NCBI GenBank assembly: GCA_017461385.1
Contig: JAFTXZ010000012.1
Location: forward strand, 10,022 to 74,021
Origin: Clostridia bacterium
GTDB taxonomy: Bacteria > Bacillota > Clostridia > Oscillospirales > CAG-272
Direction: 5' to 3'
DNA: 64,000 nucleotides
Shown here: piece by piece, positions 1-64,000 of the stretch
Layout: each line of letters begins with the position of its first letter
Numbering within the stretch: the first letter of the stretch is position 1
The notes under the pieces: generated by a model
What the model saw: the letters and a program-made list of their open reading frames with translations, nothing else
Told to the model about the DNA's origin: nothing
The model's database searches: none
Made by a program: the position numbers and the translations under genes

Positions 1-386
1 ACAAATACGATACCTATATTGAGCAGGGTGGCACAAACGTATCAGGTGGTCAAAAGCAACGTCTTTGCATTGCAAGGGCTCTTTTGAAAAAGCCTAAGAT
101 CCTTATTCTTGACGACTCCACAAGTGCTGTTGATACAAGAACCGATGCGCTTATCAGAAAAGCATTTATGGAAGAAATTCCTAATACCACAAAGTTAATT
201 ATTGCTCAAAGAATTTCAAGCATTCAGGACGCTGACGTTATCATTATACTTGATGATGGTAAAATTAATGCAATTGGAAATCACGAGTCCTTGCTTGAGA
301 GCAATGATATTTATAAGGAAATTTACACCTCTCAAACTAAAGGCTCAACTAGCCCTGTCGGCGATACAAAAGGAGGTGCGAACTAA
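1..386 (+). CDS. ABC transporter ATP-binding/permease subunit, C-terminal fragment (5' end outside window)
   Basis: Frame 3 is open from the window edge. Translation reads ...VSGGQKQRLCIARALLKKPKILILDDSTSAVD (ABC signature + Walker B) and IIAQR (H-loop). TAA at 384-386 overlaps the ATG of the next ABC gene (TAATG). Confidence 0.9.
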   Translation, partial: KYDTYIEQGGTNVSGGQKQRLCIARALLKKPKILILDDSTSAVDTRTDALIRKAFMEEIPNTTKLIIAQRISSIQDADVIIILDDGKINAIGNHESLLESNDIYKEIYTSQTKGSTSPVGDTKGGAN

Positions 387-2356
387 TGAATAAGCCTGTT
401 AAAAACCCACGTGGACCTGTTATGGCGCGTCCACATAAAAAAGTTAAAAAGGGTACCTTTACGAGGTTTATGAAGCTTCTCTTCTCCTTCTACAAGGGTC
501 CTCTAATTTTAGTTTTAGTATGTATTATTTTAAGTGCTGTTGCAACAGCTTGTCCATCCATTTTCCAAAGAGAGGTAATTGATACCGTTTCCGAGGCAAT
601 TAAGGGATTGATTAATGAAAACAAGACAGCGCAAGAGATGATGGATGCTTATTTTCCACACATTTCAACAACCGTTTTAATACTTGCTTCTATTTACTTG
701 GTAGGCTTGCTTAGTGCCTTTATTCAAACAAGGACTATGGCTACTATAACTCAAGGCTCTCTTCACAAGTTTAGAACCCTGATGTTTGGAAAAATGCAAA
801 AGCTTCCTATTAAATATTTTGACACTAATGCACGTGGTGAGATTATGTCTCGTTACACCAACGATATCGATGCATTAAGACAGCTAATTTCCCAGTCTAT
901 TCCTCAGGTTATTACTACTGTAATAATTCTTTTAACTGTTACAACAATGATGCTTATTATGAGCTTTTGGATGGCGCTTGTTGTTATTGTTGGTGTTATT
1001 GCTATGACCGTAACCTCTAGAATAATTGGTGGTAGTGGCGCTAAGCACTTTAGACGTCAGCAGGAGTCTCTTGGTGATGCTGAGGGCTACATCGAGGAAA
1101 TGATAAACGGTCAAAAGGTTGTTAAGGTATTTAATTTTGAGCCAAAGAGCAAAAAGCGCTTTGATGAGCTTAACTCTACCCTTTGCAAGCATGCTACTAT
1201 GGCTAATACGAGAGCTAACACTCTTATGCCAATTATGAATAATATTGGTCATATTCTTTATGCTGTTTTAGTTTTCGTTGGCACACTTTTGATAGGTCAA
1301 AACAACCTTTCACTTGAAACTATTTTTACTGGTCCTGCTCTATTTACAATCGGTACTGCTGTCGCATTCCTTGGTCTTTCTAAGCAGTTCACAAACAACG
1401 TTTCTCAGCTTTCGCAACAGGCAAACGCAATTATAATGGGTCTTGCAGGCGCTGAGCGTGTGTTTGAGCTTCTTGACGAGGAGCCAGAGGTTGACAATGG
1501 TTACGTTACATTGGTATATGCAACAGAGGATGAAAACGGTAATATTATTGAATCTGAAAATCACACTGGCATGTGGGCTTGGAAGCATCCACACGGAGAT
1601 GGCACTGTTACCTACACTAAGTTAACCGGCGACGTAAGACTCAACGAGGTTGACTTTGGTTATGTTGAGAACAAAATTGTGCTCCACGACATCTCAATTT
1701 ATGCAGAGCCTGGACAAAAAATTGCATTCGTTGGTGCAACCGGTGCTGGTAAAACAACTATTACCAATCTAATTAATCGTTTCTACGATATAGCAGATGG
1801 TAAGATTAGATACGACGGAATTAATATTAACAAAATAAAGAAGGACGATCTTCGTCGTTCACTTGGTATTGTTCTTCAGGACGTAAACCTCTTTACCGGA
1901 ACGGTTATGGATAATATTAGGTATGGTAAGCTTGATGCTACTGATGAGGAATGCATTGAGGCAGCAAAGCTTGCGAATGCTCACGGCTTTATAAAAATGC
2001 TACCTGATGGCTACAACACTATGCTTACAGGAAGTGGAAGCGGTCTTTCACAGGGACAAAGGCAACTTATTTCAATTGCTCGTGCAGCTGTTGCTGACCC
2101 ACCCGTTATGATTCTTGATGAGGCAACATCTTCAATTGATACAAGAACTGAATCTATTGTTTCAGCAGGTATGGACTCACTTATGAAGGGACGTACAGTA
2201 TTTGTAATTGCTCATAGACTTTCTACGATTAAAAACTCAAATGTAATTATGGTGCTCGATAAGGGCAGAATCATTGAGCGTGGCTCCCACGACGACCTTA
2301 TTGCACAGAAGGGCAAATATTATCAGCTTTATACCGGCGCCTTTGAACTTGATTAA
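386..2356 (+). CDS. ABC transporter ATP-binding/permease subunit (type-1 exporter, probable heterodimer partner of upstream gene)
   Basis: 656-aa ORF with a hydrophobic multi-TM N-terminal half, Walker A GATGAGKTT, signature LSQGQRQL, Walker B VMILDEATS and H-loop IAHRL. AGGAGG lies just upstream of the ATG. Confidence 0.92.
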   Translation: MNKPVKNPRGPVMARPHKKVKKGTFTRFMKLLFSFYKGPLILVLVCIILSAVATACPSIFQREVIDTVSEAIKGLINENKTAQEMMDAYFPHISTTVLILASIYLVGLLSAFIQTRTMATITQGSLHKFRTLMFGKMQKLPIKYFDTNARGEIMSRYTNDIDALRQLISQSIPQVITTVIILLTVTTMMLIMSFWMALVVIVGVIAMTVTSRIIGGSGAKHFRRQQESLGDAEGYIEEMINGQKVVKVFNFEPKSKKRFDELNSTLCKHATMANTRANTLMPIMNNIGHILYAVLVFVGTLLIGQNNLSLETIFTGPALFTIGTAVAFLGLSKQFTNNVSQLSQQANAIIMGLAGAERVFELLDEEPEVDNGYVTLVYATEDENGNIIESENHTGMWAWKHPHGDGTVTYTKLTGDVRLNEVDFGYVENKIVLHDISIYAEPGQKIAFVGATGAGKTTITNLINRFYDIADGKIRYDGININKIKKDDLRRSLGIVLQDVNLFTGTVMDNIRYGKLDATDEECIEAAKLANAHGFIKMLPDGYNTMLTGSGSGLSQGQRQLISIARAAVADPPVMILDEATSSIDTRTESIVSAGMDSLMKGRTVFVIAHRLSTIKNSNVIMVLDKGRIIERGSHDDLIAQKGKYYQLYTGAFELD

Positions 2357-2384
2357 AAAAAACGAGCCTTTGCTCGTTTTTTTA
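2354..2384. terminator. Bidirectional intrinsic terminator between convergent genes
   Basis: A-run, hairpin ACGAGC-cttt-GCTCGT, T-run. It sits between the ABC gene stop (2356) and the stop of the minus-strand ORF (2382). Confidence 0.75.
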
Positions 2385-2855
2385 TTTATTTTCCTCGTAG
2401 ATGGCAAGCTCCATGTCCTCTCCTATTCTTTCAAGAACATCCTTTTCTAAGCTTCTTGCATCATCAAAATAATCAAAAAGCTCCTTATCGAAGATCGCTA
2501 CTACCATTTTTCCTGAGTAAATACCCAAGGTTGCTATCGGAAGCTCTATATGATATGTGTACAGTAAATTATCTAAATCCATATTGCATACGTTTTTTGA
2601 ATAGACTAAAATAAACTTATCTAAGCTACTATTTATCTTTTGCAGTAGATCTCTTGTAGTATTGGTTGATTCTCGCAACAAGCATAAAACGGATATTTGA
2701 TTATTCTCGTAGTATAATTTTAGCTCACGAGAGATTAGGTTGTCCTTATTTTCTGTAAAAACTATAAATTCATCATAACCATATGATACAAAATACTCAA
2801 TTACATCTTTTGTATCCTTTTGTGTGTCCTCTTTTAATTTTAATACAATTTTCAT
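2382..2855 (-). CDS. Hypothetical protein (157 aa), AT-rich gene
   Basis: Uninterrupted ORF with protein-like composition. No motif I can name. Confidence 0.5.
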   Translation of the reverse strand: MKIVLKLKEDTQKDTKDVIEYFVSYGYDEFIVFTENKDNLISRELKLYYENNQISVLCLLRESTNTTRDLLQKINSSLDKFILVYSKNVCNMDLDNLLYTYHIELPIATLGIYSGKMVVAIFDKELFDYFDDARSLEKDVLERIGEDMELAIYEENK

Positions 2856-3015
2856 TTCACTTCTCCCTTCTTATGTAGTATTTGCCAAAAAATTGAAAAA
2901 TATTCCTACTTTTTATATTATTATTTATTCATTTGCACAAGTGTTCATATATAAATAAAAAAATTAAAAACACCTTAGTTTTTAGGTTATATCCTAAAAT
3001 TAAGGTGTTTTTTTA

Positions 3016-4890
3016 TTATTTTCTCTTAATTATAGCAATTACAACGCAAGCAGATGCGACAACAACGGCAACAATAGCTACTATTGACACTATAATCAAG
3101 GCAGGATTTATATTTGGCTGTGCAGATGGTGGTTCGTTAGGTGACGGAGGGTCATTCAGTACCCTTTGTCTTACGGTAACTTGACAATCCCATTCCTCAG
3201 CAAGCCAATTTGCACGTTTTTCAATATGATTGCACAAATAACCAATAACAGTTTGATTTGTGTTATTAACTCCATCTGAATAAGCTTCTACAAAATTGAA
3301 CACAGGAGCACTTTGCCATCTATCATAGTGTGTGCCATCAAAATATGTTGGCCAACAGCTATAGTCGTAGCTTTTCCATCTCATTCTTTCCATGTTCACT
3401 GAAGCGCCAATTTGGTCTAGCTGTTTATCAATGAATCCACCTGCATCAAGCATATCAAAAATATCATCGTACAGCTTTGCAAAGGTGCTAGTAACCTTTT
3501 GATTAAATTCCTGCTTTGCGCACAGACCTGACCATATACTTCTGTTTCTAGCCCAATAACCCTCAGAACTTGATGCACCATTCTTATGGATGTTTCCAAG
3601 GGTATTATCACAGTCCCAAAGCGGTCCCTTTACTATTTTTGAAAGCTCTCCATTTTGGTCCCAATCCTTGTAAAAATACATACTAGACGAGCCTGCATCA
3701 TAATTACGTGAAAGCTCAGCAATTATGTAGGCGTAAACAAAGCTATCAACATCTATATATTCGCTATAATGCTTTCCAAGTCTGTTTTTGCCAGTTTGGG
3801 ACATAATTGCCTCTTCCATTTCTGCAAACAAGGTTGCTATGTACTCAACCTGCTCCTTAGACGCTTTTTCGGGAGATTTAATTACGTAGTGGCTATTATT
3901 CTCAGTTACAAAATAGCAAAGCTCGTTTTTATAGTAGTTATTATCAAGCTCAATAAGGTATCCGCCTGTAATATCCGACGGATTTGTAATTCCATTTACA
4001 TATCTATATTCAGTCAAAATTGTATTATTTATAAGATCTCCCGACGTAACGGCTATTACCTCATCGGAAAAGCTTGGATTTAATAGCTCGGTTTCCTCTT
4101 CTAAATCCCTTATATTTACTCTGCCATTGTCAATTTCAACCTTTTCACAGAGCAAATACACTCCATAGTATTCACCATCAAGGTATAGATCAACGCTCTT
4201 GAAATCACACATATCCATTCCAAGAATATTTGCAATTTGATACATTATGCTGTTACGAATAAGTGATTGGTCAAGGTAGTTTGCAAGCAAAATCCATTGT
4301 CTGTCATTTGACATTTCAAAAAGAGGTGCCTTATGTCCTAGCTTTATAGCAAAGGGCTTTTTGGCATAGCTGTTTGTGGTGTTACCTCTTACCTTGATTT
4401 CACTTAGCTCGTCAGCCCCATCAGTATATTCAACCGTACCATCCTTATTAAGAATAATAATTTGTGTGCTTTCATCCTTATCGTTGTCTCGAACAATGGC
4501 TTGTCCACCCTTGCTTGTGGATACATGAACGCTTGGCAAGCTTGATGCAAAATAAAATCTTAGTTTTTTCTCATAGCTTCCAAAAAACACAGATAAAGCA
4601 TAGCACTTGGCACCTGCTTCATCAGTTGATTGGTATTCTGTTAAATCAAAGGGGGTTTCCTTATCAAGTGGAACTTTTTCCCCATTTTGATCAATCATTA
4701 CAGAGCCAGAATAATTAAAACTCACAGCTTGAGGAGTTACGCAGGATGGCAAATAAAATACGCCGTCTAGCTCCTCAATTTCAATATTATTTCCTACATC
4801 TATGCTTATAGGACTGGCACTGCAAAGCATTGCCAGGGAAATAATTGACACAAGCAAAAAAAGCGTAATATATAATCCTTTTTTCATCAT
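3016..4890 (-). CDS. cotH: CotH family protein (spore-coat-protein-H-like kinase fold), secreted/membrane-anchored form
   Basis: 624-aa ORF whose central region has CotH-like stretches (YLDGEYYGVYLLCEKVEIDNGRVNI...). N-terminal signal-like segment LYITLFLLVSIISLAMLCSA, Pro-rich linker NDPPSPNEPPSAQPN, then C-terminal TM ALIIVSIVAIVAVVVASACVVIAII. The start overlaps the upstream CDF stop (ATGA), and a GAGGAGGA RBS lies inside the CDF 3' end. Confidence 0.75.
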   Translation of the reverse strand: MMKKGLYITLFLLVSIISLAMLCSASPISIDVGNNIEIEELDGVFYLPSCVTPQAVSFNYSGSVMIDQNGEKVPLDKETPFDLTEYQSTDEAGAKCYALSVFFGSYEKKLRFYFASSLPSVHVSTSKGGQAIVRDNDKDESTQIIILNKDGTVEYTDGADELSEIKVRGNTTNSYAKKPFAIKLGHKAPLFEMSNDRQWILLANYLDQSLIRNSIMYQIANILGMDMCDFKSVDLYLDGEYYGVYLLCEKVEIDNGRVNIRDLEEETELLNPSFSDEVIAVTSGDLINNTILTEYRYVNGITNPSDITGGYLIELDNNYYKNELCYFVTENNSHYVIKSPEKASKEQVEYIATLFAEMEEAIMSQTGKNRLGKHYSEYIDVDSFVYAYIIAELSRNYDAGSSSMYFYKDWDQNGELSKIVKGPLWDCDNTLGNIHKNGASSSEGYWARNRSIWSGLCAKQEFNQKVTSTFAKLYDDIFDMLDAGGFIDKQLDQIGASVNMERMRWKSYDYSCWPTYFDGTHYDRWQSAPVFNFVEAYSDGVNNTNQTVIGYLCNHIEKRANWLAEEWDCQVTVRQRVLNDPPSPNEPPSAQPNINPALIIVSIVAIVAVVVASACVVIAIIKRK

Positions 4891-6083
4891 TCCTCCTCTT
4901 CGCCAAAGCGTACAGAAAAATAATCCCTATCAATCGTTAAAACTAAATTATAGAGAGGATTTATTCCTTGAATTTGCCTTGTAAGCTCATCGCAAATAAA
5001 TTTATCAGTAAGCTTACATTCATTAGCAACGCTTACGTCAAATAAAACGTTTGTATGTGTAATTCCCTTTACAATTCTAAAGTCATGCATAGAAATTGGT
5101 GTAGAATACTCACCACTCAGGGCAGAAATAATATCCTGCACCTTGTGTCTTAGCTCATTAGTTTCCTCGTCTGTTATAGAAACTGGATCCATGTGAATTA
5201 CTAAATTTATGCCGTCCTTAAGAAAATCTGCTTCAATATTATCCATAAGGTCGTGAGAGTGCATAATTTCTCCGTCCGCATCAATTTCCACATGAACAGT
5301 TACGAAGCATCTATTCTCACCATAAGAATGGATTACAAGGTCGTGTATACCTAAAACCCCTTCATAATCCTTAATTCTGCTAACAATAGAATTAATAAAT
5401 TTGTCATCTGGAGCTTCGCCTATCAGCTTGTTTGCCGTTTCAATAACAAGCTTAATGCCCATTATAATAATGTAAATGGCAATCAAAATACCGACAATTG
5501 AATCTGTATAAACAAAGCCAGTGTATTTTGTAACAAGCATTCCAGCGACAACTGCGCTGGTGGCAAAAACGTCACCAATGCTATCAAGAGCACTAGCCTT
5601 TAACGTATCGGAATTTATATGCTTTCCGAGTCTTGTGAAAAATATGGCTACTATCAGCTTTACCAAAATGGTACAAGCCATGATTATTATTGGTACAAGG
5701 GTATACTCCTGCGCCTGTTGAGGAGTTATTATATTTTCCACCGAAGAAATAAGTGTTTCAAGTCCAAAAAAGCTAATGAAAATAGCTATAATCATGGAGC
5801 TGATATACTCCATTCTTGCATGACCATACGGATGGTCCTTATCGGCAGGCTTTCCAGACATTGTGTATCCTACAACGGTAATTACGTTGGTACCTGTGTC
5901 TGATAAATTGTTAAGTGAATCTGCAATTATAGAGATGCTCTTAAACAAAATTCCAAAAATAATTTTAACTGCGAATAGTAAAATATTTGCAATAATGCCC
6001 ACTATACCTGCAAAGCGCCCGATATGCACTCGCACCTCGGGCCTTTGTGGTTGATCATAATTCTTAATAATTTTATTCAACAT
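4887..6083 (-). CDS. Cation diffusion facilitator (CDF) family metal efflux transporter
   Basis: 398-aa ORF with about 6 TM segments, the DHPYGHARMEY motif, a C-terminal cytoplasmic domain and an acidic tail. AGGAG RBS lies in the 12-nt gap after the upstream gene. Confidence 0.85.
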   Translation of the reverse strand: MLNKIIKNYDQPQRPEVRVHIGRFAGIVGIIANILLFAVKIIFGILFKSISIIADSLNNLSDTGTNVITVVGYTMSGKPADKDHPYGHARMEYISSMIIAIFISFFGLETLISSVENIITPQQAQEYTLVPIIIMACTILVKLIVAIFFTRLGKHINSDTLKASALDSIGDVFATSAVVAGMLVTKYTGFVYTDSIVGILIAIYIIIMGIKLVIETANKLIGEAPDDKFINSIVSRIKDYEGVLGIHDLVIHSYGENRCFVTVHVEIDADGEIMHSHDLMDNIEADFLKDGINLVIHMDPVSITDEETNELRHKVQDIISALSGEYSTPISMHDFRIVKGITHTNVLFDVSVANECKLTDKFICDELTRQIQGINPLYNLVLTIDRDYFSVRFGEEEE

Positions 6084-6095
6084 ATTACTCCTAGC

Positions 6096-6728
6096 TTATT
6101 TTGGATTTTCATCCTTTATAGCTATAAGCTCCTTAGCATAAGGCAATGACATAATCCAATCACACAAGGTGTGCCACTCATCGAGCTTATGGTGCTTTCT
6201 TGCATAGTATATGTTAATAAGTGTCTCGTAGTTCAAGGTACAAGTTCTCATTTGATTATAGCTAGATGGTAATAGCTGAATCATATCGTACCAAAGCCTC
6301 TTGTCCCCGGTTTCTACAAACTCAACTCTTACATCCTCAAGATATTCGATTACCTCGTCAAGAATATCAAGAGCTGGATCGCTCATCTTTTCACAGCTAA
6401 AGTCCATTCTCTCAAAGGGCTTTGCGTGAATTTTATGCATAGTTGAGGTTGAATTAGCAACAGTAGCCACCTTATAGGTGTCGTACTCCTTCCACCAGTA
6501 TAATGGTGCTGTAATATCAACAGAAACAAATACCTGACGAAGATATTTTCTGTGGTCTGAGCCTGCCTTAGCTAGCTTTTTAGCAAGGCTTAGGTCGTTA
6601 GGACCGAGAACAAAATTACCATTTTCATCGTAATAGCTATCCATTTTAGCCCATGAATTCATAGGATTTCTAGCACCACGAATAGCATTTTCCAAATTCA
6701 TTACTGAGTATCTTTCAATTTTAATCAT
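6096..6728 (-). CDS. Hypothetical protein with ThyX-like (flavin-dependent thymidylate synthase fold) motif layout but non-canonical catalytic motif
   Basis: Start moved to ATG at 6728 (MIKIERY), which has GGAGG 5 nt upstream. The segment ...HRKYLRQVFVSVDITAPLYWWKEYDTYKVATVANSTSTMH follows the spacing of the ThyX core (H..F.F.I.API....Q..RHR..S....S.RY), but RHR is replaced by DTY and S.R by STM. Confidence 0.5.
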   Translation of the reverse strand: MIKIERYSVMNLENAIRGARNPMNSWAKMDSYYDENGNFVLGPNDLSLAKKLAKAGSDHRKYLRQVFVSVDITAPLYWWKEYDTYKVATVANSTSTMHKIHAKPFERMDFSCEKMSDPALDILDEVIEYLEDVRVEFVETGDKRLWYDMIQLLPSSYNQMRTCTLNYETLINIYYARKHHKLDEWHTLCDWIMSLPYAKELIAIKDENPK

Positions 6729-6878
6729 AATAGCCTCCAAAATGAGTTAATGAGTATGTTATCATATATAATTTTATATGTTATTATGGCTTTTGTCAAG
6801 ATTTATTTTTTGTGTATAAATAAGGCTAGATGGGCAAATAATACTCTTGCAATAAAATTTTGAAAGGACAAAATAAAA

Positions 6879-7532
6879 ATGGAAGAAAACGAAAACAAGA
6901 AAAACGCTAGGACCTTTTATTTAACCCTAGCGGTAATTATGGCAGTAGTTGTGTTGCTTATCATTTCAACTACAATTGCAAGAAGAAACTTACCTGGTAC
7001 AGACAACGGAATTGATACAAGCTCAGGATTACAAAATGACACTCAAACAGGAACGAATGATAATCTTTCAGACACTCTACCAGAATTTTTGCTACCTATC
7101 AGTGAAGAAATCGGTGTAGATTTCAGTGATAGCATTCCAGTATTCTCACAGACAATGAACGACTATAGAACTCATACTGGCGTGGATATTATGGCTAGTC
7201 TAGGCACAGAGGTTGTAGCAGTGGCTGATGGTGTTGTTACACGAGTATGGGATGACCCATTTATGGGCACTTGTGTTTCTATTGAGCATTCAGGTAATGC
7301 TGTAAGCGTTTACAAAAATCTTGACCCAGAGGTTAAGGACGGCATTATTATCGGCGCTAGCGTAAAGGGTGGCGACGTAATTGGTGCAGTTGGCGAAAGC
7401 GCAATGAACGAGCTTGCAGAGGAGCCTCACCTACACTACGAGCTCACAATTAACGACAAGCCAGTTGACCCTAAGGAGCATCACAAGTTTCCAAACAATA
7501 GTGAGGAAAACAAGGAAAACTCTGAACAATAA
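6879..7532 (+). CDS. M23 family metallopeptidase (LytM-type), membrane anchored
   Basis: N-terminal TM (FYLTLAVIMAVVVLLIISTTIA). M23 zinc motifs HTGVDI and HLHYE. Confidence 0.85.
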   Translation: MEENENKKNARTFYLTLAVIMAVVVLLIISTTIARRNLPGTDNGIDTSSGLQNDTQTGTNDNLSDTLPEFLLPISEEIGVDFSDSIPVFSQTMNDYRTHTGVDIMASLGTEVVAVADGVVTRVWDDPFMGTCVSIEHSGNAVSVYKNLDPEVKDGIIIGASVKGGDVIGAVGESAMNELAEEPHLHYELTINDKPVDPKEHHKFPNNSEENKENSEQ

Positions 7533-7539
7533 GCACAAA

Positions 7540-7566
7540 AAAGCCGACACTGTGTCGGCTTTTTGA
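7540..7566 (+). terminator. Intrinsic terminator of M23 peptidase gene
   Basis: Hairpin AGCCGACAC-tgt-GTCGGCT followed by TTTT. Confidence 0.8.
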
Positions 7567-7567
7567 T

Positions 7568-7598
7568 AAAAAGGGCTAAGCAACTTGCTTAGCCCTTT
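7568..7598 (-). terminator. Intrinsic terminator of the minus-strand sugar isomerase/oxidoreductase pair
   Basis: Hairpin GGGCTAAGCAA-c-TTGCTTAGCCC, with a T-run on the minus strand. Confidence 0.8.
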
Positions 7599-7602
7599 AA
7601 TT

Positions 7603-8571
7603 TTATGCCCAACGCATGCCTGTTGGCTTCTCTTCCTTAATCATAACCTTATCAAGGAATTCAACAGCCTTCTTTAAGCCCTCATCAATTGTCATTAAGC
7701 TATCCTCATGCTCAATTGAAAGAACCTTATCATAACCGCATAGACGAAGATTGGAAACAAAAGCTCTCCAAAACTCCTCGTTGTTACCGTAGCCAACTGT
7801 ACGGAAAATCCAAGAACGATGGATTTCATCACCATAGTGCTTAGTATCAAGAACTCCGTTAACGGAGGTGTTAGCCTTATCTACCTTTGTATCCTTTGCG
7901 TGAACATGGTAAATTGCACCCTCAAGAGCTCTTATAGCCATTACTGGATCAATTCCTTGCCAAATCAAGTGAGATGGGTCAAGGTTTGCACCTATAACGT
8001 CACCTACTGCATTTCTTAGCTTAAGTAGAGTTTCTGGGTTATATACACAGAAGCCAGGGTGCATTTCAAGAGCAATCTTTGTAACGCCGTGTGCCTTTGC
8101 GAATGCAGTTGCTTCCTTCCAATAAGGAATCATAACATCGTTCCATTGATAGTTGAGTGTCTCAAGGAAATCATCTGGCCATGGACATGTTACCCAGCTT
8201 GGAAGCTTCGCATCGGGGTCAGAGCCTGGGCAACCAGAGAAGGTAATGATTGTATCAATACCGAGCTTTTCAGCCAAAAGGATAGTATTTCTCATATCCT
8301 TATCAAATTGCTCTGCAATAGCCTTATTTGGGTGAATTGGGTTACCATGTGTAGCAAGAGCGCAAATTTCTACGTCGTACTTCTTAAAAGTAGCCTTGAA
8401 CTCCTCAAGAGCCTTCTCATCCTTCAAAAGCTTTTCAGGATCGCAGTGATCCTTGCCTGGATATCCACCTGCTCCAATTTCAACAGAATGAACGCCTAAG
8501 GATGAAATAATTTTTAGTGCCTCATCGAGAGATTTGCTTCCGTATAGGTTAGCTAAAACTGAAAGTTTCAT
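7603..8571 (-). CDS. Sugar phosphate isomerase/epimerase (xylose isomerase-like TIM barrel)
   Basis: 322-aa ORF with the family layout (...SVEIGAGGYPG..., ALEMHPG..., HVHAKD..., SIEHED). Confidence 0.75.
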   Translation of the reverse strand: MKLSVLANLYGSKSLDEALKIISSLGVHSVEIGAGGYPGKDHCDPEKLLKDEKALEEFKATFKKYDVEICALATHGNPIHPNKAIAEQFDKDMRNTILLAEKLGIDTIITFSGCPGSDPDAKLPSWVTCPWPDDFLETLNYQWNDVMIPYWKEATAFAKAHGVTKIALEMHPGFCVYNPETLLKLRNAVGDVIGANLDPSHLIWQGIDPVMAIRALEGAIYHVHAKDTKVDKANTSVNGVLDTKHYGDEIHRSWIFRTVGYGNNEEFWRAFVSNLRLCGYDKVLSIEHEDSLMTIDEGLKKAVEFLDKVMIKEEKPTGMRWA

Positions 8572-8639
8572 AATTTTCTCCTAAAATTCTTAGTAATATG
8601 GAGATAGGAAACACAGACGTGTTCCCTACCTGAATTTGA

Positions 8640-9728
8640 TCAGTTAAAGTAGTGTGGCTTGCCTGTCTTAGCAGACTCGTAAATACCCTCAAGAATTTGT
8701 GTTACGCAATAAGCCTGCTCTGGAAGAACTGTTGGCTTTGTACCATTGATAACAGCCTCAATCCACTGCTTAGCCTCTTGTGCGCCTGGGTCGTAGCTAC
8801 CTGCATCATAGAATGCAACGCCCTTGCCATCAAGATTAGGTCTTGTTTCATACATATTGTTGTGCTTAACGCCATTGATTTCAAGAACGCCCTGATCAAT
8901 CATCCTAGCGCCTGCCTTTGTACCACAAATAGTTGTACAACCCTCCTTGGTTTCTGTCATATTGATTGCCCAAGAGGACTCAAGAACAATTGTAGCACCA
9001 TTTTCCATTACGATAAAGCCAAAAGCACTATCCTCAACGGTGAACTCCTCAGGCTTCCACTGTCCAAATACGTTAGCAGACTCCTTTTGGTCATTAAGCT
9101 TATGATATGTAGTACCAACACAATATTTTGGCTTATAGTTATCCATTGTCCAAAGGGTTAAGTCAAGTGCGTGTGTTCCAATGTCGATAAGTGGACCGCC
9201 ACCCTGCTCATATTCGTTAATAAATACGCCCCATGTAGGAACCGCGCGACGGCGAAGAGCTGTTGCCTTAGCGTAGTAAATGTCGCCAAACACTCCGTCC
9301 TCTGCTTCCTTCTTTAGATAAATAGCATCTTTTCTTTGTCTATTTTGATAGCCAATTGTAAGCATTTTGCCTGTACGATTAGCCGCATCAACCATTTTCT
9401 TAGCTTCCTCAGCATTGATAGCCATTGGCTTCTCACACATAACGTGCTTACCTGCCTCAAGAGCATCAACTGTAATGAAGCTATGGCTTCTGTTTGGTGT
9501 ACAAACGTGAACTACGTCGATTGTTTTATCCTTTAAGAGCTCCTTATAGTCCTTATAAACCTTTGCGCCCTCACAACCATACTTTTTAGCTGCTTCCTCT
9601 GCTCTTTCAACAATGATATCACAAAAGGCAACCATTTCAACCTGGCTAACCTTTTTTAGTGAAGGCATGTGCTTTCCGTTTGCAATTCCTCCACAACCAA
9701 TGATACCAACTCTTACCTTCTTTTCCAT
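8640..9728 (-). CDS. Gfo/Idh/MocA family NAD(P)-dependent oxidoreductase
   Basis: N-terminal Rossmann motif VGIIGCGGIANGKH and the EKP motif (CEKPMA). Confidence 0.85.
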   Translation of the reverse strand: MEKKVRVGIIGCGGIANGKHMPSLKKVSQVEMVAFCDIIVERAEEAAKKYGCEGAKVYKDYKELLKDKTIDVVHVCTPNRSHSFITVDALEAGKHVMCEKPMAINAEEAKKMVDAANRTGKMLTIGYQNRQRKDAIYLKKEAEDGVFGDIYYAKATALRRRAVPTWGVFINEYEQGGGPLIDIGTHALDLTLWTMDNYKPKYCVGTTYHKLNDQKESANVFGQWKPEEFTVEDSAFGFIVMENGATIVLESSWAINMTETKEGCTTICGTKAGARMIDQGVLEINGVKHNNMYETRPNLDGKGVAFYDAGSYDPGAQEAKQWIEAVINGTKPTVLPEQAYCVTQILEGIYESAKTGKPHYFN

Positions 9729-9826
9729 TATTCATTCCTCCGAACAAATTATTAGTGTTGTGTACTACTCGTACAAGGAAATTTTACCATATAACACAAG
9801 TATTTTCAAGCATTTTGAAAAAATAA

Positions 9827-10309
9827 TTATATTATTTTTGTATGGCTTGTAACCAATACCCCGTTGCTTGTATTTACGACTCCGTAATAGCCCTCATGAC
9901 CCACGCTCCCCGGATTAAATATATGAATTGAGCTTCCTTCAACCTCTATAATATCATCGGCAATTTGATGAGTATGACCGAAAAATACTGCATCGGCACC
10001 TAGGTCATAGGCTTTTTTTGCAAGAGCCTCGTATCTGTTGCTAGGTGGGTACAGATGGCTATGAGTTATTAGTATTTTTATGCCATCAATTGAAACCACG
10101 CGTTCATTTGGCACAGAGCCACAAAACAAATCGCAATTGCCCTTTACCTCATAAAGGGCGATATTTGTGAAATAGTCTTTTAGATAATTAAAATCAACGA
10201 TCCCATCCCCTAAGAAAATTACTGCATCAGTATTATTCTTATGAAGCTCAACGGCTCTGTACATTTTGTCAAGCTTACCGTGGGAGTCAGAAAAAACTAG
10301 GATTTTCAT
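9827..10309 (-). CDS. YfcE/MJ0936-family metallophosphoesterase
   Basis: Motifs KILVFSDSHG, LGDGIVD, GNCD, GHTH. Confidence 0.85.
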   Translation of the reverse strand: MKILVFSDSHGKLDKMYRAVELHKNNTDAVIFLGDGIVDFNYLKDYFTNIALYEVKGNCDLFCGSVPNERVVSIDGIKILITHSHLYPPSNRYEALAKKAYDLGADAVFFGHTHQIADDIIEVEGSSIHIFNPGSVGHEGYYGVVNTSNGVLVTSHTKII

Positions 10310-10377
10310 AGTATTTCTCCTGTGTCCAAATTCTTTAGTCCATCATACCATAAAAATAGCGAGAATTGGAGGTTTTT

Positions 10378-10599
10378 ATGAAAATTGATAAAAAAACTAT
10401 TGATTTACTATTAAAGCTAAACGACGATCAGCTTTGGAGTGCTATCTCACACGTTGCAAAAAAAAGTGGTAGCTCTACATTTAGCAATATGGAAAGACCG
10501 AAGGATATGAGTAAAATCAGAGCTTTGCTTTCCTCCTTAACAGATGAGCAAATAAATCAAGCTATAAGGGCATTTAAGGAGAGCAAGAAAAATGATTGA
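10378..10599 (+). CDS. Hypothetical small protein (73 aa)
   Basis: Start set at the ATG preceded by GGAGG (MKIDKK...). Its stop overlaps the start of the next ORF. Confidence 0.55.
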   Translation: MKIDKKTIDLLLKLNDDQLWSAISHVAKKSGSSTFSNMERPKDMSKIRALLSSLTDEQINQAIRAFKESKKND

Positions 10600-10996
10600 G
10601 GGAAGCTTTGAGGAAATGCTATCCTCTGTAACAAGCAACAAGGAGCTAATGAGCAAAATTTCTCAGATTGTAGATAACAAAAATGGGGAAATTAGCGACA
10701 CTCTTCCAGACGTTTTGGCTCTGTTAAGCAAGCATATTGATAAAAAAGACGACGGAGAGCAAAATAATTTACAGTCTGTGAAAAGTAAGACGGATAGCGA
10801 TGACAGGGAGGCAATTAGTTCTGGCATTTTGGATAATGGCATGGTTAAGCTAATATCTTCCCTCTGCAAAGAGATTTCTAAAAGCTCAAAGCTACTTTTG
10901 GCTATTAAGCCCTATTTAAGCAAAGGAAGGCAGGATACGATTAGCACGATACTAAAGCTTTCATCGCTTTCTAGCGTACTAAATTTGTTGGGGTAA
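10592..10996 (+). CDS. Hypothetical protein (134 aa), Ser/Asp/Lys-rich
   Basis: ORF overlaps the upstream stop by 8 nt and abuts the next ORF, consistent with translational coupling. Confidence 0.55.
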   Translation: MIEGSFEEMLSSVTSNKELMSKISQIVDNKNGEISDTLPDVLALLSKHIDKKDDGEQNNLQSVKSKTDSDDREAISSGILDNGMVKLISSLCKEISKSSKLLLAIKPYLSKGRQDTISTILKLSSLSSVLNLLG

Positions 10997-11455
10997 GTGC
11001 TTATGTTTACAAGATATAACGAGATTACCGTGCCAAAAAATTACAGTGGCACGAGATTTACAGAAAACGAGATTGAAACTAAAACTCACAGAGGCAGTAT
11101 AGTGGGTGGGAGCTCCTCTACTCCACCGAGCAATCCTAAGTCTTATGAGGAAAATTTCGATACTCCTCCTAATATTTCATCAGTTCCAGAGGAAAGCAGT
11201 CCCGTAATTGATGAGGGTGAAATATTTAATGAGGAAAATGAAAATTACATAGAAGAAGCCTCCCCAAAGGCTGGGAAGGCTTTTGAAGGCACTGATATTT
11301 TAAGTGAATTTAAGTCGGGATTGAATGGACTTTTCTCCCACTTGTCAAAGGACGATTTGCTCCTTGTTGGACTTATTCTTTTGCTCTCCGATAAAGGAGG
11401 GGAGGATAGCTTTTCGCTTATGCTTATGCTGTCCCTATTGTTATTATCAAAGTAG
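10997..11455 (+). CDS. Hypothetical protein (152 aa), acidic/Pro-Ser-rich with hydrophobic C-terminus
   Basis: ORF begins at a GTG immediately after the previous stop, or at the ATG at 11003. C-terminal segment is LLLVGLILLLS...LMLMLSLLLLSK. Confidence 0.5.
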   Translation: MLMFTRYNEITVPKNYSGTRFTENEIETKTHRGSIVGGSSSTPPSNPKSYEENFDTPPNISSVPEESSPVIDEGEIFNEENENYIEEASPKAGKAFEGTDILSEFKSGLNGLFSHLSKDDLLLVGLILLLSDKGGEDSFSLMLMLSLLLLSK

Positions 11456-11461
11456 AGCTTA

Positions 11462-12214
11462 TCAATAGACATACAAGTCTAAATATTGCTTTGTAAGCTC
11501 CATTATTGTGTCGAACAGCATCTCGGTGCTTAGGCTTGCCTCTTGAACGTTACCTATTGGTAGATAATACTTTACAACAAGCTGTTTGTTTTCAATAAAC
11601 AGCTTGTTTTTAATTCCGTACTCTTTGCATAAGCATTCCAGATAATTATATCTTACGTTTATTCTCGGGTACAATTCAAGCAGTTCCTGTGCTTGTAGAT
11701 TATCAATTATCGAGGTGTGAACACGATAGGCTGCTATACAATCTACATCGTTTTCCTCCACGCTGATAGAAATAGGATTTACAAACTCAATTTCGTTTAT
11801 TATTCCCAAGGTGATAGCATTTATAATATCCATAATTCCACGTGAAATCAACGTTGTTTCTCCATTTCTTGCCTTTAATGTAAAGGTTCTATATGCAAAA
11901 CGAACGTCGTGCAAAAGAGCCTTTATTACATCATGATAATAGTGCTCTAGATTTACACTGTCAGTATGTTTTGTAGCAAGAACACCGTCAAGGGTTTCCA
12001 TGACTCTTTTGTCCTTTTCGCTATCTGGCTCCTTTATTGCTTCCAGGAAGTCATTTTCCACTTGAAGTAGCAAGGAAACGTCCTCTGGTTCAGTAAGAGA
12101 CGGACTTTTGAAGCCATCTATTAGCTCCTCATCCTGCTTGTTATTTTGATAGTAAACGGAGCCATCCTTGTTTAGAACAAAATCTAGCTCATTTCTTTTG
12201 TCTTTGTTTTTCAT
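11462..12214 (-). CDS. Hypothetical protein (250 aa)
   Basis: Uninterrupted ORF convergent with the three small ORFs. No motif I can name. Confidence 0.55.
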   Translation of the reverse strand: MKNKDKRNELDFVLNKDGSVYYQNNKQDEELIDGFKSPSLTEPEDVSLLLQVENDFLEAIKEPDSEKDKRVMETLDGVLATKHTDSVNLEHYYHDVIKALLHDVRFAYRTFTLKARNGETTLISRGIMDIINAITLGIINEIEFVNPISISVEENDVDCIAAYRVHTSIIDNLQAQELLELYPRINVRYNYLECLCKEYGIKNKLFIENKQLVVKYYLPIGNVQEASLSTEMLFDTIMELTKQYLDLYVY

Positions 12215-12288
12215 ACTATTTTCCTTTAATTTATTGCTTTTTTATCTTCTTTATGTTAAAATTAATTATCACCCTAAGGAGGTATGAT

Positions 12289-13224
12289 ATGGAAGCGAAA
12301 TCTAATGGCTTTGTTATGCTTACAAAATTGATTGAAGAGTTCAAGCTTATGAGCATTTACTCTCCAGAAAATCTTGCTGATATTAAAATCACTCGTGCTG
12401 AAATACACCGTCCCGGTCTTCCCTTGACAGGCTTCTTTGATTATTTTGACCCAGAAAGAATTCAAATTATGGGTCGTGTAGAAACAATTTATCTTGAAAA
12501 GCTCTCCCAGAAGGAAAGATACGAAAGAATCCGTGCCTTTATGGAAAAAAAGCCAGTTTGCATAATTATTGCAAGAGACTTGACACCTTTCCCAGAAATG
12601 GTCGATATGGCAAAGGAATTTAATATTCCTTTCTTTACCACCACAATTTCCACAAACAGCTTCGTTTCCTCACTTATCGCTTCTCTTTCAGTTCACCTTG
12701 CTCCTACCATTACGCGTCATGGTGTTTTGGTCGAGGTTTATGGCTTAGGTATTCTAATGCTAGGTGATAGTGGAATTGGTAAAAGTGAAACTGCCATCGA
12801 GCTTATAAAAAGAGGTCATCGCTTGATTGCTGACGATGCCGTAGAAATAAGCAAGGTATCAGAAAAAACCCTTGTCGGCAAAGCCCCTGAAATCATTAGA
12901 TACTATATGGAGCTTCGTGGAATTGGTATTGTTGATATTCGTAGAATTTTTGGTATCGGTTCTGTTAAGGAAACCGAAAAAATTCAGCTTATCGTTAAGC
13001 TTGAGCCTTGGGTTGAGGGCAAGCTATACGATAGAATGGGTCTAGAAAACGAAAATTACAACCTTTTAGGCATTGATATTCCATCCATCACAATTCCTGT
13101 TAGACCTGGTAGAAACCTTGCAGTAATACTCGAAATTGCGGCTATGAATGCAAGATTAAAGCTACAAGGCTACAACACTGCTGAGGAATTTAACAAAAAG
13201 CTCGAACAAATTTATAAAATGTAA
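12289..13224 (+). CDS. hprK: HPr kinase/phosphorylase
   Basis: P-loop GDSGIGKSETAIELIKRGHRLIADD and the signature region ...MELRGIGIVDIR. Start set at the ATG 6 nt after AAGGAGG. Confidence 0.93.
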   Translation: MEAKSNGFVMLTKLIEEFKLMSIYSPENLADIKITRAEIHRPGLPLTGFFDYFDPERIQIMGRVETIYLEKLSQKERYERIRAFMEKKPVCIIIARDLTPFPEMVDMAKEFNIPFFTTTISTNSFVSSLIASLSVHLAPTITRHGVLVEVYGLGILMLGDSGIGKSETAIELIKRGHRLIADDAVEISKVSEKTLVGKAPEIIRYYMELRGIGIVDIRRIFGIGSVKETEKIQLIVKLEPWVEGKLYDRMGLENENYNLLGIDIPSITIPVRPGRNLAVILEIAAMNARLKLQGYNTAEEFNKKLEQIYKM

Positions 13225-13233
13225 TTATAAAAC

Positions 13234-13268
13234 AAAGGGTCTGTCATTTAGTTGACAGACCTTTTTTG
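13234..13268. terminator. Intrinsic terminator after hprK (bidirectional shape)
   Basis: Hairpin GGTCTGTCA-tttagt-TGACAGACC followed by TTTTTT. Confidence 0.85.
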
Positions 13269-13294
13269 TTCTTTTGTTTTCACTAGAAGAAGCT

Positions 13295-13549
13295 TTAGCT
13301 TTTAGTTGATAAGCCCTTTTTGTTGTCGTCTTCTGCTGGAACATATTCAAGTATATCGCCAATTGAACAATTCAATGCATAGCAAATTCTTGCTAGAACG
13401 TCAGTATCTATCCTAGTAACTTGATTTCTGCAATATTTATTAATTTGTGTGCGTTCCATTTCAGCCACATGAGATAATTTATTTTTACTGATTTCGTTCT
13501 TTTCAAGATATTCTTCTAATTTTACTACAATTTTTCCTACCTTATTCAT
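13295..13549 (-). CDS. XRE-family helix-turn-helix transcriptional regulator
   Basis: 84 aa from the ATG preceded by AGGTGG. HTH segment is LSHVAEMERTQINKYCRNQ..., with a typical ...LARICYALNCSIGDILEY tail. Confidence 0.75.
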   Translation of the reverse strand: MNKVGKIVVKLEEYLEKNEISKNKLSHVAEMERTQINKYCRNQVTRIDTDVLARICYALNCSIGDILEYVPAEDDNKKGLSTKS

Positions 13550-13608
13550 AAATACTACCACCTAAATTTAATTAACTAAGTTTAGTATATACAAGTTGCA
13601 GGGAAAAA

Positions 13609-13671
13609 GTAAGATGTAAGAAGTTATGTGCAACTTCTTACATCTAACTTCTTACATCTAACTTCTTACAC
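13609..13671. promoter_or_regulatory. Iteron/palindrome cluster upstream of the XRE gene (candidate operator)
   Basis: Perfect 13-bp-arm palindrome GATGTAAGAAGTT-atgtgc-AACTTCTTACATC. It is followed by two further direct copies of TAACTTCTTACA(T)C at 14-bp spacing (13645, 13659). Confidence 0.6.
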
Positions 13672-13737
13672 CCCCCTAACAAAAAAAACATGGCTAAAAG
13701 GCGATGTATAAAGTATGTGCTAGGGTTTAATTTGTAT

Positions 13738-13778
13738 AAAAAAAGCAAGGCTTGGAATAATCCAAGCCTTGCTTTTTT
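13738..13778. terminator. Strong bidirectional hairpin terminator downstream of alpha-galactosidase
   Basis: 11-bp stem GCAAGGCTTGG-aataat-CCAAGCCTTGC flanked by an A-run and a T-run. Confidence 0.85.
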
Positions 13779-13785
13779 ATTTAGC

Positions 13786-13985
13786 ATTGTCCTTTAAGCA
13801 CAGGTTTATGCTATGAATATACGAAATTGTCCTTTAAGCACAGGTTTATGCTATGAATATACGAAATTGTCCTTCAAGCATTAGTTTATGCTATGAATAT
13901 TTAGAATCGTCCTTCAAGCATTAGTTTATGCTATGAATATGTGGAATTGTCCTTTAAGTATTGGTTTTTATGCTTCGGTTATGTG
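13786..13985. repeat. 40-bp tandem repeat, 4 full copies plus a fifth that merges into the 3' end of the alpha-galactosidase gene
   Basis: Units start at 13786, 13826, 13866, 13906 and 13946. Copies 1 and 2 are identical (ATTGTCCTTTAAGCACAGGTTTATGCTATGAATATACGAA). Copies 3 and 4 share variant bases. The fifth copy contains the real stop codon. Confidence 0.9.
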
Positions 13986-16169
13986 GAATAGCCTTGATGG
14001 ATATGTAAAGAAATCATAAGGAATCTTGAAGCCTATGTTCATAAGGGCTGCTCCACTGTATACTTGCTCCTCGCCATTTATTCTGTACCACTTATCCTCG
14101 TTAAGTCCCTTAACTCTTAAAAATTCGGGAGCTGTTGCTGCATCCGTCTCATATCTTACTGTACAAACAAGCGCCTCACTACCATCGGGTTTTACGGTTT
14201 CCCAAGCGCAAAACAGACTTTCTTCAGGGGTAAATGGAGATAGCAGACGATAATAGTCTCCTCTTTGAATTAGCTCGTAATATTTCTTAAATTCCTCAAT
14301 TTGACGGGCAATCTCTGCCTTTTCCTCATCAGTCATTTTTGTAACGTCAAGCTCAAGTCCGTAGGTTCCAAAGTATGCAACGTTTCCTCTTGTTTTAAGA
14401 GGTGTAATTCTTGCGTTTTGGTGGTTTGGACAGGTAGAAACGTGAGCTCCCATGGCTGAAACCGGATACGCAAACGAGGTTCCATATTGAATTTTCAATC
14501 TATCAATGGCGTCAGAGTTGTCACTGGTCCATACCTGTGGCATATAATATAGCATACCACAGTCAAAGCGACCTCCACCACCTGAGCAGCTTTCAAATAA
14601 TATATCGGGATATTGTGTTGTAATTCTTTCAAGCAGATCATATAAGCCAAGCACATATCTATGGTAAACCTCGCCTTGCTTTTCTGCCGGCAAATCAATG
14701 CTATAAAGGTCTGTTATGTGTCTATTGAAGTCCCATTTTACATAAGAAATATTTGCACTATCAAGAACCTTTACCAATTGGTTATAAATGTTATCTACTA
14801 CTTCCTTGCGTGAAAAATCAAGCACATATTGTTGTCTTGAAATCTGTGGGGCACGATTTGGCATTTTGAAGGCATAGTCAGGATGTGCACGGTACAGGTC
14901 ACTATCCTCTGAAATACACTCAGGCTCAAACCAAATACCAAACATCATACCCTCATTATTTATTCTTTGTGATAGCTCCATAAGAGTGCCCTGAAGCTTA
15001 TTTTCGTTTGGACTCCAGTCACCGAGTGCACACCAGTCGTTATCTCTTGCTCCAAACCAACCATCATCCATAACGAACAGTTCAACGCCCATTTTCTTAG
15101 CCTCATGCGCCATAGCTACAAGCTTATCGGCATTAAAATCAAAATAGGTGCCCTCCCAGTTGTTAATAAGGATTGGTCTTCTAGCATTTTTGAACTTGCC
15201 ACGGCAAAGGTTATTTCTAATTGCCTTATGGAAGCAGTTTGACATTTTTGCAAAGCCCTCATTACTATAAACCATAGCAACCTCGGGACAGGTGAACATA
15301 TCCTGTGGTTCAATTTCAAAGCTAAAGTTTTCGTTGTTAATACCAGCTACGACTCTCGTTCTTTCCCATTGATCCTTCTCTGCACTTATTTTGAAGTTAC
15401 CACTATATACAAGGGCAATTCCCCAAGCACTTCCGTGGTCCTCGTTTGCATCCTTATCGGCTATCACAACAAATGGATTTTCATGGTGAGATGACGCGCC
15501 ACGAACGCTTTCCACGCTTGTTTGTGCGTGATTTATTCTCGTTCTCTCAAGCATTCTTTCCCTTGTATGTCTGCCGTGAAAATAAAGCATATCATAGCTA
15601 CCGCAAGGTAATTCAAGATTAAGGGTCATTGCTTTTTCAAGCTTGATTGAATTTTTCTCCTTGTTTTCAACAACCACGCTACGTGTAATTAAATCGTATT
15701 CCTCAAATACGCCATAATATAAATGGAAATAAACATCATATACTGTGTCCTTTAACGTAATTACAAGTGTTTCAGCCTCGTCACCATAAAACGCAGGCAT
15801 TCCCTTTAGTGAATACTTGCCCTTTTCTTTTCTTGCAGATACAAATTTCGGCTCACAGCCAAGCGTACCATCAGCATTTCTTACTGACATTGCCGTAAGT
15901 CGAAAATCACCATTTCCTGAAAAGGAAATTTCCTCACTAATATGGTTATAGGAATAATTAGTATACTTTGTCTTTTTACAAGCTATTGGGTTTGGAGAAA
16001 ATGCAGGAATATCAGTGCACTCTACATAATAATGAAGGTCAGAATATTCCATTCTTTTGCCGTAATAGGTATGTATCAATGTGTCAAGCTCATCAATCTT
16101 CATTTGATACATTGAATTTTTGGTGTACAGAGTATAGGTTTTATCTGCACTATTGATTATAATCGCCAT
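13968..16169 (-). CDS. Alpha-galactosidase, glycoside hydrolase family 36
   Basis: 733-aa ORF with GH36 hallmarks ...YVKWDFNR... and ...ESCSGGGGRFD..., plus FVMDDGWF. Confidence 0.9.
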   Translation of the reverse strand: MAIIINSADKTYTLYTKNSMYQMKIDELDTLIHTYYGKRMEYSDLHYYVECTDIPAFSPNPIACKKTKYTNYSYNHISEEISFSGNGDFRLTAMSVRNADGTLGCEPKFVSARKEKGKYSLKGMPAFYGDEAETLVITLKDTVYDVYFHLYYGVFEEYDLITRSVVVENKEKNSIKLEKAMTLNLELPCGSYDMLYFHGRHTRERMLERTRINHAQTSVESVRGASSHHENPFVVIADKDANEDHGSAWGIALVYSGNFKISAEKDQWERTRVVAGINNENFSFEIEPQDMFTCPEVAMVYSNEGFAKMSNCFHKAIRNNLCRGKFKNARRPILINNWEGTYFDFNADKLVAMAHEAKKMGVELFVMDDGWFGARDNDWCALGDWSPNENKLQGTLMELSQRINNEGMMFGIWFEPECISEDSDLYRAHPDYAFKMPNRAPQISRQQYVLDFSRKEVVDNIYNQLVKVLDSANISYVKWDFNRHITDLYSIDLPAEKQGEVYHRYVLGLYDLLERITTQYPDILFESCSGGGGRFDCGMLYYMPQVWTSDNSDAIDRLKIQYGTSFAYPVSAMGAHVSTCPNHQNARITPLKTRGNVAYFGTYGLELDVTKMTDEEKAEIARQIEEFKKYYELIQRGDYYRLLSPFTPEESLFCAWETVKPDGSEALVCTVRYETDAATAPEFLRVKGLNEDKWYRINGEEQVYSGAALMNIGFKIPYDFFTYPSRLFHITEA

Positions 16170-16261
16170 TGGACTCTCTCCTTATAATGTTCTTAGTGAA
16201 AGTATATCATATAAGATACTTATTTTCAATAATACTTATTGCATTTTTCTACATTTTTTAT

Positions 16262-16300
16262 ATAAAAAAGGTGTCTACCAAAAGGTAGGCACCTTGTTTT
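16262..16300 (-). terminator. Intrinsic terminator of solute-binding protein gene
   Basis: Hairpin AGGTGTCTACC-aaaa-GGTAGGCACCT with a T-run on the minus strand. Confidence 0.8.
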
Positions 16301-16304
16301 ATAA

Positions 16305-17903
16305 TTATTTTCCGCCCTTCCAGTTGCTGTTCCATTCTGTTAGGATTGCAGCTGCGTTTTCATATACGCCGTCATAAGCTGTTTCAAACTTATTTTCATC
16401 ACCAGAGAAGGAGTCGTTTTGAACGCTTGTCATCAAGCCATCCCAACCATGCATGTATCCAACGTCATAGCAAAGATTTGGAAATACATAGTCAGTAATT
16501 ATTTTTAGGGTATCGCCTTTAGTCTTGTAGTCGGATACCTTTGTTGCAAGGTCTGCATAGTAGCCCTCGCCATTTGTCTCTCTTTCACCATCTTCATTTA
16601 CAGTGTAACCCATAATGTATTCTTGTCCTGTCCATGAAAGAACGTCAAGGAAGTATGTTGACATTCTCTTTGATGGAGTTGTCTTAGGAACACACAAGAG
16701 TGCTGATTGATATGTACATGGTGAGTAGTAGCTTTCTTGGTCCGCATTAACCTTAGGCATTGGAAGTACACCAATCTTCAAGTTAGCAGTTTGCTTAATT
16801 TGGTCAAACTTTTGTACAACCTCATCGTAGAATAGAAGTCTTCCGTCACCAAAAGCCTTCTCCATTGCACCGTAGCCACCCTCCCAGGATGTACGAGCAT
16901 ATTCTGCCTTTCTAATATCGATAAGCTTATCTACGATACCATTATTGTTGTTAAGGCTGATTTGATATTCACCTGTTACGCTATTAACAGTAACCTGCTG
17001 AATACCAGTTGCCTGGAAGTAGTGTGCAAGACCTGTTGCAGCAAAGCCATAGGTATCAGCATCTGTCATACCAGTTTTACCATCTGTATCACCGAAGAAG
17101 TCGGTTCTACGAGCATAGGAAAGCATTTCGTCGATTGTCCATTCGCCATTTTCAACCTTTCTGTAAAGGTTTGTGAGAATGTTAGCATTCTCAAGCATAG
17201 CGATGTTGAAGAAAATCAGATGTGAGGTCTGCTCATCAAGGAATGAGAAGTCGCCTGCTACATAATATGTATTTCCAGCAACAGAATAAGACTCACGTGC
17301 AATTTGGCTGAAATATGACTTATTCAAATCGATGCTTGGGCTATTTGCAAGGTTAAATAGACACTTGTTTCCTACAAGAGTCTGTGCCTCATGCATACGT
17401 GGCATAGCAATGTGATATTTCTCACCTGCTGGGTTAGCCATGTTTTCTGTGATTATGTTAGAAATCATATTATCCTTGCTATTTGTCCATTGAAGATCAA
17501 CACCATAAACCTCTTTGATAAGCTTTTGTCTCTTAATCATAGATGTGTTGATAATTCTACCGAAGCCTAAATCAAGTGCCTCTGTAGCAGCAAGCTGTTC
17601 GTCGTCATAGGACATGTATTCCTTCATATCCTCTGCCTTGATTGTCAATTCAGCTTGTGACCATGGTGCAGCTGGGTCAGCGCCACGGGTCCATACTGTT
17701 GCGAGTATTTTAAGTGTTTTTCCGTCCCACTCTTTTGTTCTTTCAGCATCATCCTTTAGATATTCATCTCTTGAATTGATAGAACCAACTGGAAGCGTAT
17801 AATCTTCATCATCGTTATTAACAGTTGATCCGCCACCATCACAAGAAGCGATGCATGGAAGAAGCATTAGTGCAACGAGCAATAATGCGAAAATCTTTTT
17901 CAT
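16305..17903 (-). CDS. Extracellular solute-binding lipoprotein (ABC carbohydrate-type, large family)
   Basis: Signal peptide plus lipobox (LLVALMLLPCIASC). 532-aa SBP-like body. No permease or ATPase genes are adjacent. Confidence 0.7.
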   Translation of the reverse strand: MKKIFALLLVALMLLPCIASCDGGGSTVNNDDEDYTLPVGSINSRDEYLKDDAERTKEWDGKTLKILATVWTRGADPAAPWSQAELTIKAEDMKEYMSYDDEQLAATEALDLGFGRIINTSMIKRQKLIKEVYGVDLQWTNSKDNMISNIITENMANPAGEKYHIAMPRMHEAQTLVGNKCLFNLANSPSIDLNKSYFSQIARESYSVAGNTYYVAGDFSFLDEQTSHLIFFNIAMLENANILTNLYRKVENGEWTIDEMLSYARRTDFFGDTDGKTGMTDADTYGFAATGLAHYFQATGIQQVTVNSVTGEYQISLNNNNGIVDKLIDIRKAEYARTSWEGGYGAMEKAFGDGRLLFYDEVVQKFDQIKQTANLKIGVLPMPKVNADQESYYSPCTYQSALLCVPKTTPSKRMSTYFLDVLSWTGQEYIMGYTVNEDGERETNGEGYYADLATKVSDYKTKGDTLKIITDYVFPNLCYDVGYMHGWDGLMTSVQNDSFSGDENKFETAYDGVYENAAAILTEWNSNWKGGK

Positions 17904-18053
17904 TAGTTACCTCCTATATTTTTTTATTTTTCGCTGTATCTATTATACTATACACTTACGTAAAAATCAATATTATTTATATATTTTTCTGTAATATTAG
18001 TTAAATTTTGTATGAATTTTATTCAGAATTTACAAAAGCAACACATTTTATTT

Positions 18054-18094
18054 GCAAAAAAAGAAAGGGAAACGAAAAAATCGCTTCCCTTTTT
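18054..18094 (-). terminator. Intrinsic terminator of gdhA
   Basis: Minus-strand hairpin GGGAAGCG-attttttc-GTTTCCC followed by TTTCTTTTTTT. Confidence 0.7.
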
Positions 18095-18113
18095 GTAAAT
18101 ATAATTCTAAGTA

Positions 18114-19466
18114 TTAAACAACACCCTGTGCAAGCATTGCATCAGCTACCTTAATAAAGCCTGCAATGTTAGCGCCTGCAACTAGGTCATCACCAAGACC
18201 ATATTTGTTAGCTGCATTGATTGAGTTTTGGAAGATGTTCTTCATAATGCCCTTAAGCTTTTCGTCAACCTCTTCTGCACTCCAGCTATAACGCATTGAG
18301 TTTTGTGACATTTCAAGACCTGATACTGCAACGCCACCTGCGTTAACTGCCTTAGAAGGAGCAACGATAACACCATTTTCCTTAAGGTAAGCAACTGCTT
18401 CGTTTGTTGTAGGCATATTGGAAACCTCAACGTAGTACTTAACGCCATTCTTAACGATTTGCTCAGCTTCCTTCATTCCAACCTCGTTTTGAGTAGCACA
18501 TGGCATCAAAATATCTGCCTTAACGCCCCATGGCTTCTCACCTGCGAAGAATGGAACACCAAACTTGTCTGCGTAATCCTGTACTCTGTTACGGCAGGAA
18601 GCACGCATTTCAAGCATAAAGTTAATCTTTTCCTCTGTGCAGATACCGTCTTTGTCGTAAATATATCCGTCAGGACCAGAAATTGTAACAACCTTACCAC
18701 CAAGCTCATTAACCTTCTTTACAGTACCCCAAGCAACGTTACCGAAGCCAGAGATAGCAAAGGTCTTACCCTTGATGGAATCCTTGAAGTATTCAAGCAT
18801 ATTAACTGTATAATAAACAGCGCCGTAGCCTGTAGCCTCTGGACGAATTAGTGAGCCACCGTAGGAAATGCCCTTTCCTGTCAAAACGCCTGTAAATTCA
18901 TTGCGAAGTCTCTTATATTGACCAAACATATAGCCAACCTCTCTTGCACCAACACCGATGTCACCAGCTGGAACGTCAAGGTCTGCACCGATATGTCTTG
19001 AAAGCTCTGTCATAAAGCTTTGGCAGAAGCGCATAACCTCTGCATCGCTCTTGCCCTGTGGGTCAAAGTCAGAGCCACCCTTGCCACCGCCCATTGGGAG
19101 TGATGTCAAGCTATTCTTGAAGGTTTGCTCAAAGCCAAGGAACTTAATAATTCCTTCGTATACTGTTGGATGGAAGCGAAGTCCTCCCTTGTATGGACCG
19201 ATTGCGCTATTGAACTGAATTCTAAAGCCTCTGTTTACTTGAACGTTGCCCTTGTCATCAACCCAAGGAACTCTGAACTTAATAATTCTTTCAGGCTCAA
19301 CCATTCTTTCAAGAACACCACTTGTTATGTACTCAGGACGTGCCTCAACAACTGGCTCGATTGACTCAAGAACCTCTCTTACGGTCTGATGAAACTCAGG
19401 CTCGTTTGCGTTTCTTTTGATTACTCTTTCCATTAACTCATTAAGATATTGATTTTTGAAGCTCAT
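18114..19466 (-). CDS. gdhA: NADP-specific glutamate dehydrogenase
   Basis: 450 aa with motifs PYKGGLRFHP, LPMGGGKGGSDFDP and GFGNVAWG (Rossmann). Confidence 0.93.
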   Translation of the reverse strand: MSFKNQYLNELMERVIKRNANEPEFHQTVREVLESIEPVVEARPEYITSGVLERMVEPERIIKFRVPWVDDKGNVQVNRGFRIQFNSAIGPYKGGLRFHPTVYEGIIKFLGFEQTFKNSLTSLPMGGGKGGSDFDPQGKSDAEVMRFCQSFMTELSRHIGADLDVPAGDIGVGAREVGYMFGQYKRLRNEFTGVLTGKGISYGGSLIRPEATGYGAVYYTVNMLEYFKDSIKGKTFAISGFGNVAWGTVKKVNELGGKVVTISGPDGYIYDKDGICTEEKINFMLEMRASCRNRVQDYADKFGVPFFAGEKPWGVKADILMPCATQNEVGMKEAEQIVKNGVKYYVEVSNMPTTNEAVAYLKENGVIVAPSKAVNAGGVAVSGLEMSQNSMRYSWSAEEVDEKLKGIMKNIFQNSINAANKYGLGDDLVAGANIAGFIKVADAMLAQGVV

Positions 19467-19497
19467 TTTTATATTCTCCTTAAAATAAAATGTAAAA

Positions 19498-20940
19498 TTA
19501 ATATGCCTTGCCCCAGTAAACTAGCTTGTCGGTCTTTTTGCCACAGCAGATGCACGTACCCTCGGTACCCTGCTCGCCAAATGGCATACAGCGTGAGGTT
19601 ACGTCTGCAAGCTCCTTAAGCTTAAGCTCACAAGCTAAATCGCCACACCAGTGCGCTCTAATATAACCAGATTTTTCAGATGCAGTTTTGATAAAGCTAT
19701 CAAGCTCTGTTTCTGTATAGGTACGATTGCTTCTGTTTTCACTTGCCTTGTTATATAGATTTTGTGTGATTTCATTTAGCAATTCAGGAATCCTTGTCTC
19801 AAGCTCATCAAGTGAAACAACAATTTTTTCACGATTATCTCTACGAACAAGCACGCATTGATTTGCTTCGATATCACGAGGACCGATTTCAAGACGTAGT
19901 GGAACACCCTTCATCTCGTACTCTGCAAACTTCCAGCCAGGAGAGTTGTCAGATACGTCAACCTTTGCTCTTGCTACGTTCGATACTCTTTCAAATATTT
20001 CTGTAGCCTTTTCAATTACACCCTCCTTGTGCTGTGCGATTGGCACAACCACAACCTGAACCGGTGCAACAAGTGGTGGAAGAACAAGTCCATTATCGTC
20101 ACCGTGAGTCATAATGATAGCACCGATAATTCTTGTTGATACACCCCACGAGGTTTGATGACCATACTTCAGAGTATTGTCCTTGTCAAGATATTGAATA
20201 TTGAACGCCTTAGCAAAGCCGTCGCCAAAATTATGGCTTGTTCCACCCTGAAGAGCCTTACCATCATGCATAAGCGCCTCCACGGTATAGGTTGCCTTGG
20301 CGCCTGCAAATTTTTCTTTTTCTGTCTTTTGTCCCTTAAGAACCGGAATACCTAGATCCTTCTCAAAGAAATCTGCGTATACCTGAAGCATTTGAAGTGT
20401 TTCCTTCTCAGCCTCCTCAGCAGTTGCATGGATTGTATGTCCCTCCTGCCACAAAAATTCACGGCTACGAAGGAATGGACGGGTTGTCTTTTCCCATCTT
20501 ACAACGCTACACCATTGATTGTACATTTTTGGTAGGTCTCTGTATGAGCGTACTATATTCGCATAATGCTCACAGAACAGGGTTTCGGAGGTTGGTCTTA
20601 CGCAAAGCTTTTCTGTTAGTGGCTCGCTACCACCATGTGTAACCCAAGCAACCTCGGGTGCAAAGCCCTCAACGTGGTCTTTTTCCTTATTCAAAAGTGA
20701 TTCCGGAATAAACATTGGCATATACACATTTTCTACGCCTGTTTTCTTGAAACGATTATTCAAAAGAGATTGAATATTTTCCCAAATTGCATAGCCATAA
20801 GGACGAATAATCATACAGCCCTTTACGCTTGAATAATCTATAAGGTCCGCCTTCTTAACAATATCGGTATACCATTTCGCAAAGTCCTCATCCATGGAAG
20901 TAATTTGCTCAACCATTTTTTTGTTATTATTGTTTGCCAT
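19498..20940 (-). CDS. proS: Proline--tRNA ligase (archaeal/eukaryote-like type, no insertion editing domain)
   Basis: Class II motifs, a Cys cluster near the C-terminus and the terminal ...YWGKAY. Start set at the ATG (MANNNN...) preceded by AAGAGG. Confidence 0.9.
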
Positions 20941-21151
20941 TTTTAACCTCTTTCCCTTTATGGTATATGCCATTCTCGGCATTCATATACCTTTTAATAT
21001 ACTAAATATATTATCACAGGCACATTACAAAATCAAGATTTTTTTGTGATAAAATATGCAGTTTTTTAGTTTTTTTATCAATTTTAGCGTACTAAATCAC
21101 TAAAGTGATATATCATGGCTAATTTTTGTGCATTTTCACCACTAATTTTGT

Positions 21152-21185
21152 AAAAAAAATCAAGCAGGCGACTAGCGCCTGCTTG
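21152..21185 (-). terminator. Intrinsic terminator of the Clp ATPase gene
   Basis: Hairpin CAAGCAGGCG-actag-CGCCTGCTTG with a T-run (8 T) on the minus strand. Confidence 0.85.
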
Positions 21186-21188
21186 GCT

Positions 21189-23489
21189 TTATAGACATTT
21201 AACTGAAATTTCACCGTTTTTAACGGATACGCTTGCTGCAGAAATATTACCCTTTATTTCAAAGATAATAGCATGGGCAAGCTTGTCTTCTATATTGGTT
21301 TGGATAAATCTCCTCATATTACGAGCACCATATTTCCTACTGAATGACTTTTCAGCCACTAGCTTGCATACTGCATCGGTATATGTGAAGTTGATTTCCC
21401 TCTCTAAAAGTGCCTTACGCATATCCTCAAGCATTATTTTTGCAATACGCTCAAAGTCCTCTATTTCAAGAGAACGGAAGGTGATTATCTCGTCAATCCT
21501 ATTAATGAACTCTGGACGCAAGAATTGTGAAAGTGCCTTTTCGGTTTTATCCTTAGAAAGACTTGATTCTTCCATTCCAAAGCCTGCCTTAGATGAGCTT
21601 AGGGACGCACCTGCGTTGGTAGTCATAATTATAACTGTGTTTTCAAAGTTAATCAGTCTTCCCTGTGCATCGGTAATCTTACCATCATCAAGAATTTGTA
21701 GTAGAATGTTAAGCACGTCTGCGTGAGCCTTTTCGATTTCGTCAAAAAGCACCACGGAATATGGAGAGCGTCTTACCTTTTCTGTAAGCTGTCCTGCCTC
21801 ATCATAGCCAACGTAGCCCGGTGGGGAGCCTATAATCTTTGAAACGGAGTGCTTTTCCATATACTCAGACATATCAAGCCTTATCAAATTATCTACTGAA
21901 TTGAAAAGCTCGTTTGCAAGAGTCTTTACAAGCTCGGTTTTACCAACACCAGTTGGGCCTGCAAAAATGAAGGACGCTGGGCGCTTCTTTACGCTGACGC
22001 CAGCTCTGCTTCTTTGAATTGCACTTGTAAGAGCCTTTACAGCCTCGTCCTGACCTATAATCCTTTCCTTGATTCTTTCCTCAAGGCTACCAAGCCTTTC
22101 AAACTCCTCGACGGAAATATTGCTCGCCGGAATACCAGTCCAAATTTCAATTACGCCTGCTAAGTCCTGTGAGGTCATTTTTGTGTTTTCACATTCCTTA
22201 TCAAGCTTTTCTTTTTCTATTAGAAGGTTAGACTTTTCGGTTTTCAGCTCTGCAAGCTGTTTATAGGTGTTTTCAGTAACCTTGTCTCCACCCTCTGCAA
22301 TTTTTGCATTGAGGGCTTCCGTTTTTGCATCTACAACACCGAGCTTCTCAATAAGCTTATATCTTTCATTTATATGGTCAGAGTGTAATACGATATGAGA
22401 GCAAGCCTCATCAATTAAGTCGATTGCCTTATCTGGCAAAAATCTATCCTGAATATATCTTTCACTCATAACTACTGCGGTTTTCGCCATTTCATCAGAG
22501 ATCTTTACACCATGATATATTTCGTAGTAATGCTTAATTCCCTTAATCATTTCTACGCACTCATCAATAGTTGGCTCCTCTACCTTTACAGGCTGGAAGC
22601 GTCTTTCAAGTGCGGAGTCCTTCTCAATATATTTGCGGTACTCCTTAAGCGTTGTTGCACCAATTACCTGTATTTCACCACGGCTAAGCGCTGGCTTCAA
22701 TATATTCGCAGCGTTCATGCTACCCTCTGAATTACCTGTGCCAACAAGGTTATGCACCTCATCAATAACAAGGATTATATTGCCTGCATCCTTTACCTCG
22801 TTTATCAGTCCGTTAATTCTAGCCTCAAATTGACCTCTAAACTGAGTGCCTGCAACAAGGGCGGTTAAATCAACAAGATAAACCTCCTTGTCCTTCAGCT
22901 TATATGGAACGTCGCCATCTGCAATCCTTTGAGCAAGAGCCTCGGCAATTGCAGTTTTACCAACACCAGGCTCACCTATTAAGCAAGGATTGTTCTTTTG
23001 TCTTCTTGAAAGAATTTGAATGACTCTTTCAAGCTCTCTTTTTCTACCGATAATTCGGTCAAGCTTGCCATTTAGCGCCTGTTGAGTTAGGTTTTTACAA
23101 TAGGTGGTAAGATTCTTTCTTTCTGCTTTTTTTCTCTTATCCCCATCTGCACCCTTATTATCCGAGTCCTTACCCTGCTTGCCACCTTGATTTGCGTTCA
23201 TTTGAGGATTATTACCCATATTTTTCATAAGCTTTGCAAAATCTATAGTAAGATTATTATCCGAATCCTCTCCGTCACCCTCACCGGACATAAGCTCGCC
23301 CATCATCTTGTCAAGATTTTCAAGCTCATCCTCGGTGACACCCATTTTAGTCATGATATCGTTAAGAGGCTTTATACCAAGCTCGTTTGCACAAACAAGG
23401 CACAGTCCCTCCTGCTTTTGAACATTGTTCTCAAGCTTCATAATAAATACTGATGCAGGTCTTTTTTTGCATCTTGCACACATTTCCAT
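21189..23489 (-). CDS. ClpC/ClpB-like AAA+ ATPase with two nucleotide-binding domains and an N-terminal 4-Cys segment
   Basis: Walker A GEPGVGKTA (NBD1) and GPTGVGKTE (NBD2), with a coiled-coil middle region. The N-terminus is CARCKK...CLVC rather than recognisable Clp-N repeats. Confidence 0.88.
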   Translation of the reverse strand: MEMCARCKKRPASVFIMKLENNVQKQEGLCLVCANELGIKPLNDIMTKMGVTEDELENLDKMMGELMSGEGDGEDSDNNLTIDFAKLMKNMGNNPQMNANQGGKQGKDSDNKGADGDKRKKAERKNLTTYCKNLTQQALNGKLDRIIGRKRELERVIQILSRRQKNNPCLIGEPGVGKTAIAEALAQRIADGDVPYKLKDKEVYLVDLTALVAGTQFRGQFEARINGLINEVKDAGNIILVIDEVHNLVGTGNSEGSMNAANILKPALSRGEIQVIGATTLKEYRKYIEKDSALERRFQPVKVEEPTIDECVEMIKGIKHYYEIYHGVKISDEMAKTAVVMSERYIQDRFLPDKAIDLIDEACSHIVLHSDHINERYKLIEKLGVVDAKTEALNAKIAEGGDKVTENTYKQLAELKTEKSNLLIEKEKLDKECENTKMTSQDLAGVIEIWTGIPASNISVEEFERLGSLEERIKERIIGQDEAVKALTSAIQRSRAGVSVKKRPASFIFAGPTGVGKTELVKTLANELFNSVDNLIRLDMSEYMEKHSVSKIIGSPPGYVGYDEAGQLTEKVRRSPYSVVLFDEIEKAHADVLNILLQILDDGKITDAQGRLINFENTVIIMTTNAGASLSSSKAGFGMEESSLSKDKTEKALSQFLRPEFINRIDEIITFRSLEIEDFERIAKIMLEDMRKALLEREINFTYTDAVCKLVAEKSFSRKYGARNMRRFIQTNIEDKLAHAIIFEIKGNISAASVSVKNGEISVKCL

Positions 23490-23511
23490 ACTGTTTTTCC
23501 TTTGCCAAATG

Positions 23512-24249
23512 TTATTTCAAAATTAATCCACTTATCCATTCTATCAAATGGACGTTGCGGAAGAATGATACTACCATTGAAGACTCAATGGTCGCTTTAT
23601 CAAACACGCCTGGTGTTAATGGACCGACCAAATCCGTAAGGGCATACAAGCCTAGGCTTATTCCCCATAGAACCACTGCTGAAATTATAACTCCCATCAA
23701 AAGTCCAAGCAATCTATTTGCAGTTTTAACTCCGTCAAAGGCGGTTAGCTTCTCTAAAATTGGAACTAGTAGGCTTAAAACCACCATTGATACCGCAAAC
23801 ACAAGCACTAGCGCCAATATTGTACAAATTAAAGATGACAAAGCACCGCCTATATTGTCTCCTAACGAAGCAATAGCACTCTGCTGTCCATCCTTAAGAA
23901 GCTCAAAATCTGTGCTAAGCCTGTCAAGATCCACGCCAAAGTCAGCCAAAACACTGTTATAAAAATTATTCTTATCATCGCTATATAGCATCAAAAATAT
24001 GTTTGTTGTGTTTTGGTTAGATTCATAATAGCTAACAAATGAGCTTGTTACCATATCAACAATTACTCGGCGCATAAATAGGTTGGCTAGCATACCGCTG
24101 ACAGTTCTTTTTAGAATAAACGCCAAAACTACTGATATTACAAGCTTACAGGAGTTAAGCACGCTTCTAAAAAAGCCTGTTACTGTAAACTTGATTATAA
24201 TTATCGCCGCAACAACAACACAAGCTATATCAATAATGATATGAGCCAT
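23512..24249 (-). CDS. CvpA-family membrane protein
   Basis: N-terminal IDIACVVVAAIIIIKFTVTGFFRSV pattern and multiple TM segments. Confidence 0.6.
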   Translation of the reverse strand: MAHIIIDIACVVVAAIIIIKFTVTGFFRSVLNSCKLVISVVLAFILKRTVSGMLANLFMRRVIVDMVTSSFVSYYESNQNTTNIFLMLYSDDKNNFYNSVLADFGVDLDRLSTDFELLKDGQQSAIASLGDNIGGALSSLICTILALVLVFAVSMVVLSLLVPILEKLTAFDGVKTANRLLGLLMGVIISAVVLWGISLGLYALTDLVGPLTPGVFDKATIESSMVVSFFRNVHLIEWISGLILK

Positions 24250-24315
24250 AGCTTTCCTCCTTAATAATAAAATAAGGACTGTATTATGGAAGATTCAAAA
24301 TACAGTCCTTTTTAG

Positions 24316-25074
24316 TTACGATATTGCGAAGCTCTTAATCCAAGCCCAGAAGTCGTCCCTGAAGAACTTAAACAGGATCGTTCCATCTAGGATTGATTCC
24401 TTGAATACCTCCGGATAATAGCTTGCACCAAATTCAAATACCTTATCAACACCGAGACAAATTGCCATTGCAATAAATGCGGCAAGGATTGCGCCGATTA
24501 TTGCGCCAAGCAATATGTTCAAAACCTTAGCCATTGATTTTTGTGTTAGCTTGTTCAAAAGCACACCGATAATTACGAATAAGATCTCGGCAACAACAAA
24601 TATTGCGATGAAGGAAATAATAATTGAAATCAAAAGTGATAGCTGACCACCTAAAATTACAGTAAACTCATCAACCTTTGCAATATCTGCACTAAAATAC
24701 TCTCCTGTTGCCGTGTCGCCGACAAAGTATCTCCAAAGGTCGTCAGTGGTTTCCTTATCAAGGCCTGAAATAAGTAAATTTACAAACCAGTTAGGAATAC
24801 CCTCAAGTAATGTATATAGCTCATACGTGCCATCAGGAGCCTGAGTAGACGTTAAGAGATTATTTACTGTGTTTGTTGACCAATCTATAAAGAATGCATT
24901 ACTAATCACCTTAGCAAGTGGTGTACAAAAGATAATTGAAACGAGGGGGGCAAGCAACGTTTTTACAAGTGCCATTAGTGAACGTACAAAGCCACGTATT
25001 GCATATCTTAAAATGAAAAATACGCATAGCACGATTAAGACTATATCAAATACTAAGCTAACGTTAAAATCCAC
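24316..25074 (-). CDS. CvpA-family membrane protein (paralogue)
   Basis: N-terminal DIVLIVLCVFFILRYAIRGFVRSL pattern and multiple TM segments. Confidence 0.6.
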   Translation of the reverse strand: MDFNVSLVFDIVLIVLCVFFILRYAIRGFVRSLMALVKTLLAPLVSIIFCTPLAKVISNAFFIDWSTNTVNNLLTSTQAPDGTYELYTLLEGIPNWFVNLLISGLDKETTDDLWRYFVGDTATGEYFSADIAKVDEFTVILGGQLSLLISIIISFIAIFVVAEILFVIIGVLLNKLTQKSMAKVLNILLGAIIGAILAAFIAMAICLGVDKVFEFGASYYPEVFKESILDGTILFKFFRDDFWAWIKSFAIS

Positions 25075-25140
25075 CAGAATCCCTCCTTTATTATAAATTA
25101 CTTATAATATTATAAACCTGTTTTAGTCATTTGTCAATAT

Positions 25141-25899
25141 TTAATAGAATATTTTTTTGAGATACAATCCCTCGGCACCTGCTGTGAAGCCTGCATTTTC
25201 TCTTTTACGAGATTTTATAATGTCCTCAACCTGCTCTGGCTTTATTCTTCCACTGGCAATACACAAAAGGGTTCCTGCCATTATTCTAACCATATTGTAA
25301 AGAAAACCGTTTGCACACACGGTAAATTCTACTAAGTCGCCGTTTCTTTCAACTCTTGCGTAGTAAACGGTTCTTGTAGTATCCTCGATTTGGGAGCCTG
25401 TGGACATAAAAGCATCAAACTGATGAGTTCCAACAAATTTTTGCGCCCCCTGTGTCATTTTTTCAATAGCTTCATCTGAAATTTCCCTGCCATATTCTAG
25501 TGCTAAATTCTCATAAAATGGATTCTTTATCCTGCTTGCATGGATTTTGTAAACGTATTCCTTCATCTTAACGTCGTATCTAGGATGAAAGTCCTTGTCA
25601 ACCTCCTTAGCTGACAAAACTGCTATATCTCGGGGAAGCTTTATATTCATAGCAATTGGAATTTTTTCGGCAGGAATAGTTATATTATCACTTTCGTTTT
25701 TAGGCTCAACGGTTAAGCAAAAGCCAAGAGCATGTACACCACTGTCTGTTCTGCTACAGCCAGTTACATTACACTCAAAGCCAAACGCCTCTCGGCTCGC
25801 CTTGTTTAGCATGAGAGAAACAGTAGGAAGCTCACCCTGTAGCTGATATCCACAATATGCGTGCCCGTTATAAGCCACGGTTAATAAGACTTTTTTCAT
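25141..25899 (-). CDS. truA: tRNA pseudouridine(38-40) synthase
   Basis: Catalytic motif GCSRTDSGVHA and conserved ...NGFLYNMVRIMAGTL. Confidence 0.92.
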   Translation of the reverse strand: MKKVLLTVAYNGHAYCGYQLQGELPTVSLMLNKASREAFGFECNVTGCSRTDSGVHALGFCLTVEPKNESDNITIPAEKIPIAMNIKLPRDIAVLSAKEVDKDFHPRYDVKMKEYVYKIHASRIKNPFYENLALEYGREISDEAIEKMTQGAQKFVGTHQFDAFMSTGSQIEDTTRTVYYARVERNGDLVEFTVCANGFLYNMVRIMAGTLLCIASGRIKPEQVEDIIKSRKRENAGFTAGAEGLYLKKIFY

Positions 25900-25900
25900 T

Positions 25901-26755
25901 TTATAACGTATACACTACTCCATTCAAGTATAAATTCAAAAGAATTACGCCCGCTAATAGACAGATAGCAAGGATTATAAACAAATAATCCCTTCCTCTC
26001 ATTCTCAAAATTTTCATTCTCGTTCTTCCAACTCCACCACGGTAGCCACGGCATTCCATAGCTGTAGCAAGCTCATCTGCTCTCCTAAAGGAGGAGACGA
26101 ACAGAGGTATAATTATTGGAATAAGAGCCTTTGCTCTTTTTATGAGACTACCATTTGAAAAATCTGCACCACGAGATTTTTGCGCATTCATTATTTTCAT
26201 AGTTTCATCTGTAAGAGTTGGGATAAATCGAAGAGCTATTGTCATCATCATTGCAAACTCGTGAACCGGAACCTTGATTTTCTTCAGAGGTGCAAGTGCG
26301 GTTTCAATGCCGTCCGTTAGCTCAATTGGTGTTGTGGTGTATGAAAAGAAAAGTGTTGTTCCAATCAAAAGCGTAATTATTCTTACTGCAAGCAAGCCAG
26401 CATTATACAAGCCCTCATAGTAAGCAGTAATTGTCCAATAATTCGGTATTACGACTATTGGCTCAAACATTGGCTGTAGATTTTCTCCACTGGTGAAGAA
26501 AAAGTTAAGAATTGCCGTGAAAATAACGATAACTGTTATAGGTTTTAAGCCCTTAAGAATTACTATCAATGGCACTCTGCTAATAATTACGCAGAGCAAA
26601 ACAATTGCAACAAGCAAGGCAAATGAGGCTACGTTTCTTGCAACAAAAATTGATACCATGAGCATAATCACAAAAAACAGCTTAGCACGAGGGTCCAACT
26701 TATGAATTATTGACTTACCCTCGTAATATTGGCCTAGTCCTACGTCAAAGCTCAT
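25901..26755 (-). CDS. ecfT: ECF transporter transmembrane (T) component
   Basis: Multi-TM protein with the ...AMECRGY... motif. It overlaps ecfA2 by 4 nt and sits in the classic ecfA-ecfA-ecfT-truA order. Confidence 0.88.
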   Translation of the reverse strand: MSFDVGLGQYYEGKSIIHKLDPRAKLFFVIMLMVSIFVARNVASFALLVAIVLLCVIISRVPLIVILKGLKPITVIVIFTAILNFFFTSGENLQPMFEPIVVIPNYWTITAYYEGLYNAGLLAVRIITLLIGTTLFFSYTTTPIELTDGIETALAPLKKIKVPVHEFAMMMTIALRFIPTLTDETMKIMNAQKSRGADFSNGSLIKRAKALIPIIIPLFVSSFRRADELATAMECRGYRGGVGRTRMKILRMRGRDYLFIILAICLLAGVILLNLYLNGVVYTL

Positions 26756-27618
26756 ATTCTGCCTCCTTTCTCTTTCAAAAGAGGTAAAAGCACTGAAAGC
26801 GCTCCGTCAACTGTATAGATGTTATCGGGGATTTCAACTCCTTTTTTTCGAAGTGCAAGAATTATACTTGTGATTTCAGGAACGTCAAGACCAGCATCAA
26901 AAAGCAGCTGATGATTGGAGAAAACCTCCTCACAGGTGCCATTAGCAAGTACACTGGCATGCGACATAACTATAACCTTATCACAGTACATTGCCATATC
27001 CTCCATACTGTGACTAACGATTATAACGCAGGTACCACTTTCCTCCTTGTACCTTTTAATTCCACTGAGGATTTCGCGTCTACCCTTAGGGTCAAGTCCT
27101 GCCGCAGGCTCGTCAAGAACAAGTATTTTCGGCTCCATTGCCATTACGCCCGCTAAGGCAACCCTACGCTTTTGTCCACCAGACAAATCGAAGGGGGATT
27201 TATCAAGAATACTAGCATCAAGACCGCAAAATGCGACACTCCTCTCGACTCTTCTGTTTATTTCTTCCTCGGAGAGCCCCATATTTTTAGGTCCATAAGC
27301 AATATCTTCTCTAACTGTTTCTGCAAAAAGCTGGTATTCTGGATACTGCATAACCATACCAACCTTAAACCTAACCTCACCTATTTTCTTTGGATTTTCC
27401 CAAAGTTTAACTCCGTCTACAATAACAGTGCCACTTTCAGGACGCAAAATACCATTTAGCATCTGTACAAGGGTTGACTTGCCCGAGCCAGTATGCCCAA
27501 TTAAGCCAGTTATTGTATTTTCCTCAATGGTTAGGCTGACATTTTCAAGTGCTTTAATTTCATAAGGCGTTTTCTTACCGTATCTAAAGCACACGTCCTT
27601 CAACTCAATAATCGCCAT
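26752..27618 (-). CDS. ecfA2: ECF transporter ATPase component 2
   Basis: Walker A GHTGSGKST, signature LSGGQKRRVALAG, Walker B LVLDEPAAGLD. Confidence 0.9.
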   Translation of the reverse strand: MAIIELKDVCFRYGKKTPYEIKALENVSLTIEENTITGLIGHTGSGKSTLVQMLNGILRPESGTVIVDGVKLWENPKKIGEVRFKVGMVMQYPEYQLFAETVREDIAYGPKNMGLSEEEINRRVERSVAFCGLDASILDKSPFDLSGGQKRRVALAGVMAMEPKILVLDEPAAGLDPKGRREILSGIKRYKEESGTCVIIVSHSMEDMAMYCDKVIVMSHASVLANGTCEEVFSNHQLLFDAGLDVPEITSIILALRKKGVEIPDNIYTVDGALSVLLPLLKEKGGRI

Positions 27619-27631
27619 TTTCTTTCCTATT

Positions 27632-28516
27632 TCAAATTTTAATTTTATCCTTAATTAACTCTGCACACTTATCAAAATCATACACGCCTAGAGGGATTTT
27701 ATCATCTAAGTGCTCATTTAGCTTGTGAATCAGCTCCACAGATTGCGGAACCTCAAGTCCAGCCTGCCAAAGCTTGTCCGGCTGTGAAAACACGTTATTC
27801 GGTGTTCCACTTAGGTAGATTTCACCGTTTTTCATAACTATAACCCTATCAGCAAGCGTAGCTTCATTCATATAGTGAGTTATAAGAATAACGGTAATCT
27901 TCTCTTTTTTGTTAAGTCGCAGGATAGTATTCATTACTTCTTTTCTGCCTATAGGGTCAAGCATTGCAGTAGATTCGTCAAAAATAATGCATTTTGGACG
28001 CATAGCGATTGTACCAGCAATAGCTACCCTTTGCTTTTGTCCACCTGATAAACGATGAGGGGCGTGTCTTGCATACTCCTTCATATTAACAATAGAAAGA
28101 GCCTCGTTTACACGTCTGCGAATTTCAACAGGTGGTAAGCCGAGATTTTCAGGTCCAAAGGCAACGTCCTCTTCAACAACAGTTGCAACAAGCTGATTGT
28201 CTGGATTTTGAAATACCATACCGATTTTCTTTCTGACCTCGAAGATATCATCCTCGGTCATATCTGGACGGGTTATATCTATTCCATCAATGTATATTTT
28301 ACCCTCATTAGGGGTTAAAATCATATTCATAAGCTTCGCAGTTGTCGATTTACCAGAGCCGTTATGCCCAAGAATAGCAACGAACTCCCCCTCATTAATT
28401 TCAAGGGAAATATCATTTACTGCGAAGTTGTTTTCCTTCTTATCTTCTCCCTCGTTTTCAGGGTATTTGAAGGATAAATTTTCTATTTTTATTAGGGGAG
28501 TGTTCATTTTACCCAC
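27632..28516 (-). CDS. ecfA1: ECF transporter ATPase component 1
   Basis: Walker [10 protein letters not shown], signature [13 protein letters not shown], Walker [12 protein letters not shown]. Confidence 0.9.
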
Positions 28517-28529
28517 CTTTCAGTCATTT

Positions 28530-29420
28530 TTAATCTTTTTTACAAACAGAGTCAGGCACCCAACGGGCACTTGCACCACAGGGCAAAAAGCTCTTGGTCT
28601 GTGTAACAGGCAATGCAAGCTCTGCTGTTTCGGATTTTCCACCATGCTTCTTTACAATTTCAACGTCAAGCACGTAGCCCATTGTCAAGGCACTAAGTCC
28701 TGTTGTGTATGAGTTTATGAGCATAAATAGTGGATCGTCGGAAATAAGCTTCTCACACAAGCTTACAAAATCGCACACTGCGTCCTCAAGCTTCCACACC
28801 TCTCCACCAGGTCCTCTGCCATAGGATGGAGGATCCATAATTATGCCGTCATATTTGTTTCCACGTCTAATTTCTCTTTCGACAAATTTACGGCAATCAT
28901 CAACAATATATCGAACCGGTGCGTTTTCAAGTCCACTTGATGCTAAATTTTCCTTAGCACACGCAACCATTCCCTTTGATGCATCAACGTGTACCACAGC
29001 GGCACCTACCTTCGCAGCAGCAGCGGTTGCGCCACCAGTGTAAGCAAATAAATTTAGAACCTTTACCTCCTTGCCCTGAGCGCGCCTTTCCTTAATCAAG
29101 CCAGCAAACCAATCCCAGTTTGCAGCCTGTTCAGGGAAAAGTCCTGTATGCTTAAATCCCATAGGCTTTAGGTTAAAGGTCAAATCTCCATATTTTATAG
29201 ACCACTTTTCAGGAATATCGTTTTTAATCCAAGCACCGCCACCACTTTTGGAGCGACGATAAATTCCATCGGCGCCCTTCCACAGCTTGTGCTCTCTTTT
29301 TCCGTTCCAAATCACCTGTGGGTCGGGTCTTATGAGTATATATTTTCCCCATCGTTCGAGTCTTTCACCATCAGAGGTGTCCAAAAGCTCATAATCCTTC
29401 CAATTGTTCGCTAAATACAT
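28530..29420 (-). CDS. Class I SAM-dependent methyltransferase (RlmI/RlmK-like catalytic domain)
   Basis: Motifs LNLFAYTGGATAAAA (SAM-binding) and IIMDPPSYGRGP. Confidence 0.8.
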   Translation of the reverse strand: MYLANNWKDYELLDTSDGERLERWGKYILIRPDPQVIWNGKREHKLWKGADGIYRRSKSGGGAWIKNDIPEKWSIKYGDLTFNLKPMGFKHTGLFPEQAANWDWFAGLIKERRAQGKEVKVLNLFAYTGGATAAAAKVGAAVVHVDASKGMVACAKENLASSGLENAPVRYIVDDCRKFVEREIRRGNKYDGIIMDPPSYGRGPGGEVWKLEDAVCDFVSLCEKLISDDPLFMLINSYTTGLSALTMGYVLDVEIVKKHGGKSETAELALPVTQTKSFLPCGASARWVPDSVCKKD

Positions 29421-29427
29421 TTTATCC

Positions 29428-29925
29428 TCACATTTTATAGAATTTACTTAGTACGTTTGAGTCCGCATGTCCATGACAAATTGCGATTGCTAACGCATCG
29501 GCAGTATCATCTGGCTTAGGTGGCTTAGGTAGCTTCAAAATTGAGGTTACCATAGCAATTACCTGTCTTTTTTCTGCTCTTCCGTAGCCTACAACAGATT
29601 GCTTTACCTGCAAAGGCGTGTACTCTGCAATTTTTAAGCCCTTACGATAGGCAGATGTAATTATTACACCTCTTGCCTCTGCAACGCTGATTCCTGTTTT
29701 TTGATTTGTATTCCAAAAAAGCTCCTCAATCGCCATTGATTCAGGCTTGTACTTGTCAATAATTGTATTCATACCATCATAAATCTGATTCAGTCTCTCT
29801 TCAATTGGAAGTCCAGCCTTGGTTTGAATTGAGCCGTAGCCTAGAACCCTAAATTGTCCCTTTACGCATTCAAGCACGCCCCAGCCGACAATTGCAAAGC
29901 CCGGGTCAATACCTAATATAACCAT
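29428..29925 (-). CDS. ruvC: Crossover junction endodeoxyribonuclease RuvC
   Basis: N-terminal ILGIDPGFAIVGWG, ...MAIEELF..., ...DDTADALAIAICH. Confidence 0.93.
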   Translation of the reverse strand: MVILGIDPGFAIVGWGVLECVKGQFRVLGYGSIQTKAGLPIEERLNQIYDGMNTIIDKYKPESMAIEELFWNTNQKTGISVAEARGVIITSAYRKGLKIAEYTPLQVKQSVVGYGRAEKRQVIAMVTSILKLPKPPKPDDTADALAIAICHGHADSNVLSKFYKM

Positions 29926-30082
29926 AGCGCACCTCCAAAAAAATCTACCTCATTATATTTTATCATATTTTTGCTTGCGTGTCAAACATTATATTTTATT
30001 ATTTTGCGTGCTTATATATTGATTTTAATAGAAATTTGTGGTAAAATAACTTTGATTTGATATTTTGCCGTGGAGGTGTGCT

Positions 30083-30280
30083 ATGAGTAATATTCCCATT
30101 ATTAAGGTCGGCGACATTGTTGAGATGAAAAAGAAGCATCCCTGCGGTTCTATTTCCTTTAAGGTAATAAGGGTTGGCGCAGATATCAAAATTGCATGTA
30201 CTGGCTGTCAGAGAGTCCTTACCCTTGACCGACTGAAGGTTGAGAAAATGATAAAAAGGGTTTTATCTACTGAGGAATAA
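30083..30280 (+). CDS. DUF951 family small protein
   Basis: 65 aa from the ATG after GGAGGTG. Pattern is VGDIVEMKKKHPCGS...FKVIRVGADIKI.C.GC.R. Confidence 0.7.
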   Translation: MSNIPIIKVGDIVEMKKKHPCGSISFKVIRVGADIKIACTGCQRVLTLDRLKVEKMIKRVLSTEE

Positions 30281-30301
30281 TTGACCTTTTCTATTCTGTC
30301 T

Positions 30302-33181
30302 ATGACAGTAAAAAATAAAGAAAAAATGGATGATAATATGGAATCAAAATCTACTAAAGCAAGTGCCTCTTTCTTTCTTGATAAGGTAAGAGGAAAAACC
30401 TATTCTTTTGTTGACAAGCTATGGCAAAGGCTTTTGAAAAAAAGCTATCTTTTGCTATGCTTTTTGACGCCTGTTGTTCTCATAAGCGTTGTGTTTATGG
30501 TCTTGGGCGTTTTTCCTTATGGCAACAACTCAATCCTTACCCTTGATATGAATGGTCAATACGTATATTTCTTCGAGCAATTCAGAGATATAATCACTGG
30601 TAAGGCCTCACTTTTCTACACCTTTGAACGCTCATTGGGCGGTGAATTTTTAGGCTACTACACTTATTATTTAGCTTCACCCCTTTCAATAATCGTTGGA
30701 TTTTTCCCTGGGGATATGATTACTGAGGCTATAGCCTTTATGATGATTATAAAAACTGGCTTCAGTGGTCTTACATTTTCTATTTATCTTGATAAAACAA
30801 AGAAAAAGAACATTCCTGCATTTATAATGTTCTCTACAATGTACGCGCTTTGCTCCTATGCTACAATTTTCCAGTCCAACACCATGTGGATGGATGCCTT
30901 GATCTTTCTCCCTCTTATCGCCTTGGGAATTGAGGGAATTATTAAGGAGGGCAAATTTAAGCTATTTACCATTTCTCTTGCCCTTGCAATTTGGAGCAAC
31001 TACTATATAGGCTACATGATTTGTATTTTTGTAGTTTTGTATTTCTTTTTCTATATTGCATCTCATCCTGACAAGGAAATCAATCTGCTTAATGAAAAAT
31101 ACCACTTTGTAAAGAGTCTTGGCAGAATTGCTCTATTCTCGATTGTAGCTGTTATGCTCGCTGGAGCTGTTGTTGTTTCTGCCTACTATTCTCTACAATT
31201 CGGAAAGGTGGATTTGCAGGATAATAGCTTTGCTCCAGATCTAAGATTTGATATTTTAGACCTAGTCACTAAGCTATTTATATGCTCCTTTGACACCATA
31301 AGAGGCGAGGGTACGCCTAACATTTACGCTGGTACTCTTATGCTCATTATGCTACCAGTTTACTTTATTTCCAAAAAAATCCCAACGAGAGAAAAGGTTG
31401 GATATATACTTCTTTGTGCTATCTTTGTTCTTAGCTTCTCAATCAACACTATTGACTTGATTTGGCACGGCTTCCAGATGCCTATTTGGTTGAACTATCG
31501 TTATAGCTTTATGTTCTCCTTTATACTTCTGATTATGGCGTACAAGGGATACGAAGGCTTATCAGAGGTAAGTGGTAAGACGTTGGGCGTTATATCCGTC
31601 TCCTTTGCCGTATTACTTGCAATCATTCAAAAAACCGTTACACTGACAAGATATATCGGTGGTGAGCAAAAGCAAATTACTCCAGATTATGAGCTTATTT
31701 GGGCAACTCTTCTGCTTCTTGCAGTTTATTTTGTCCTGTTCTTAATCCAAAAAAAGGTCAAGGCAAAGCAAATCGTTACCTTGGCAATAACACTTGCGGT
31801 TTGCATTGAGGCATATTCAAGCACCTTATACAACTGGACTGCGGAAATTCAAGACGCTGGTTGGGCATCAAGAAACGTTTACAGATCCTTTGTTAACGAA
31901 ACAGAAATCGTTGCAACCACCCTTAAGCTTGCTGACCCTACATTCCACAGAGTTGAAAAGGGCTTCTCAAGAAAGCCTAACGACAACCTTGCCATAGATA
32001 TTAAGGGAATCTCTGAGTTTACCTCAACCTTTAATATGGGTGCAAGAGATTTACTTGGAAAGCTTGGCTACAACACTAATTCACAAACGACCACTTACGT
32101 AACCGGAAACGAGCTTTCAGAGTCGATTTTAGGTATAAAATACGTTATTCAAAACAATAAAAAGGACGACGATGGAACGCTAACAAACAAGGTTAGCAAT
32201 CTTTACGATTTTGTTGAAATTTCAGATGATATCGTTATATATCAAAATCCATTTGCTTTGCCTATTGCCTATTCGGTAGACAATATGATTAAGCAATTTA
32301 CTCTTGACTACGATAATCTTACACCACTCGAATATGGTGAGGCTATGCTCTCCTCTATGCTTGGCAAGAAAAATCAAGCAGTTCACGAGGCGTGCAAATA
32401 CACCATTTCCTACGAAAACTGCAGTCAAGTCGTTGACGAGGACGGTCGTGGAACCAGCTATTCTAGACACAATTCCTCCAGAAGCGCGTCATTTACCTTC
32501 AACGTTGTCGCACAAATTGACGGCGACGTTCAAATGTTCTTACCTACTCTTTATAACACAAAGGCTACCTGCTATGTAAACGGCGAGCTTTTCTGTACGC
32601 TTTTCCAATCTGATACCTACAAGGTTCTTAGCCTTGGAAGCTACAAAAGGGGAGATAAAATTTCTGTTAAGGTTACCTTTGATGCCGGAAGAATTTATCT
32701 TTTGAACCAAGGTGATTATTTTATTCAGCTAAGTGAGGACAGATTTAAGTCTGCCACCGACACTCTAAAGGAGGGTGGCTTTAACGTTACCAGTTATTCA
32801 GATACCAAGCTAGTTGGAACTATTAAGGACACCGAGCGCGACACTGTATTTACCACTATTCCTTATGATGCCTGCTGGCAGGTTAGTGTTGATGGCAAAA
32901 GGGTTGATACCTACAAATGCGTTGAATCTATGCTTGCCTTTGATTTACCAGAGGAGACTGACGGAGAGTACGATGTTGTTATGGAATACGTTCCAATGCA
33001 ATGGTATATTGGCATAGCAATTACCACACTAGGTCTTGCTATATTTATCGTTTTGGTTGTTCTTGAAAAGAAAAAGCTTTGGATTTTTGCACCATGCAAA
33101 TCACCAAAGTACGTTGATGAAAAACCAGTTATCATTACATCAAGCCCCGAAAAACCCACAGATAATGGAGATAAAAAATGA
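30302..33181 (+). CDS. YfhO-family integral membrane protein (putative glycosyl-transfer/lipid-linked glycan function)
   Basis: A membrane protein of about 959 aa, with many TM segments in the N-terminal two-thirds, a large extracytoplasmic C-terminal region and a final TM. The start is uncertain (ATGs at 30302, 30326, 30338). The stop overlaps the ruvA start. Confidence 0.72.
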   Translation: MTVKNKEKMDDNMESKSTKASASFFLDKVRGKTYSFVDKLWQRLLKKSYLLLCFLTPVVLISVVFMVLGVFPYGNNSILTLDMNGQYVYFFEQFRDIITGKASLFYTFERSLGGEFLGYYTYYLASPLSIIVGFFPGDMITEAIAFMMIIKTGFSGLTFSIYLDKTKKKNIPAFIMFSTMYALCSYATIFQSNTMWMDALIFLPLIALGIEGIIKEGKFKLFTISLALAIWSNYYIGYMICIFVVLYFFFYIASHPDKEINLLNEKYHFVKSLGRIALFSIVAVMLAGAVVVSAYYSLQFGKVDLQDNSFAPDLRFDILDLVTKLFICSFDTIRGEGTPNIYAGTLMLIMLPVYFISKKIPTREKVGYILLCAIFVLSFSINTIDLIWHGFQMPIWLNYRYSFMFSFILLIMAYKGYEGLSEVSGKTLGVISVSFAVLLAIIQKTVTLTRYIGGEQKQITPDYELIWATLLLLAVYFVLFLIQKKVKAKQIVTLAITLAVCIEAYSSTLYNWTAEIQDAGWASRNVYRSFVNETEIVATTLKLADPTFHRVEKGFSRKPNDNLAIDIKGISEFTSTFNMGARDLLGKLGYNTNSQTTTYVTGNELSESILGIKYVIQNNKKDDDGTLTNKVSNLYDFVEISDDIVIYQNPFALPIAYSVDNMIKQFTLDYDNLTPLEYGEAMLSSMLGKKNQAVHEACKYTISYENCSQVVDEDGRGTSYSRHNSSRSASFTFNVVAQIDGDVQMFLPTLYNTKATCYVNGELFCTLFQSDTYKVLSLGSYKRGDKISVKVTFDAGRIYLLNQGDYFIQLSEDRFKSATDTLKEGGFNVTSYSDTKLVGTIKDTERDTVFTTIPYDACWQVSVDGKRVDTYKCVESMLAFDLPEETDGEYDVVMEYVPMQWYIGIAITTLGLAIFIVLVVLEKKKLWIFAPCKSPKYVDEKPVIITSSPEKPTDNGDKK

Positions 33182-33783
33182 TTTACCACGTAAATGGAAA
33201 TCTCGACTATTGTGAGCAAGGCTTTTGTGTTGTCGATTGTATGGGAGTTGGCTATAAGCTAACCATCAGTGATAACACCTATTCAAGCATTGTTGCAAGA
33301 GTAAACGAGAAAATCAAGCTATACACAAATTTACAGGTTCGCGAGGATGGAGTTGAGCTTTTTGGTTTCAACACCCTAGACGAGCTAAACTCCTTTAAGC
33401 TACTAATTACTGTTTCCGGTGTCGGTCCTAAGGCTGCAATGGCAATTTTGTCCCTTTTAACACCCGACAGGCTTAGCATGGCTATTACAAGCGAGGACGT
33501 AAAGGCAATTTCAAAGGCAAACGGAGTTGGCTCAAAAACTGCTGCAAGAGTTGTTTTGGAGCTAAGAGATAAGATTACTAAGCAGGTGTTCACCTCTGTT
33601 CCTTCAATAGAAAACGTAGGGGCTGCGCCTGTACAAAAGGGCTCTAACCTTTCAGAGGCTCTTGAGGCATTAGTTGTTCTTGGCTATTCAAGATCCGAGG
33701 CTCAAAGGGCTCTTGGTGGTATTGACCCCAAGCTTGAGGTTGCAAAAATTATTCCTCTTGCACTTGCAAAGCTACTTAGATGA
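33178..33783 (+). CDS. ruvA: Holliday junction branch migration complex subunit RuvA
   Basis: 201 aa with HhH motifs (LITVSGVGPKAAMAIL, KANGVGSKTAARV) and C-terminal domain III. Confidence 0.93.
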   Translation: MIYHVNGNLDYCEQGFCVVDCMGVGYKLTISDNTYSSIVARVNEKIKLYTNLQVREDGVELFGFNTLDELNSFKLLITVSGVGPKAAMAILSLLTPDRLSMAITSEDVKAISKANGVGSKTAARVVLELRDKITKQVFTSVPSIENVGAAPVQKGSNLSEALEALVVLGYSRSEAQRALGGIDPKLEVAKIIPLALAKLLR

Positions 33784-33793
33784 GGTTTAAGAA

Positions 33794-34854
33794 ATGATTA
33801 ACGAAACTAATTTTGAATACGATGACAGATTACTCGACGCTGCACAGATAAATGATGATGCAGAGGTTGAGGTAAGCCTTCGTCCTAAGGCCTTTGACGA
33901 ATATATCGGTCAAGAAAAGGTTAAGGAAATGCTTAAGGTTTACATTGAGGCTGCTAAGACACGTGGAGATTCTCTTGACCACGTTTTGCTCTATGGTCCT
34001 CCTGGTCTTGGCAAAACAACGCTTTCAGGAATTATAGCTGCAGAAATGGGTGTAAACTTTAGAGTAACCTCCGGCCCTGCTATTGAAAAGCAAGGAGATT
34101 TGGCTGCTATTCTTACAAATCTTGCCCCTGGTGATATTTTGTTTATTGATGAAATTCACCGTCTTTCCAGATCTATTGAGGAAATTTTATATCCTGCAAT
34201 GGAGGATTATTTCCTCGATATTATTATTGGTAAGGGTCCTGCTGCGCGTAGCATTCGTGTGCCTCTTCCAAAATTCACCCTAGTTGGCGCTACTACCCGT
34301 GCTGGTCAGCTTACAACCCCTTTGCGTGATAGATTTGGAGTCCTTCTCCGTCTTGAGCTTTACACGCCTAGCGAGCTTGCTACTATCGTAAAAAGAAGCG
34401 CATCAATACTTAATGTTGACATAGACGAAAAGGGCGCACTTGAAATTGCATCACGCTCAAGAGGCACGCCAAGAATTGCAAACAGGCTTCTTAAGCGTGT
34501 TCGTGATTACGCTCAGGTTAAGGGAAATGGTAAAATCACCCTTGATATTGCTAAAACTGCTCTTTCTGCCTTGGAAATCGACGAGCTCGGTCTTGATAAC
34601 ATTGACAGAAAGATGCTTGAAACAATTATTAAATTCTACGATGGTGGTCCTGTTGGTCTCGAAACCTTGCTGCCACTATCGGTGAGGAAAGCATAACAAT
34701 TGAGGACGTTTACGAGCCTTATCTTATGCAAATAGGCTTTTTAAGCCGTACTCCACGTGGTAGATGCGTTACAAGGCTTGCCTACGAGCATCTAAACATT
34801 CCCTTCGGTAAGGGAGGAGTAATTCCACTAAAAATTGATAACCCAGATGAATAA
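33794..34854 (+). pseudogene. ruvB: Holliday junction DNA helicase RuvB, reading frame broken by an apparent 1-nt deletion near 34669/34670
   Basis: Frame 2 gives 300 aa with Walker [10 protein letters not shown] and Walker [10 protein letters not shown], and ends ...[17 protein letters not shown]. The conserved RuvB C-terminus ([38 protein letters not shown]...) continues in the -1 frame to TAA at 34852-34854. Confidence 0.9.
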
Positions 34855-34867
34855 AGGAGATATAAAA

Positions 34868-35842
34868 ATGAACGATATTAAGGTTACTTTATGTGAATAC
34901 AAGGGACTAAAGCTAGAGCTTGAGAGCCCTGCCCCATCTGTTACTATTGATGAGGTTGAATTGCAAAAGAAATACATTGCACAGGATTTTGCTGAGGTTG
35001 TAAGCGTTGAGGGCCCATTGGAAAATGGACACACAAGCATTATCGACTTTGTTGGCTCTGTTGACGGTGTAGAATTTGATGGTGGCTCAGCACAAAATTT
35101 TGAGCTTGTTATTGGCTCAGGCGCGTTTATTCCCGGCTTTGAGGATCAAATGGTTGGTATGAAAAAGGGCGAAACAAGAGTTATTAAGGTTCGCTTCCCT
35201 GACAACTACACTCCTGAATTAAGTGGTAAGGATGCCGAGTTCAAGGTTACTCTACACGAAATCAAGATGAAAAAGGAATCTGGCTTTGACGAGGGTGTTC
35301 TTAAGAGATTTACAGAGGCTCAAAAAATTCCTGACGTTGACACAATGGAAAAGCTTGACAAGTTTATTTGGAATGCAATTTACCAAAAAAAGCTTGAAAG
35401 CGTTGACAAGGAAATCGGTGCTAAGCTTGAAAAAATCCTTCTTGACGGCTGTACAGTTGAAATTCCTGATGAGATTATGAATGAGCAAATTGAGGGACAA
35501 ATCAAGGGAATCGAAAGCTATGCACAATCAAATGGAATGGACCTTTCTACAATGCTTTCTATGATGGGTCAAAACGAGGCTGTATTCAAGGACACAGTTA
35601 AGAATATGGTAAAGAGTGAGCTTTCACTCAATGCTATCTTCAACGAGATTGCCAAGGTTGAAAATCTAGTAGCTGATGACAAGGACGTTGAGAAATTCTA
35701 CGAGGAAGGAATAAAGCAAGGTGGTTGGACACTTGAAACAATCAAGCTAAAATTCCCCGAGGACACTGCAAAGACTTATATCAATGGACTCAAGGTGTCT
35801 TCATTCCTAAGAAGCAATTCTGAAATTACTTACAAAGCATAA
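34868..35842 (+). CDS. Trigger-factor-like FKBP-type peptidyl-prolyl isomerase lacking the N-terminal ribosome-binding domain
   Basis: Start at the ATG after AAGGAG. The PPIase core is IIDFVGSVDGVEFDGGSAQNFELVIGSGAFIPGFEDQMVGMKKGE...FPDNY..LSGKDAEFKV, followed by a TF C-terminal-like helical domain. No GFRxGxxP region is present. Confidence 0.72.
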   Translation: MNDIKVTLCEYKGLKLELESPAPSVTIDEVELQKKYIAQDFAEVVSVEGPLENGHTSIIDFVGSVDGVEFDGGSAQNFELVIGSGAFIPGFEDQMVGMKKGETRVIKVRFPDNYTPELSGKDAEFKVTLHEIKMKKESGFDEGVLKRFTEAQKIPDVDTMEKLDKFIWNAIYQKKLESVDKEIGAKLEKILLDGCTVEIPDEIMNEQIEGQIKGIESYAQSNGMDLSTMLSMMGQNEAVFKDTVKNMVKSELSLNAIFNEIAKVENLVADDKDVEKFYEEGIKQGGWTLETIKLKFPEDTAKTYINGLKVSSFLRSNSEITYKA

Positions 35843-35845
35843 AAC

Positions 35846-35877
35846 AAAAAGCAAGCACCTCTCGTGCTTGCTTTTTT
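35846..35877. terminator. Bidirectional intrinsic terminator
   Basis: AAAAAGCAAGCAC-ctct-CGTGCTTGCTTTTTTT between convergent genes. Confidence 0.85.
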
Positions 35878-37304
35878 TACGGCTTTCTTCGTCTGAATAC
35901 AAGTCTTGTCAAAGCCTTTAGATTAAAAGGAATTAGAGGATACAAGTAGGACCTTTTGCCATTTATTGTTGTGGTGGTTGATATAAGCAACAATCCCACT
36001 ACTCCACCTAAAAGCAGTCCCCAACCGCCTAATAGCGCAATGGCTATCAACGTAAGCATTCTCAAAAATTTTAATGCATACCCAAGCTCATAATTCGATT
36101 GGGTAAAGCTTGCCATTGATACGATTGCCATGTAAAATATTACGTCTGCACTTAGCCAGCCCACCTGTACAGCAAAATCGCCCAAAAGCAATCCACCTAT
36201 AACTCCAAAGGAGTTTGACATAACGCTTGGGGTGTTCAGGGATGCTAGCTTTAAGCCATCAATTACTAGCTCGACCAGTAATAGTTGTATCAAAATCGGC
36301 ACACTTCCATGATCGTCTGGTATTACGAAAGCAAGCCACTCGGGCACTATCGACGGATTCGTAACAAAATAATACCAGATCGGAATTAAAACAACAGCGC
36401 TCCAGAATACAAGCTGTCTCACAAGCCTTAAGTAAGTGCCTGTAAATGGTGGAAAATAATAATCGTCAGTCTCCTGTAAAAAATCGAAAATCGCGGTTGG
36501 CAAAATCAAAGCCTCGGGGGACGTGTCGCAAATTACAATTACACTTCCCTCCAAAATAGATGCACAGGCACAGTCAGGTCTTTCTGTGCATCTAACCCTT
36601 GGAAATGGATTATACCACTTTTTCTTAATTAGGCATTCAATAAGGCTTTGGTGTCCCATTGGCAAGGCATCTGTTTTAATAGATTCTATCCTCTCCACAA
36701 GATTTTTTACATATTCTGGGTCTGCCTTTCCCTTAAGATAGACTACTGAAATATCTGTTTTAGAGCTTTCGCCAACTGACAAATACTTGACAGTTAGTTG
36801 TGGATCTCTTATACGTCTTCTTATCATAGCAGTGTTAAAAATCATAGTTTCTACAAAGCCGTCACGGGCGCCTCGCATTACCTTATCATTACCAGGCTCC
36901 TCGGTAACTCTTGCTGGATAAGATCTTGCATCTACAATTACTGCTCCAGCACCAAAGCCCTCTGCCAAAATCGCTGAGCATCCACTTAATACCATTGTAC
37001 AAATCGTGTCAAAATCATACACTGCATCCACCTCAACGGCCGGAACACCAGTTTTTATAAACCTTTCGACACTTCCCTGCTTACCGTTTCCAAAGTCCTT
37101 TATGGTAGTTAAGTGCATCATTAGCTTTTGCATTATTGCAGCAGTTACAAAGCCATCTACGTAATACATAACCAGTCTTTGAGAATTTATTTCCATTTCC
37201 TTTTTGATTATGTCAAAATTCTCGTCCACATTCAATATATTATCAAGCTCTTTTATATTTTCCTCGAAATTAAAAGACAGCTCCTTCACAAAAAAATCCT
37301 CCAT
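35877..37304 (-). CDS. GerA-family spore germination protein / stage V sporulation protein AF-like
   Basis: N-terminal soluble GerA-type domain (...LVMYYVDGFV..., ...PARVTEEPGNDKVMRGARDGFVE...) plus C-terminal TM bundle. The start (MEDFF...) is chosen to avoid overlap with the upstream gene. It has no clear RBS and remains uncertain. Confidence 0.72.
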   Translation of the reverse strand: MEDFFVKELSFNFEENIKELDNILNVDENFDIIKKEMEINSQRLVMYYVDGFVTAAIMQKLMMHLTTIKDFGNGKQGSVERFIKTGVPAVEVDAVYDFDTICTMVLSGCSAILAEGFGAGAVIVDARSYPARVTEEPGNDKVMRGARDGFVETMIFNTAMIRRRIRDPQLTVKYLSVGESSKTDISVVYLKGKADPEYVKNLVERIESIKTDALPMGHQSLIECLIKKKWYNPFPRVRCTERPDCACASILEGSVIVICDTSPEALILPTAIFDFLQETDDYYFPPFTGTYLRLVRQLVFWSAVVLIPIWYYFVTNPSIVPEWLAFVIPDDHGSVPILIQLLLVELVIDGLKLASLNTPSVMSNSFGVIGGLLLGDFAVQVGWLSADVIFYMAIVSMASFTQSNYELGYALKFLRMLTLIAIALLGGWGLLLGGVVGLLLISTTTTINGKRSYLYPLIPFNLKALTRLVFRRRKP

Positions 37305-37341
37305 AAATACTTTTTGGTTAGTATTTACGAAGGATTTATTT

Positions 37342-38469
37342 TTATGCCTTATTATTCTTAAAGAATTGATAGTAATAGCAAGGAAGCATTCCGTTGTATA
37401 GCTTTCTGACCTTATCTGGCTTTCTGCCATAAAGCTTGCCAAACTCCTCGTGGCTGGTTATTACGTAAATCTGCCACTTATCTAAGGTTTTGAAATGCTC
37501 TCCCATCTTTTTATAAAGCTTCTCTGCTTCTTTTATAGACGATAGCCTTTCACCATAAGGAGGATTACATACTACTGTGCCTCTTTTACCCTGTGTTGTA
37601 ATCTCAAGCGCATCCATTTTGAACGCCTTTATATTTTTGGAAACTCCTGCATTTTGTGCATTTTCCATTGTTAGCTTTACACATTCCTCGTCTATATCAG
37701 AGGCATAGGCTAAAAAGGAGCTATCAATCTTTATTCTCGATCTTGCCTCTTCTCTTGCCCTCTCCCACTGCTCTTTTGGAAATCGTGGAAAATCCTCGGC
37801 ACAGAAGCGTCTTTTTAGTCCTGGTGCATAGTCTAGCATCATCATTGTCGCTTCAATAGCAATAGTACCCGAGCCACAGAATGGGTCCCAAAACAAAACA
37901 TCCTCTCTAGGTCTTGCAAGCTTTGCTAGTGCAGCTGCCAAGGTCTCTCTTATTGGTGCGTCATTTGACTTTATACGATAGCCTCTTTTGTGTAGAGGTG
38001 TACCAGAGGTATCTATCATCAGTGTGCATCTGTTTTTGAAAAGGAAAAAGTCTATTTGATACTTAACTCCCGTTTCCTCAAACCAGCCAGTGTCGTAAAT
38101 CTTTCCTAATCTTGATGCAATAGATTTTTTTATTATTCTTTGACAATCCGGTATTGAAAATAAAGCACTTTTTATGCTATGCCCTCTCACAGGAAAGGAG
38201 TCCTGCTTGCCTATCCATTCCTCCCACGGTAGCTTTTTTGTTTCCTCAAAAAGCTCATCAAAGGTAAGTGCCTCAAATTCGCCGATTTTTATATATACCC
38301 TTTCAGCAAATCTAAGATTTATGTTTAACACTGACACGGCGTATTCATCACCTATAAAGCTAATTCTACCGTCCATCGTTTCTGTTCTTTTGTAGCCTAG
38401 CTTGTCTATTTCCTCGCCAAGCAAGCCCTCAAGACCAAAAAGGCAGGTAGCAACGTATTCAATGCTCAT
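37342..38469 (-). CDS. THUMP-domain class I SAM-dependent RNA methyltransferase (RlmL/YpsC-like)
   Basis: Start MSIEYVATCLFGLEG... (THUMP N-terminus), SAM motif DPFCGSGTIAIEA and catalytic NPPYGERL. Its ATG lies 1 nt after the kinase stop (TAATATG). Confidence 0.85.
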   Translation of the reverse strand: MSIEYVATCLFGLEGLLGEEIDKLGYKRTETMDGRISFIGDEYAVSVLNINLRFAERVYIKIGEFEALTFDELFEETKKLPWEEWIGKQDSFPVRGHSIKSALFSIPDCQRIIKKSIASRLGKIYDTGWFEETGVKYQIDFFLFKNRCTLMIDTSGTPLHKRGYRIKSNDAPIRETLAAALAKLARPREDVLFWDPFCGSGTIAIEATMMMLDYAPGLKRRFCAEDFPRFPKEQWERAREEARSRIKIDSSFLAYASDIDEECVKLTMENAQNAGVSKNIKAFKMDALEITTQGKRGTVVCNPPYGERLSSIKEAEKLYKKMGEHFKTLDKWQIYVITSHEEFGKLYGRKPDKVRKLYNGMLPCYYYQFFKNNKA

Positions 38470-38470
38470 A

Positions 38471-39967
38471 TTAAATATCCTTTCTAGGCAACGTGAAGGT
38501 AAATTTACAATATTTACCGTATTCGCTATCAACAAAAATCTTTTCGTTATGGGAATCTATAATGGTTTTGGTAATAAACAACCCAAGTCCTACACCTGTT
38601 TTGTCTAGTCCTCTGCTCTTATCTCCCTTATAAAACCTGTCGAAAATTCTCGCCTTATCCTCATTTGAAATGCCAATTCCCTCGTTGTATATCGAAAATT
38701 GCACCTTGTCTTCCACATACTGGATTTTAATTATATACTTTCCACCCTCGTAGGAGAACTTAATCGCATTATGACAAAGGTTATAAACCACCTGATTTAT
38801 AGCGTCTCTGTCCCCCTCGCAGATCATATCAAAGCTGTCATAATCTATATCAACATCAAGATTCTTTTCAAGAATTTGTCCCTCAAGAGATATTATTGTT
38901 TCGCGAGTTAGCTCACAAAGGTTGAATGGCTTCATATCAAATTTTCTCTCGCCAGATTGAAGCCTTGAAACGTCAAGCAAGGAGCTTACTAAACGGCTCA
39001 GCCTTTGAACCTCACTCTTAATTATGTTTAGATAATAATCCTGCTTACTTGTTGGTATTGCTCCATCCAAAATGCCATCGACAAAGCCAGCAATAGTTGT
39101 CATAGGTGTTTTTAGGTCATGGGAAACGTTGCTTAAGAAGGTCTTTTGAGATTCATCCTTAGCCTGCAAATCCTCAGCCATTTTATTTATAGAGCTAGCA
39201 AGCTCTGCCAGCTCGTCCTCACCACGAACGGTAACTCTTACACTAAAATCGCCCTTTGAAAAGCTACGTGCAGCCTTTCCTATCTCACGGAGTGGACGCA
39301 TTACTCGAATGCTTATTCCGTAAATGGCAATTAAGGCAACTATTGAAATCCAAATAACGGTAGTAACGATGGCAAAAATCATATCAAAAATCAAGTCGCC
39401 CTCTGTTGCACCTGGGTCAAATAGCATTGAGTAGCCTATGCTCTCGCCCTTTTCGTTTTTAACACAGGTTAAATAATATACAACCTCTCTGGAGAAAAGC
39501 AGATTACAGCCATCGCTTCTTGACAAGAATCCGTCCTGTAAAAAATCCTCGCTTTCCACTATAGCCTTTGATAGGGTGGTTTTGTTAAAGTGTAAGGGAA
39601 GCTTTGTTAAGTCAAAGCCATCTGTTTTATCCTCCACGTTTACGTCTGCATAGTAGATCAGCTCCCCGGATTTATCAAACAAGGCGATTTCACAGCTTGA
39701 CGAAACAAGCCTTATCATTTCAAGTGTTTCCTCAAGCATAGCCTCATTTTTCTTGATATTCTCCTCTAAGCTGTCTGTTTTATTTTCAATATTGTCGTAG
39801 TACATATAGAAAACTTGATTAGCATTATAGGTTTCCTTTAGCTTTGTATCAAGAGAAAAGCTACTTACGATAGACGTAATTATGATACCCAGAATTAAAA
39901 CGGTAATAACGATAATAGCCATAAATATAAGCATGTATCGTGTTGATACGCTTTTAATTTTAATCAT
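38471..39967 (-). CDS. Sensor histidine kinase (two TM, periplasmic-type sensor, HAMP, HisKA, HATPase_c)
   Basis: H-box VSHDLKTPMTTI, N-box YNLCHNAIKFS and G-boxes ...NEGIGISNED... and GVGLGLFITK. Confidence 0.88.
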   Translation of the reverse strand: MIKIKSVSTRYMLIFMAIIVITVLILGIIITSIVSSFSLDTKLKETYNANQVFYMYYDNIENKTDSLEENIKKNEAMLEETLEMIRLVSSSCEIALFDKSGELIYYADVNVEDKTDGFDLTKLPLHFNKTTLSKAIVESEDFLQDGFLSRSDGCNLLFSREVVYYLTCVKNEKGESIGYSMLFDPGATEGDLIFDMIFAIVTTVIWISIVALIAIYGISIRVMRPLREIGKAARSFSKGDFSVRVTVRGEDELAELASSINKMAEDLQAKDESQKTFLSNVSHDLKTPMTTIAGFVDGILDGAIPTSKQDYYLNIIKSEVQRLSRLVSSLLDVSRLQSGERKFDMKPFNLCELTRETIISLEGQILEKNLDVDIDYDSFDMICEGDRDAINQVVYNLCHNAIKFSYEGGKYIIKIQYVEDKVQFSIYNEGIGISNEDKARIFDRFYKGDKSRGLDKTGVGLGLFITKTIIDSHNEKIFVDSEYGKYCKFTFTLPRKDI

Positions 39968-39992
39968 TCTTGCTCCTTTCTATATGAATACT

Positions 39993-40020
39993 AAGAAAAA
40001 CTCCGATTGTATTCGGAGTT
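39993..40020 (-). terminator. Intrinsic terminator after ychF
   Basis: Hairpin AACTCCGA-atacaa-TCGGAGTT, followed on the minus strand by TTTTCTT. Confidence 0.7.
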
Positions 40021-40026
40021 AATTTC

Positions 40027-41121
40027 TTATACATTAAATCTAAACAATACAATATCTCCGTCCTGAATAACGTATTCCTTACCCTCAGAACGAACGAGAC
40101 CCTTTTCCTTTGCTGCGTTCATTGAGCCACACGCAACAAGGTCATCAAAGGAAACGATTTCTGCACGAATAAAGCCTCTTTCAAAATCAGAGTGAATCTT
40201 TCCTGCAGCACCTGGTGCCTTTGTACCCTTTGTGATTGTCCAAGCGCGAACCTCCTTAGGTCCTGCTGTCAAATAGCTGATAAGTCCTAGCAAGGAATAG
40301 CTGGCCTTAATGAGTCTGTCAAGACCACTTTCTGTTATACCAAGATCCTCAAGGAACATTCCCTTCTCGTCATCGTCAAGCTCTGCAATTTGAGCCTCTA
40401 TCTCTGCACAAACCGGGATAACCTCGCTCTTTTCTGCGTCAGCTAGCTCCTTAACTGCAAGATAAAATTTATTTTCGTTTATATCGCTTCCAATATCTGA
40501 CTCGCTAATATTAGCTGCGTAAATAATTGGCTTAATTGTAAGGAGTGCAACCTCAGAGATCATCTCTCTTTCTTCCTCATCGTACTCAAGGCTACGGGCA
40601 CTCTTACCCTCCTCAAGAGCCTTCATTACTCTTTCATAAAGAGCAAGCTTGCTAGCAAGAGTCTTATCTCCCTTCATTGCCTTTTTAACTGCGTCAATTC
40701 TTCTTTCAAGAATTTCCATATCGGAGAAAACAAGCTCAAGATTTATAGTTTCAAGATCTCTTACAGGATTTATGCTTCCGTCAACGTGAATAATGTCTGA
40801 ATTTTCAAAGCAACGAACCACGTGAACGATTGCGTCAACCTCTCTTATGTGTGAAAGAAATTTATTACCCAATCCCTCACCCTTTGAAGCGCCCTTTACT
40901 AGTCCTGCAATATCTACAAATTCAATTACGGCAGGAGTATAAAGCTCAGGGTTATACATCTTAGCCAAAACGTCAAGACGTGAGTCCGGAACTGCAACAA
41001 CACCTACGTTTGGCTCAATTGTACAGAATGGGTAGTTTGCACTTTGTGCACCTGCATTTGTAAGTGCGTTAAACAAGGTGCTTTTGCCTACATTTGGCAA
41101 TCCAACAATACCAAGTTTCAT
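40027..41121 (-). CDS. ychF: Redox-regulated ribosome-binding ATPase YchF
   Basis: G1 [18 protein letters not shown], ...[10 protein letters not shown]..., and the C-terminal TGS-like ...[13 protein letters not shown]. Confidence 0.95.
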
Positions 41122-41363
41122 ATTTTACCTCTATTTTTTTATTTCGTTATAATTATACATTATTTTTTATAATAGTTCAAGTAATAAAGGAATTTTTTTG
41201 AAAATCTTAGTCACGTTCTTTTTTTGTACAAAAATTAAGGATAATATTGTAATTTTTATTTATATCACACCTTTTTTTCACTTAGTTTTCACATTCATAT
41301 TGTAAAATAATTAACAGTTATTAATGAAATTTTAATTTTTACTAGACTTTTGTTAAAAAATTG

Positions 41364-41392
41364 TTTACAATTGATGCTTTTTGTGTTATAAT
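41364..41392 (+). promoter_or_regulatory. Sigma-A-type promoter for the response regulator gene
   Basis: TTTACA (41364-41369), 17-nt spacer, TATAAT (41387-41392) with upstream TGT (extended -10). It lies about 40 nt before the ATG. Confidence 0.7.
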
Positions 41393-41431
41393 TTTTCTGG
41401 TAAATTTAAGCATTCTATTGCGGAGGTTTTT

Positions 41432-42136
41432 ATGCTTGGAACTAAGATGCTCGTAATTGATGACGATTTGAACATCTGCGAAATGATCAAGGTATATTTT
41501 CAAAACGAAGGATATGAGGTTGCAGTTGCTAACGACGGCATAACCGGAATGTCAATGTTTAAGAGCTACGATCCCGATATCATTTTGCTTGACCTTATGC
41601 TTCCTAAAAAGGACGGCACAGATGTTTGCCGTGAAATTAGAGCTATTTCTAATAAGCCTATGATTATGATTACTGCTAAGGGCGGGGTTTTCGACAAGGT
41701 GCTTGGTCTTGAGCTTGGTGCTGACGACTTTGTTGTTAAGCCCTTTGATATGAAGGAGCTTTTGGCAAGAGTTAAGGCTGTTTTACGTAGATATAGCGTA
41801 ATGGAAACTCATCTTGACAAGGATACCCTTAGATTCGATAATCTTGAAATAAGCCTTTCTAACCACGAATTAAAGATAAAGGGTGAAAGCGTTGATATTC
41901 CTAACAAGGAATTTATGCTTCTTCACTTCCTTGCTAAAAACTTCAACAGAGTTTTCACAAGAGACCAGCTTCTTAACAAGGTTTGGAGCTTTGATTACCT
42001 TGGAGATTCTCGTACAGTTGACGTACATATTAAGCGTCTTCGTGAAAAGCTTAATGGAGTTTCAAGCAAGTGGGAGCTTCGTACAATTTGGGGCGTTGGT
42101 TACAAATTTGAGGTTTTTCCACAAAGCAATGATTAA
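41432..42136 (+). CDS. OmpR/PhoB-family response regulator
   Basis: Receiver domain (MLVIDDD..., phospho-acceptor context ILLDLMLP, ...ITAKG...) plus winged-helix output (...RTVDVHIKRLREKL...GVGYKF). Start at the ATG after GGAGG. Confidence 0.92.
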   Translation: MLGTKMLVIDDDLNICEMIKVYFQNEGYEVAVANDGITGMSMFKSYDPDIILLDLMLPKKDGTDVCREIRAISNKPMIMITAKGGVFDKVLGLELGADDFVVKPFDMKELLARVKAVLRRYSVMETHLDKDTLRFDNLEISLSNHELKIKGESVDIPNKEFMLLHFLAKNFNRVFTRDQLLNKVWSFDYLGDSRTVDVHIKRLREKLNGVSSKWELRTIWGVGYKFEVFPQSND

Positions 42137-42138
42137 TC

Positions 42139-42177
42139 AAAAAAATGGTAGAGTTATTCTCTACCGTTTTTGTTTTT
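42139..42177. terminator. Bidirectional terminator between response regulator and ytvI-like gene
   Basis: A-run, hairpin GGTAGAG-ttatt-CTCTACC, then GTTTTTGTTTTT. It overlaps the 3' end of the minus-strand gene. Confidence 0.75.
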
Positions 42178-43257
42178 CTTCGGTTCATTTATTTCCTTAG
42201 TGCTGATTATCAGCTCAACTATTGGCTTAATACAAAACATAGCAACAGGGGCTATCAAAAGTCCCCATACTCCCAAAAGCTTAAAGCCGGCATACATTAC
42301 AAGCAAGGTAACCAAGGGGTGAATGTTCATTTGTGCACTTAATATTCTCGGCTCTGCATACTGTCTTACGGCATAAACGATTACAGAGGTTATTATTAGC
42401 CCGACCCCTAGCCTTATATCTCCATAAATAATCATAACAATTGCCCATGGTAGCATAATGATAGGTGCTCCTAGTATAGGGAGCATATCTGCTATGCTTA
42501 TAACTAACGCTAAAACAAAGGAGTTTTCAACACCCAAAATCAAATAAGCTGAAAACAATATTGCAAAGGTAATAAGAAGCAATAGCAAATATGATTTTAT
42601 GCATTTTTCAATTGCCCTTAGCGTATCTCTTTTGAATACCATTGCAACCCTATGTAGCTTTTTGGGTATTATTCTCTCAATTTTTTCGCTGATTTTGTCA
42701 TAATCCTTCGCAAAATAAAAAAGAGACAACACAAAGACTATTATCCAAAGGGCTATTTCTGGTAGATTTTTAATTACTTCTGCTAAAGTAGATGTAATGC
42801 TAATGCTCGCATTTTTTATTCCCTCAGTAATTATCTCCTCAGCCATTTGATAAACTAGATCCTCGTCCCCTGTTAAGCTTTTGACAAATGGAAGCTTATC
42901 TTCTATGATTTTAACAAAATCAAACAGTATAGTTAACACGTTTTGCTCTTTTGACAAATTATTCATAAGCTCGTTTACTATGTTTCCTATCTCCCTTGCT
43001 ACTACGCCAAGAAGCATAGCGAGCAACAAAATACTAATTGCGCTAAGAAAAAGAACAGCTCCTACGCTTATTAAGGACATTGGTGCTTTTGTTTTAGTGG
43101 CTAGGGCTTTAACTGTTGGTCTTGTCAACAAAGATATCACCATAGCTACAAGAAATGGGAAAATCACCTGAAATGCCAGCTTAAAAAACAAATATATCAT
43201 AGCTATCAAAATAAGCGCTGAAAGCGATATGTAAACAAATCTCTTATATCTCTCCAT
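42154..43257 (-). CDS. ytvI: AI-2E/PerM-family permease, YtvI-like sporulation integral membrane protein
   Basis: 367-aa multi-TM protein with the family layout (N-terminal ...FPFLVAMVISLL.RP...). Assignment to YtvI versus a generic AI-2E member is tentative. Confidence 0.7.
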   Translation of the reverse strand: MERYKRFVYISLSALILIAMIYLFFKLAFQVIFPFLVAMVISLLTRPTVKALATKTKAPMSLISVGAVLFLSAISILLLAMLLGVVAREIGNIVNELMNNLSKEQNVLTILFDFVKIIEDKLPFVKSLTGDEDLVYQMAEEIITEGIKNASISITSTLAEVIKNLPEIALWIIVFVLSLFYFAKDYDKISEKIERIIPKKLHRVAMVFKRDTLRAIEKCIKSYLLLLLITFAILFSAYLILGVENSFVLALVISIADMLPILGAPIIMLPWAIVMIIYGDIRLGVGLIITSVIVYAVRQYAEPRILSAQMNIHPLVTLLVMYAGFKLLGVWGLLIAPVAMFCIKPIVELIISTKEINEPKKNKNGRE

Positions 43258-43319
43258 TTTTCTCTCCTCGAAATACAGTTACAATGAGCATTCCTCTTTA
43301 ATAAAAGTATTAAACAAGA

Positions 43320-43348
43320 TTGACTTTTATCTGCTTTTCTGCTAAAAT
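43320..43348 (+). promoter_or_regulatory. Sigma-A-type promoter for ppiB
   Basis: TTGACT, 17-nt spacer, TAAAAT, about 30 nt before the ATG. Confidence 0.65.
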
Positions 43349-43377
43349 AAATAAAAAAGATTTTTCGAGGTGCAATT

Positions 43378-43848
43378 ATGATTCGTATAGAAATGGAAAA
43401 CGGTGGAATTATTGACATTGAGCTTTATGAGGACAAGGCTCCTATTACTGTTAAAAACTTTGTTAAGCTTGTTAGTGAGGGCTTTTACGACGGACTTATA
43501 TTCCACAGAGTTATAAAGGGTTTTATGATTCAAGGTGGCGATCCAACTGGTACTGGTATGGGTGGCTCTGGTCAGAATATTACTGGTGAGTTTCGTATAA
43601 ACGGTATAAAGAACGATATTTCTCACAAAAGAGGTGTTATCTCTATGGCTCGTGCTCAGAGCTTTAACTCTGCCTCATCTCAGTTCTTTATTATGCATAA
43701 GGATTGCGCTCAGCTTGACGGTAGCTATGCTGCCTTTGGTAAGGTTGTAGCTGGTATGGAGGTTGTTGATGAGATTGCATCAATTCCTACTGATTTCAGA
43801 GATCGTCCTGTTACGGATATGAGAATGAAGAAGGTTTCTATAGTTTAA
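43378..43848 (+). CDS. ppiB: Cyclophilin-type peptidyl-prolyl cis-trans isomerase
   Basis: Motifs FHRVIKGFMIQGGDP, ...GVISMARA...SQFFI. Confidence 0.94.
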   Translation: MIRIEMENGGIIDIELYEDKAPITVKNFVKLVSEGFYDGLIFHRVIKGFMIQGGDPTGTGMGGSGQNITGEFRINGIKNDISHKRGVISMARAQSFNSASSQFFIMHKDCAQLDGSYAAFGKVVAGMEVVDEIASIPTDFRDRPVTDMRMKKVSIV

Positions 43849-43851
43849 TTT

Positions 43852-44388
43852 ATGAAAAAATTCACTTTATTCGATCTTGTGCTTTTCACCATGTACGGTG
43901 CATTAATGTTTGTTTTCGATCTTGCGTTTGAAATGCTACCTAACATTCATGGTGTTGCCTTGATTATTTGTGTGATTACCTTGATTTACAGATCCCGTGC
44001 ACTCATATCGATTGCAATTTACGTTTCGCTTAACGCAATTATTGCTGTTGCTTCATCTATAAATGCATTATGGTGGGTGCCCTACATATACATTTTCCCT
44101 ATACTATGGATTTTTATTATGCTTATACCAAAAGGGCTTTCACTTAAGGTAAAGGTTATTTTGTGTGCCATAGCATCGGGAGTACATGGACTTATCTTTG
44201 GCACGCTCTATTCGCCATTTCAAGCAATTATGTTTGGACTTGATATAAATGGTATGCTTGCATGGATTGTTGCAGGTCTGCCTTGGGATTTGGTTCATTG
44301 CCTTGGCAATATTGCTATGTGCACGCTTATTTATCCCCTGTATAAGGTTCTTGTTAAGCTTGAGGAATCACGTGAAAAAAGGAAATAA
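43852..44388 (+). CDS. Hypothetical integral membrane protein (about 5 TM; possibly ECF S-component-like)
   Basis: 178-aa hydrophobic ORF starting 3 nt after ppiB. I recognise no diagnostic motif. Confidence 0.55.
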   Translation: MKKFTLFDLVLFTMYGALMFVFDLAFEMLPNIHGVALIICVITLIYRSRALISIAIYVSLNAIIAVASSINALWWVPYIYIFPILWIFIMLIPKGLSLKVKVILCAIASGVHGLIFGTLYSPFQAIMFGLDINGMLAWIVAGLPWDLVHCLGNIAMCTLIYPLYKVLVKLEESREKRK

Positions 44389-44432
44389 AAAAGCAGAATA
44401 TGGAGCTTATTCCATATCCTGCTTTTTATTTT
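44387..44432. terminator. Bidirectional terminator
   Basis: Long imperfect hairpin AAGCAGAATATGGA-gcttat-TCCATATCCTGCTT flanked by A/T runs. It overlaps the stop of the minus-strand HAD gene. Confidence 0.75.
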
Positions 44433-44991
44433 TGAATTTCCAAGGCTTAAGCCTTTCGCCCTTAACTATATATGCTCTTTCGGCAAGCATTGCAAGAGGG
44501 GTGTCACTATACATATCGGAATAAAATTCATTCACGTGCGCATCTGGATATATCTCCATTAGTCTGCGAACCTTTTCCTCGCCATGATAATTGGTTCCGT
44601 AAAAAATGCCTATATGCTTATCTACCCTTGAGCCAATTACCCTTTCAACACCAAGCATCTTACCTATCGGCTTTATCAGGTATTCTGGAGATGCAGTAAT
44701 TACAATATCGGTTGGATTTTTCTTCTCAAGGTACCATTTATGAACCTTTTTTATATTGATTTTCCAAAAATCCTCAACTGCCTGATCGATATCATCTACG
44801 GCACCTGCAAATCTTAAAAACTTGCTTTTGAATTTAGTTTTCTTCACAATTCTTAAAAGATAACCTAGTCCGTAAAACATAGTTGGCAAAACATATTTCC
44901 ATGTCTTTGGATATCTTTTTAGGCAATAAAAGAAAAAGTCCGTAGAGCTTTCTCCGTGATATATTGTGCCATCAAAATCGTATATATTCAT
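44407..44991 (-). CDS. HAD-superfamily hydrolase (subfamily IB-like)
   Basis: Motif I IYDFDGTIY, and a late acidic motif ...FYSDMYSDTPL. Confidence 0.7.
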   Translation of the reverse strand: MNIYDFDGTIYHGESSTDFFFYCLKRYPKTWKYVLPTMFYGLGYLLRIVKKTKFKSKFLRFAGAVDDIDQAVEDFWKINIKKVHKWYLEKKNPTDIVITASPEYLIKPIGKMLGVERVIGSRVDKHIGIFYGTNYHGEEKVRRLMEIYPDAHVNEFYSDMYSDTPLAMLAERAYIVKGERLKPWKFKNKKQDME

Positions 44992-45017
44992 ATTATTTTC
45001 CTCGTGAAAAGAGGTGC

Positions 45018-46358
45018 TTATTCGGCACCCTCTTCCTTCACATTTTTAGTAACGTGAATTTGTTCAACACGCTTTGCGCTTGTTTTCGTTATTTCTATTC
45101 TATATCCCTGATACTCAAAGCAATCGCCCCTTTGAGGAAAGCTTTCAAGCTCCTTCATTACAAAGCCGTTTACTGTTTGAGGCATATCCTCATCCTCAGG
45201 GTATACAAGCTCAAGCTTCTCAAAGAACTCCTCAAGCTCAGCTGAGCATTGTACTATGTAGCTACCATCCTCAAGCTCCTTGAAGTCGCTAGCCTCCTCC
45301 TCGTCATGCTCATCAAGCACGTCGCCGATTAGCTCCTCAATGATATCCTCCATAGTAACGATACCCATTGTTCCACCAAACTCATCAACAACGATTGCAA
45401 GGTGGCACTTTTTGCTTTTTAAGAGCTTTAGAAGATCAGCAATTTTAATATGCTCAGACACGTGTACGGGCTTTTGCAGGTATTTCATAATTGTCTTGTT
45501 GTTATTGTGGTAGGCAATAAAGAAGTCCTTTTCGTGTAGAACACCAACAATATCATCCATATCCTCACCATAAACCGGCAAACGGGAGTAGGCGTTTTCT
45601 ATAAAGGTCTTAGCAATATTTGCGATGCTTTCATCCTTAGAAATTGCGCAAACCTCTACACGTGGTGTCAAAATATCGCCTGCACACACATCGTTAAACT
45701 CAATCGCAGAACGAATTAGCTGACCCTCATCACTTTCAAGAGAGCCCTCCTCCTCTGCCTCGTCAACAATATTTATTAGCTCATCCTCAGTAAAGGATGG
45801 TTTCTCCTTTGAGTGAAAGATTTTACCAACTAATCTGCCTATACCAACAAAAATGACGCTTAGCGGTGTAAGTACAATAACCAATGCGTTTACAATTCCG
45901 CAAAGACTCAGCACTGATTTATCTGCAGTTTCTCTTGATGCAACCCTTGGAATGATTTCTCCAAAAATCAAAATCGCCAACGTTACAGCAGACGCTGCCA
46001 CTGTTGTAGCAATTCCCTCACGACTTGGATCTGTGCTTGCAATAAGAAAGATAAAGAAAAGGGTTGAAATCACAGAAAGAGTAACGTTTGTAATACAATC
46101 AAGAACAATTACACTAGTTTCTAGCTTATCGTATTTTTCATCCAGCTTAACCACAAGCATGGCTCTTTTATCGCCACTCTGTGCCATATTTTTAATTCTA
46201 GCCTTGTTGTAAGAGGAAAATGCAGATGCAATAGAAGAAAAGAATGCAGACAGAAGGAGCAACACTCCCATAACTATTGGCATCCATACTGGGAATGTGG
46301 TTGGTTGTGGTGTGCCTTGTAAAAAAAGATTGAATAAAGTATTAGGGACAGGGTCCAT
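45018..46358 (-). CDS. Hemolysin-family/CNNM protein (DUF21 - CBS pair - CorC_HlyC)
   Basis: N-terminal 4-TM DUF21, a CBS pair (...DILTPRVEV..., ...RLPVYGEDMDDIVGVLHEKD...) and a C-terminal transporter-associated domain. Confidence 0.85.
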   Translation of the reverse strand: MDPVPNTLFNLFLQGTPQPTTFPVWMPIVMGVLLLLSAFFSSIASAFSSYNKARIKNMAQSGDKRAMLVVKLDEKYDKLETSVIVLDCITNVTLSVISTLFFIFLIASTDPSREGIATTVAASAVTLAILIFGEIIPRVASRETADKSVLSLCGIVNALVIVLTPLSVIFVGIGRLVGKIFHSKEKPSFTEDELINIVDEAEEEGSLESDEGQLIRSAIEFNDVCAGDILTPRVEVCAISKDESIANIAKTFIENAYSRLPVYGEDMDDIVGVLHEKDFFIAYHNNNKTIMKYLQKPVHVSEHIKIADLLKLLKSKKCHLAIVVDEFGGTMGIVTMEDIIEELIGDVLDEHDEEEASDFKELEDGSYIVQCSAELEEFFEKLELVYPEDEDMPQTVNGFVMKELESFPQRGDCFEYQGYRIEITKTSAKRVEQIHVTKNVKEEGAE

Positions 46359-46520
46359 TTTAATTTTTATTTCCTTTCAAAATTTTCAAGTATTATAACA
46401 TATATTATAAATAAAGTCAAGTGTTTGGGTGCAAGATAATCGACCTTATGCTCGCAAGACACCTATATTTTGGTAAAATTTTCTTTTATTTCTTAAAAAA
46501 CAGACACTCTCGGGCACTTT

Positions 46521-47606
46521 TTATAGATATTTTTCAAAAAGCTCATCAACTCTTTGAATATCCCCTTCGGTCATCAGGTGCTTATATTTATTGTGATATG
46601 CAACAAGTGCATCCTTGTTTATTTTCTTTGGCGCCTTACCTACTCGTCTTTCAAAATTGCCACATACAATATCCTCTATTGCATTTTGTGGCAAATTCAA
46701 GCCACTTTCGTATCTGTCGTCAAATGCCTTAACTACATCATCACATGACACATAACGATATACTCTATCCATTAACCACATAAATGATTCCGTTTTAGAG
46801 GGGAAGCTTGAGTCTGTTCCGAGCTCTATTCTTTTTGAATACTTGGTAAAGAAATTCTTATAATATTCCTTGTTCTCATAGAATGAAATATACATTTCCC
46901 AGCCAGGGGTTAAGTCAACTGCTACGTTAGGATATTTTTCAAATAGCTCTACTAAATCCTCGGGAGTTTCCGATTTGAAAAAGAAATGTGCAAAGGTTAC
47001 GCAAAGCTTAGGATGTTTTTCAAGAATTGCATAAGCCTGTCTATATAGCTCCTCGTGTGTTGCAAAGGTGCCATCACCATAGAACCAGCCGTGGTCGATT
47101 GTATCCTGAGAAACCTTATCCTTATCCCAAAATTCCTTTGGGTCATTTACGTGAAACAGAATGTGTGTGCCCTGCTTTTCAGCCTCAGCAAAAAACTTGT
47201 CATATTCCTTGTGTAAAAGATTCTTACCCACTTTTTTGTTGAGTGTTGGCTTGCCCTCAAGCATTTTTACGCCGTCAAAGCCAATTTCCATTAGCTCGTT
47301 TAGCTGTGTTACAAAGTCCATTCCTTCTGGCAAGGACTCGCCAAGTGGATACTGGTCGTATAGCAATCCGCCGTGTGCATAGGTTGTTTCATCTACTAGC
47401 TTATATACGGCACACATAATATTACTTGTAACGTCTGCTCCATAGCCTGATGGAAGCGCTGCAAGATTAAGGGCAGATATGCCCATATTTCTTTTATATT
47501 CATCAAAGCAACCGATAAAGTTCTCTCCATTACTATTTGTCCATGCTTCAATATGAAGGTGTCCATCTATTACCTTATGCTTTACTTTAGGAAATTCATT
47601 ATTCAT
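46521..47606 (-). CDS. Amidohydrolase-family metal-dependent hydrolase
   Basis: N-terminal IDGHLHI metal-binding motif and TIM-barrel-length ORF (361 aa). Confidence 0.62.
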   Translation of the reverse strand: MNNEFPKVKHKVIDGHLHIEAWTNSNGENFIGCFDEYKRNMGISALNLAALPSGYGADVTSNIMCAVYKLVDETTYAHGGLLYDQYPLGESLPEGMDFVTQLNELMEIGFDGVKMLEGKPTLNKKVGKNLLHKEYDKFFAEAEKQGTHILFHVNDPKEFWDKDKVSQDTIDHGWFYGDGTFATHEELYRQAYAILEKHPKLCVTFAHFFFKSETPEDLVELFEKYPNVAVDLTPGWEMYISFYENKEYYKNFFTKYSKRIELGTDSSFPSKTESFMWLMDRVYRYVSCDDVVKAFDDRYESGLNLPQNAIEDIVCGNFERRVGKAPKKINKDALVAYHNKYKHLMTEGDIQRVDELFEKYL

Positions 47607-47735
47607 AGTATAGCTCCTTTTTGTTTATATCTCAATTGTATCATATTTCATTGTTCATTTGTTGATTTTTGGTAATATTCTTTTATTTTTTTGAATAAAT
47701 TTTACTAATTAAATTAAAAAAGGACGGGTATTTAG

Positions 47736-49202
47736 ATGAATATTTACGAGGATATCGCAAAACGTACTAATGGTGAAATTTATCTTGGCGTTGTAGGACC
47801 TGTACGAAGCGGAAAATCAACATTTGTTAAAAAGTTTCTTGATACACTTGTTGTACCTAATATCGCTTCAGAATACGACAAGGAACGTGCAAAGGATGAA
47901 TCTCCTCAAAGTGCATCCGGGAAAACAATTATGACGACTGAACCAAAATTTATTCCTGATGAAGCAGTTTCTGTTGAAATTGGGACATCAAGAATGAAAA
48001 TGCGACTAATTGATTGTGTTGGGTATATGGTTGATGGTGCAATTGGTGGCGAGGAAAACGGCGAGGTTCGTATGGTTAACACGCCCTGGAGCAAGACACC
48101 TCTTGAGTTTGAAAAGGCTGCCGAGCTTGGTACAAAAAAGGTTATTCGTGACCACTCTACTATTGGTGTTATTGTAACAACAGATGGCTCTATCGGTGAG
48201 CTTAGCCGTGATAGCTACGAAAAGGCTGAAATTAGAGTTGTAAAGGAGCTTCAAAGCATTGGTAAGCCATTTGTTATAGTCTTGAATTCTGCTAATCCTC
48301 AAAACGAAGATACTCAAGAGCTTGCAAGACAGCTTGAGTTAAAATATGGCGCACCAGTTGCTCTTATTAATGCAACTGAGCTTAGCTATGAGGATTTTGA
48401 GGGTATAATTGAGCTTTTATTAAGCCAATTCAATATAACTGAAATTGAATTCAAGCTTCCACCCTATATCAGTACACTAGAAAATAATCATTGGTTAAAG
48501 GAAAGTTTGCTAACAAGTATAAAGGAATCACTTGTAGATGTACAGAAAATTGATGACATTAAAAAATGCTACGAGCATTTAAGAAAAAATCCTTATCTAG
48601 ACGGTACACCAACCCCCTCTTATGATTTAGGAAATGGAGTATGCCAGCTTACTGTCAATCTAAAAAATGATCTATATTACCAGGTTATGACCGAGCTTTG
48701 CGGTGTTAAAATTGAAAATGACCAAGAGCTATTTAACTGTATCAAATGTCTATCAGAAAGCAAGAAGGAGTTTGATAAATTAGTAAGTGCAATAGATGAG
48801 GTAAATTCAACAGGCTATGGAATTGTTTTGCCTGAGGTTGAGGATATGGTGCTTGAGGAGCCAGAAATAACCAAGCACGGTGGCAATTACGGAATAAAGC
48901 TTAAGGCGTCAGCACCATCAATACATCTAATAAGAGCGTCAATTGAAACAGAAATTAATCCTATAGTTGGAAGTGCTGATCAATCCGAGGAAATTATTAA
49001 GGATTTACTTGATGAGTTTAGAGATGACCCTAAAATGCTTTGGAATTCAAAAATGTTCGGCAAATCTCTATATGAGCTTGTGAATGATGGTTTACACGCA
49101 AAGCTATCACACATTTCACCAGAATCAAGAACAAAGTTATCTGACACTCTGACAAGAGTAATAAACGAAGGCTCAAATGGTTTAATCTGCATAATTTTAT
49201 AA
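47736..49202 (+). CDS. spoIVA: Stage IV sporulation protein A (spore coat morphogenetic ATPase)
   Basis: MNIYEDIAKRTNGEIYLGVVGPVRSGKSTFVKKF (Walker A), length of about 490 aa, and a conserved C-terminus ...NEGSNGLICIIL. Confidence 0.94.
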   Translation: MNIYEDIAKRTNGEIYLGVVGPVRSGKSTFVKKFLDTLVVPNIASEYDKERAKDESPQSASGKTIMTTEPKFIPDEAVSVEIGTSRMKMRLIDCVGYMVDGAIGGEENGEVRMVNTPWSKTPLEFEKAAELGTKKVIRDHSTIGVIVTTDGSIGELSRDSYEKAEIRVVKELQSIGKPFVIVLNSANPQNEDTQELARQLELKYGAPVALINATELSYEDFEGIIELLLSQFNITEIEFKLPPYISTLENNHWLKESLLTSIKESLVDVQKIDDIKKCYEHLRKNPYLDGTPTPSYDLGNGVCQLTVNLKNDLYYQVMTELCGVKIENDQELFNCIKCLSESKKEFDKLVSAIDEVNSTGYGIVLPEVEDMVLEEPEITKHGGNYGIKLKASAPSIHLIRASIETEINPIVGSADQSEEIIKDLLDEFRDDPKMLWNSKMFGKSLYELVNDGLHAKLSHISPESRTKLSDTLTRVINEGSNGLICIIL

Positions 49203-49391
49203 TTATTGTCCTCATTTTTAATTATGTAGTGCTCATCTGTTCAGTTGTTCATATTTGAATGTAAACATTTTACAGAGCAAATCACTATATCTTGTTATAT
49301 TTTTAACTATTTCTCACTATTTTGTCAAATATAAAAATACTAATCTTATCATTTTATGTATTAACTCATAAAGATTCAAGTTATAATACAC

Positions 49392-49424
49392 AAAAAAAGC
49401 TTCGTCATCGACGAAGCTTTTTTA
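49392..49424. terminator. Bidirectional intrinsic terminator
   Basis: AAAAAAAGCTTCGTC-at-GACGAAGCTTTTTT, about 190 nt after the spoIVA stop and about 120 nt after the minus-strand SGNH gene stop. Confidence 0.85.
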
Positions 49425-49541
49425 TATTATACAACTAAAAACTTTTACAATTCTCTTTATTTCATTACTTTTTCTTTCAAAAGAAAGCAATAATCTTATA
49501 AAAATCTCCTTGAAAATGGTGTTTTTTTGCGCAATAATTTA

Positions 49542-50591
49542 TCATAGGTGGATTTTTTTAATAAAATCAAGAGCCAATTCCTTGCATCCTTCAGCATCTG
49601 GGTGCCCACCATACTTAGCTTGATTTTCAAATGGAGGCTCCTTTCCCCAGATGGGGACAACATTGTAAACCTCTGTAATTTCTGAAAGATCACTTAGTAT
49701 GTATTGGTTGATTTTCTTCCATTTTTCAGTGGTGCCTTCATCATAATCAAATGGTGGAATTGTAAACAGAATCGTTCTTGTGCCGTTGTTTTGCAGGATT
49801 TCAACTATCTTTTTTAGGTTCATTTTAATCTGCTCCGTAGTATAACCACGACCTAAATCGTTAACACCAAAGCAGATTGTAACGACATCCATTTGCTTAG
49901 CCTTATTGAGCCACGCACCATTTGTAGCTGCATCAGCTGCCCGCCCAAAGCCAATTCCTAAATTCCAATAGGAATAAACATCGCCGATTTTTTCAGCTAT
50001 TATAGCATTCCAATGCTTATACGAATCTCTTTCAGTTCCTATTCCTTGTGTAATAGAGTCACCTAAAAAGCCAATTTTCTTTTCTACATGACAAGCAATT
50101 CCCACCATATTAGGCAATGGAACAAAGCGATTTAGCTCCCAATTCTCGCCATTTTTAACGTATGTATTTATGTTTATTTCTTCAAAATAAGGAATTTTTT
50201 CTCCAGAAAATTCTATTTCAAAGTATAACTCCGCACCTTTTGTTACATCAAGAATCACAGGGTCTGTATAAAATATTTCATCGTTTGAAACACATTTTTC
50301 CTTATTTCCTTGGAAATATAATTTAGTTTCATTTACAATATCGGCACTTTTAATGCACGCCTTTAGGCTATGTATTACCCATTGACCACAAGACTCATTT
50401 GCTACTGATATACTGCCATCTGCATAAGTGCTATCTATGGTGTCACTAAACAAAAGGCTATATTCATATATACCGTAGCTAAATGGCTTTATATATATTC
50501 TGCCAACTCTTCTTTCATTATTGGTTGAAAAATAACATTGGTTCGACGTGCCTGCCAATGTATTGGATACATATTTATCAAAATAACTCAT
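49542..50591 (-). CDS. SGNH/GDSL-family hydrolase with N-terminal beta-rich domain
   Basis: Block I GFLGDSITQG, block III FGVND, and a late ...GHPD... (block V-like). Confidence 0.75.
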   Translation of the reverse strand: MSYFDKYVSNTLAGTSNQCYFSTNNERRVGRIYIKPFSYGIYEYSLLFSDTIDSTYADGSISVANESCGQWVIHSLKACIKSADIVNETKLYFQGNKEKCVSNDEIFYTDPVILDVTKGAELYFEIEFSGEKIPYFEEININTYVKNGENWELNRFVPLPNMVGIACHVEKKIGFLGDSITQGIGTERDSYKHWNAIIAEKIGDVYSYWNLGIGFGRAADAATNGAWLNKAKQMDVVTICFGVNDLGRGYTTEQIKMNLKKIVEILQNNGTRTILFTIPPFDYDEGTTEKWKKINQYILSDLSEITEVYNVVPIWGKEPPFENQAKYGGHPDAEGCKELALDFIKKIHL

Positions 50592-50683
50592 AAAAGCTCC
50601 TTTTTTTAGGATTATTCCTTAATTATTCTACTATAATATGATTATTTTGTCAATATATTTGTATCTAGATAAGCTTTAGCAAA

Positions 50684-50716
50684 AAAAGAGCCTCCTTACG
50701 GAAGCCCTTTTTTTAT
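50684..50716 (-). terminator. Intrinsic terminator of the str operon (after tuf)
   Basis: Minus-strand hairpin GGGCTTCC-gtaa-GGAGGCTC (one G-U pair) followed by TTTTTTT. Confidence 0.8.
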
Positions 50717-50733
50717 TAAAGCTAATTTATAAA

Positions 50734-51936
50734 TTAAGCAATAATTTCAGTAACAGTACCTGAACCAACTGTTCTACCACCCTCACGGATAGCGAAACGA
50801 AGACCCTTTTCAATAGCGATAGGTGTGATAAGCTCAACGTTCATTGTTACGTTGTCACCAGGCTTCGCCATATCAACATCATCTGGAAGAGTGATGATAC
50901 CAGTAACGTCAGTTGTTCTGATATAGAACTGTGGTCTGTAGTTTGAGAAGAATGGCTTTGAACGTCCGCCTTCCTTTTCAGTTAGAACGTAAACTTGACC
51001 CTCAAACTTTGTGTGTGGGTTGATTGAACCTGGCTTACAAAGAACCTGACCTCTTTCGATCTCGTTCTTTTGAACGCCACGGAGAAGAAGACCAACGTTG
51101 TCACCAGCCTCAGCATTGTCCATAAGCTTATGGAACATTTCGATACCTGTAATAACTGTTGTTCTCTTTTCGTCTGTAAGACCAACGATTTCAACGTTGT
51201 CGTTCATCTTAACAACACCACGCTCAATTCTACCTGTAGCAACAGTACCACGACCAGAAATTGAGAATACGTCCTCAACTGGGAGTAGGAATGGCATATC
51301 AGCCTTTCTGTCTGGTGTAGGAATGTATTCGTCAACGTTAGCCATAAGCTCAAGAATGCAAGCGTACTCTGGAGCAGATGTGTCCTTGCTCTCGGAAAGA
51401 AGTGCGTTTCTAGCAGAACCACGGATGATTGGAATGTCATCACCTGGGAATTCATACTCAGAAAGAAGCTCTCTGATTTCCATCTCAACGAGGTCGAGAA
51501 GCTCTTCATCGTCAACGTCATCACACTTGTTGATGAATACAACGAGTGCAGGAACGCCTACCTGACGAGCAAGAAGAATGTGCTCACGAGTTTGAGCCAT
51601 AGGACCGTCTGTACCAGCAACAACGAGGATTGCACCGTCCATCTGAGCTGCACCAGTAATCATGTTCTTTACATAGTCAGCGTGGCCAGGGCAGTCAACG
51701 TGAGCATAGTGACGCTTTTCTGTCTCGTACTCAACGTGACGGGAGTTGATTGTGATACCTCTTTGTCTCTCTTCTGGGCAGTTGTCGATTTGGCTGTAGT
51801 CCATAAACTCAGCACCACCGAGTAGAGAAAGTGTCTTTGTGATAGCTGCTGTAAGTGTTGTTTTACCATGGTCAACGTGACCGATAGTACCGATGTTAAC
51901 GTGGGGTTTTGTTCTTTCAAATTTCTGCTTAGCCAT
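50734..51936 (-). CDS. tuf: Elongation factor Tu
   Basis: [33 protein letters not shown]..., 400 aa. Confidence 0.98.
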
Positions 51937-51992
51937 TTGAATTTTCCTCCTAAAATTTTTATTTATTAATTATTTTAACTAAAATTAGTTAC

Positions 51993-54098
51993 TTAGTTGT
52001 TCTTTCCACGAGCAGAAATGATTCCCTCTTGGATATTCTTTGGAACCTCAGCAAAGTGATCTGGCTCCATTGAGTAGTTAGCTCTACCCTGTGTTGATGA
52101 ACGCAATGTTGTTGCGTAACCAAACATTTCAGCAAGAGGTACCATAGCAGTAACCTGTGAAGCACCACCTGCAAGTGCGTCTGTGGACTGTACTTGTCCA
52201 CGTCTTGAGTTAAGGCTTCCCATAACTGCGCCTAGGTAATCATCAGGTGTTACAACAACAACCTTAACGATTGGCTCAGTAAGAACAGGATCTGCCTTTC
52301 TCATAGCCTCCTTGAATGCCATTGAAGCAGCAATCTTGAACGCCATTTCTGAGGAGTCAACCTCGTGGTATGAACCATCATATAGTGTAACCTTGAAGTC
52401 AACAACGTTGTATCCTGCAAGTACACCAGTTTGTGATGCTTCTTGAATACCAGCATCTACGCAAGGAATGTATTCCTTTGGAATTGCACCACCAACAACC
52501 TTGTTGATGAATTCATATCCCTTACCAGGCTCGTTTGGCTCCATAATGATCTTAACGTGACCATATTGACCCTTACCACCTGACTGACGTGCATACTTGT
52601 GGTCAACATTTGCTTCTCTACTAATTGTTTCCTTATAAGCAACCTGTGGCTTACCTACGTTAGCCTCTACCTTGAATTCACGAAGTAGACGGTCAACGAT
52701 AATCTCAAGGTGAAGCTCACCCATACCTGCGATAATGGTTTGTCCAGTTTCCTCATCAGTGTAGGTTCTAAAGGTTGGGTCCTCCTCTGCAAGCTTTGCA
52801 AGAGCGATACCCATCTTTTCTTGTCCAGCCTTTGTCTTTGGCTCAACAGCTACGCTGATAACAGGCTCTGGGAATTCCATTGACTCAAGAATGATAGGAT
52901 ACTTTTCATCACAGAATGTATCACCAGTTGTTGTGTTCTTTACACCAACAACAGCAGCGATATCACCTGCGTAGCAAACATCAATATCTTGTCTGTCGTT
53001 TGCGTGCATTTGAAGAATACGTCCGAATCTCTCGTTCTTATCCTTACATGAGTTGTACACGCTTGTACCAGCTTGAACAGATCCAGAGTAAACACGGAAG
53101 AAGCAGAGCTTTCCTACAAATGGGTCTGTCATAATCTTAAATGCAAGTGCTGAGAATGGCTCAGTGTCACTAGCATGACGCTCATCTGGCTCCTCTGTAT
53201 CAGGGTGAATACCCTTAATAGCAGGGATATCTGTTGGTGCAGGCATATATTCAACAACTGCATCAAGAAGCTTTTGAACGCCCTTGTTCTTGTAAGATGT
53301 ACCACATGTTACAGGAACAATTTGGTTTGCAATAACTGCCTTACGAAGAGCAGCCTTAAGCTGTTCGTTAGTTGGCATCTCATCACAGAGATACATCTCC
53401 ATAAGGTCGTCATCTGTTGCGCAGATGGATTCTACAAGATTTGATCTGTACTCCTCTGCCTTTTCCTTGAGCTCGGCTGGAATTTCTTCAACTCTCATAT
53501 CCTTACCAAGGTCATCATAGTAAACATCAGCCTTCATTTCAAAAAGGTCGATGATACCCTTAAATGTGTCTTCAGAGCCGATTGGCAACTGAATTGGAAC
53601 TGCGTTAGCATTAAGTCTTTCCTTCATCATAGATACAACTCTATAGAAGTCTGCACCCATAATGTCCATCTTGTTAACATAAGCCATGCGTGGAACGCCG
53701 TATTCGTTAGCCTGTCTCCATACGGTTTCAGACTGAGGCTCAACACCGCCCTTCGCACAGAAAACGGTAACAGATCCGTCAAGAACTCTTAGAGAACGCT
53801 GTACTTCAACGGTGAAGTCAACGTGGCCAGGAGTATCAATAATGTTGATACGTGTTGGCGCGAATTGGTTTGCTGAACCAGACCAGAAGCATGTTGTAGC
53901 AGCAGAAGTAATTGTAATACCTCTTTCCTGCTCCTGCTCCATCCAGTCCATTGTTGCAGAACCTTCGTGAGTTTCACCTATCTTATGTGTCTTACCTGTG
54001 TAAAACAAAATACGCTCTGTAGTAGTGGTCTTACCAGCGTCAATGTGCGCCATAATACCAATATTACGGGTATTTTCAAGTGAATATTCTCTTGGCAT
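51993..54098 (-). CDS. fusA: Elongation factor G
   Basis: [35 protein letters not shown]... Start set at the ATG (54098) rather than the upstream TTG. Confidence 0.97.
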
Positions 54099-54177
54099 CT
54101 GTATTTTTCCTTTCAATAATTAAAGCTCTTAGCATTAGCATGCTTGAGCGTACGTCTTGTCAACCCGATGGTGACAA

Positions 54178-54648
54178 TTAATATCTGTAATGTGCGAAAG
54201 CCTTATTAGCTTCAGCCATTCTGTGAGTTTCTTCTTTCTTCTTGAAAGCTCCGCCCATGCTGTTCTTTGCATCAAGGATTTCTCCTGCAAGTCTTTCAGC
54301 CATTGTCTTCTCGCCACGTTTTCTTGAATAAATTGTGATCCAACGAAGACCAAGTGTTTGGCGTCTCTCAGCTCTTACTTCCATTGGTACCTGATAGTTA
54401 GAGCCACCTACACGGCGAGCCTTAACCTCCAATACAGGCATTACATTGTTAAGAGCCTCTTGGAACATTTCAAGTCCGTTTTCGCCAGTCTTTTCTTCTA
54501 CGAGCTTAAATGCGTCGTAAACGATCTTTTGAGCAACACCCTTCTTACCATCAAGCATAATGTTGTTGATAAGCTTTGTTACTAGCTGTGAACCATAAAG
54601 TGGATCTGGCAATACATCTCTCTTGGAAATTTGACCTCTTCTTGGCAC
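54178..54648 (-). CDS. rpsG: 30S ribosomal protein S7
   Basis: GTG start preceded by AAGGAGGGA. (M)[27 protein letters not shown]...; ends ...AFAHYRY. Confidence 0.95.
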
Positions 54649-54806
54649 TTTTCTTCCCTCCTTCATTAAAAATATGATATCATTGGTACTCGAAAGAAAT
54701 TTCTCCCGTCGTGTCCAAACAAATTGTCACTGACATAATAACATTTATTTCAGCTTCAAGTTGGGAACGATTAAAAATTATCTTTTCTTACCTCTTAGCA
54801 AAGAAA

Positions 54807-55223
54807 TTACTTCTTCTTTGCTCTCTTTGCACCGTACTTAGAACGGCTTTGGTTACGATTTGCAACACCCTGTGCATCAAGTGTACCACGGATTACATGA
54901 TAACGTACACCAGGCAAGTCACGAACTCTACCACCACGAATAAGAACAACAGAGTGCTCTTGTAGGTTGTGTCCGATACCAGGAATGTATGTTGTTACCT
55001 CCATACCGTTTGTAAGCTTAACTCTTGCAATCTTACGGAGAGCTGAGTTTGGCTTCTTTGGTGTGGTTGTTGTAACCTTTGTACATACGCCTCTCTTTTG
55101 AGGAGCGCTTTGATCAATCGCTTTGTTCTTCAATGAGTTGAAGCCTGTTTGAAGAACTGGGGTTTGAGACTTAAATGTCTTGTTGCTTCTTCCCTGTCTA
55201 ACGAGCTGATTAAAGGTTGGCAT
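54807..55223 (-). CDS. rpsL: 30S ribosomal protein S12
   Basis: [12 protein letters not shown]... and ...[19 protein letters not shown]... Confidence 0.97.
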
Positions 55224-55337
55224 CTTCTTCCTCCTTCTTCTAAAATAAATGCTTTACGTCGGTGCCATTTGGCACGATGTATTGTAGCGTCTGCAAATGG
55301 GCATAGTTCTAGCTTATTCGCATTCGCATACAGTTGT

Positions 55338-55366
55338 ATTATATCATTTGATATTTTTAATGTCAA
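55338..55366 (-). promoter_or_regulatory. Consensus sigma-A promoter of the rpsL-rpsG-fusA-tuf operon
   Basis: The minus strand reads TTGACA, 17-nt spacer, TATAAT (perfect hexamers), about 110 nt upstream of the rpsL ATG. Confidence 0.8.
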
Positions 55367-55480
55367 GCAGAAGTGTTTTTGCAAGGAATTTTCTCTGTTT
55401 TGCACAAAATATCAATGAATAATGCTAGGTTTTTAGTAAGTTTTTCAGTACAAAATCAACAAAAAACTGATTTTTTAAGC

Positions 55481-55521
55481 TTTTTCAAAGAAAGGGAACC
55501 TCAACGCAAATTGGGGTTCCC
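55481..55521 (-). terminator. Intrinsic terminator after ftsZ
   Basis: Minus-strand hairpin GGGAACC...GGTTCCC followed by TTTCTTTG. Confidence 0.65.
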
Positions 55522-55528
55522 AGTAAAA

Positions 55529-56632
55529 TCAATATTTATCGTCAAAATCGCCGTTTATGTTGCTTCTTCTATTGTCATTTACCATTTTAAGAATATCGTC
55601 TATTGAGGAATCTCCATCAATCTTGTCAGGAGTTACAATGTTTATATCCTCATCATCAGCAATCTTCTTTGAGGACTTTTTGTCAAAGCCTGTTGCGATA
55701 ATCGTTACACGCATTGCATCCTCAAGCTCACCATCAAAGGTAACGCCCCAGATAATATTTGCATCAGCCGCTGCCTCCTCGGTAATCATGCTAGATGCCT
55801 GGTCTGCCTCGTCAAGCTCAACGCCCTCAGAAACGGTAATGTTAATAAGAATTCCATTCGCGCCCTTGATTGAAGTTTCAAGAAGTGGACTGGCAATTGC
55901 CATTTTAGCAGCCTCAATCGCCTTGTTTGGTCCTGTTGCCTCGCCAACACCCATGTGTGCCATACCAGCACCCCTCATAACCGTTGAAACGTCAGCAAAG
56001 TCAAGGTTTACAAAGCCTGCAACGTTTATAAGGTCTGAAATACTCTTAACTCCACGCTTCAATACATCGTCGGCAATGCCAAAGGCATTCATCAGTGTGA
56101 TTTTTTGATCAGAAATTTCCTTTAGTCTTTCGTTAGGAATAACAACCAAGGAGTCAACATGCTTTGAAAGCTCTGCAATTCCCTGATCTGCCTGTAGCAT
56201 TCTTCTAGGTCCCTCAAACTTAAATGGCTTAGTTACAATACCAACGGTCAAAACACCCATTTCTTTAGCAATTCTAGCTACAATTGGAGCAGCGCCTGTG
56301 CCCGTGCCACCGCCCATGCCAGTAGCTACAAACACCATATCTGCGCCCTTGATAGCCTCTTTAATTTCATCTGCACTTTCCTCGGCTGCCTTCGCACCCT
56401 TTTCTGGGTCTGCGCCTGCGCCCTTGCCACTGGTTACCATTTCGCCAATGCAAATTTTTTTTGCAGCTCCAGATCTTAAAAGGGCTTGTCTATCTGTGTT
56501 AATTGCGATAAACTCAACGCCCTTAATGTTAGATGATATCATACGATTAACGGCATTATTACCGCCACCGCCTACGCCTAAAACTCTTATATCAACGCCA
56601 GATTCAAAATCATTATCTAATTCAAAAGCCAT
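55529..56632 (-). CDS. ftsZ: Cell division protein FtsZ
   Basis: Tubulin signature [25 protein letters not shown], and a C-terminal acidic/variable tail. Confidence 0.97.
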
Positions 56633-56742
56633 TTTTCAACCTCCACAAGTGTTATATACATATTTATTCACATTAATAATACACTATTTCTGCTACAAAA
56701 TCAAGACCTTTTGTCTTATCTTTTTTATTTTTTAATTTTTTG

Positions 56743-56771
56743 TTGACATTTTATCAGCAAACAAGTATAAT
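56743..56771 (+). promoter_or_regulatory. Consensus sigma-A promoter of the CapD-like gene
   Basis: TTGACA (56743-56748), 17-nt spacer, TATAAT (56766-56771). An AAGGAG RBS precedes the ATG at 56803. Confidence 0.8.
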
Positions 56772-56802
56772 TTTATTTGGATAGATTTTAAGGAGAGTTT
56801 TC

Positions 56803-58662
56803 ATGAAAAAAATATTTTATTCGCCAGTTATTAGGGCAATATTCCTAGTTATTATCTTTTTAGTGGCTTTTTTCTTATCGACAGTCTTAGCCACATTATT
56901 CACCGAAAATCTGACTTTAGATAAATATTCAACTGTGGCTCTTATTCCACTTGCAGTTGGCGCTATAATCATTATGGTGCTTGCGCTTGTTTTGAGAATG
57001 CACGTATCCTCTTTTAGGCACGCAAGTGTTGTTGAAATAGTAAAGGTTTCTGTAATTTCTGCTGGTGTTTTAGTGGGAATGCTAGTTTTACACTTTGTTC
57101 CTTACACCGAAAAGCAAGAGGATATCATAGGAGTAGATTGGTGCACACTCACCTTTTCATTCTTTTTTATGGCTTCTCTGTTTATCACATTTTTCTACAG
57201 AGCTATTCTTTCCATAAAGCACCATGTTAATTATAGAAGCAATGGAAACAAAAAGAAGGTTTTGATAGTGGGCGCAGGTGAGGCTGGTAGTATGATTCTT
57301 CGTGAAATTCAATCCAGCAATAAAATATTGCTAGAGCCTGTAGGCTTTGTTGATGACGATCCTTCAAAGATAGGAATGTACATTTTTGGCGTTAAGGTGC
57401 TAGGTGGTTGCGAATCTATAAAAGAAATAGTCGAAAAGCAACACGTGTCAGCTATTTTCATTGCAATGCCATCTGCCAGTGCTCAAACAATCAAAAAAAT
57501 CACCAGTCAATGTATTGACACCAAGTGTGAGGTTAAAACTCTACCTGGTCTTTATCAGCTTATGGACGGTGCTATTTCTGTATCAAGACTCCGTAACGTT
57601 GACGTAAATGACCTTTTGGGTCGTGAGCCTGTTAAAACCAATCTTTCAGAGGTTATGGGCTACATTGAGGATCAAGTTGTTTTGGTTACAGGTGGCGGTG
57701 GCTCAATTGGTAGCGAGCTTTGCAGACAGATAGCTACACAAAATCCTAAGCAGTTAATTATTCTTGACATATATGAAAACAACGCTTACGAGATTGAACA
57801 GGAGCTTAAGAGAAAGCTTCCTAACCTGAATCTTGTAACGCTTATCGCTTCTATTCGTGATAGTGGCAAAATGGACGATGTTTTCAAGACCTATCGTCCT
57901 GATATTGTATTCCATGCAGCTGCACACAAGCACGTGCCACTTATGGAAACAAGCCCTAACGAGGCAGTTAAAAACAATGTTATCGGTACATATAAGGTTG
58001 CTAAATGTGCAGATAAGTATGAGGTTAAAAAGTTCGTACAAATTTCCACAGATAAGGCTGTCAACCCTACCAATATTATGGGCGCTACAAAGCGTATTTG
58101 CGAAATGATTATTCAAGCCTTTGCAAAGAGGTCAAATACATGCTTTGTTGCAGTAAGATTCGGAAACGTTCTTGGCTCAAACGGCTCTGTTATTCCTCTA
58201 TTCAAGAAGCAAATTGAGGAGGGCGGTCCCGTTACTGTTACCCATAAGGATATCATCAGATATTTTATGACAATTCCAGAGGCAGTTAGCCTTGTTTTAC
58301 AGGCTGGTGCTAAGGCAAATGGTGGTGAAATATTTGTGCTTGATATGGGTGAGCAGGTAAGAATTTATGATTTGGCTGAAAACCTTATAAAGCTTTCTGG
58401 CTATGAGCCTCACAGAGATATCGAAATAAAGATTACAGGACTTCGTCCTGGCGAAAAGCTCTACGAGGAAAGACTTATGGCTGAAGAAGGTCTTACTAAG
58501 ACTGAAAATGACAGAATAAGCATTGGAAAACCTCTTGATATTGATGAGGACAAGCTATTCAAAACCCTCGACAAGCTTTATAACGAGGCATATAACGAGA
58601 GTGATGAGATGAAGGAGCTTGTTAAGGAGCTTGTTCCTACTTACAAAATTGATAGAAGATAA
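56803..58662 (+). CDS. Polysaccharide biosynthesis protein, CapD/PglF/WbpM-like membrane-bound NDP-sugar 4,6-dehydratase
   Basis: Four N-terminal TM segments and two Rossmann regions (VLIVGAGEAGS; VLVTGGGGSIGSEL). SDR catalytic context ...YGATKRICE... Confidence 0.88.
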   Translation: MKKIFYSPVIRAIFLVIIFLVAFFLSTVLATLFTENLTLDKYSTVALIPLAVGAIIIMVLALVLRMHVSSFRHASVVEIVKVSVISAGVLVGMLVLHFVPYTEKQEDIIGVDWCTLTFSFFFMASLFITFFYRAILSIKHHVNYRSNGNKKKVLIVGAGEAGSMILREIQSSNKILLEPVGFVDDDPSKIGMYIFGVKVLGGCESIKEIVEKQHVSAIFIAMPSASAQTIKKITSQCIDTKCEVKTLPGLYQLMDGAISVSRLRNVDVNDLLGREPVKTNLSEVMGYIEDQVVLVTGGGGSIGSELCRQIATQNPKQLIILDIYENNAYEIEQELKRKLPNLNLVTLIASIRDSGKMDDVFKTYRPDIVFHAAAHKHVPLMETSPNEAVKNNVIGTYKVAKCADKYEVKKFVQISTDKAVNPTNIMGATKRICEMIIQAFAKRSNTCFVAVRFGNVLGSNGSVIPLFKKQIEEGGPVTVTHKDIIRYFMTIPEAVSLVLQAGAKANGGEIFVLDMGEQVRIYDLAENLIKLSGYEPHRDIEIKITGLRPGEKLYEERLMAEEGLTKTENDRISIGKPLDIDEDKLFKTLDKLYNEAYNESDEMKELVKELVPTYKIDRR

Positions 58663-58665
58663 ACA

Positions 58666-58705
58666 AAAAATACAAGAGTGTCAGTAGACATTCTTGTATT
58701 TTTTA
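58666..58705 (+). terminator. Intrinsic terminator of the CapD-like gene
   Basis: Hairpin ATACAAGA-(14 nt)-TCTTGTAT followed by TTTTTT. Confidence 0.7.
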
Positions 58706-58733
58706 TCGCTTTTTTTATATTTGTCGAGACTTT

Positions 58734-58815
58734 GGGTGCCAAAAAGGCACCCTTGTCCCTTTTTGAGTTAATTAATTGTCAGCCCCTTGGAGACGAGGAA
58801 GTGTCATCTGTCTCC
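58734..58815. repeat. Cassette-end module copy R1 (82 bp)
   Basis: GGGTGCC-aaaaa-GGCACCC TTGTCCCTTTTT GAGTTAATTAAT tgtcagcccctt GGAGACGAGGAAGTGTCATCTGTCTCC. It supplies the last codons and stop of the 146-aa ORF. Confidence 0.9.
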
Positions 58816-59219
58816 ACAAACTTGAAACTATCGATAATCGAATCACATATTTTAACTTCCGCATTTTTTCGCTCACTTTGATACGTAGCCAACACTATTT
58901 TAGGCTTTTTTGCCACAACCCACAATTTAACAAACCATTTATCAGAAGTTGTGCCAGTTCCGTACAAAAGCGTCTTTCCTTCTTTATTAAGAAGTATTAA
59001 AGGCAAATGCAAAATTACGTTATTATTATCTATAAATCTTTTCGCTAATATACTTATCTGCTCATCCAATGATTTGTCTAAACAGAGGACGTCAAAAAAG
59101 GACATTGTTATTGCTCCATTGCCATTGGGATTATACAAAAAAAGATTGTCTTCATCCTCTTCTGCGCACCAATTGTTAGGCAACTTGTATTCTAAATATT
59201 TATTGTGGTTAGGCACCAT
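58779..59219 (-). CDS. Hypothetical protein (146 aa), soluble; C-terminal tail ...FVETDDTSSSPRG
   Basis: ORF with GGAGGG RBS 7 nt upstream of the ATG. No recognisable domain. Confidence 0.6.
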   Translation of the reverse strand: MVPNHNKYLEYKLPNNWCAEEDEDNLFLYNPNGNGAITMSFFDVLCLDKSLDEQISILAKRFIDNNNVILHLPLILLNKEGKTLLYGTGTTSDKWFVKLWVVAKKPKIVLATYQSERKNAEVKICDSIIDSFKFVETDDTSSSPRG

Positions 59220-59244
59220 TCATTATCCCTCCTAATCATACAAT

Positions 59245-59712
59245 TTAAGAACACCCGTCCCCTGTATTCATTTCTTCAATTTTCTGCACATCACATATTT
59301 TTGTGTTAGGGTAATATCTAATAGTGTAAGTTTTTCCTACTTCAACATCTCTCGCGTATAAAACAATGTATTCGTCTTTTTCTATCAGATAAAATTTAGG
59401 TTTACTGTTTCTTCGTCTTCCATTTCCGTCATAATCAATCTTTGAACTGGTAAATTCTACAACTGTTGCCTTTTCTTCGATATAACTATTACTAGAAACG
59501 TATCTATAATCTTTACAGCAAAGAGTAAACAAATTGGTACATAAAATACTTAATGTCAAGAAAGCACATTGGCAAACTAATAGCATTATTACACCATATT
59601 TTTTTCCTGATACTATTTTTTTTGCAAAGACAAAGCCCATAACAAATAAGAACACAAATAATATCATTCCCACCAATGTTAAGCAAAATAACACCCAATA
59701 ATTTTTAACCAT
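59245..59712 (-). CDS. Hypothetical membrane protein (155 aa), 2 TM + beta-rich C-terminal domain (DUF3592-like pattern); tail ...MNTGDGCS
   Basis: AGGAG RBS upstream. Two hydrophobic helices are followed by ...VVEF...Y...Y.V.GKTYTIRYYPN.., which resembles the DUF3592 layout (a weak call from memory). Confidence 0.6.
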   Translation of the reverse strand: MVKNYWVLFCLTLVGMILFVFLFVMGFVFAKKIVSGKKYGVIMLLVCQCAFLTLSILCTNLFTLCCKDYRYVSSNSYIEEKATVVEFTSSKIDYDGNGRRRNSKPKFYLIEKDEYIVLYARDVEVGKTYTIRYYPNTKICDVQKIEEMNTGDGCS

Positions 59713-59745
59713 TTCCTAACTCCTGAACGTATGGATATAGAGCTC

Positions 59746-59772
59746 GGAGACAGAGGACGGTTCCTTGTCTCC
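59746..59772. repeat. Inverted partial copy of the module's second hairpin (IR-left)
   Basis: GGAGACAGAGGACGGTTCCTTGTCTCC matches the reverse complement of 59940-59966 at 25 of 27 positions. It is followed by GTTTTTCTGTTT. Confidence 0.9.
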
Positions 59773-59886
59773 GTTTTTCTGTTTAATACTACTTTAAATA
59801 TTTTTCAATCTTTTTTTAGTCGTTCCCGTCATACGACTTATTTGTCTATCGACATGCCTTTTCGTATAGCTATATGTAGAAACGCT

Positions 59887-59966
59887 GGGTGCCAAAAGGC
59901 ACCCTTGTCCCTTTTTAGTTAATTAATCGTCATTCATTTGGAGACGAGGAACCGTCCCCTGTCTCC
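59887..59966. repeat. Cassette-end module copy R2 (80 bp)
   Basis: GGGTGCC-aaaa-GGCACCC TTGTCCCTTTTT AGTTAATTAAT cgtcattcattt GGAGACGAGGAACCGTCCCCTGTCTCC. It supplies the last codons and stop of the 212-aa ORF. Confidence 0.9.
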
Positions 59967-60568
59967 ATAAAGTGCTTGATTGCTGTATTTACAAAATGCT
60001 CTATTTCTTCCTGATATTTCTCGCTTTCCAAAGCATATTTTTGCGAATCTGATATAGAAAAATATATTATTCCATTTTTTAATACATTGTTGGTAAATAT
60101 GAAGATTGAACTCAAAGATTTTTCCACTTTGTCTTGATTCAGTTTCTTTGGTGCAAAATAGAATAACCTAATTCGACTTTTTGTAAATTGAACAAACTCA
60201 TGATATTCGGAATATGATGTACCAAACAAGCCTAAATCTTCATATTTTAAGTGAACATTTTTGTTGCGATCAACATACGATACTCCCGCCTCGCTAAAAG
60301 TAAGCTCAAATCTCTTTGTTTTAAGACCATTTAGAACTTCAAAGCTTCCAGCTGACATTATAACTGCAACCAATATCGCTAAAACAATATAATTAGTGCT
60401 TAAAACGCTTTGTCTGATCAAATTTATAACAAAAAGGCTTATCAAAAGAGGTATGCCCAAAAATAGCATCTTGGATATTTGGGCTTTCTTTATGGTTTTT
60501 CTGTTGTACCTAATTGCTTTTAAAATACCATTTTCATAAAATGAGCATTCAAACACCCTACCAGTCAC
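59930..60568 (-). CDS. Hypothetical membrane protein (212 aa), 2 TM + soluble domain; tail ...FMETGDGSSSPNE
   Basis: The ORF as tracked starts at a GTG with no spacing to a GGAG. An internal ATG (MLFLGIPLL...) is an alternative start. Two clear TM helices. Confidence 0.55.
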   Translation of the reverse strand: MTGRVFECSFYENGILKAIRYNRKTIKKAQISKMLFLGIPLLISLFVINLIRQSVLSTNYIVLAILVAVIMSAGSFEVLNGLKTKRFELTFSEAGVSYVDRNKNVHLKYEDLGLFGTSYSEYHEFVQFTKSRIRLFYFAPKKLNQDKVEKSLSSIFIFTNNVLKNGIIYFSISDSQKYALESEKYQEEIEHFVNTAIKHFMETGDGSSSPNE

Positions 60569-60818
60569 CTCCGTTTAGAGTCTCCACAAAATTCACAAAA
60601 TTATTTTTGAATAATCTAACCAAATCATTAATACACACCTCAGCTATCAATTCTATATGTTTGTAATCAATATTAATATTTTTAACATTATGAACAATTG
60701 CACCACCCAAATAAACCACATATAAAATCGTAAACTGTTTGAAGTGCTGGATGAAGTGGCGATGTTGATGATTTAGTTTCAGGCTTCGTTTCTGTTGGCA
60801 TGACAATCTTTCCACCAT
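60558..60818 (-). CDS. Questionable small ORF (86 aa); tail ...FVETLNGGDW
   Basis: ATG start without a recognisable RBS. His/Lys-rich N-terminus. The 3' end carries a degenerate remnant of the shared tail (GTCTCCACAAA). Confidence 0.35.
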   Translation of the reverse strand: MVERLSCQQKRSLKLNHQHRHFIQHFKQFTILYVVYLGGAIVHNVKNINIDYKHIELIAEVCINDLVRLFKNNFVNFVETLNGGDW

Positions 60819-60851
60819 TAAAAAATATAGAGTTCATACAATCGGGATCGA

Positions 60852-60930
60852 GGGTGCATTTGCACCCTTGTCCCTTTTTTAGTTAATTAATCATCATTCC
60901 TTTGGAGACGAGGAACCGTCCCCTGTTACC
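60852..60930. repeat. Cassette-end module copy R3 (79 bp)
   Basis: GGGTGC-attt-GCACCC TTGTCCCTTTTT TAGTTAATTAAT catcattccttt GGAGACGAGGAACCGTCCCCTGTTACC. The upstream ORF is out of frame with the tail. Confidence 0.9.
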
Positions 60931-60939
60931 TGTCTTCCT

Positions 60940-61281
60940 TCATTTTTCGATAATATTTTTAATATAGTTCTTTAACTTAAGATAGTCATTATAAAATATT
61001 TTGAATTTTATTTTTTCTCCTGTACTTAATTTCATATCAATCAAGCCTGCCACCTGTTGTTTGTATATAAAAGCTACAGGGACTGCATACCATTTGCATA
61101 CATAATACTCACAGGAACTTATTTGTTCTATTAGCTCTAATTAAATTGTAATATTGAAATGCTGTCAATCCATAACCAGATATCAAGCCAAACGGACTTG
61201 CTTTTCCTAAATTTATTTTTTCGTCTATGACTGTTTTTCCCTCTATAATTAAAAAGTCCTTTATTTTTCAAAAACCTTCAT
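60940..61281 (-). pseudogene. Degraded small ORF (about 110 codons, spread over three frames)
   Basis: The minus strand reads MKVFEK* / KDFLIIEGKTVIDEKINLGKASPFGLISGYGLTAFQYYNLIRAN...* / LELIEQISSCEYYVCKWYAVPVAFIYKQQVAGLIDMKLSTGEKIKFKIFYNDYLKLKNYIKNIIEK*. The frame switches fall near A/T runs. The shared tail (QVTGDGSSSPKE*) follows in yet another frame. Confidence 0.4.
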
Positions 61282-61318
61282 TTTTTTGAAAAATTTTTAT
61301 TTTTTCGAGTTTTTGGCA

Positions 61319-61352
61319 AAAAATGAGAGTTGAATTTCAACTCTCATTTTTT
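61319..61352 (-). terminator. Intrinsic terminator of cca (hairpin includes the stop codon)
   Basis: AAAAATGAGAGTTGA-atttc-AACTCTCATTTTTT; the minus strand has a T-run after the stem. Confidence 0.75.
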
Positions 61353-62665
61353 ATTTCCGTTGCTCTTTTTAGAAGCGCTTCCCTTTCGTTTGGTACCTTC
61401 TCCTCAATTACCTCGCTGAGAAGAGTACTCAGAATTATACCTATTTCTCTGCCTGCAGGAATGCCTATTTTCATTAAGTCGCTACCATTTACCTTAAGGC
61501 TTGCAAGAGAAAAGCAGCTTTCGTTTATGATATCGTTTGCCATTTCCTCTAGCTTATCAAAATGCTCCATATTTACAAGGCTTGGATTTTGCGCCAGATT
61601 GTCAGCACGCTGAATTTTTATAAGGTCCAAAAACCTTTTTTGACCCATTCTGTTAAGTCTCTTTTTTACAAGTACTCTATCAAGGTCGGTATGGGTATCG
61701 TGTACCTTTATAAGCCCGTATACTGCGTCCTTTGTAAAATTATCGTATTTATACCTGTTCAAAAAATCTCTTGCAATTTGGGCGCTTTTTTCATTGTGCC
61801 CATAGAAGTGTCCTACGCCATTTTCATCCATTGTAAAGGTATGAACCTTACCTGTATCGTGAAGAAGCATTGCAAGCCTTATATGTGGAATGGGTGGTGC
61901 GCTTTCCACAGCCACGGCTGTATGCTCAAGAATGTCGTAGACATGCCATTTATTATGCTGGTCAAAGCCGTTCATTTTTAGAATTTCCGGGCATAGCTCG
62001 CCAAGCACTTCGTAGCATTGCAAAATAGCGTTTTTGACATTTTTGCCAAGCAAAAGCTTTTCTAGCTCGACCTGTATTCTTTCCCCTGCAATTTTGTGTA
62101 GAAGCGGAGCGCATTTCACCATAGCTTTTTTAGTATTTTCTTCGATTTCAAAGCCCAAGGTAGAGCTAAAGCGAATTGCGCGCAAGATTCTGAGTGCGTC
62201 CTCCTCGAACCTTTTTTGAGGCACGCCTATTGCTCTGATGACCTTGTTTTTTATGTCCTCAATGCCACCAAAGTAATCCTTTACCCCCTCTTTTTCGTTA
62301 TAAACGAGGGCGTTCATTGTAAAGTCTCTTCTTGATAGGTCAAGCTCTAGCTTTTTAGTGAAAACCACATTGTCCGGATGCCTTGAATCTTGATATTCGC
62401 CATCTATACGATAGGTGGTAATCTCCACCAGCTCACCCTTATGCATAAGGGTAATTGTGCCGTGCTTAAGTCCTGTTTCCAGAACCCTTTCGTTTTCAAA
62501 AACCTTAAGCATTTCTGAAGGGGTTGCACTTGTGGTTATGTCGAAATCATTTATTTCTCTTTCCATTAGCATATCACGTACACAACCACCGACGCAATAC
62601 GCCTCATAGCCCGCTTCACAGAGCATATCAAGTGCTAGCCTAGCACCCTCGCTAATTTTCAACAT
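61337..62665 (-). CDS. cca: CCA-adding tRNA nucleotidyltransferase with HD domain
   Basis: Start at the ATG after AAAGGAGGTG (MLKISEG...). Motifs GGCVRD, DFDITT and ...RRDFTMNA..., with an HD region ...LLHDTGK... Confidence 0.9.
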   Translation of the reverse strand: MLKISEGARLALDMLCEAGYEAYCVGGCVRDMLMEREINDFDITTSATPSEMLKVFENERVLETGLKHGTITLMHKGELVEITTYRIDGEYQDSRHPDNVVFTKKLELDLSRRDFTMNALVYNEKEGVKDYFGGIEDIKNKVIRAIGVPQKRFEEDALRILRAIRFSSTLGFEIEENTKKAMVKCAPLLHKIAGERIQVELEKLLLGKNVKNAILQCYEVLGELCPEILKMNGFDQHNKWHVYDILEHTAVAVESAPPIPHIRLAMLLHDTGKVHTFTMDENGVGHFYGHNEKSAQIARDFLNRYKYDNFTKDAVYGLIKVHDTHTDLDRVLVKKRLNRMGQKRFLDLIKIQRADNLAQNPSLVNMEHFDKLEEMANDIINESCFSLASLKVNGSDLMKIGIPAGREIGIILSTLLSEVIEEKVPNEREALLKRATEIKNES

Positions 62666-62678
62666 AACCACCTCCTTT

Positions 62679-64000
<1,322 letters not shown>

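Follow-up and report, generated by a model that had tools for sequence, protein, structure and literature searches.

The window analysed here is a 64-kb stretch of DNA (positions 10,022 to 74,021 of contig JAFTXZ010000012.1, assembly GCA_017461385.1) from a Clostridia bacterium, in which a small islet of four genes and a pseudogene lies between a capD-like gene and cca (Table 1). The GC content of this interval is 0.31-0.35 compared with 0.40-0.46 in its flanks, in line with the AT-richness described in the initial annotation. That annotation had also reported three direct copies of an ~80-bp module, and all three are present: R2 and R3 are nearly identical (95% over 65 nt), and R1 is 84% identical to either. 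No further direct copy was found in the 64-kb window, and shuffled sequence gave no matches. The inverted 27-mer listed in Table 1 had been absent from the earlier reading.

Table 1. Features of the capD-cca interval, in window coordinates
Feature	Position	Strand	Description
Bidirectional terminator hairpin	58665..58704	.	Common to capD and ORF146; capD-side islet boundary
Module R1	58734..58815	-	REP-like 27-mer 58789-58815; stop-codon linker with TTAATTAAC; extended GC hairpin 58726-58759
ORF146	58779..59219	-	Orphan immunity gene by prediction; at other loci it directly follows a Tox-REase-9 toxin fragment
Tox-REase-9 gene end (..TGVLKLYD*)	59232..59260	-	Last 8 codons and stop; fused at GGACGG to REP-like ACAGG
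ORF155	59245..59712	-	Membrane-protein cassette
Inverted REP 27-mer	59746..59772	+	25/27 complementary to the R2 27-mer; 33 nt upstream of ORF155 start
Degraded 3'-end remnant of RayT (REP-associated tyrosine transposase)	59773..59878	-	Adjoins R2
Module R2	59887..59966	-	REP 27-mer 59940-59966; linker; extended GC hairpin 59879-59911
ORF212	59930..60568	-	Membrane-protein cassette; 208 aa from ATG at 60556
ORF86	60558..60818	-	82 aa from ATG at 60806
Module R3	60852..60930	-	REP 27-mer 60904-60930; linker; extended hairpin 60844-60874
Truncated pseudogene	60943..61134	-	C-terminal 64 aa of a 153-aa L025 gene; 94% aa identity; tblastn E = 2e-37
Non-coding stretch	61234..61302	-	cca-proximal islet edge; 84% identical to L028 7670-7738, ahead of the first cassette promoter

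On the ORF strand, the module consists of a 27-nt imperfect palindrome, a linker of ~25 nt, an A-run and an interrupted 12-bp GC hairpin. The 27-mer is self-complementary at 20 of its 27 positions and is predicted to form a bulged 12-bp hairpin, and the predicted fold of each module, on either strand, contains two separate hairpins with an unpaired linker of ~25-30 nt between them. The linker (..TGA..ATTAATTAAC) puts a stop codon in all three ORF-sense reading frames. The suggestion that every copy gives an ORF its last codons and stop is true of R1 and R2, which provide the final 11 codons and the stop of ORF146 and ORF212, respectively, but not of R3, which lies 10 nt past the true stop (60940-60942) of the truncated immunity pseudogene. 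Among the window cassettes, sequence identity is limited to the module and extends beyond the stop codon. The degenerate tail remnants noticed at the ends of ORF155 and ORF86 are real homologous pieces (59251-59267 and near 60558-60590).

All module copies found, in about six related lineages, are located 3' of a co-oriented ORF. Away from the arrays, the remaining ~61 kb of the window, the flanks of L019 and L021 (~18 kb) and L023 contained no REP or module. The reading as a generic dispersed REP, named initially as a possible refutation, applies to the 27-mer by family membership only; the whole module is confined to arrays, always on the 3' side of an ORF and in one orientation. Rfam, run in evalue mode on 58000-62000, returned no family, and a JGI metagenome scan with the central pattern gave ten matches, all of them unrelated sequences lacking the GC hairpin. 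Viral contigs searched with three patterns, and plasmid and phage collections queried with the whole islet, gave no match. A Crocinitomicaceae match from the genome scan was rejected as an unrelated terminator.

The GC hairpin was compared across 18 copies, in which 93.5% of hairpin positions are paired. One-sided changes keep the pairing on the ORF-sense strand only, via G-U pairs, in every case; unrepaired mismatches are found in some copies (L021b, L028a). The covariation test on these copies revealed no double compensatory changes, so the hairpin structure has no statistical support beyond sequence conservation. A T-run follows the hairpin only on the plus strand, antisense to the ORFs, where a terminator scan calls R3, and R1 and R2 are similar by eye. 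On the ORF strand there is an A-run before the hairpin and no U-tract after it, so the module hairpin is not a canonical terminator of that strand. A role of the module as sense-strand terminator was rejected for the same reason, and because true terminators are located downstream of it elsewhere: at several loci a canonical terminator comes directly after the module, and in L008 (3025-3146) a true terminator hairpin is found in place of the module GC hairpin.

The inverted REP and R2 enclose a 221-bp unit, 59746-59966, that contains the degraded RayT 3' end. This remnant aligns with L025 10660-10800 at 70% identity over 136 columns, with an alignment score of 95 compared with 29 +/- 5 for shuffles. 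Window positions 59839-59927 are 94.5% identical to L008 1691-1781, a segment that is itself 96% identical to the RayT 3' end. The remnant and the inverted REP together make up a solo right end of a REPtron. A tblastn search with RayT found nothing significant within the 64-kb window, and no target-site duplication surrounds the 221-bp unit, the flanks of which are GAGCTC and ATAAAG. RayT 3'-end remnants follow modules in L008, L007 and L025 as well as in the window. The right-end remnants in arrays are of fixed length, 97-98% identical and share one common starting point, which argues for active copying.

The 27-mer core, AGACAGGGGACGG, occurs as inverted copies flanking RayT genes in L025, L027 and L033-L035, and the same core is found around a further RayT, of 55% identity, that occurs in several contexts (L036-L040). 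The RayT protein scores 83.6 bits against NCBIfam NF047646 (REP_Tyr_transpos, cut-off 80) and 19 bits against the IS200 family NF033573 (cut-off 55), and contains a Pfam Y1_Tnp domain (E = 1.3e-16) and a C-terminal helix-turn-helix. Judged by these profiles and flanking repeats, RayT is assigned to the RAYT clade, rather than to the IS200/IS605 TnpA proteins, and the 27-mer to the REP family of a clostridial RayT, a Y1 HUH transposase. The core GGGGACGG agrees with the TIRYT repeat motif GGGGWSAS at 7 of 8 positions, with GGGGACAG in some copies, and the CGTC of the 27-mer is located inside its 3' arm (..CCTCGTCTCC). RayT genes or remnants lie inside the related cassette arrays, and Tox-REase-9 and trypsin-like fragments are found directly 3' of RayT.

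The islet ORFs differ in length and topology. The initial view that the bodies of ORF146, ORF155, ORF212 and ORF86 are mutually unrelated holds, as BLASTP finds no similarity among the four, and Pfam and NCBIfam searches of them gave nothing significant. The same annotation saw no recognisable toxin, recombinase or transposase; indeed the interval contains no intact toxin or transposase gene, but remnants of both are present, namely the RayT 3' end (~59773-59878) and the Tox-REase-9 tail (59232-59260). The latter segment marks the upstream limit of the ORF146 cassette (96% identical) and also supplies the tail of ORF155. The ORF155 cassette recurs at the unrelated L028 locus with 94% nucleotide identity over the 225 bp before the contig ends, and its homology begins exactly at the edge of the inverted REP (59745). 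The ORF212 cassette, leader and module included, is 88% identical in nucleotides to L028 7942-8683, at an unrelated locus; a homologue search with ORF212 returned three proteins only and no functional lead beyond genomic context. The last ~19 codons of ORF86 (60558-60615), which include a REP 5' remnant (TTTGTGGAGAC), share homology with a part of the L028 ORF212 cassette that there serves as non-coding leader and ribosome-binding site. TTGACA-N17/18-TATAAT promoters precede cassettes in L021, L008, L019, L005 and L028; the window itself has weak matches only.

Alignment of the capD-cca interval across relatives, the check proposed initially, reveals eight variants with different cassette combinations, that is gain, loss and permutation, all in metagenome assemblies, which can misjoin at repeats. 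The gene order of the window is repeated in three other assemblies and a partial fourth, with L001-L004 matching the window without differences. Between genomes, cassette identity is 88-96%: the ORF146 cassette shows 96.4% identity over 618 bp between species, compared with 80-81% for the flanking core genes, and the cassette of a 157/164-aa gene is 95% identical between species. The duplication of the latter in L007 ends exactly at the hairpin, and the ORF212 and ORF155 cassettes occur as a pair at an unrelated GH35/LRR locus in L028. Shared segments begin and end at a REP edge or where the hairpin stops. The compared loci yielded neither an excision product nor a precisely bounded empty site, nor did they show a target-site signature of a Y1 transposase, and the indels seen also fit ordinary recombination at short repeats. 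The sequence comparisons support reading the array as one of gene cassettes.

The functional context comes from gene order at other loci. In L033 and L034, a Tox-REase-9 fragment (E = 2.5e-17) immediately precedes ORF146. In L025, a full Rhs toxin gene is followed by an orphan tip with the core-end motif and then by a small-gene array carrying four modules, and the window pseudogene (60943-61134) is a truncated copy of the gene right after this orphan Rhs tip. No toxin-adjacent link was seen for ORF155, ORF212 or ORF86. The capD-cca interval accordingly appears to be an islet of orphan immunity genes derived from Rhs-type polymorphic-toxin arrays, with immunity predicted from gene order for two of the five genes. 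The initial statement that the array fits no described system is superseded, because the 27-mer falls in a RayT REP family of Clostridia and the ORFs in polymorphic-toxin immunity arrays.

The explanation favoured here, with somewhat more than even confidence, is that small accessory-gene cassettes have their constant 3' end in the module, a BIME-like, non-coding mosaic, and that the islet is composed of orphan immunity genes. The REPs and modules would act as joints for cassette insertion, deletion and permutation, either through the action in trans of RayT on REP hairpins of single-stranded DNA, or through RecA-type recombination between the repeated blocks of 60-120 bp, or through both. In mRNA, the linker would end the translation frame of whichever ORF is joined to it, and the stem-loops may serve as 3' structures; on the opposite strand, the hairpin with its T-run may stop antisense transcription. 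A bolder proposal, possible rather than probable, is that RayT, REPs and module together make up a dedicated system of Gram-positive gut anaerobes for the capture and shuffling of toxin-immunity cassettes. Such a system would be an analogue of integrons or rAID clusters operating via a single-strand HUH transposase, and would assemble islets of orphan immunity genes at neutral sites of the chromosome and inactivate orphan toxin genes through removal of their 5' parts.

Alternatively, the module may be a passive shared 3' UTR, a conserved tail or terminator inherited with the cassettes and moved by homologous recombination only, in which the REP is incidental and RayT has no role. The repeated blocks are long enough for RecA-type recombination, the canonical terminators behind the module and the substitution in L008 3025-3146 suit a tail of this kind, and no junction shows a visible transposase signature. 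This explanation is nevertheless unlikely, given that RayT genes and the fixed-length right-end remnants appear repeatedly within the same arrays, that segment edges fall at REP edges and not at random points inside the repeats, and that the ORF-strand hairpin has no U-tract.

It is also conceivable, with quite low probability, that the module is an autonomous unit of MITE or REPIN type with repeated insertion at the 3' ends of genes, irrespective of the cassettes; this corresponds to the second option of the initial annotation, a small element with a strong insertion preference. Y1 transposases leave no target duplication, and none is seen at 59746-59966, a unit with 27-nt terminal inverted repeats and no coding capacity; units of module and RayT right end are found in L008, L007 and L025 too. 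Against independent insertion, ORF146, ORF212 and the 157/164-aa gene each keep their module from one species or locus to another, no gene was seen with a module at one locus and without it at a second, and R1 and R3 have no inverted partner.

Very doubtful is the proposal that the modules are attC-type sites for a tyrosine or serine recombinase encoded elsewhere. Low GC content and unrelated co-oriented ORFs, each followed by the same repeat, would suit it, as would the similar look of the Bacteroidales rAID-1 arrays, which carry a XerD-like recombinase. The module folds into two separate hairpins, however, instead of one attC-like imperfect palindrome, and its ends have no RYYYAAC or GTTRRRY core sites; only AGTTAATT resembles a core, with one mismatch, and it lies mid-module with no inverse partner. 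The attC reading of the module was ruled out by this fold and the absent core sites. None of about ten arrays has an integrase beside it, and no integrase or recombinase domain was detected within 10 kb, in the islet ORFs, or in 30 further window ORFs, all located outside 25.9-30 kb and 43.4-46.4 kb. Cassettes at related loci, moreover, have their own TTGACA-N17-TATAAT promoters. Of the recombination-site-bounded gene cassettes proposed in the initial annotation, the part that stands is that the module marks the 3' end of exchangeable cassettes; an integron-type site does not agree with the fold, core sites, promoters and missing integrase.

A phase-variable switch, in which the 27-nt inverted repeats 59746-59772/59940-59966 flank an invertible 167-bp segment, is scarcely credible. 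The length and spacing of the repeats are typical of invertons, and the hairpin and T-run make a good terminator only opposite the ORF strand, so that the flipped segment would terminate ahead of ORF155. It was rejected because no copy at any locus has the opposite orientation and the segment is accounted for as a RayT remnant; the four assemblies of the strain are identical, no invertase was found, and R1 and R3 are without an inverted partner. Plain tandem duplication, with the ORFs as diverged paralogues that kept a conserved tail, has one true case at a related locus (the 148-aa and 164-aa genes of L007) and is practically negligible for the window, where the ORFs lack BLASTP similarity, differ in length and topology, and share identity limited to the module and running on past the stop codon.

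If the preferred reading of a constant 3' cassette end is followed, its significance lies in tying RayT-family REPs to a concrete role, as joints of horizontally exchanged immunity cassettes, both within Rhs toxin arrays and in an orphan islet apart from them. RAYTs are commonly seen as domesticated genes, present in a single copy and limited to the dispersal of short REPs, and the host benefit of REPs is still debated. If the link is causal, it would reveal by what means Gram-positive gut bacteria build up a defence against the toxins of their neighbours, as a second, mechanistically different solution beside the recombinase-associated immunity arrays of Bacteroidales, and REPs would gain a function in genome plasticity. 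In practice, the module could be used as a sequence tag when clostridial MAGs are searched for immunity genes that lack annotation.

Classical REPs occur as hundreds of scattered copies, whereas the copies described here are clustered in toxin/immunity arrays. REP/BIME elements and REPtrons/TIRtrons with RAYT/TIRYT Y1 transposases (Nunvar 2010, PMC2817692; Di Nocera 2013, PMC3733652; Quentin 2018, PMC6006769) are among the described systems that come nearest to the present one. Both have short imperfect palindromes that form inverted pairs and clusters, in most cases a short distance behind ORFs, and the same palindrome flanking a RayT gene with a C-terminal helix-turn-helix domain; composites of a REP and an unrelated stem-loop have been described in Pseudomonas, and the core is near the TIRYT repeat motif. 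In contrast to those systems, the REPs here are joined to an unvarying stop-codon linker and GC hairpin, in many cases run into the 3' end of an ORF in a single reading frame, and delimit protein-coding cassettes, and RayT appears mobile and multi-context. The host is clostridial, and Firmicutes/Clostridia are not mentioned in the comparative REP survey (PMC3733652). The combination is that of REP/BIME-RayT elements joined with orphan immunity arrays, both known separately; no literature linking REPs to orphan immunity or Rhs was found.

Ross et al. (bioRxiv 10.1101/471110) described the recombinase-associated acquired interbacterial defence clusters (rAID-1) of Bacteroidales. Like the arrays studied here, these are low-GC arrays of co-oriented orphan immunity genes with repetitive intergenic sequences, subject to between-species horizontal transfer in the gut community. 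Here, however, no array has a XerD-like recombinase, the repeats are built on REPs and have a Y1 HUH transposase linked to them, the toxins belong to the Rhs and Tox-REase types of Gram-positive bacteria rather than T6SS effectors, and the islet is small. Rhs/CDI polymorphic toxin loci carry orphan toxin-tip and immunity cassettes (Poole 2011, PMC3150448; Zhang 2012, PMC3482391), and the latter work describes the exchange of toxin-coding cassettes via recombination. L025 follows this pattern with its full Rhs gene, its orphan tip keeping the core-end motif and its small-gene array; the differences are the constant module at the cassette 3' end, the interleaved REPs and RayT, and the occurrence of cassettes between core genes, away from toxin genes.

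Integron cassettes with attC sites, such as the Vibrio VCR repeats, have in common with the present arrays the unrelated ORFs each with the same repeat and the turnover at a fixed chromosomal site; the fold, core sites, IntI and attI are absent here, and the cassettes have their own promoters. In the dRS3 mosaics of Neisseria, intergenic blocks lie between short inverted repeats of the REP type; the blocks cluster close to variable surface and toxin loci and are believed to favour recombination. No transposase is known to be associated with dRS3. These elements correspond to the CGTC-1 REPs and are clustered (PMC3733652). Their sequences and host are unrelated to those described here, and the Neisseria blocks are non-coding spacers, whereas the present modules form the ends of coding cassettes.

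There is good support for the module as a constant 3′ end shared by cassettes (leader, ORF and module) that derive from polymorphic-toxin immunity arrays and are exchanged horizontally. The initial annotation had described three direct copies of ~80 bp, R1 to R3, and all three were confirmed where it had placed them (first table). R2 and R3 share 95% identity over the 65 nt compared, and R1 is about 84% identical to either. Its inventory was incomplete in that an inverted 27-mer at 59746-59772, complementary to the 27-mer of R2 at 25 of 27 positions, had been overlooked. Searches with the 27-mer and the central 30-mer, with which a profile search concurs, found no further module copy in the 64-kb window, and neither probe matched shuffled sequence. 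The AT-richness reported for the interval was borne out (GC 0.31-0.35 versus 0.40-0.46 in the flanks). Three independent metagenome assemblies reproduce the gene order of the window with 99.96-100% identity, and a fourth assembly has a shorter contig that stops inside ORF155. Metagenome assemblies or MAGs are the source of all sequences used.

Coordinates of module copies, REP-fused ORF tails and sigma/DUF4367 gene pairs (L numbers denote loci or contigs of related genomes)
Feature	Locus	Position	Remark
Module R1	window	58734-58815	direct copy, read on minus strand
Module R2	window	59887-59966	direct copy, read on minus strand
Module R3	window	60852-60930	direct copy, read on minus strand
REP-fused ORF tail	window	58779-58815
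REP-fused ORF tail	window	59245-59267
REP-fused ORF tail	window	59930-59966
REP-fused ORF tail	L008	860-893
REP-fused ORF tail	L025	9737-9750
REP-fused ORF tail	L025	15425-15461
REP-fused ORF tail	L021	12724-12765
REP-fused ORF tail	L019	~12830-12880
Sigma/DUF4367 pair	L007	1362-2584
Sigma/DUF4367 pair	L029	4434-5656
Sigma/DUF4367 pair	L031	591-1813

Read on the minus strand, that of the ORFs, the module comprises an imperfect palindrome, GGAGACAGGGGACGGTTCCTCGTCTCC, a linker, AAAGGRNTGAYRATTAATTAAC, and A5-6 followed by GGGAC-AA-GGGTGCC-TTTT-GGCACCC-N3-GTYTC, and is predicted to fold into two separate hairpins. The linker carries stops in all three ORF-strand frames in R1, R2 and R3 alike. 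The earlier claim that the module supplies the ORF ends holds for ORF146 and ORF212, whose last 11 codons (ETxDxSSSPxx) and stop come from R1 and R2, and fails for R3, where the true-frame stop of the gene ahead lies 10 nt short of the module. All module copies found sit directly 3′ of a co-oriented ORF, and in 11 of the 16 tabulated copies the stop of an ORF of 146 aa or more falls in the interval from 70 nt ahead of the TTAATTAAC motif to 1 nt past it. Wherever an ORF runs into the REP, the same frame is used (ACA GGG GAC, read T-G-D), giving tails such as ETGDGSSSP; about 8 independent cases use this frame and none the other two, all three REP frames being open. This bias possibly reflects selection for a harmless acidic, serine-rich tail.

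The GC hairpin was rejected as a canonical terminator of the ORFs because the T-run that follows it is present only on the plus strand, antisense to them. Pairing is kept at 93.5% of positions in 18 copies from several genomes; no compensatory double change occurs among these, so that support for the structure comes solely from sequence conservation. One-sided changes, which yield G-U pairs, preserve pairing on the ORF strand only, and the module region has no match in Rfam. A variant module in L008 (3025-3146) keeps the REP and the TTAATTAAC linker, with the GC hairpin replaced by a bidirectional terminator (a perfect A-run/14-bp stem/T-run), and L007 (4618-4739) has two type-2 REPs in its place; different stem-loops are thus tolerated in the slot after the linker.

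The palindrome of the module is, with good support, a REP of the type associated with tyrosine transposases of the RayT family (REP-associated tyrosine transposases). Two variants of the 27-mer core, AGACAGGGGACGG, were seen, type 1 (..GGTTCCTCGTCTCC) and type 2 (..GGTGGTGTGTCTTC), and in the sequences scanned the core is confined to small-ORF arrays. In L025, L027 and L033-L035 the palindromes stand in inverted orientation on both sides of a gene for a 250-aa protein with a Y1_Tnp domain and a C-terminal helix-turn-helix. This protein scores 83.6 bits against NF047646 (NCBIfam, REP-associated tyrosine transposase; cut-off 80) and stays below the cut-off of the IS200 model. It has more than 7,800 homologues (E ≤ 1e-20); the few for which a source is named belong to clostridia, and some bear the name RayT. 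One member, P0221 (L036-L040), is 55% identical to the 250-aa protein and is flanked by AAGACAGGGGACGGTTCTCTGTCTT. REPtrons (a RayT gene flanked by its own REPs), TIRtrons, RAYT-like proteins with a C-terminal helix-turn-helix, the GGGGWSAS repeat motif and composite elements in which a REP is joined to an unrelated stem-loop are all known from the literature (PMC3733652, PMC6006769). P0221 lies, with identical protein sequence and with its own REPs, in at least three unrelated contexts, beside NUDIX, IS110 transposase and Apyc1-like genes, and was found in 337 blocks of the collection, most of them on contigs of very small size. A REPtron that is mobile and multi-copy, not a single domesticated gene, is suggested by this.

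Pieces of RayT genes also lie beside the modules. A unit of ~120 bp, comprising the 3′-terminal ~80 nt of the RayT gene together with the right-hand REP, is present twice in L025 and three times in L008 at 96-98% identity and with a constant start point, usually directly after a module; L007 has a shorter piece. Window positions 59746-59878 are a degraded form of this unit (70% identity; alignment score 95 versus 29 ± 5 for shuffles), and hence the remnant together with R2 (59746-59966) is a gutted REPtron end. The 27-nt inverted repeats are therefore explained and an invertible switch is unnecessary; no flipped-orientation copy was found among all copies. In L008 (24-242), two tandem ~100-120-bp right-end units, 99% identical to each other, precede the first cassette. 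The orthologous islet in a further species, L019 (~12640-12960), has a RayT N-terminus cut off by a REP (MSRQPRTMSKTGTYHIMLMGINQ, then GETRNGSSPP) and, beside a terminator-like hairpin, a second capD 3′ end that is oriented like capD itself and thus antisense to the islet ORFs; taken together, the two look like the trace of an older rearrangement at the site.

In a scan of one genome per species, the central pattern was limited to two clostridial MAGs of roe deer and goat gut origin. No true module copy emerged from the scans of JGI metagenomes and of viral sequences, and plasmid and phage collections had no match to the islet. A neighbouring-protein search added copies in L021, L025, L028, L029-L032 and L033/L034, and from these and further loci the turnover of the capD-cca interval can be read (second table).

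Contents of the capD-cca interval, in the order from cca to capD (numbers are protein lengths in aa)
Locus	Contents
Window	pseudo-153, 86, 212, 155, 146
L021	157, 146
L029	anti-sigma, sigma, 88, 220, 187, 146
L031/L032	anti-sigma, sigma, 205, 148, 146
L007	anti-sigma, sigma, 164, 220, 148
L019/L020	362, truncated RayT, a different 146-aa gene
L023	zinc-ribbon gene only; without REP or module

Over 618 bp, the ORF146 cassette (58645-59260) and its counterpart in L021 share 96.4% identity, against about 80-81% for ftsZ, capD, cca and ligA; identity changes sharply at the capD stop/terminator on one side and the REP-like junction on the other. L021 and L007 have the 157/164-aa cassette in common at 95% identity, and within L007 part of it is duplicated, the duplication reaching precisely to the end of the hairpin. 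L028, from another genome, has GH35 and LRR genes, after which come a promoter, a REP, an ORF212 homologue (88%) with module, a 129-aa gene with module and an ORF155 homologue (94%), and homology to the window starts exactly at the REP edges. In related loci, cassettes are equipped with TTGACA-N17/18-TATAAT promoters of their own. Several islet variants begin, on the cca side, with an ECF-type sigma factor and a DUF4367 partner that is likely an anti-sigma factor, and in L025 (1111-2339) a sigma-factor gene pair of similar layout is found a short way upstream of the Rhs toxin locus; the sigma/DUF4367 pair may regulate the array or be a fellow traveller.

From gene order, the islet genes are predicted immunity-type cassettes. 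L025 encodes, in order, a 2,164-aa Rhs protein, a 92-aa gene, REPs, RayT and a small-ORF array with four modules. One member of this array, a 237-aa ORF, is an orphan toxin tip because it retains the Rhs core-end (75% identity to Rhs residues 1937-1997; TIGR03696, E = 2e-11), and the C-terminal 64 aa of the next gene (153 aa) recur at 60943-61134 of the window with 94% identity. L033 and L034 have RayT and its REP, then a 70-aa Tox-REase-9 fragment (E = 2.5e-17, profile positions 22-88), then ORF146 with module, and the DNA of this stretch matches the window at 95.6% identity. In the window, the 29 nt that precede ORF146 (59232-59260) represent the final codons of that toxin gene, joined at GGACGG to a REP-like ACAGG. 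ORF155, ORF212 and ORF86 gave no toxin-gene link and no family match. A RayT/REP unit lies directly 5′ of a toxin domain that is truncated at its N-terminus, a Tox-REase-9 fragment in L034 (861-1090) and a trypsin-like fragment in L025 (10780-11246), each followed by a presumed immunity gene; it looks as if orphan toxins were disarmed and immunity genes spared, by REPtron insertion or REP-mediated deletion.

A cassette 3′ end that is also a RayT-type REP is, as a combined explanation, the one we hold to be probable, with movement that would proceed by RayT acting in trans on REP hairpins, by homologous recombination between repeated blocks, or by both. A diagnostic transposase signature was seen at none of the junctions. 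A purely passive shared tail, with cassettes moved by recombination alone, is given a minor share of the probability. Integron-type recombination is unlikely because the fold is wrong, core sites are lacking, no integrase was found beside the arrays or among the window ORFs scanned, and the cassettes carry promoters. Tandem paralogy of the islet ORFs was excluded at the BLASTP level. The closest known systems are REP/BIME-RAYT elements, the arrays of orphan cassettes at Rhs loci and, in functional terms, the rAID-1 immunity arrays known from Bacteroidales, in which repetitive intergenic sequences and low GC go with a XerD-like recombinase. A literature search found nothing that ties REPs or RayT to immunity cassettes.

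Some further genes were noted. A 401-aa reverse transcriptase (RVT_1) is encoded at 18538-19743 of L025, ~1.4 kb past the last co-oriented cassette of the Rhs array. In L021 (18560-21917), from one related species, genes for a phage-type integrase, Peptidase_M78 and an HTH regulator follow just past the Peptidase_C39_2 gene, which is conserved; they are some 5 kb away from the islet, do not adjoin the array and look like a separate integrated element. In the window, two neighbouring paralogues with a Colicin V production (CvpA) domain lie at 23512-25074.
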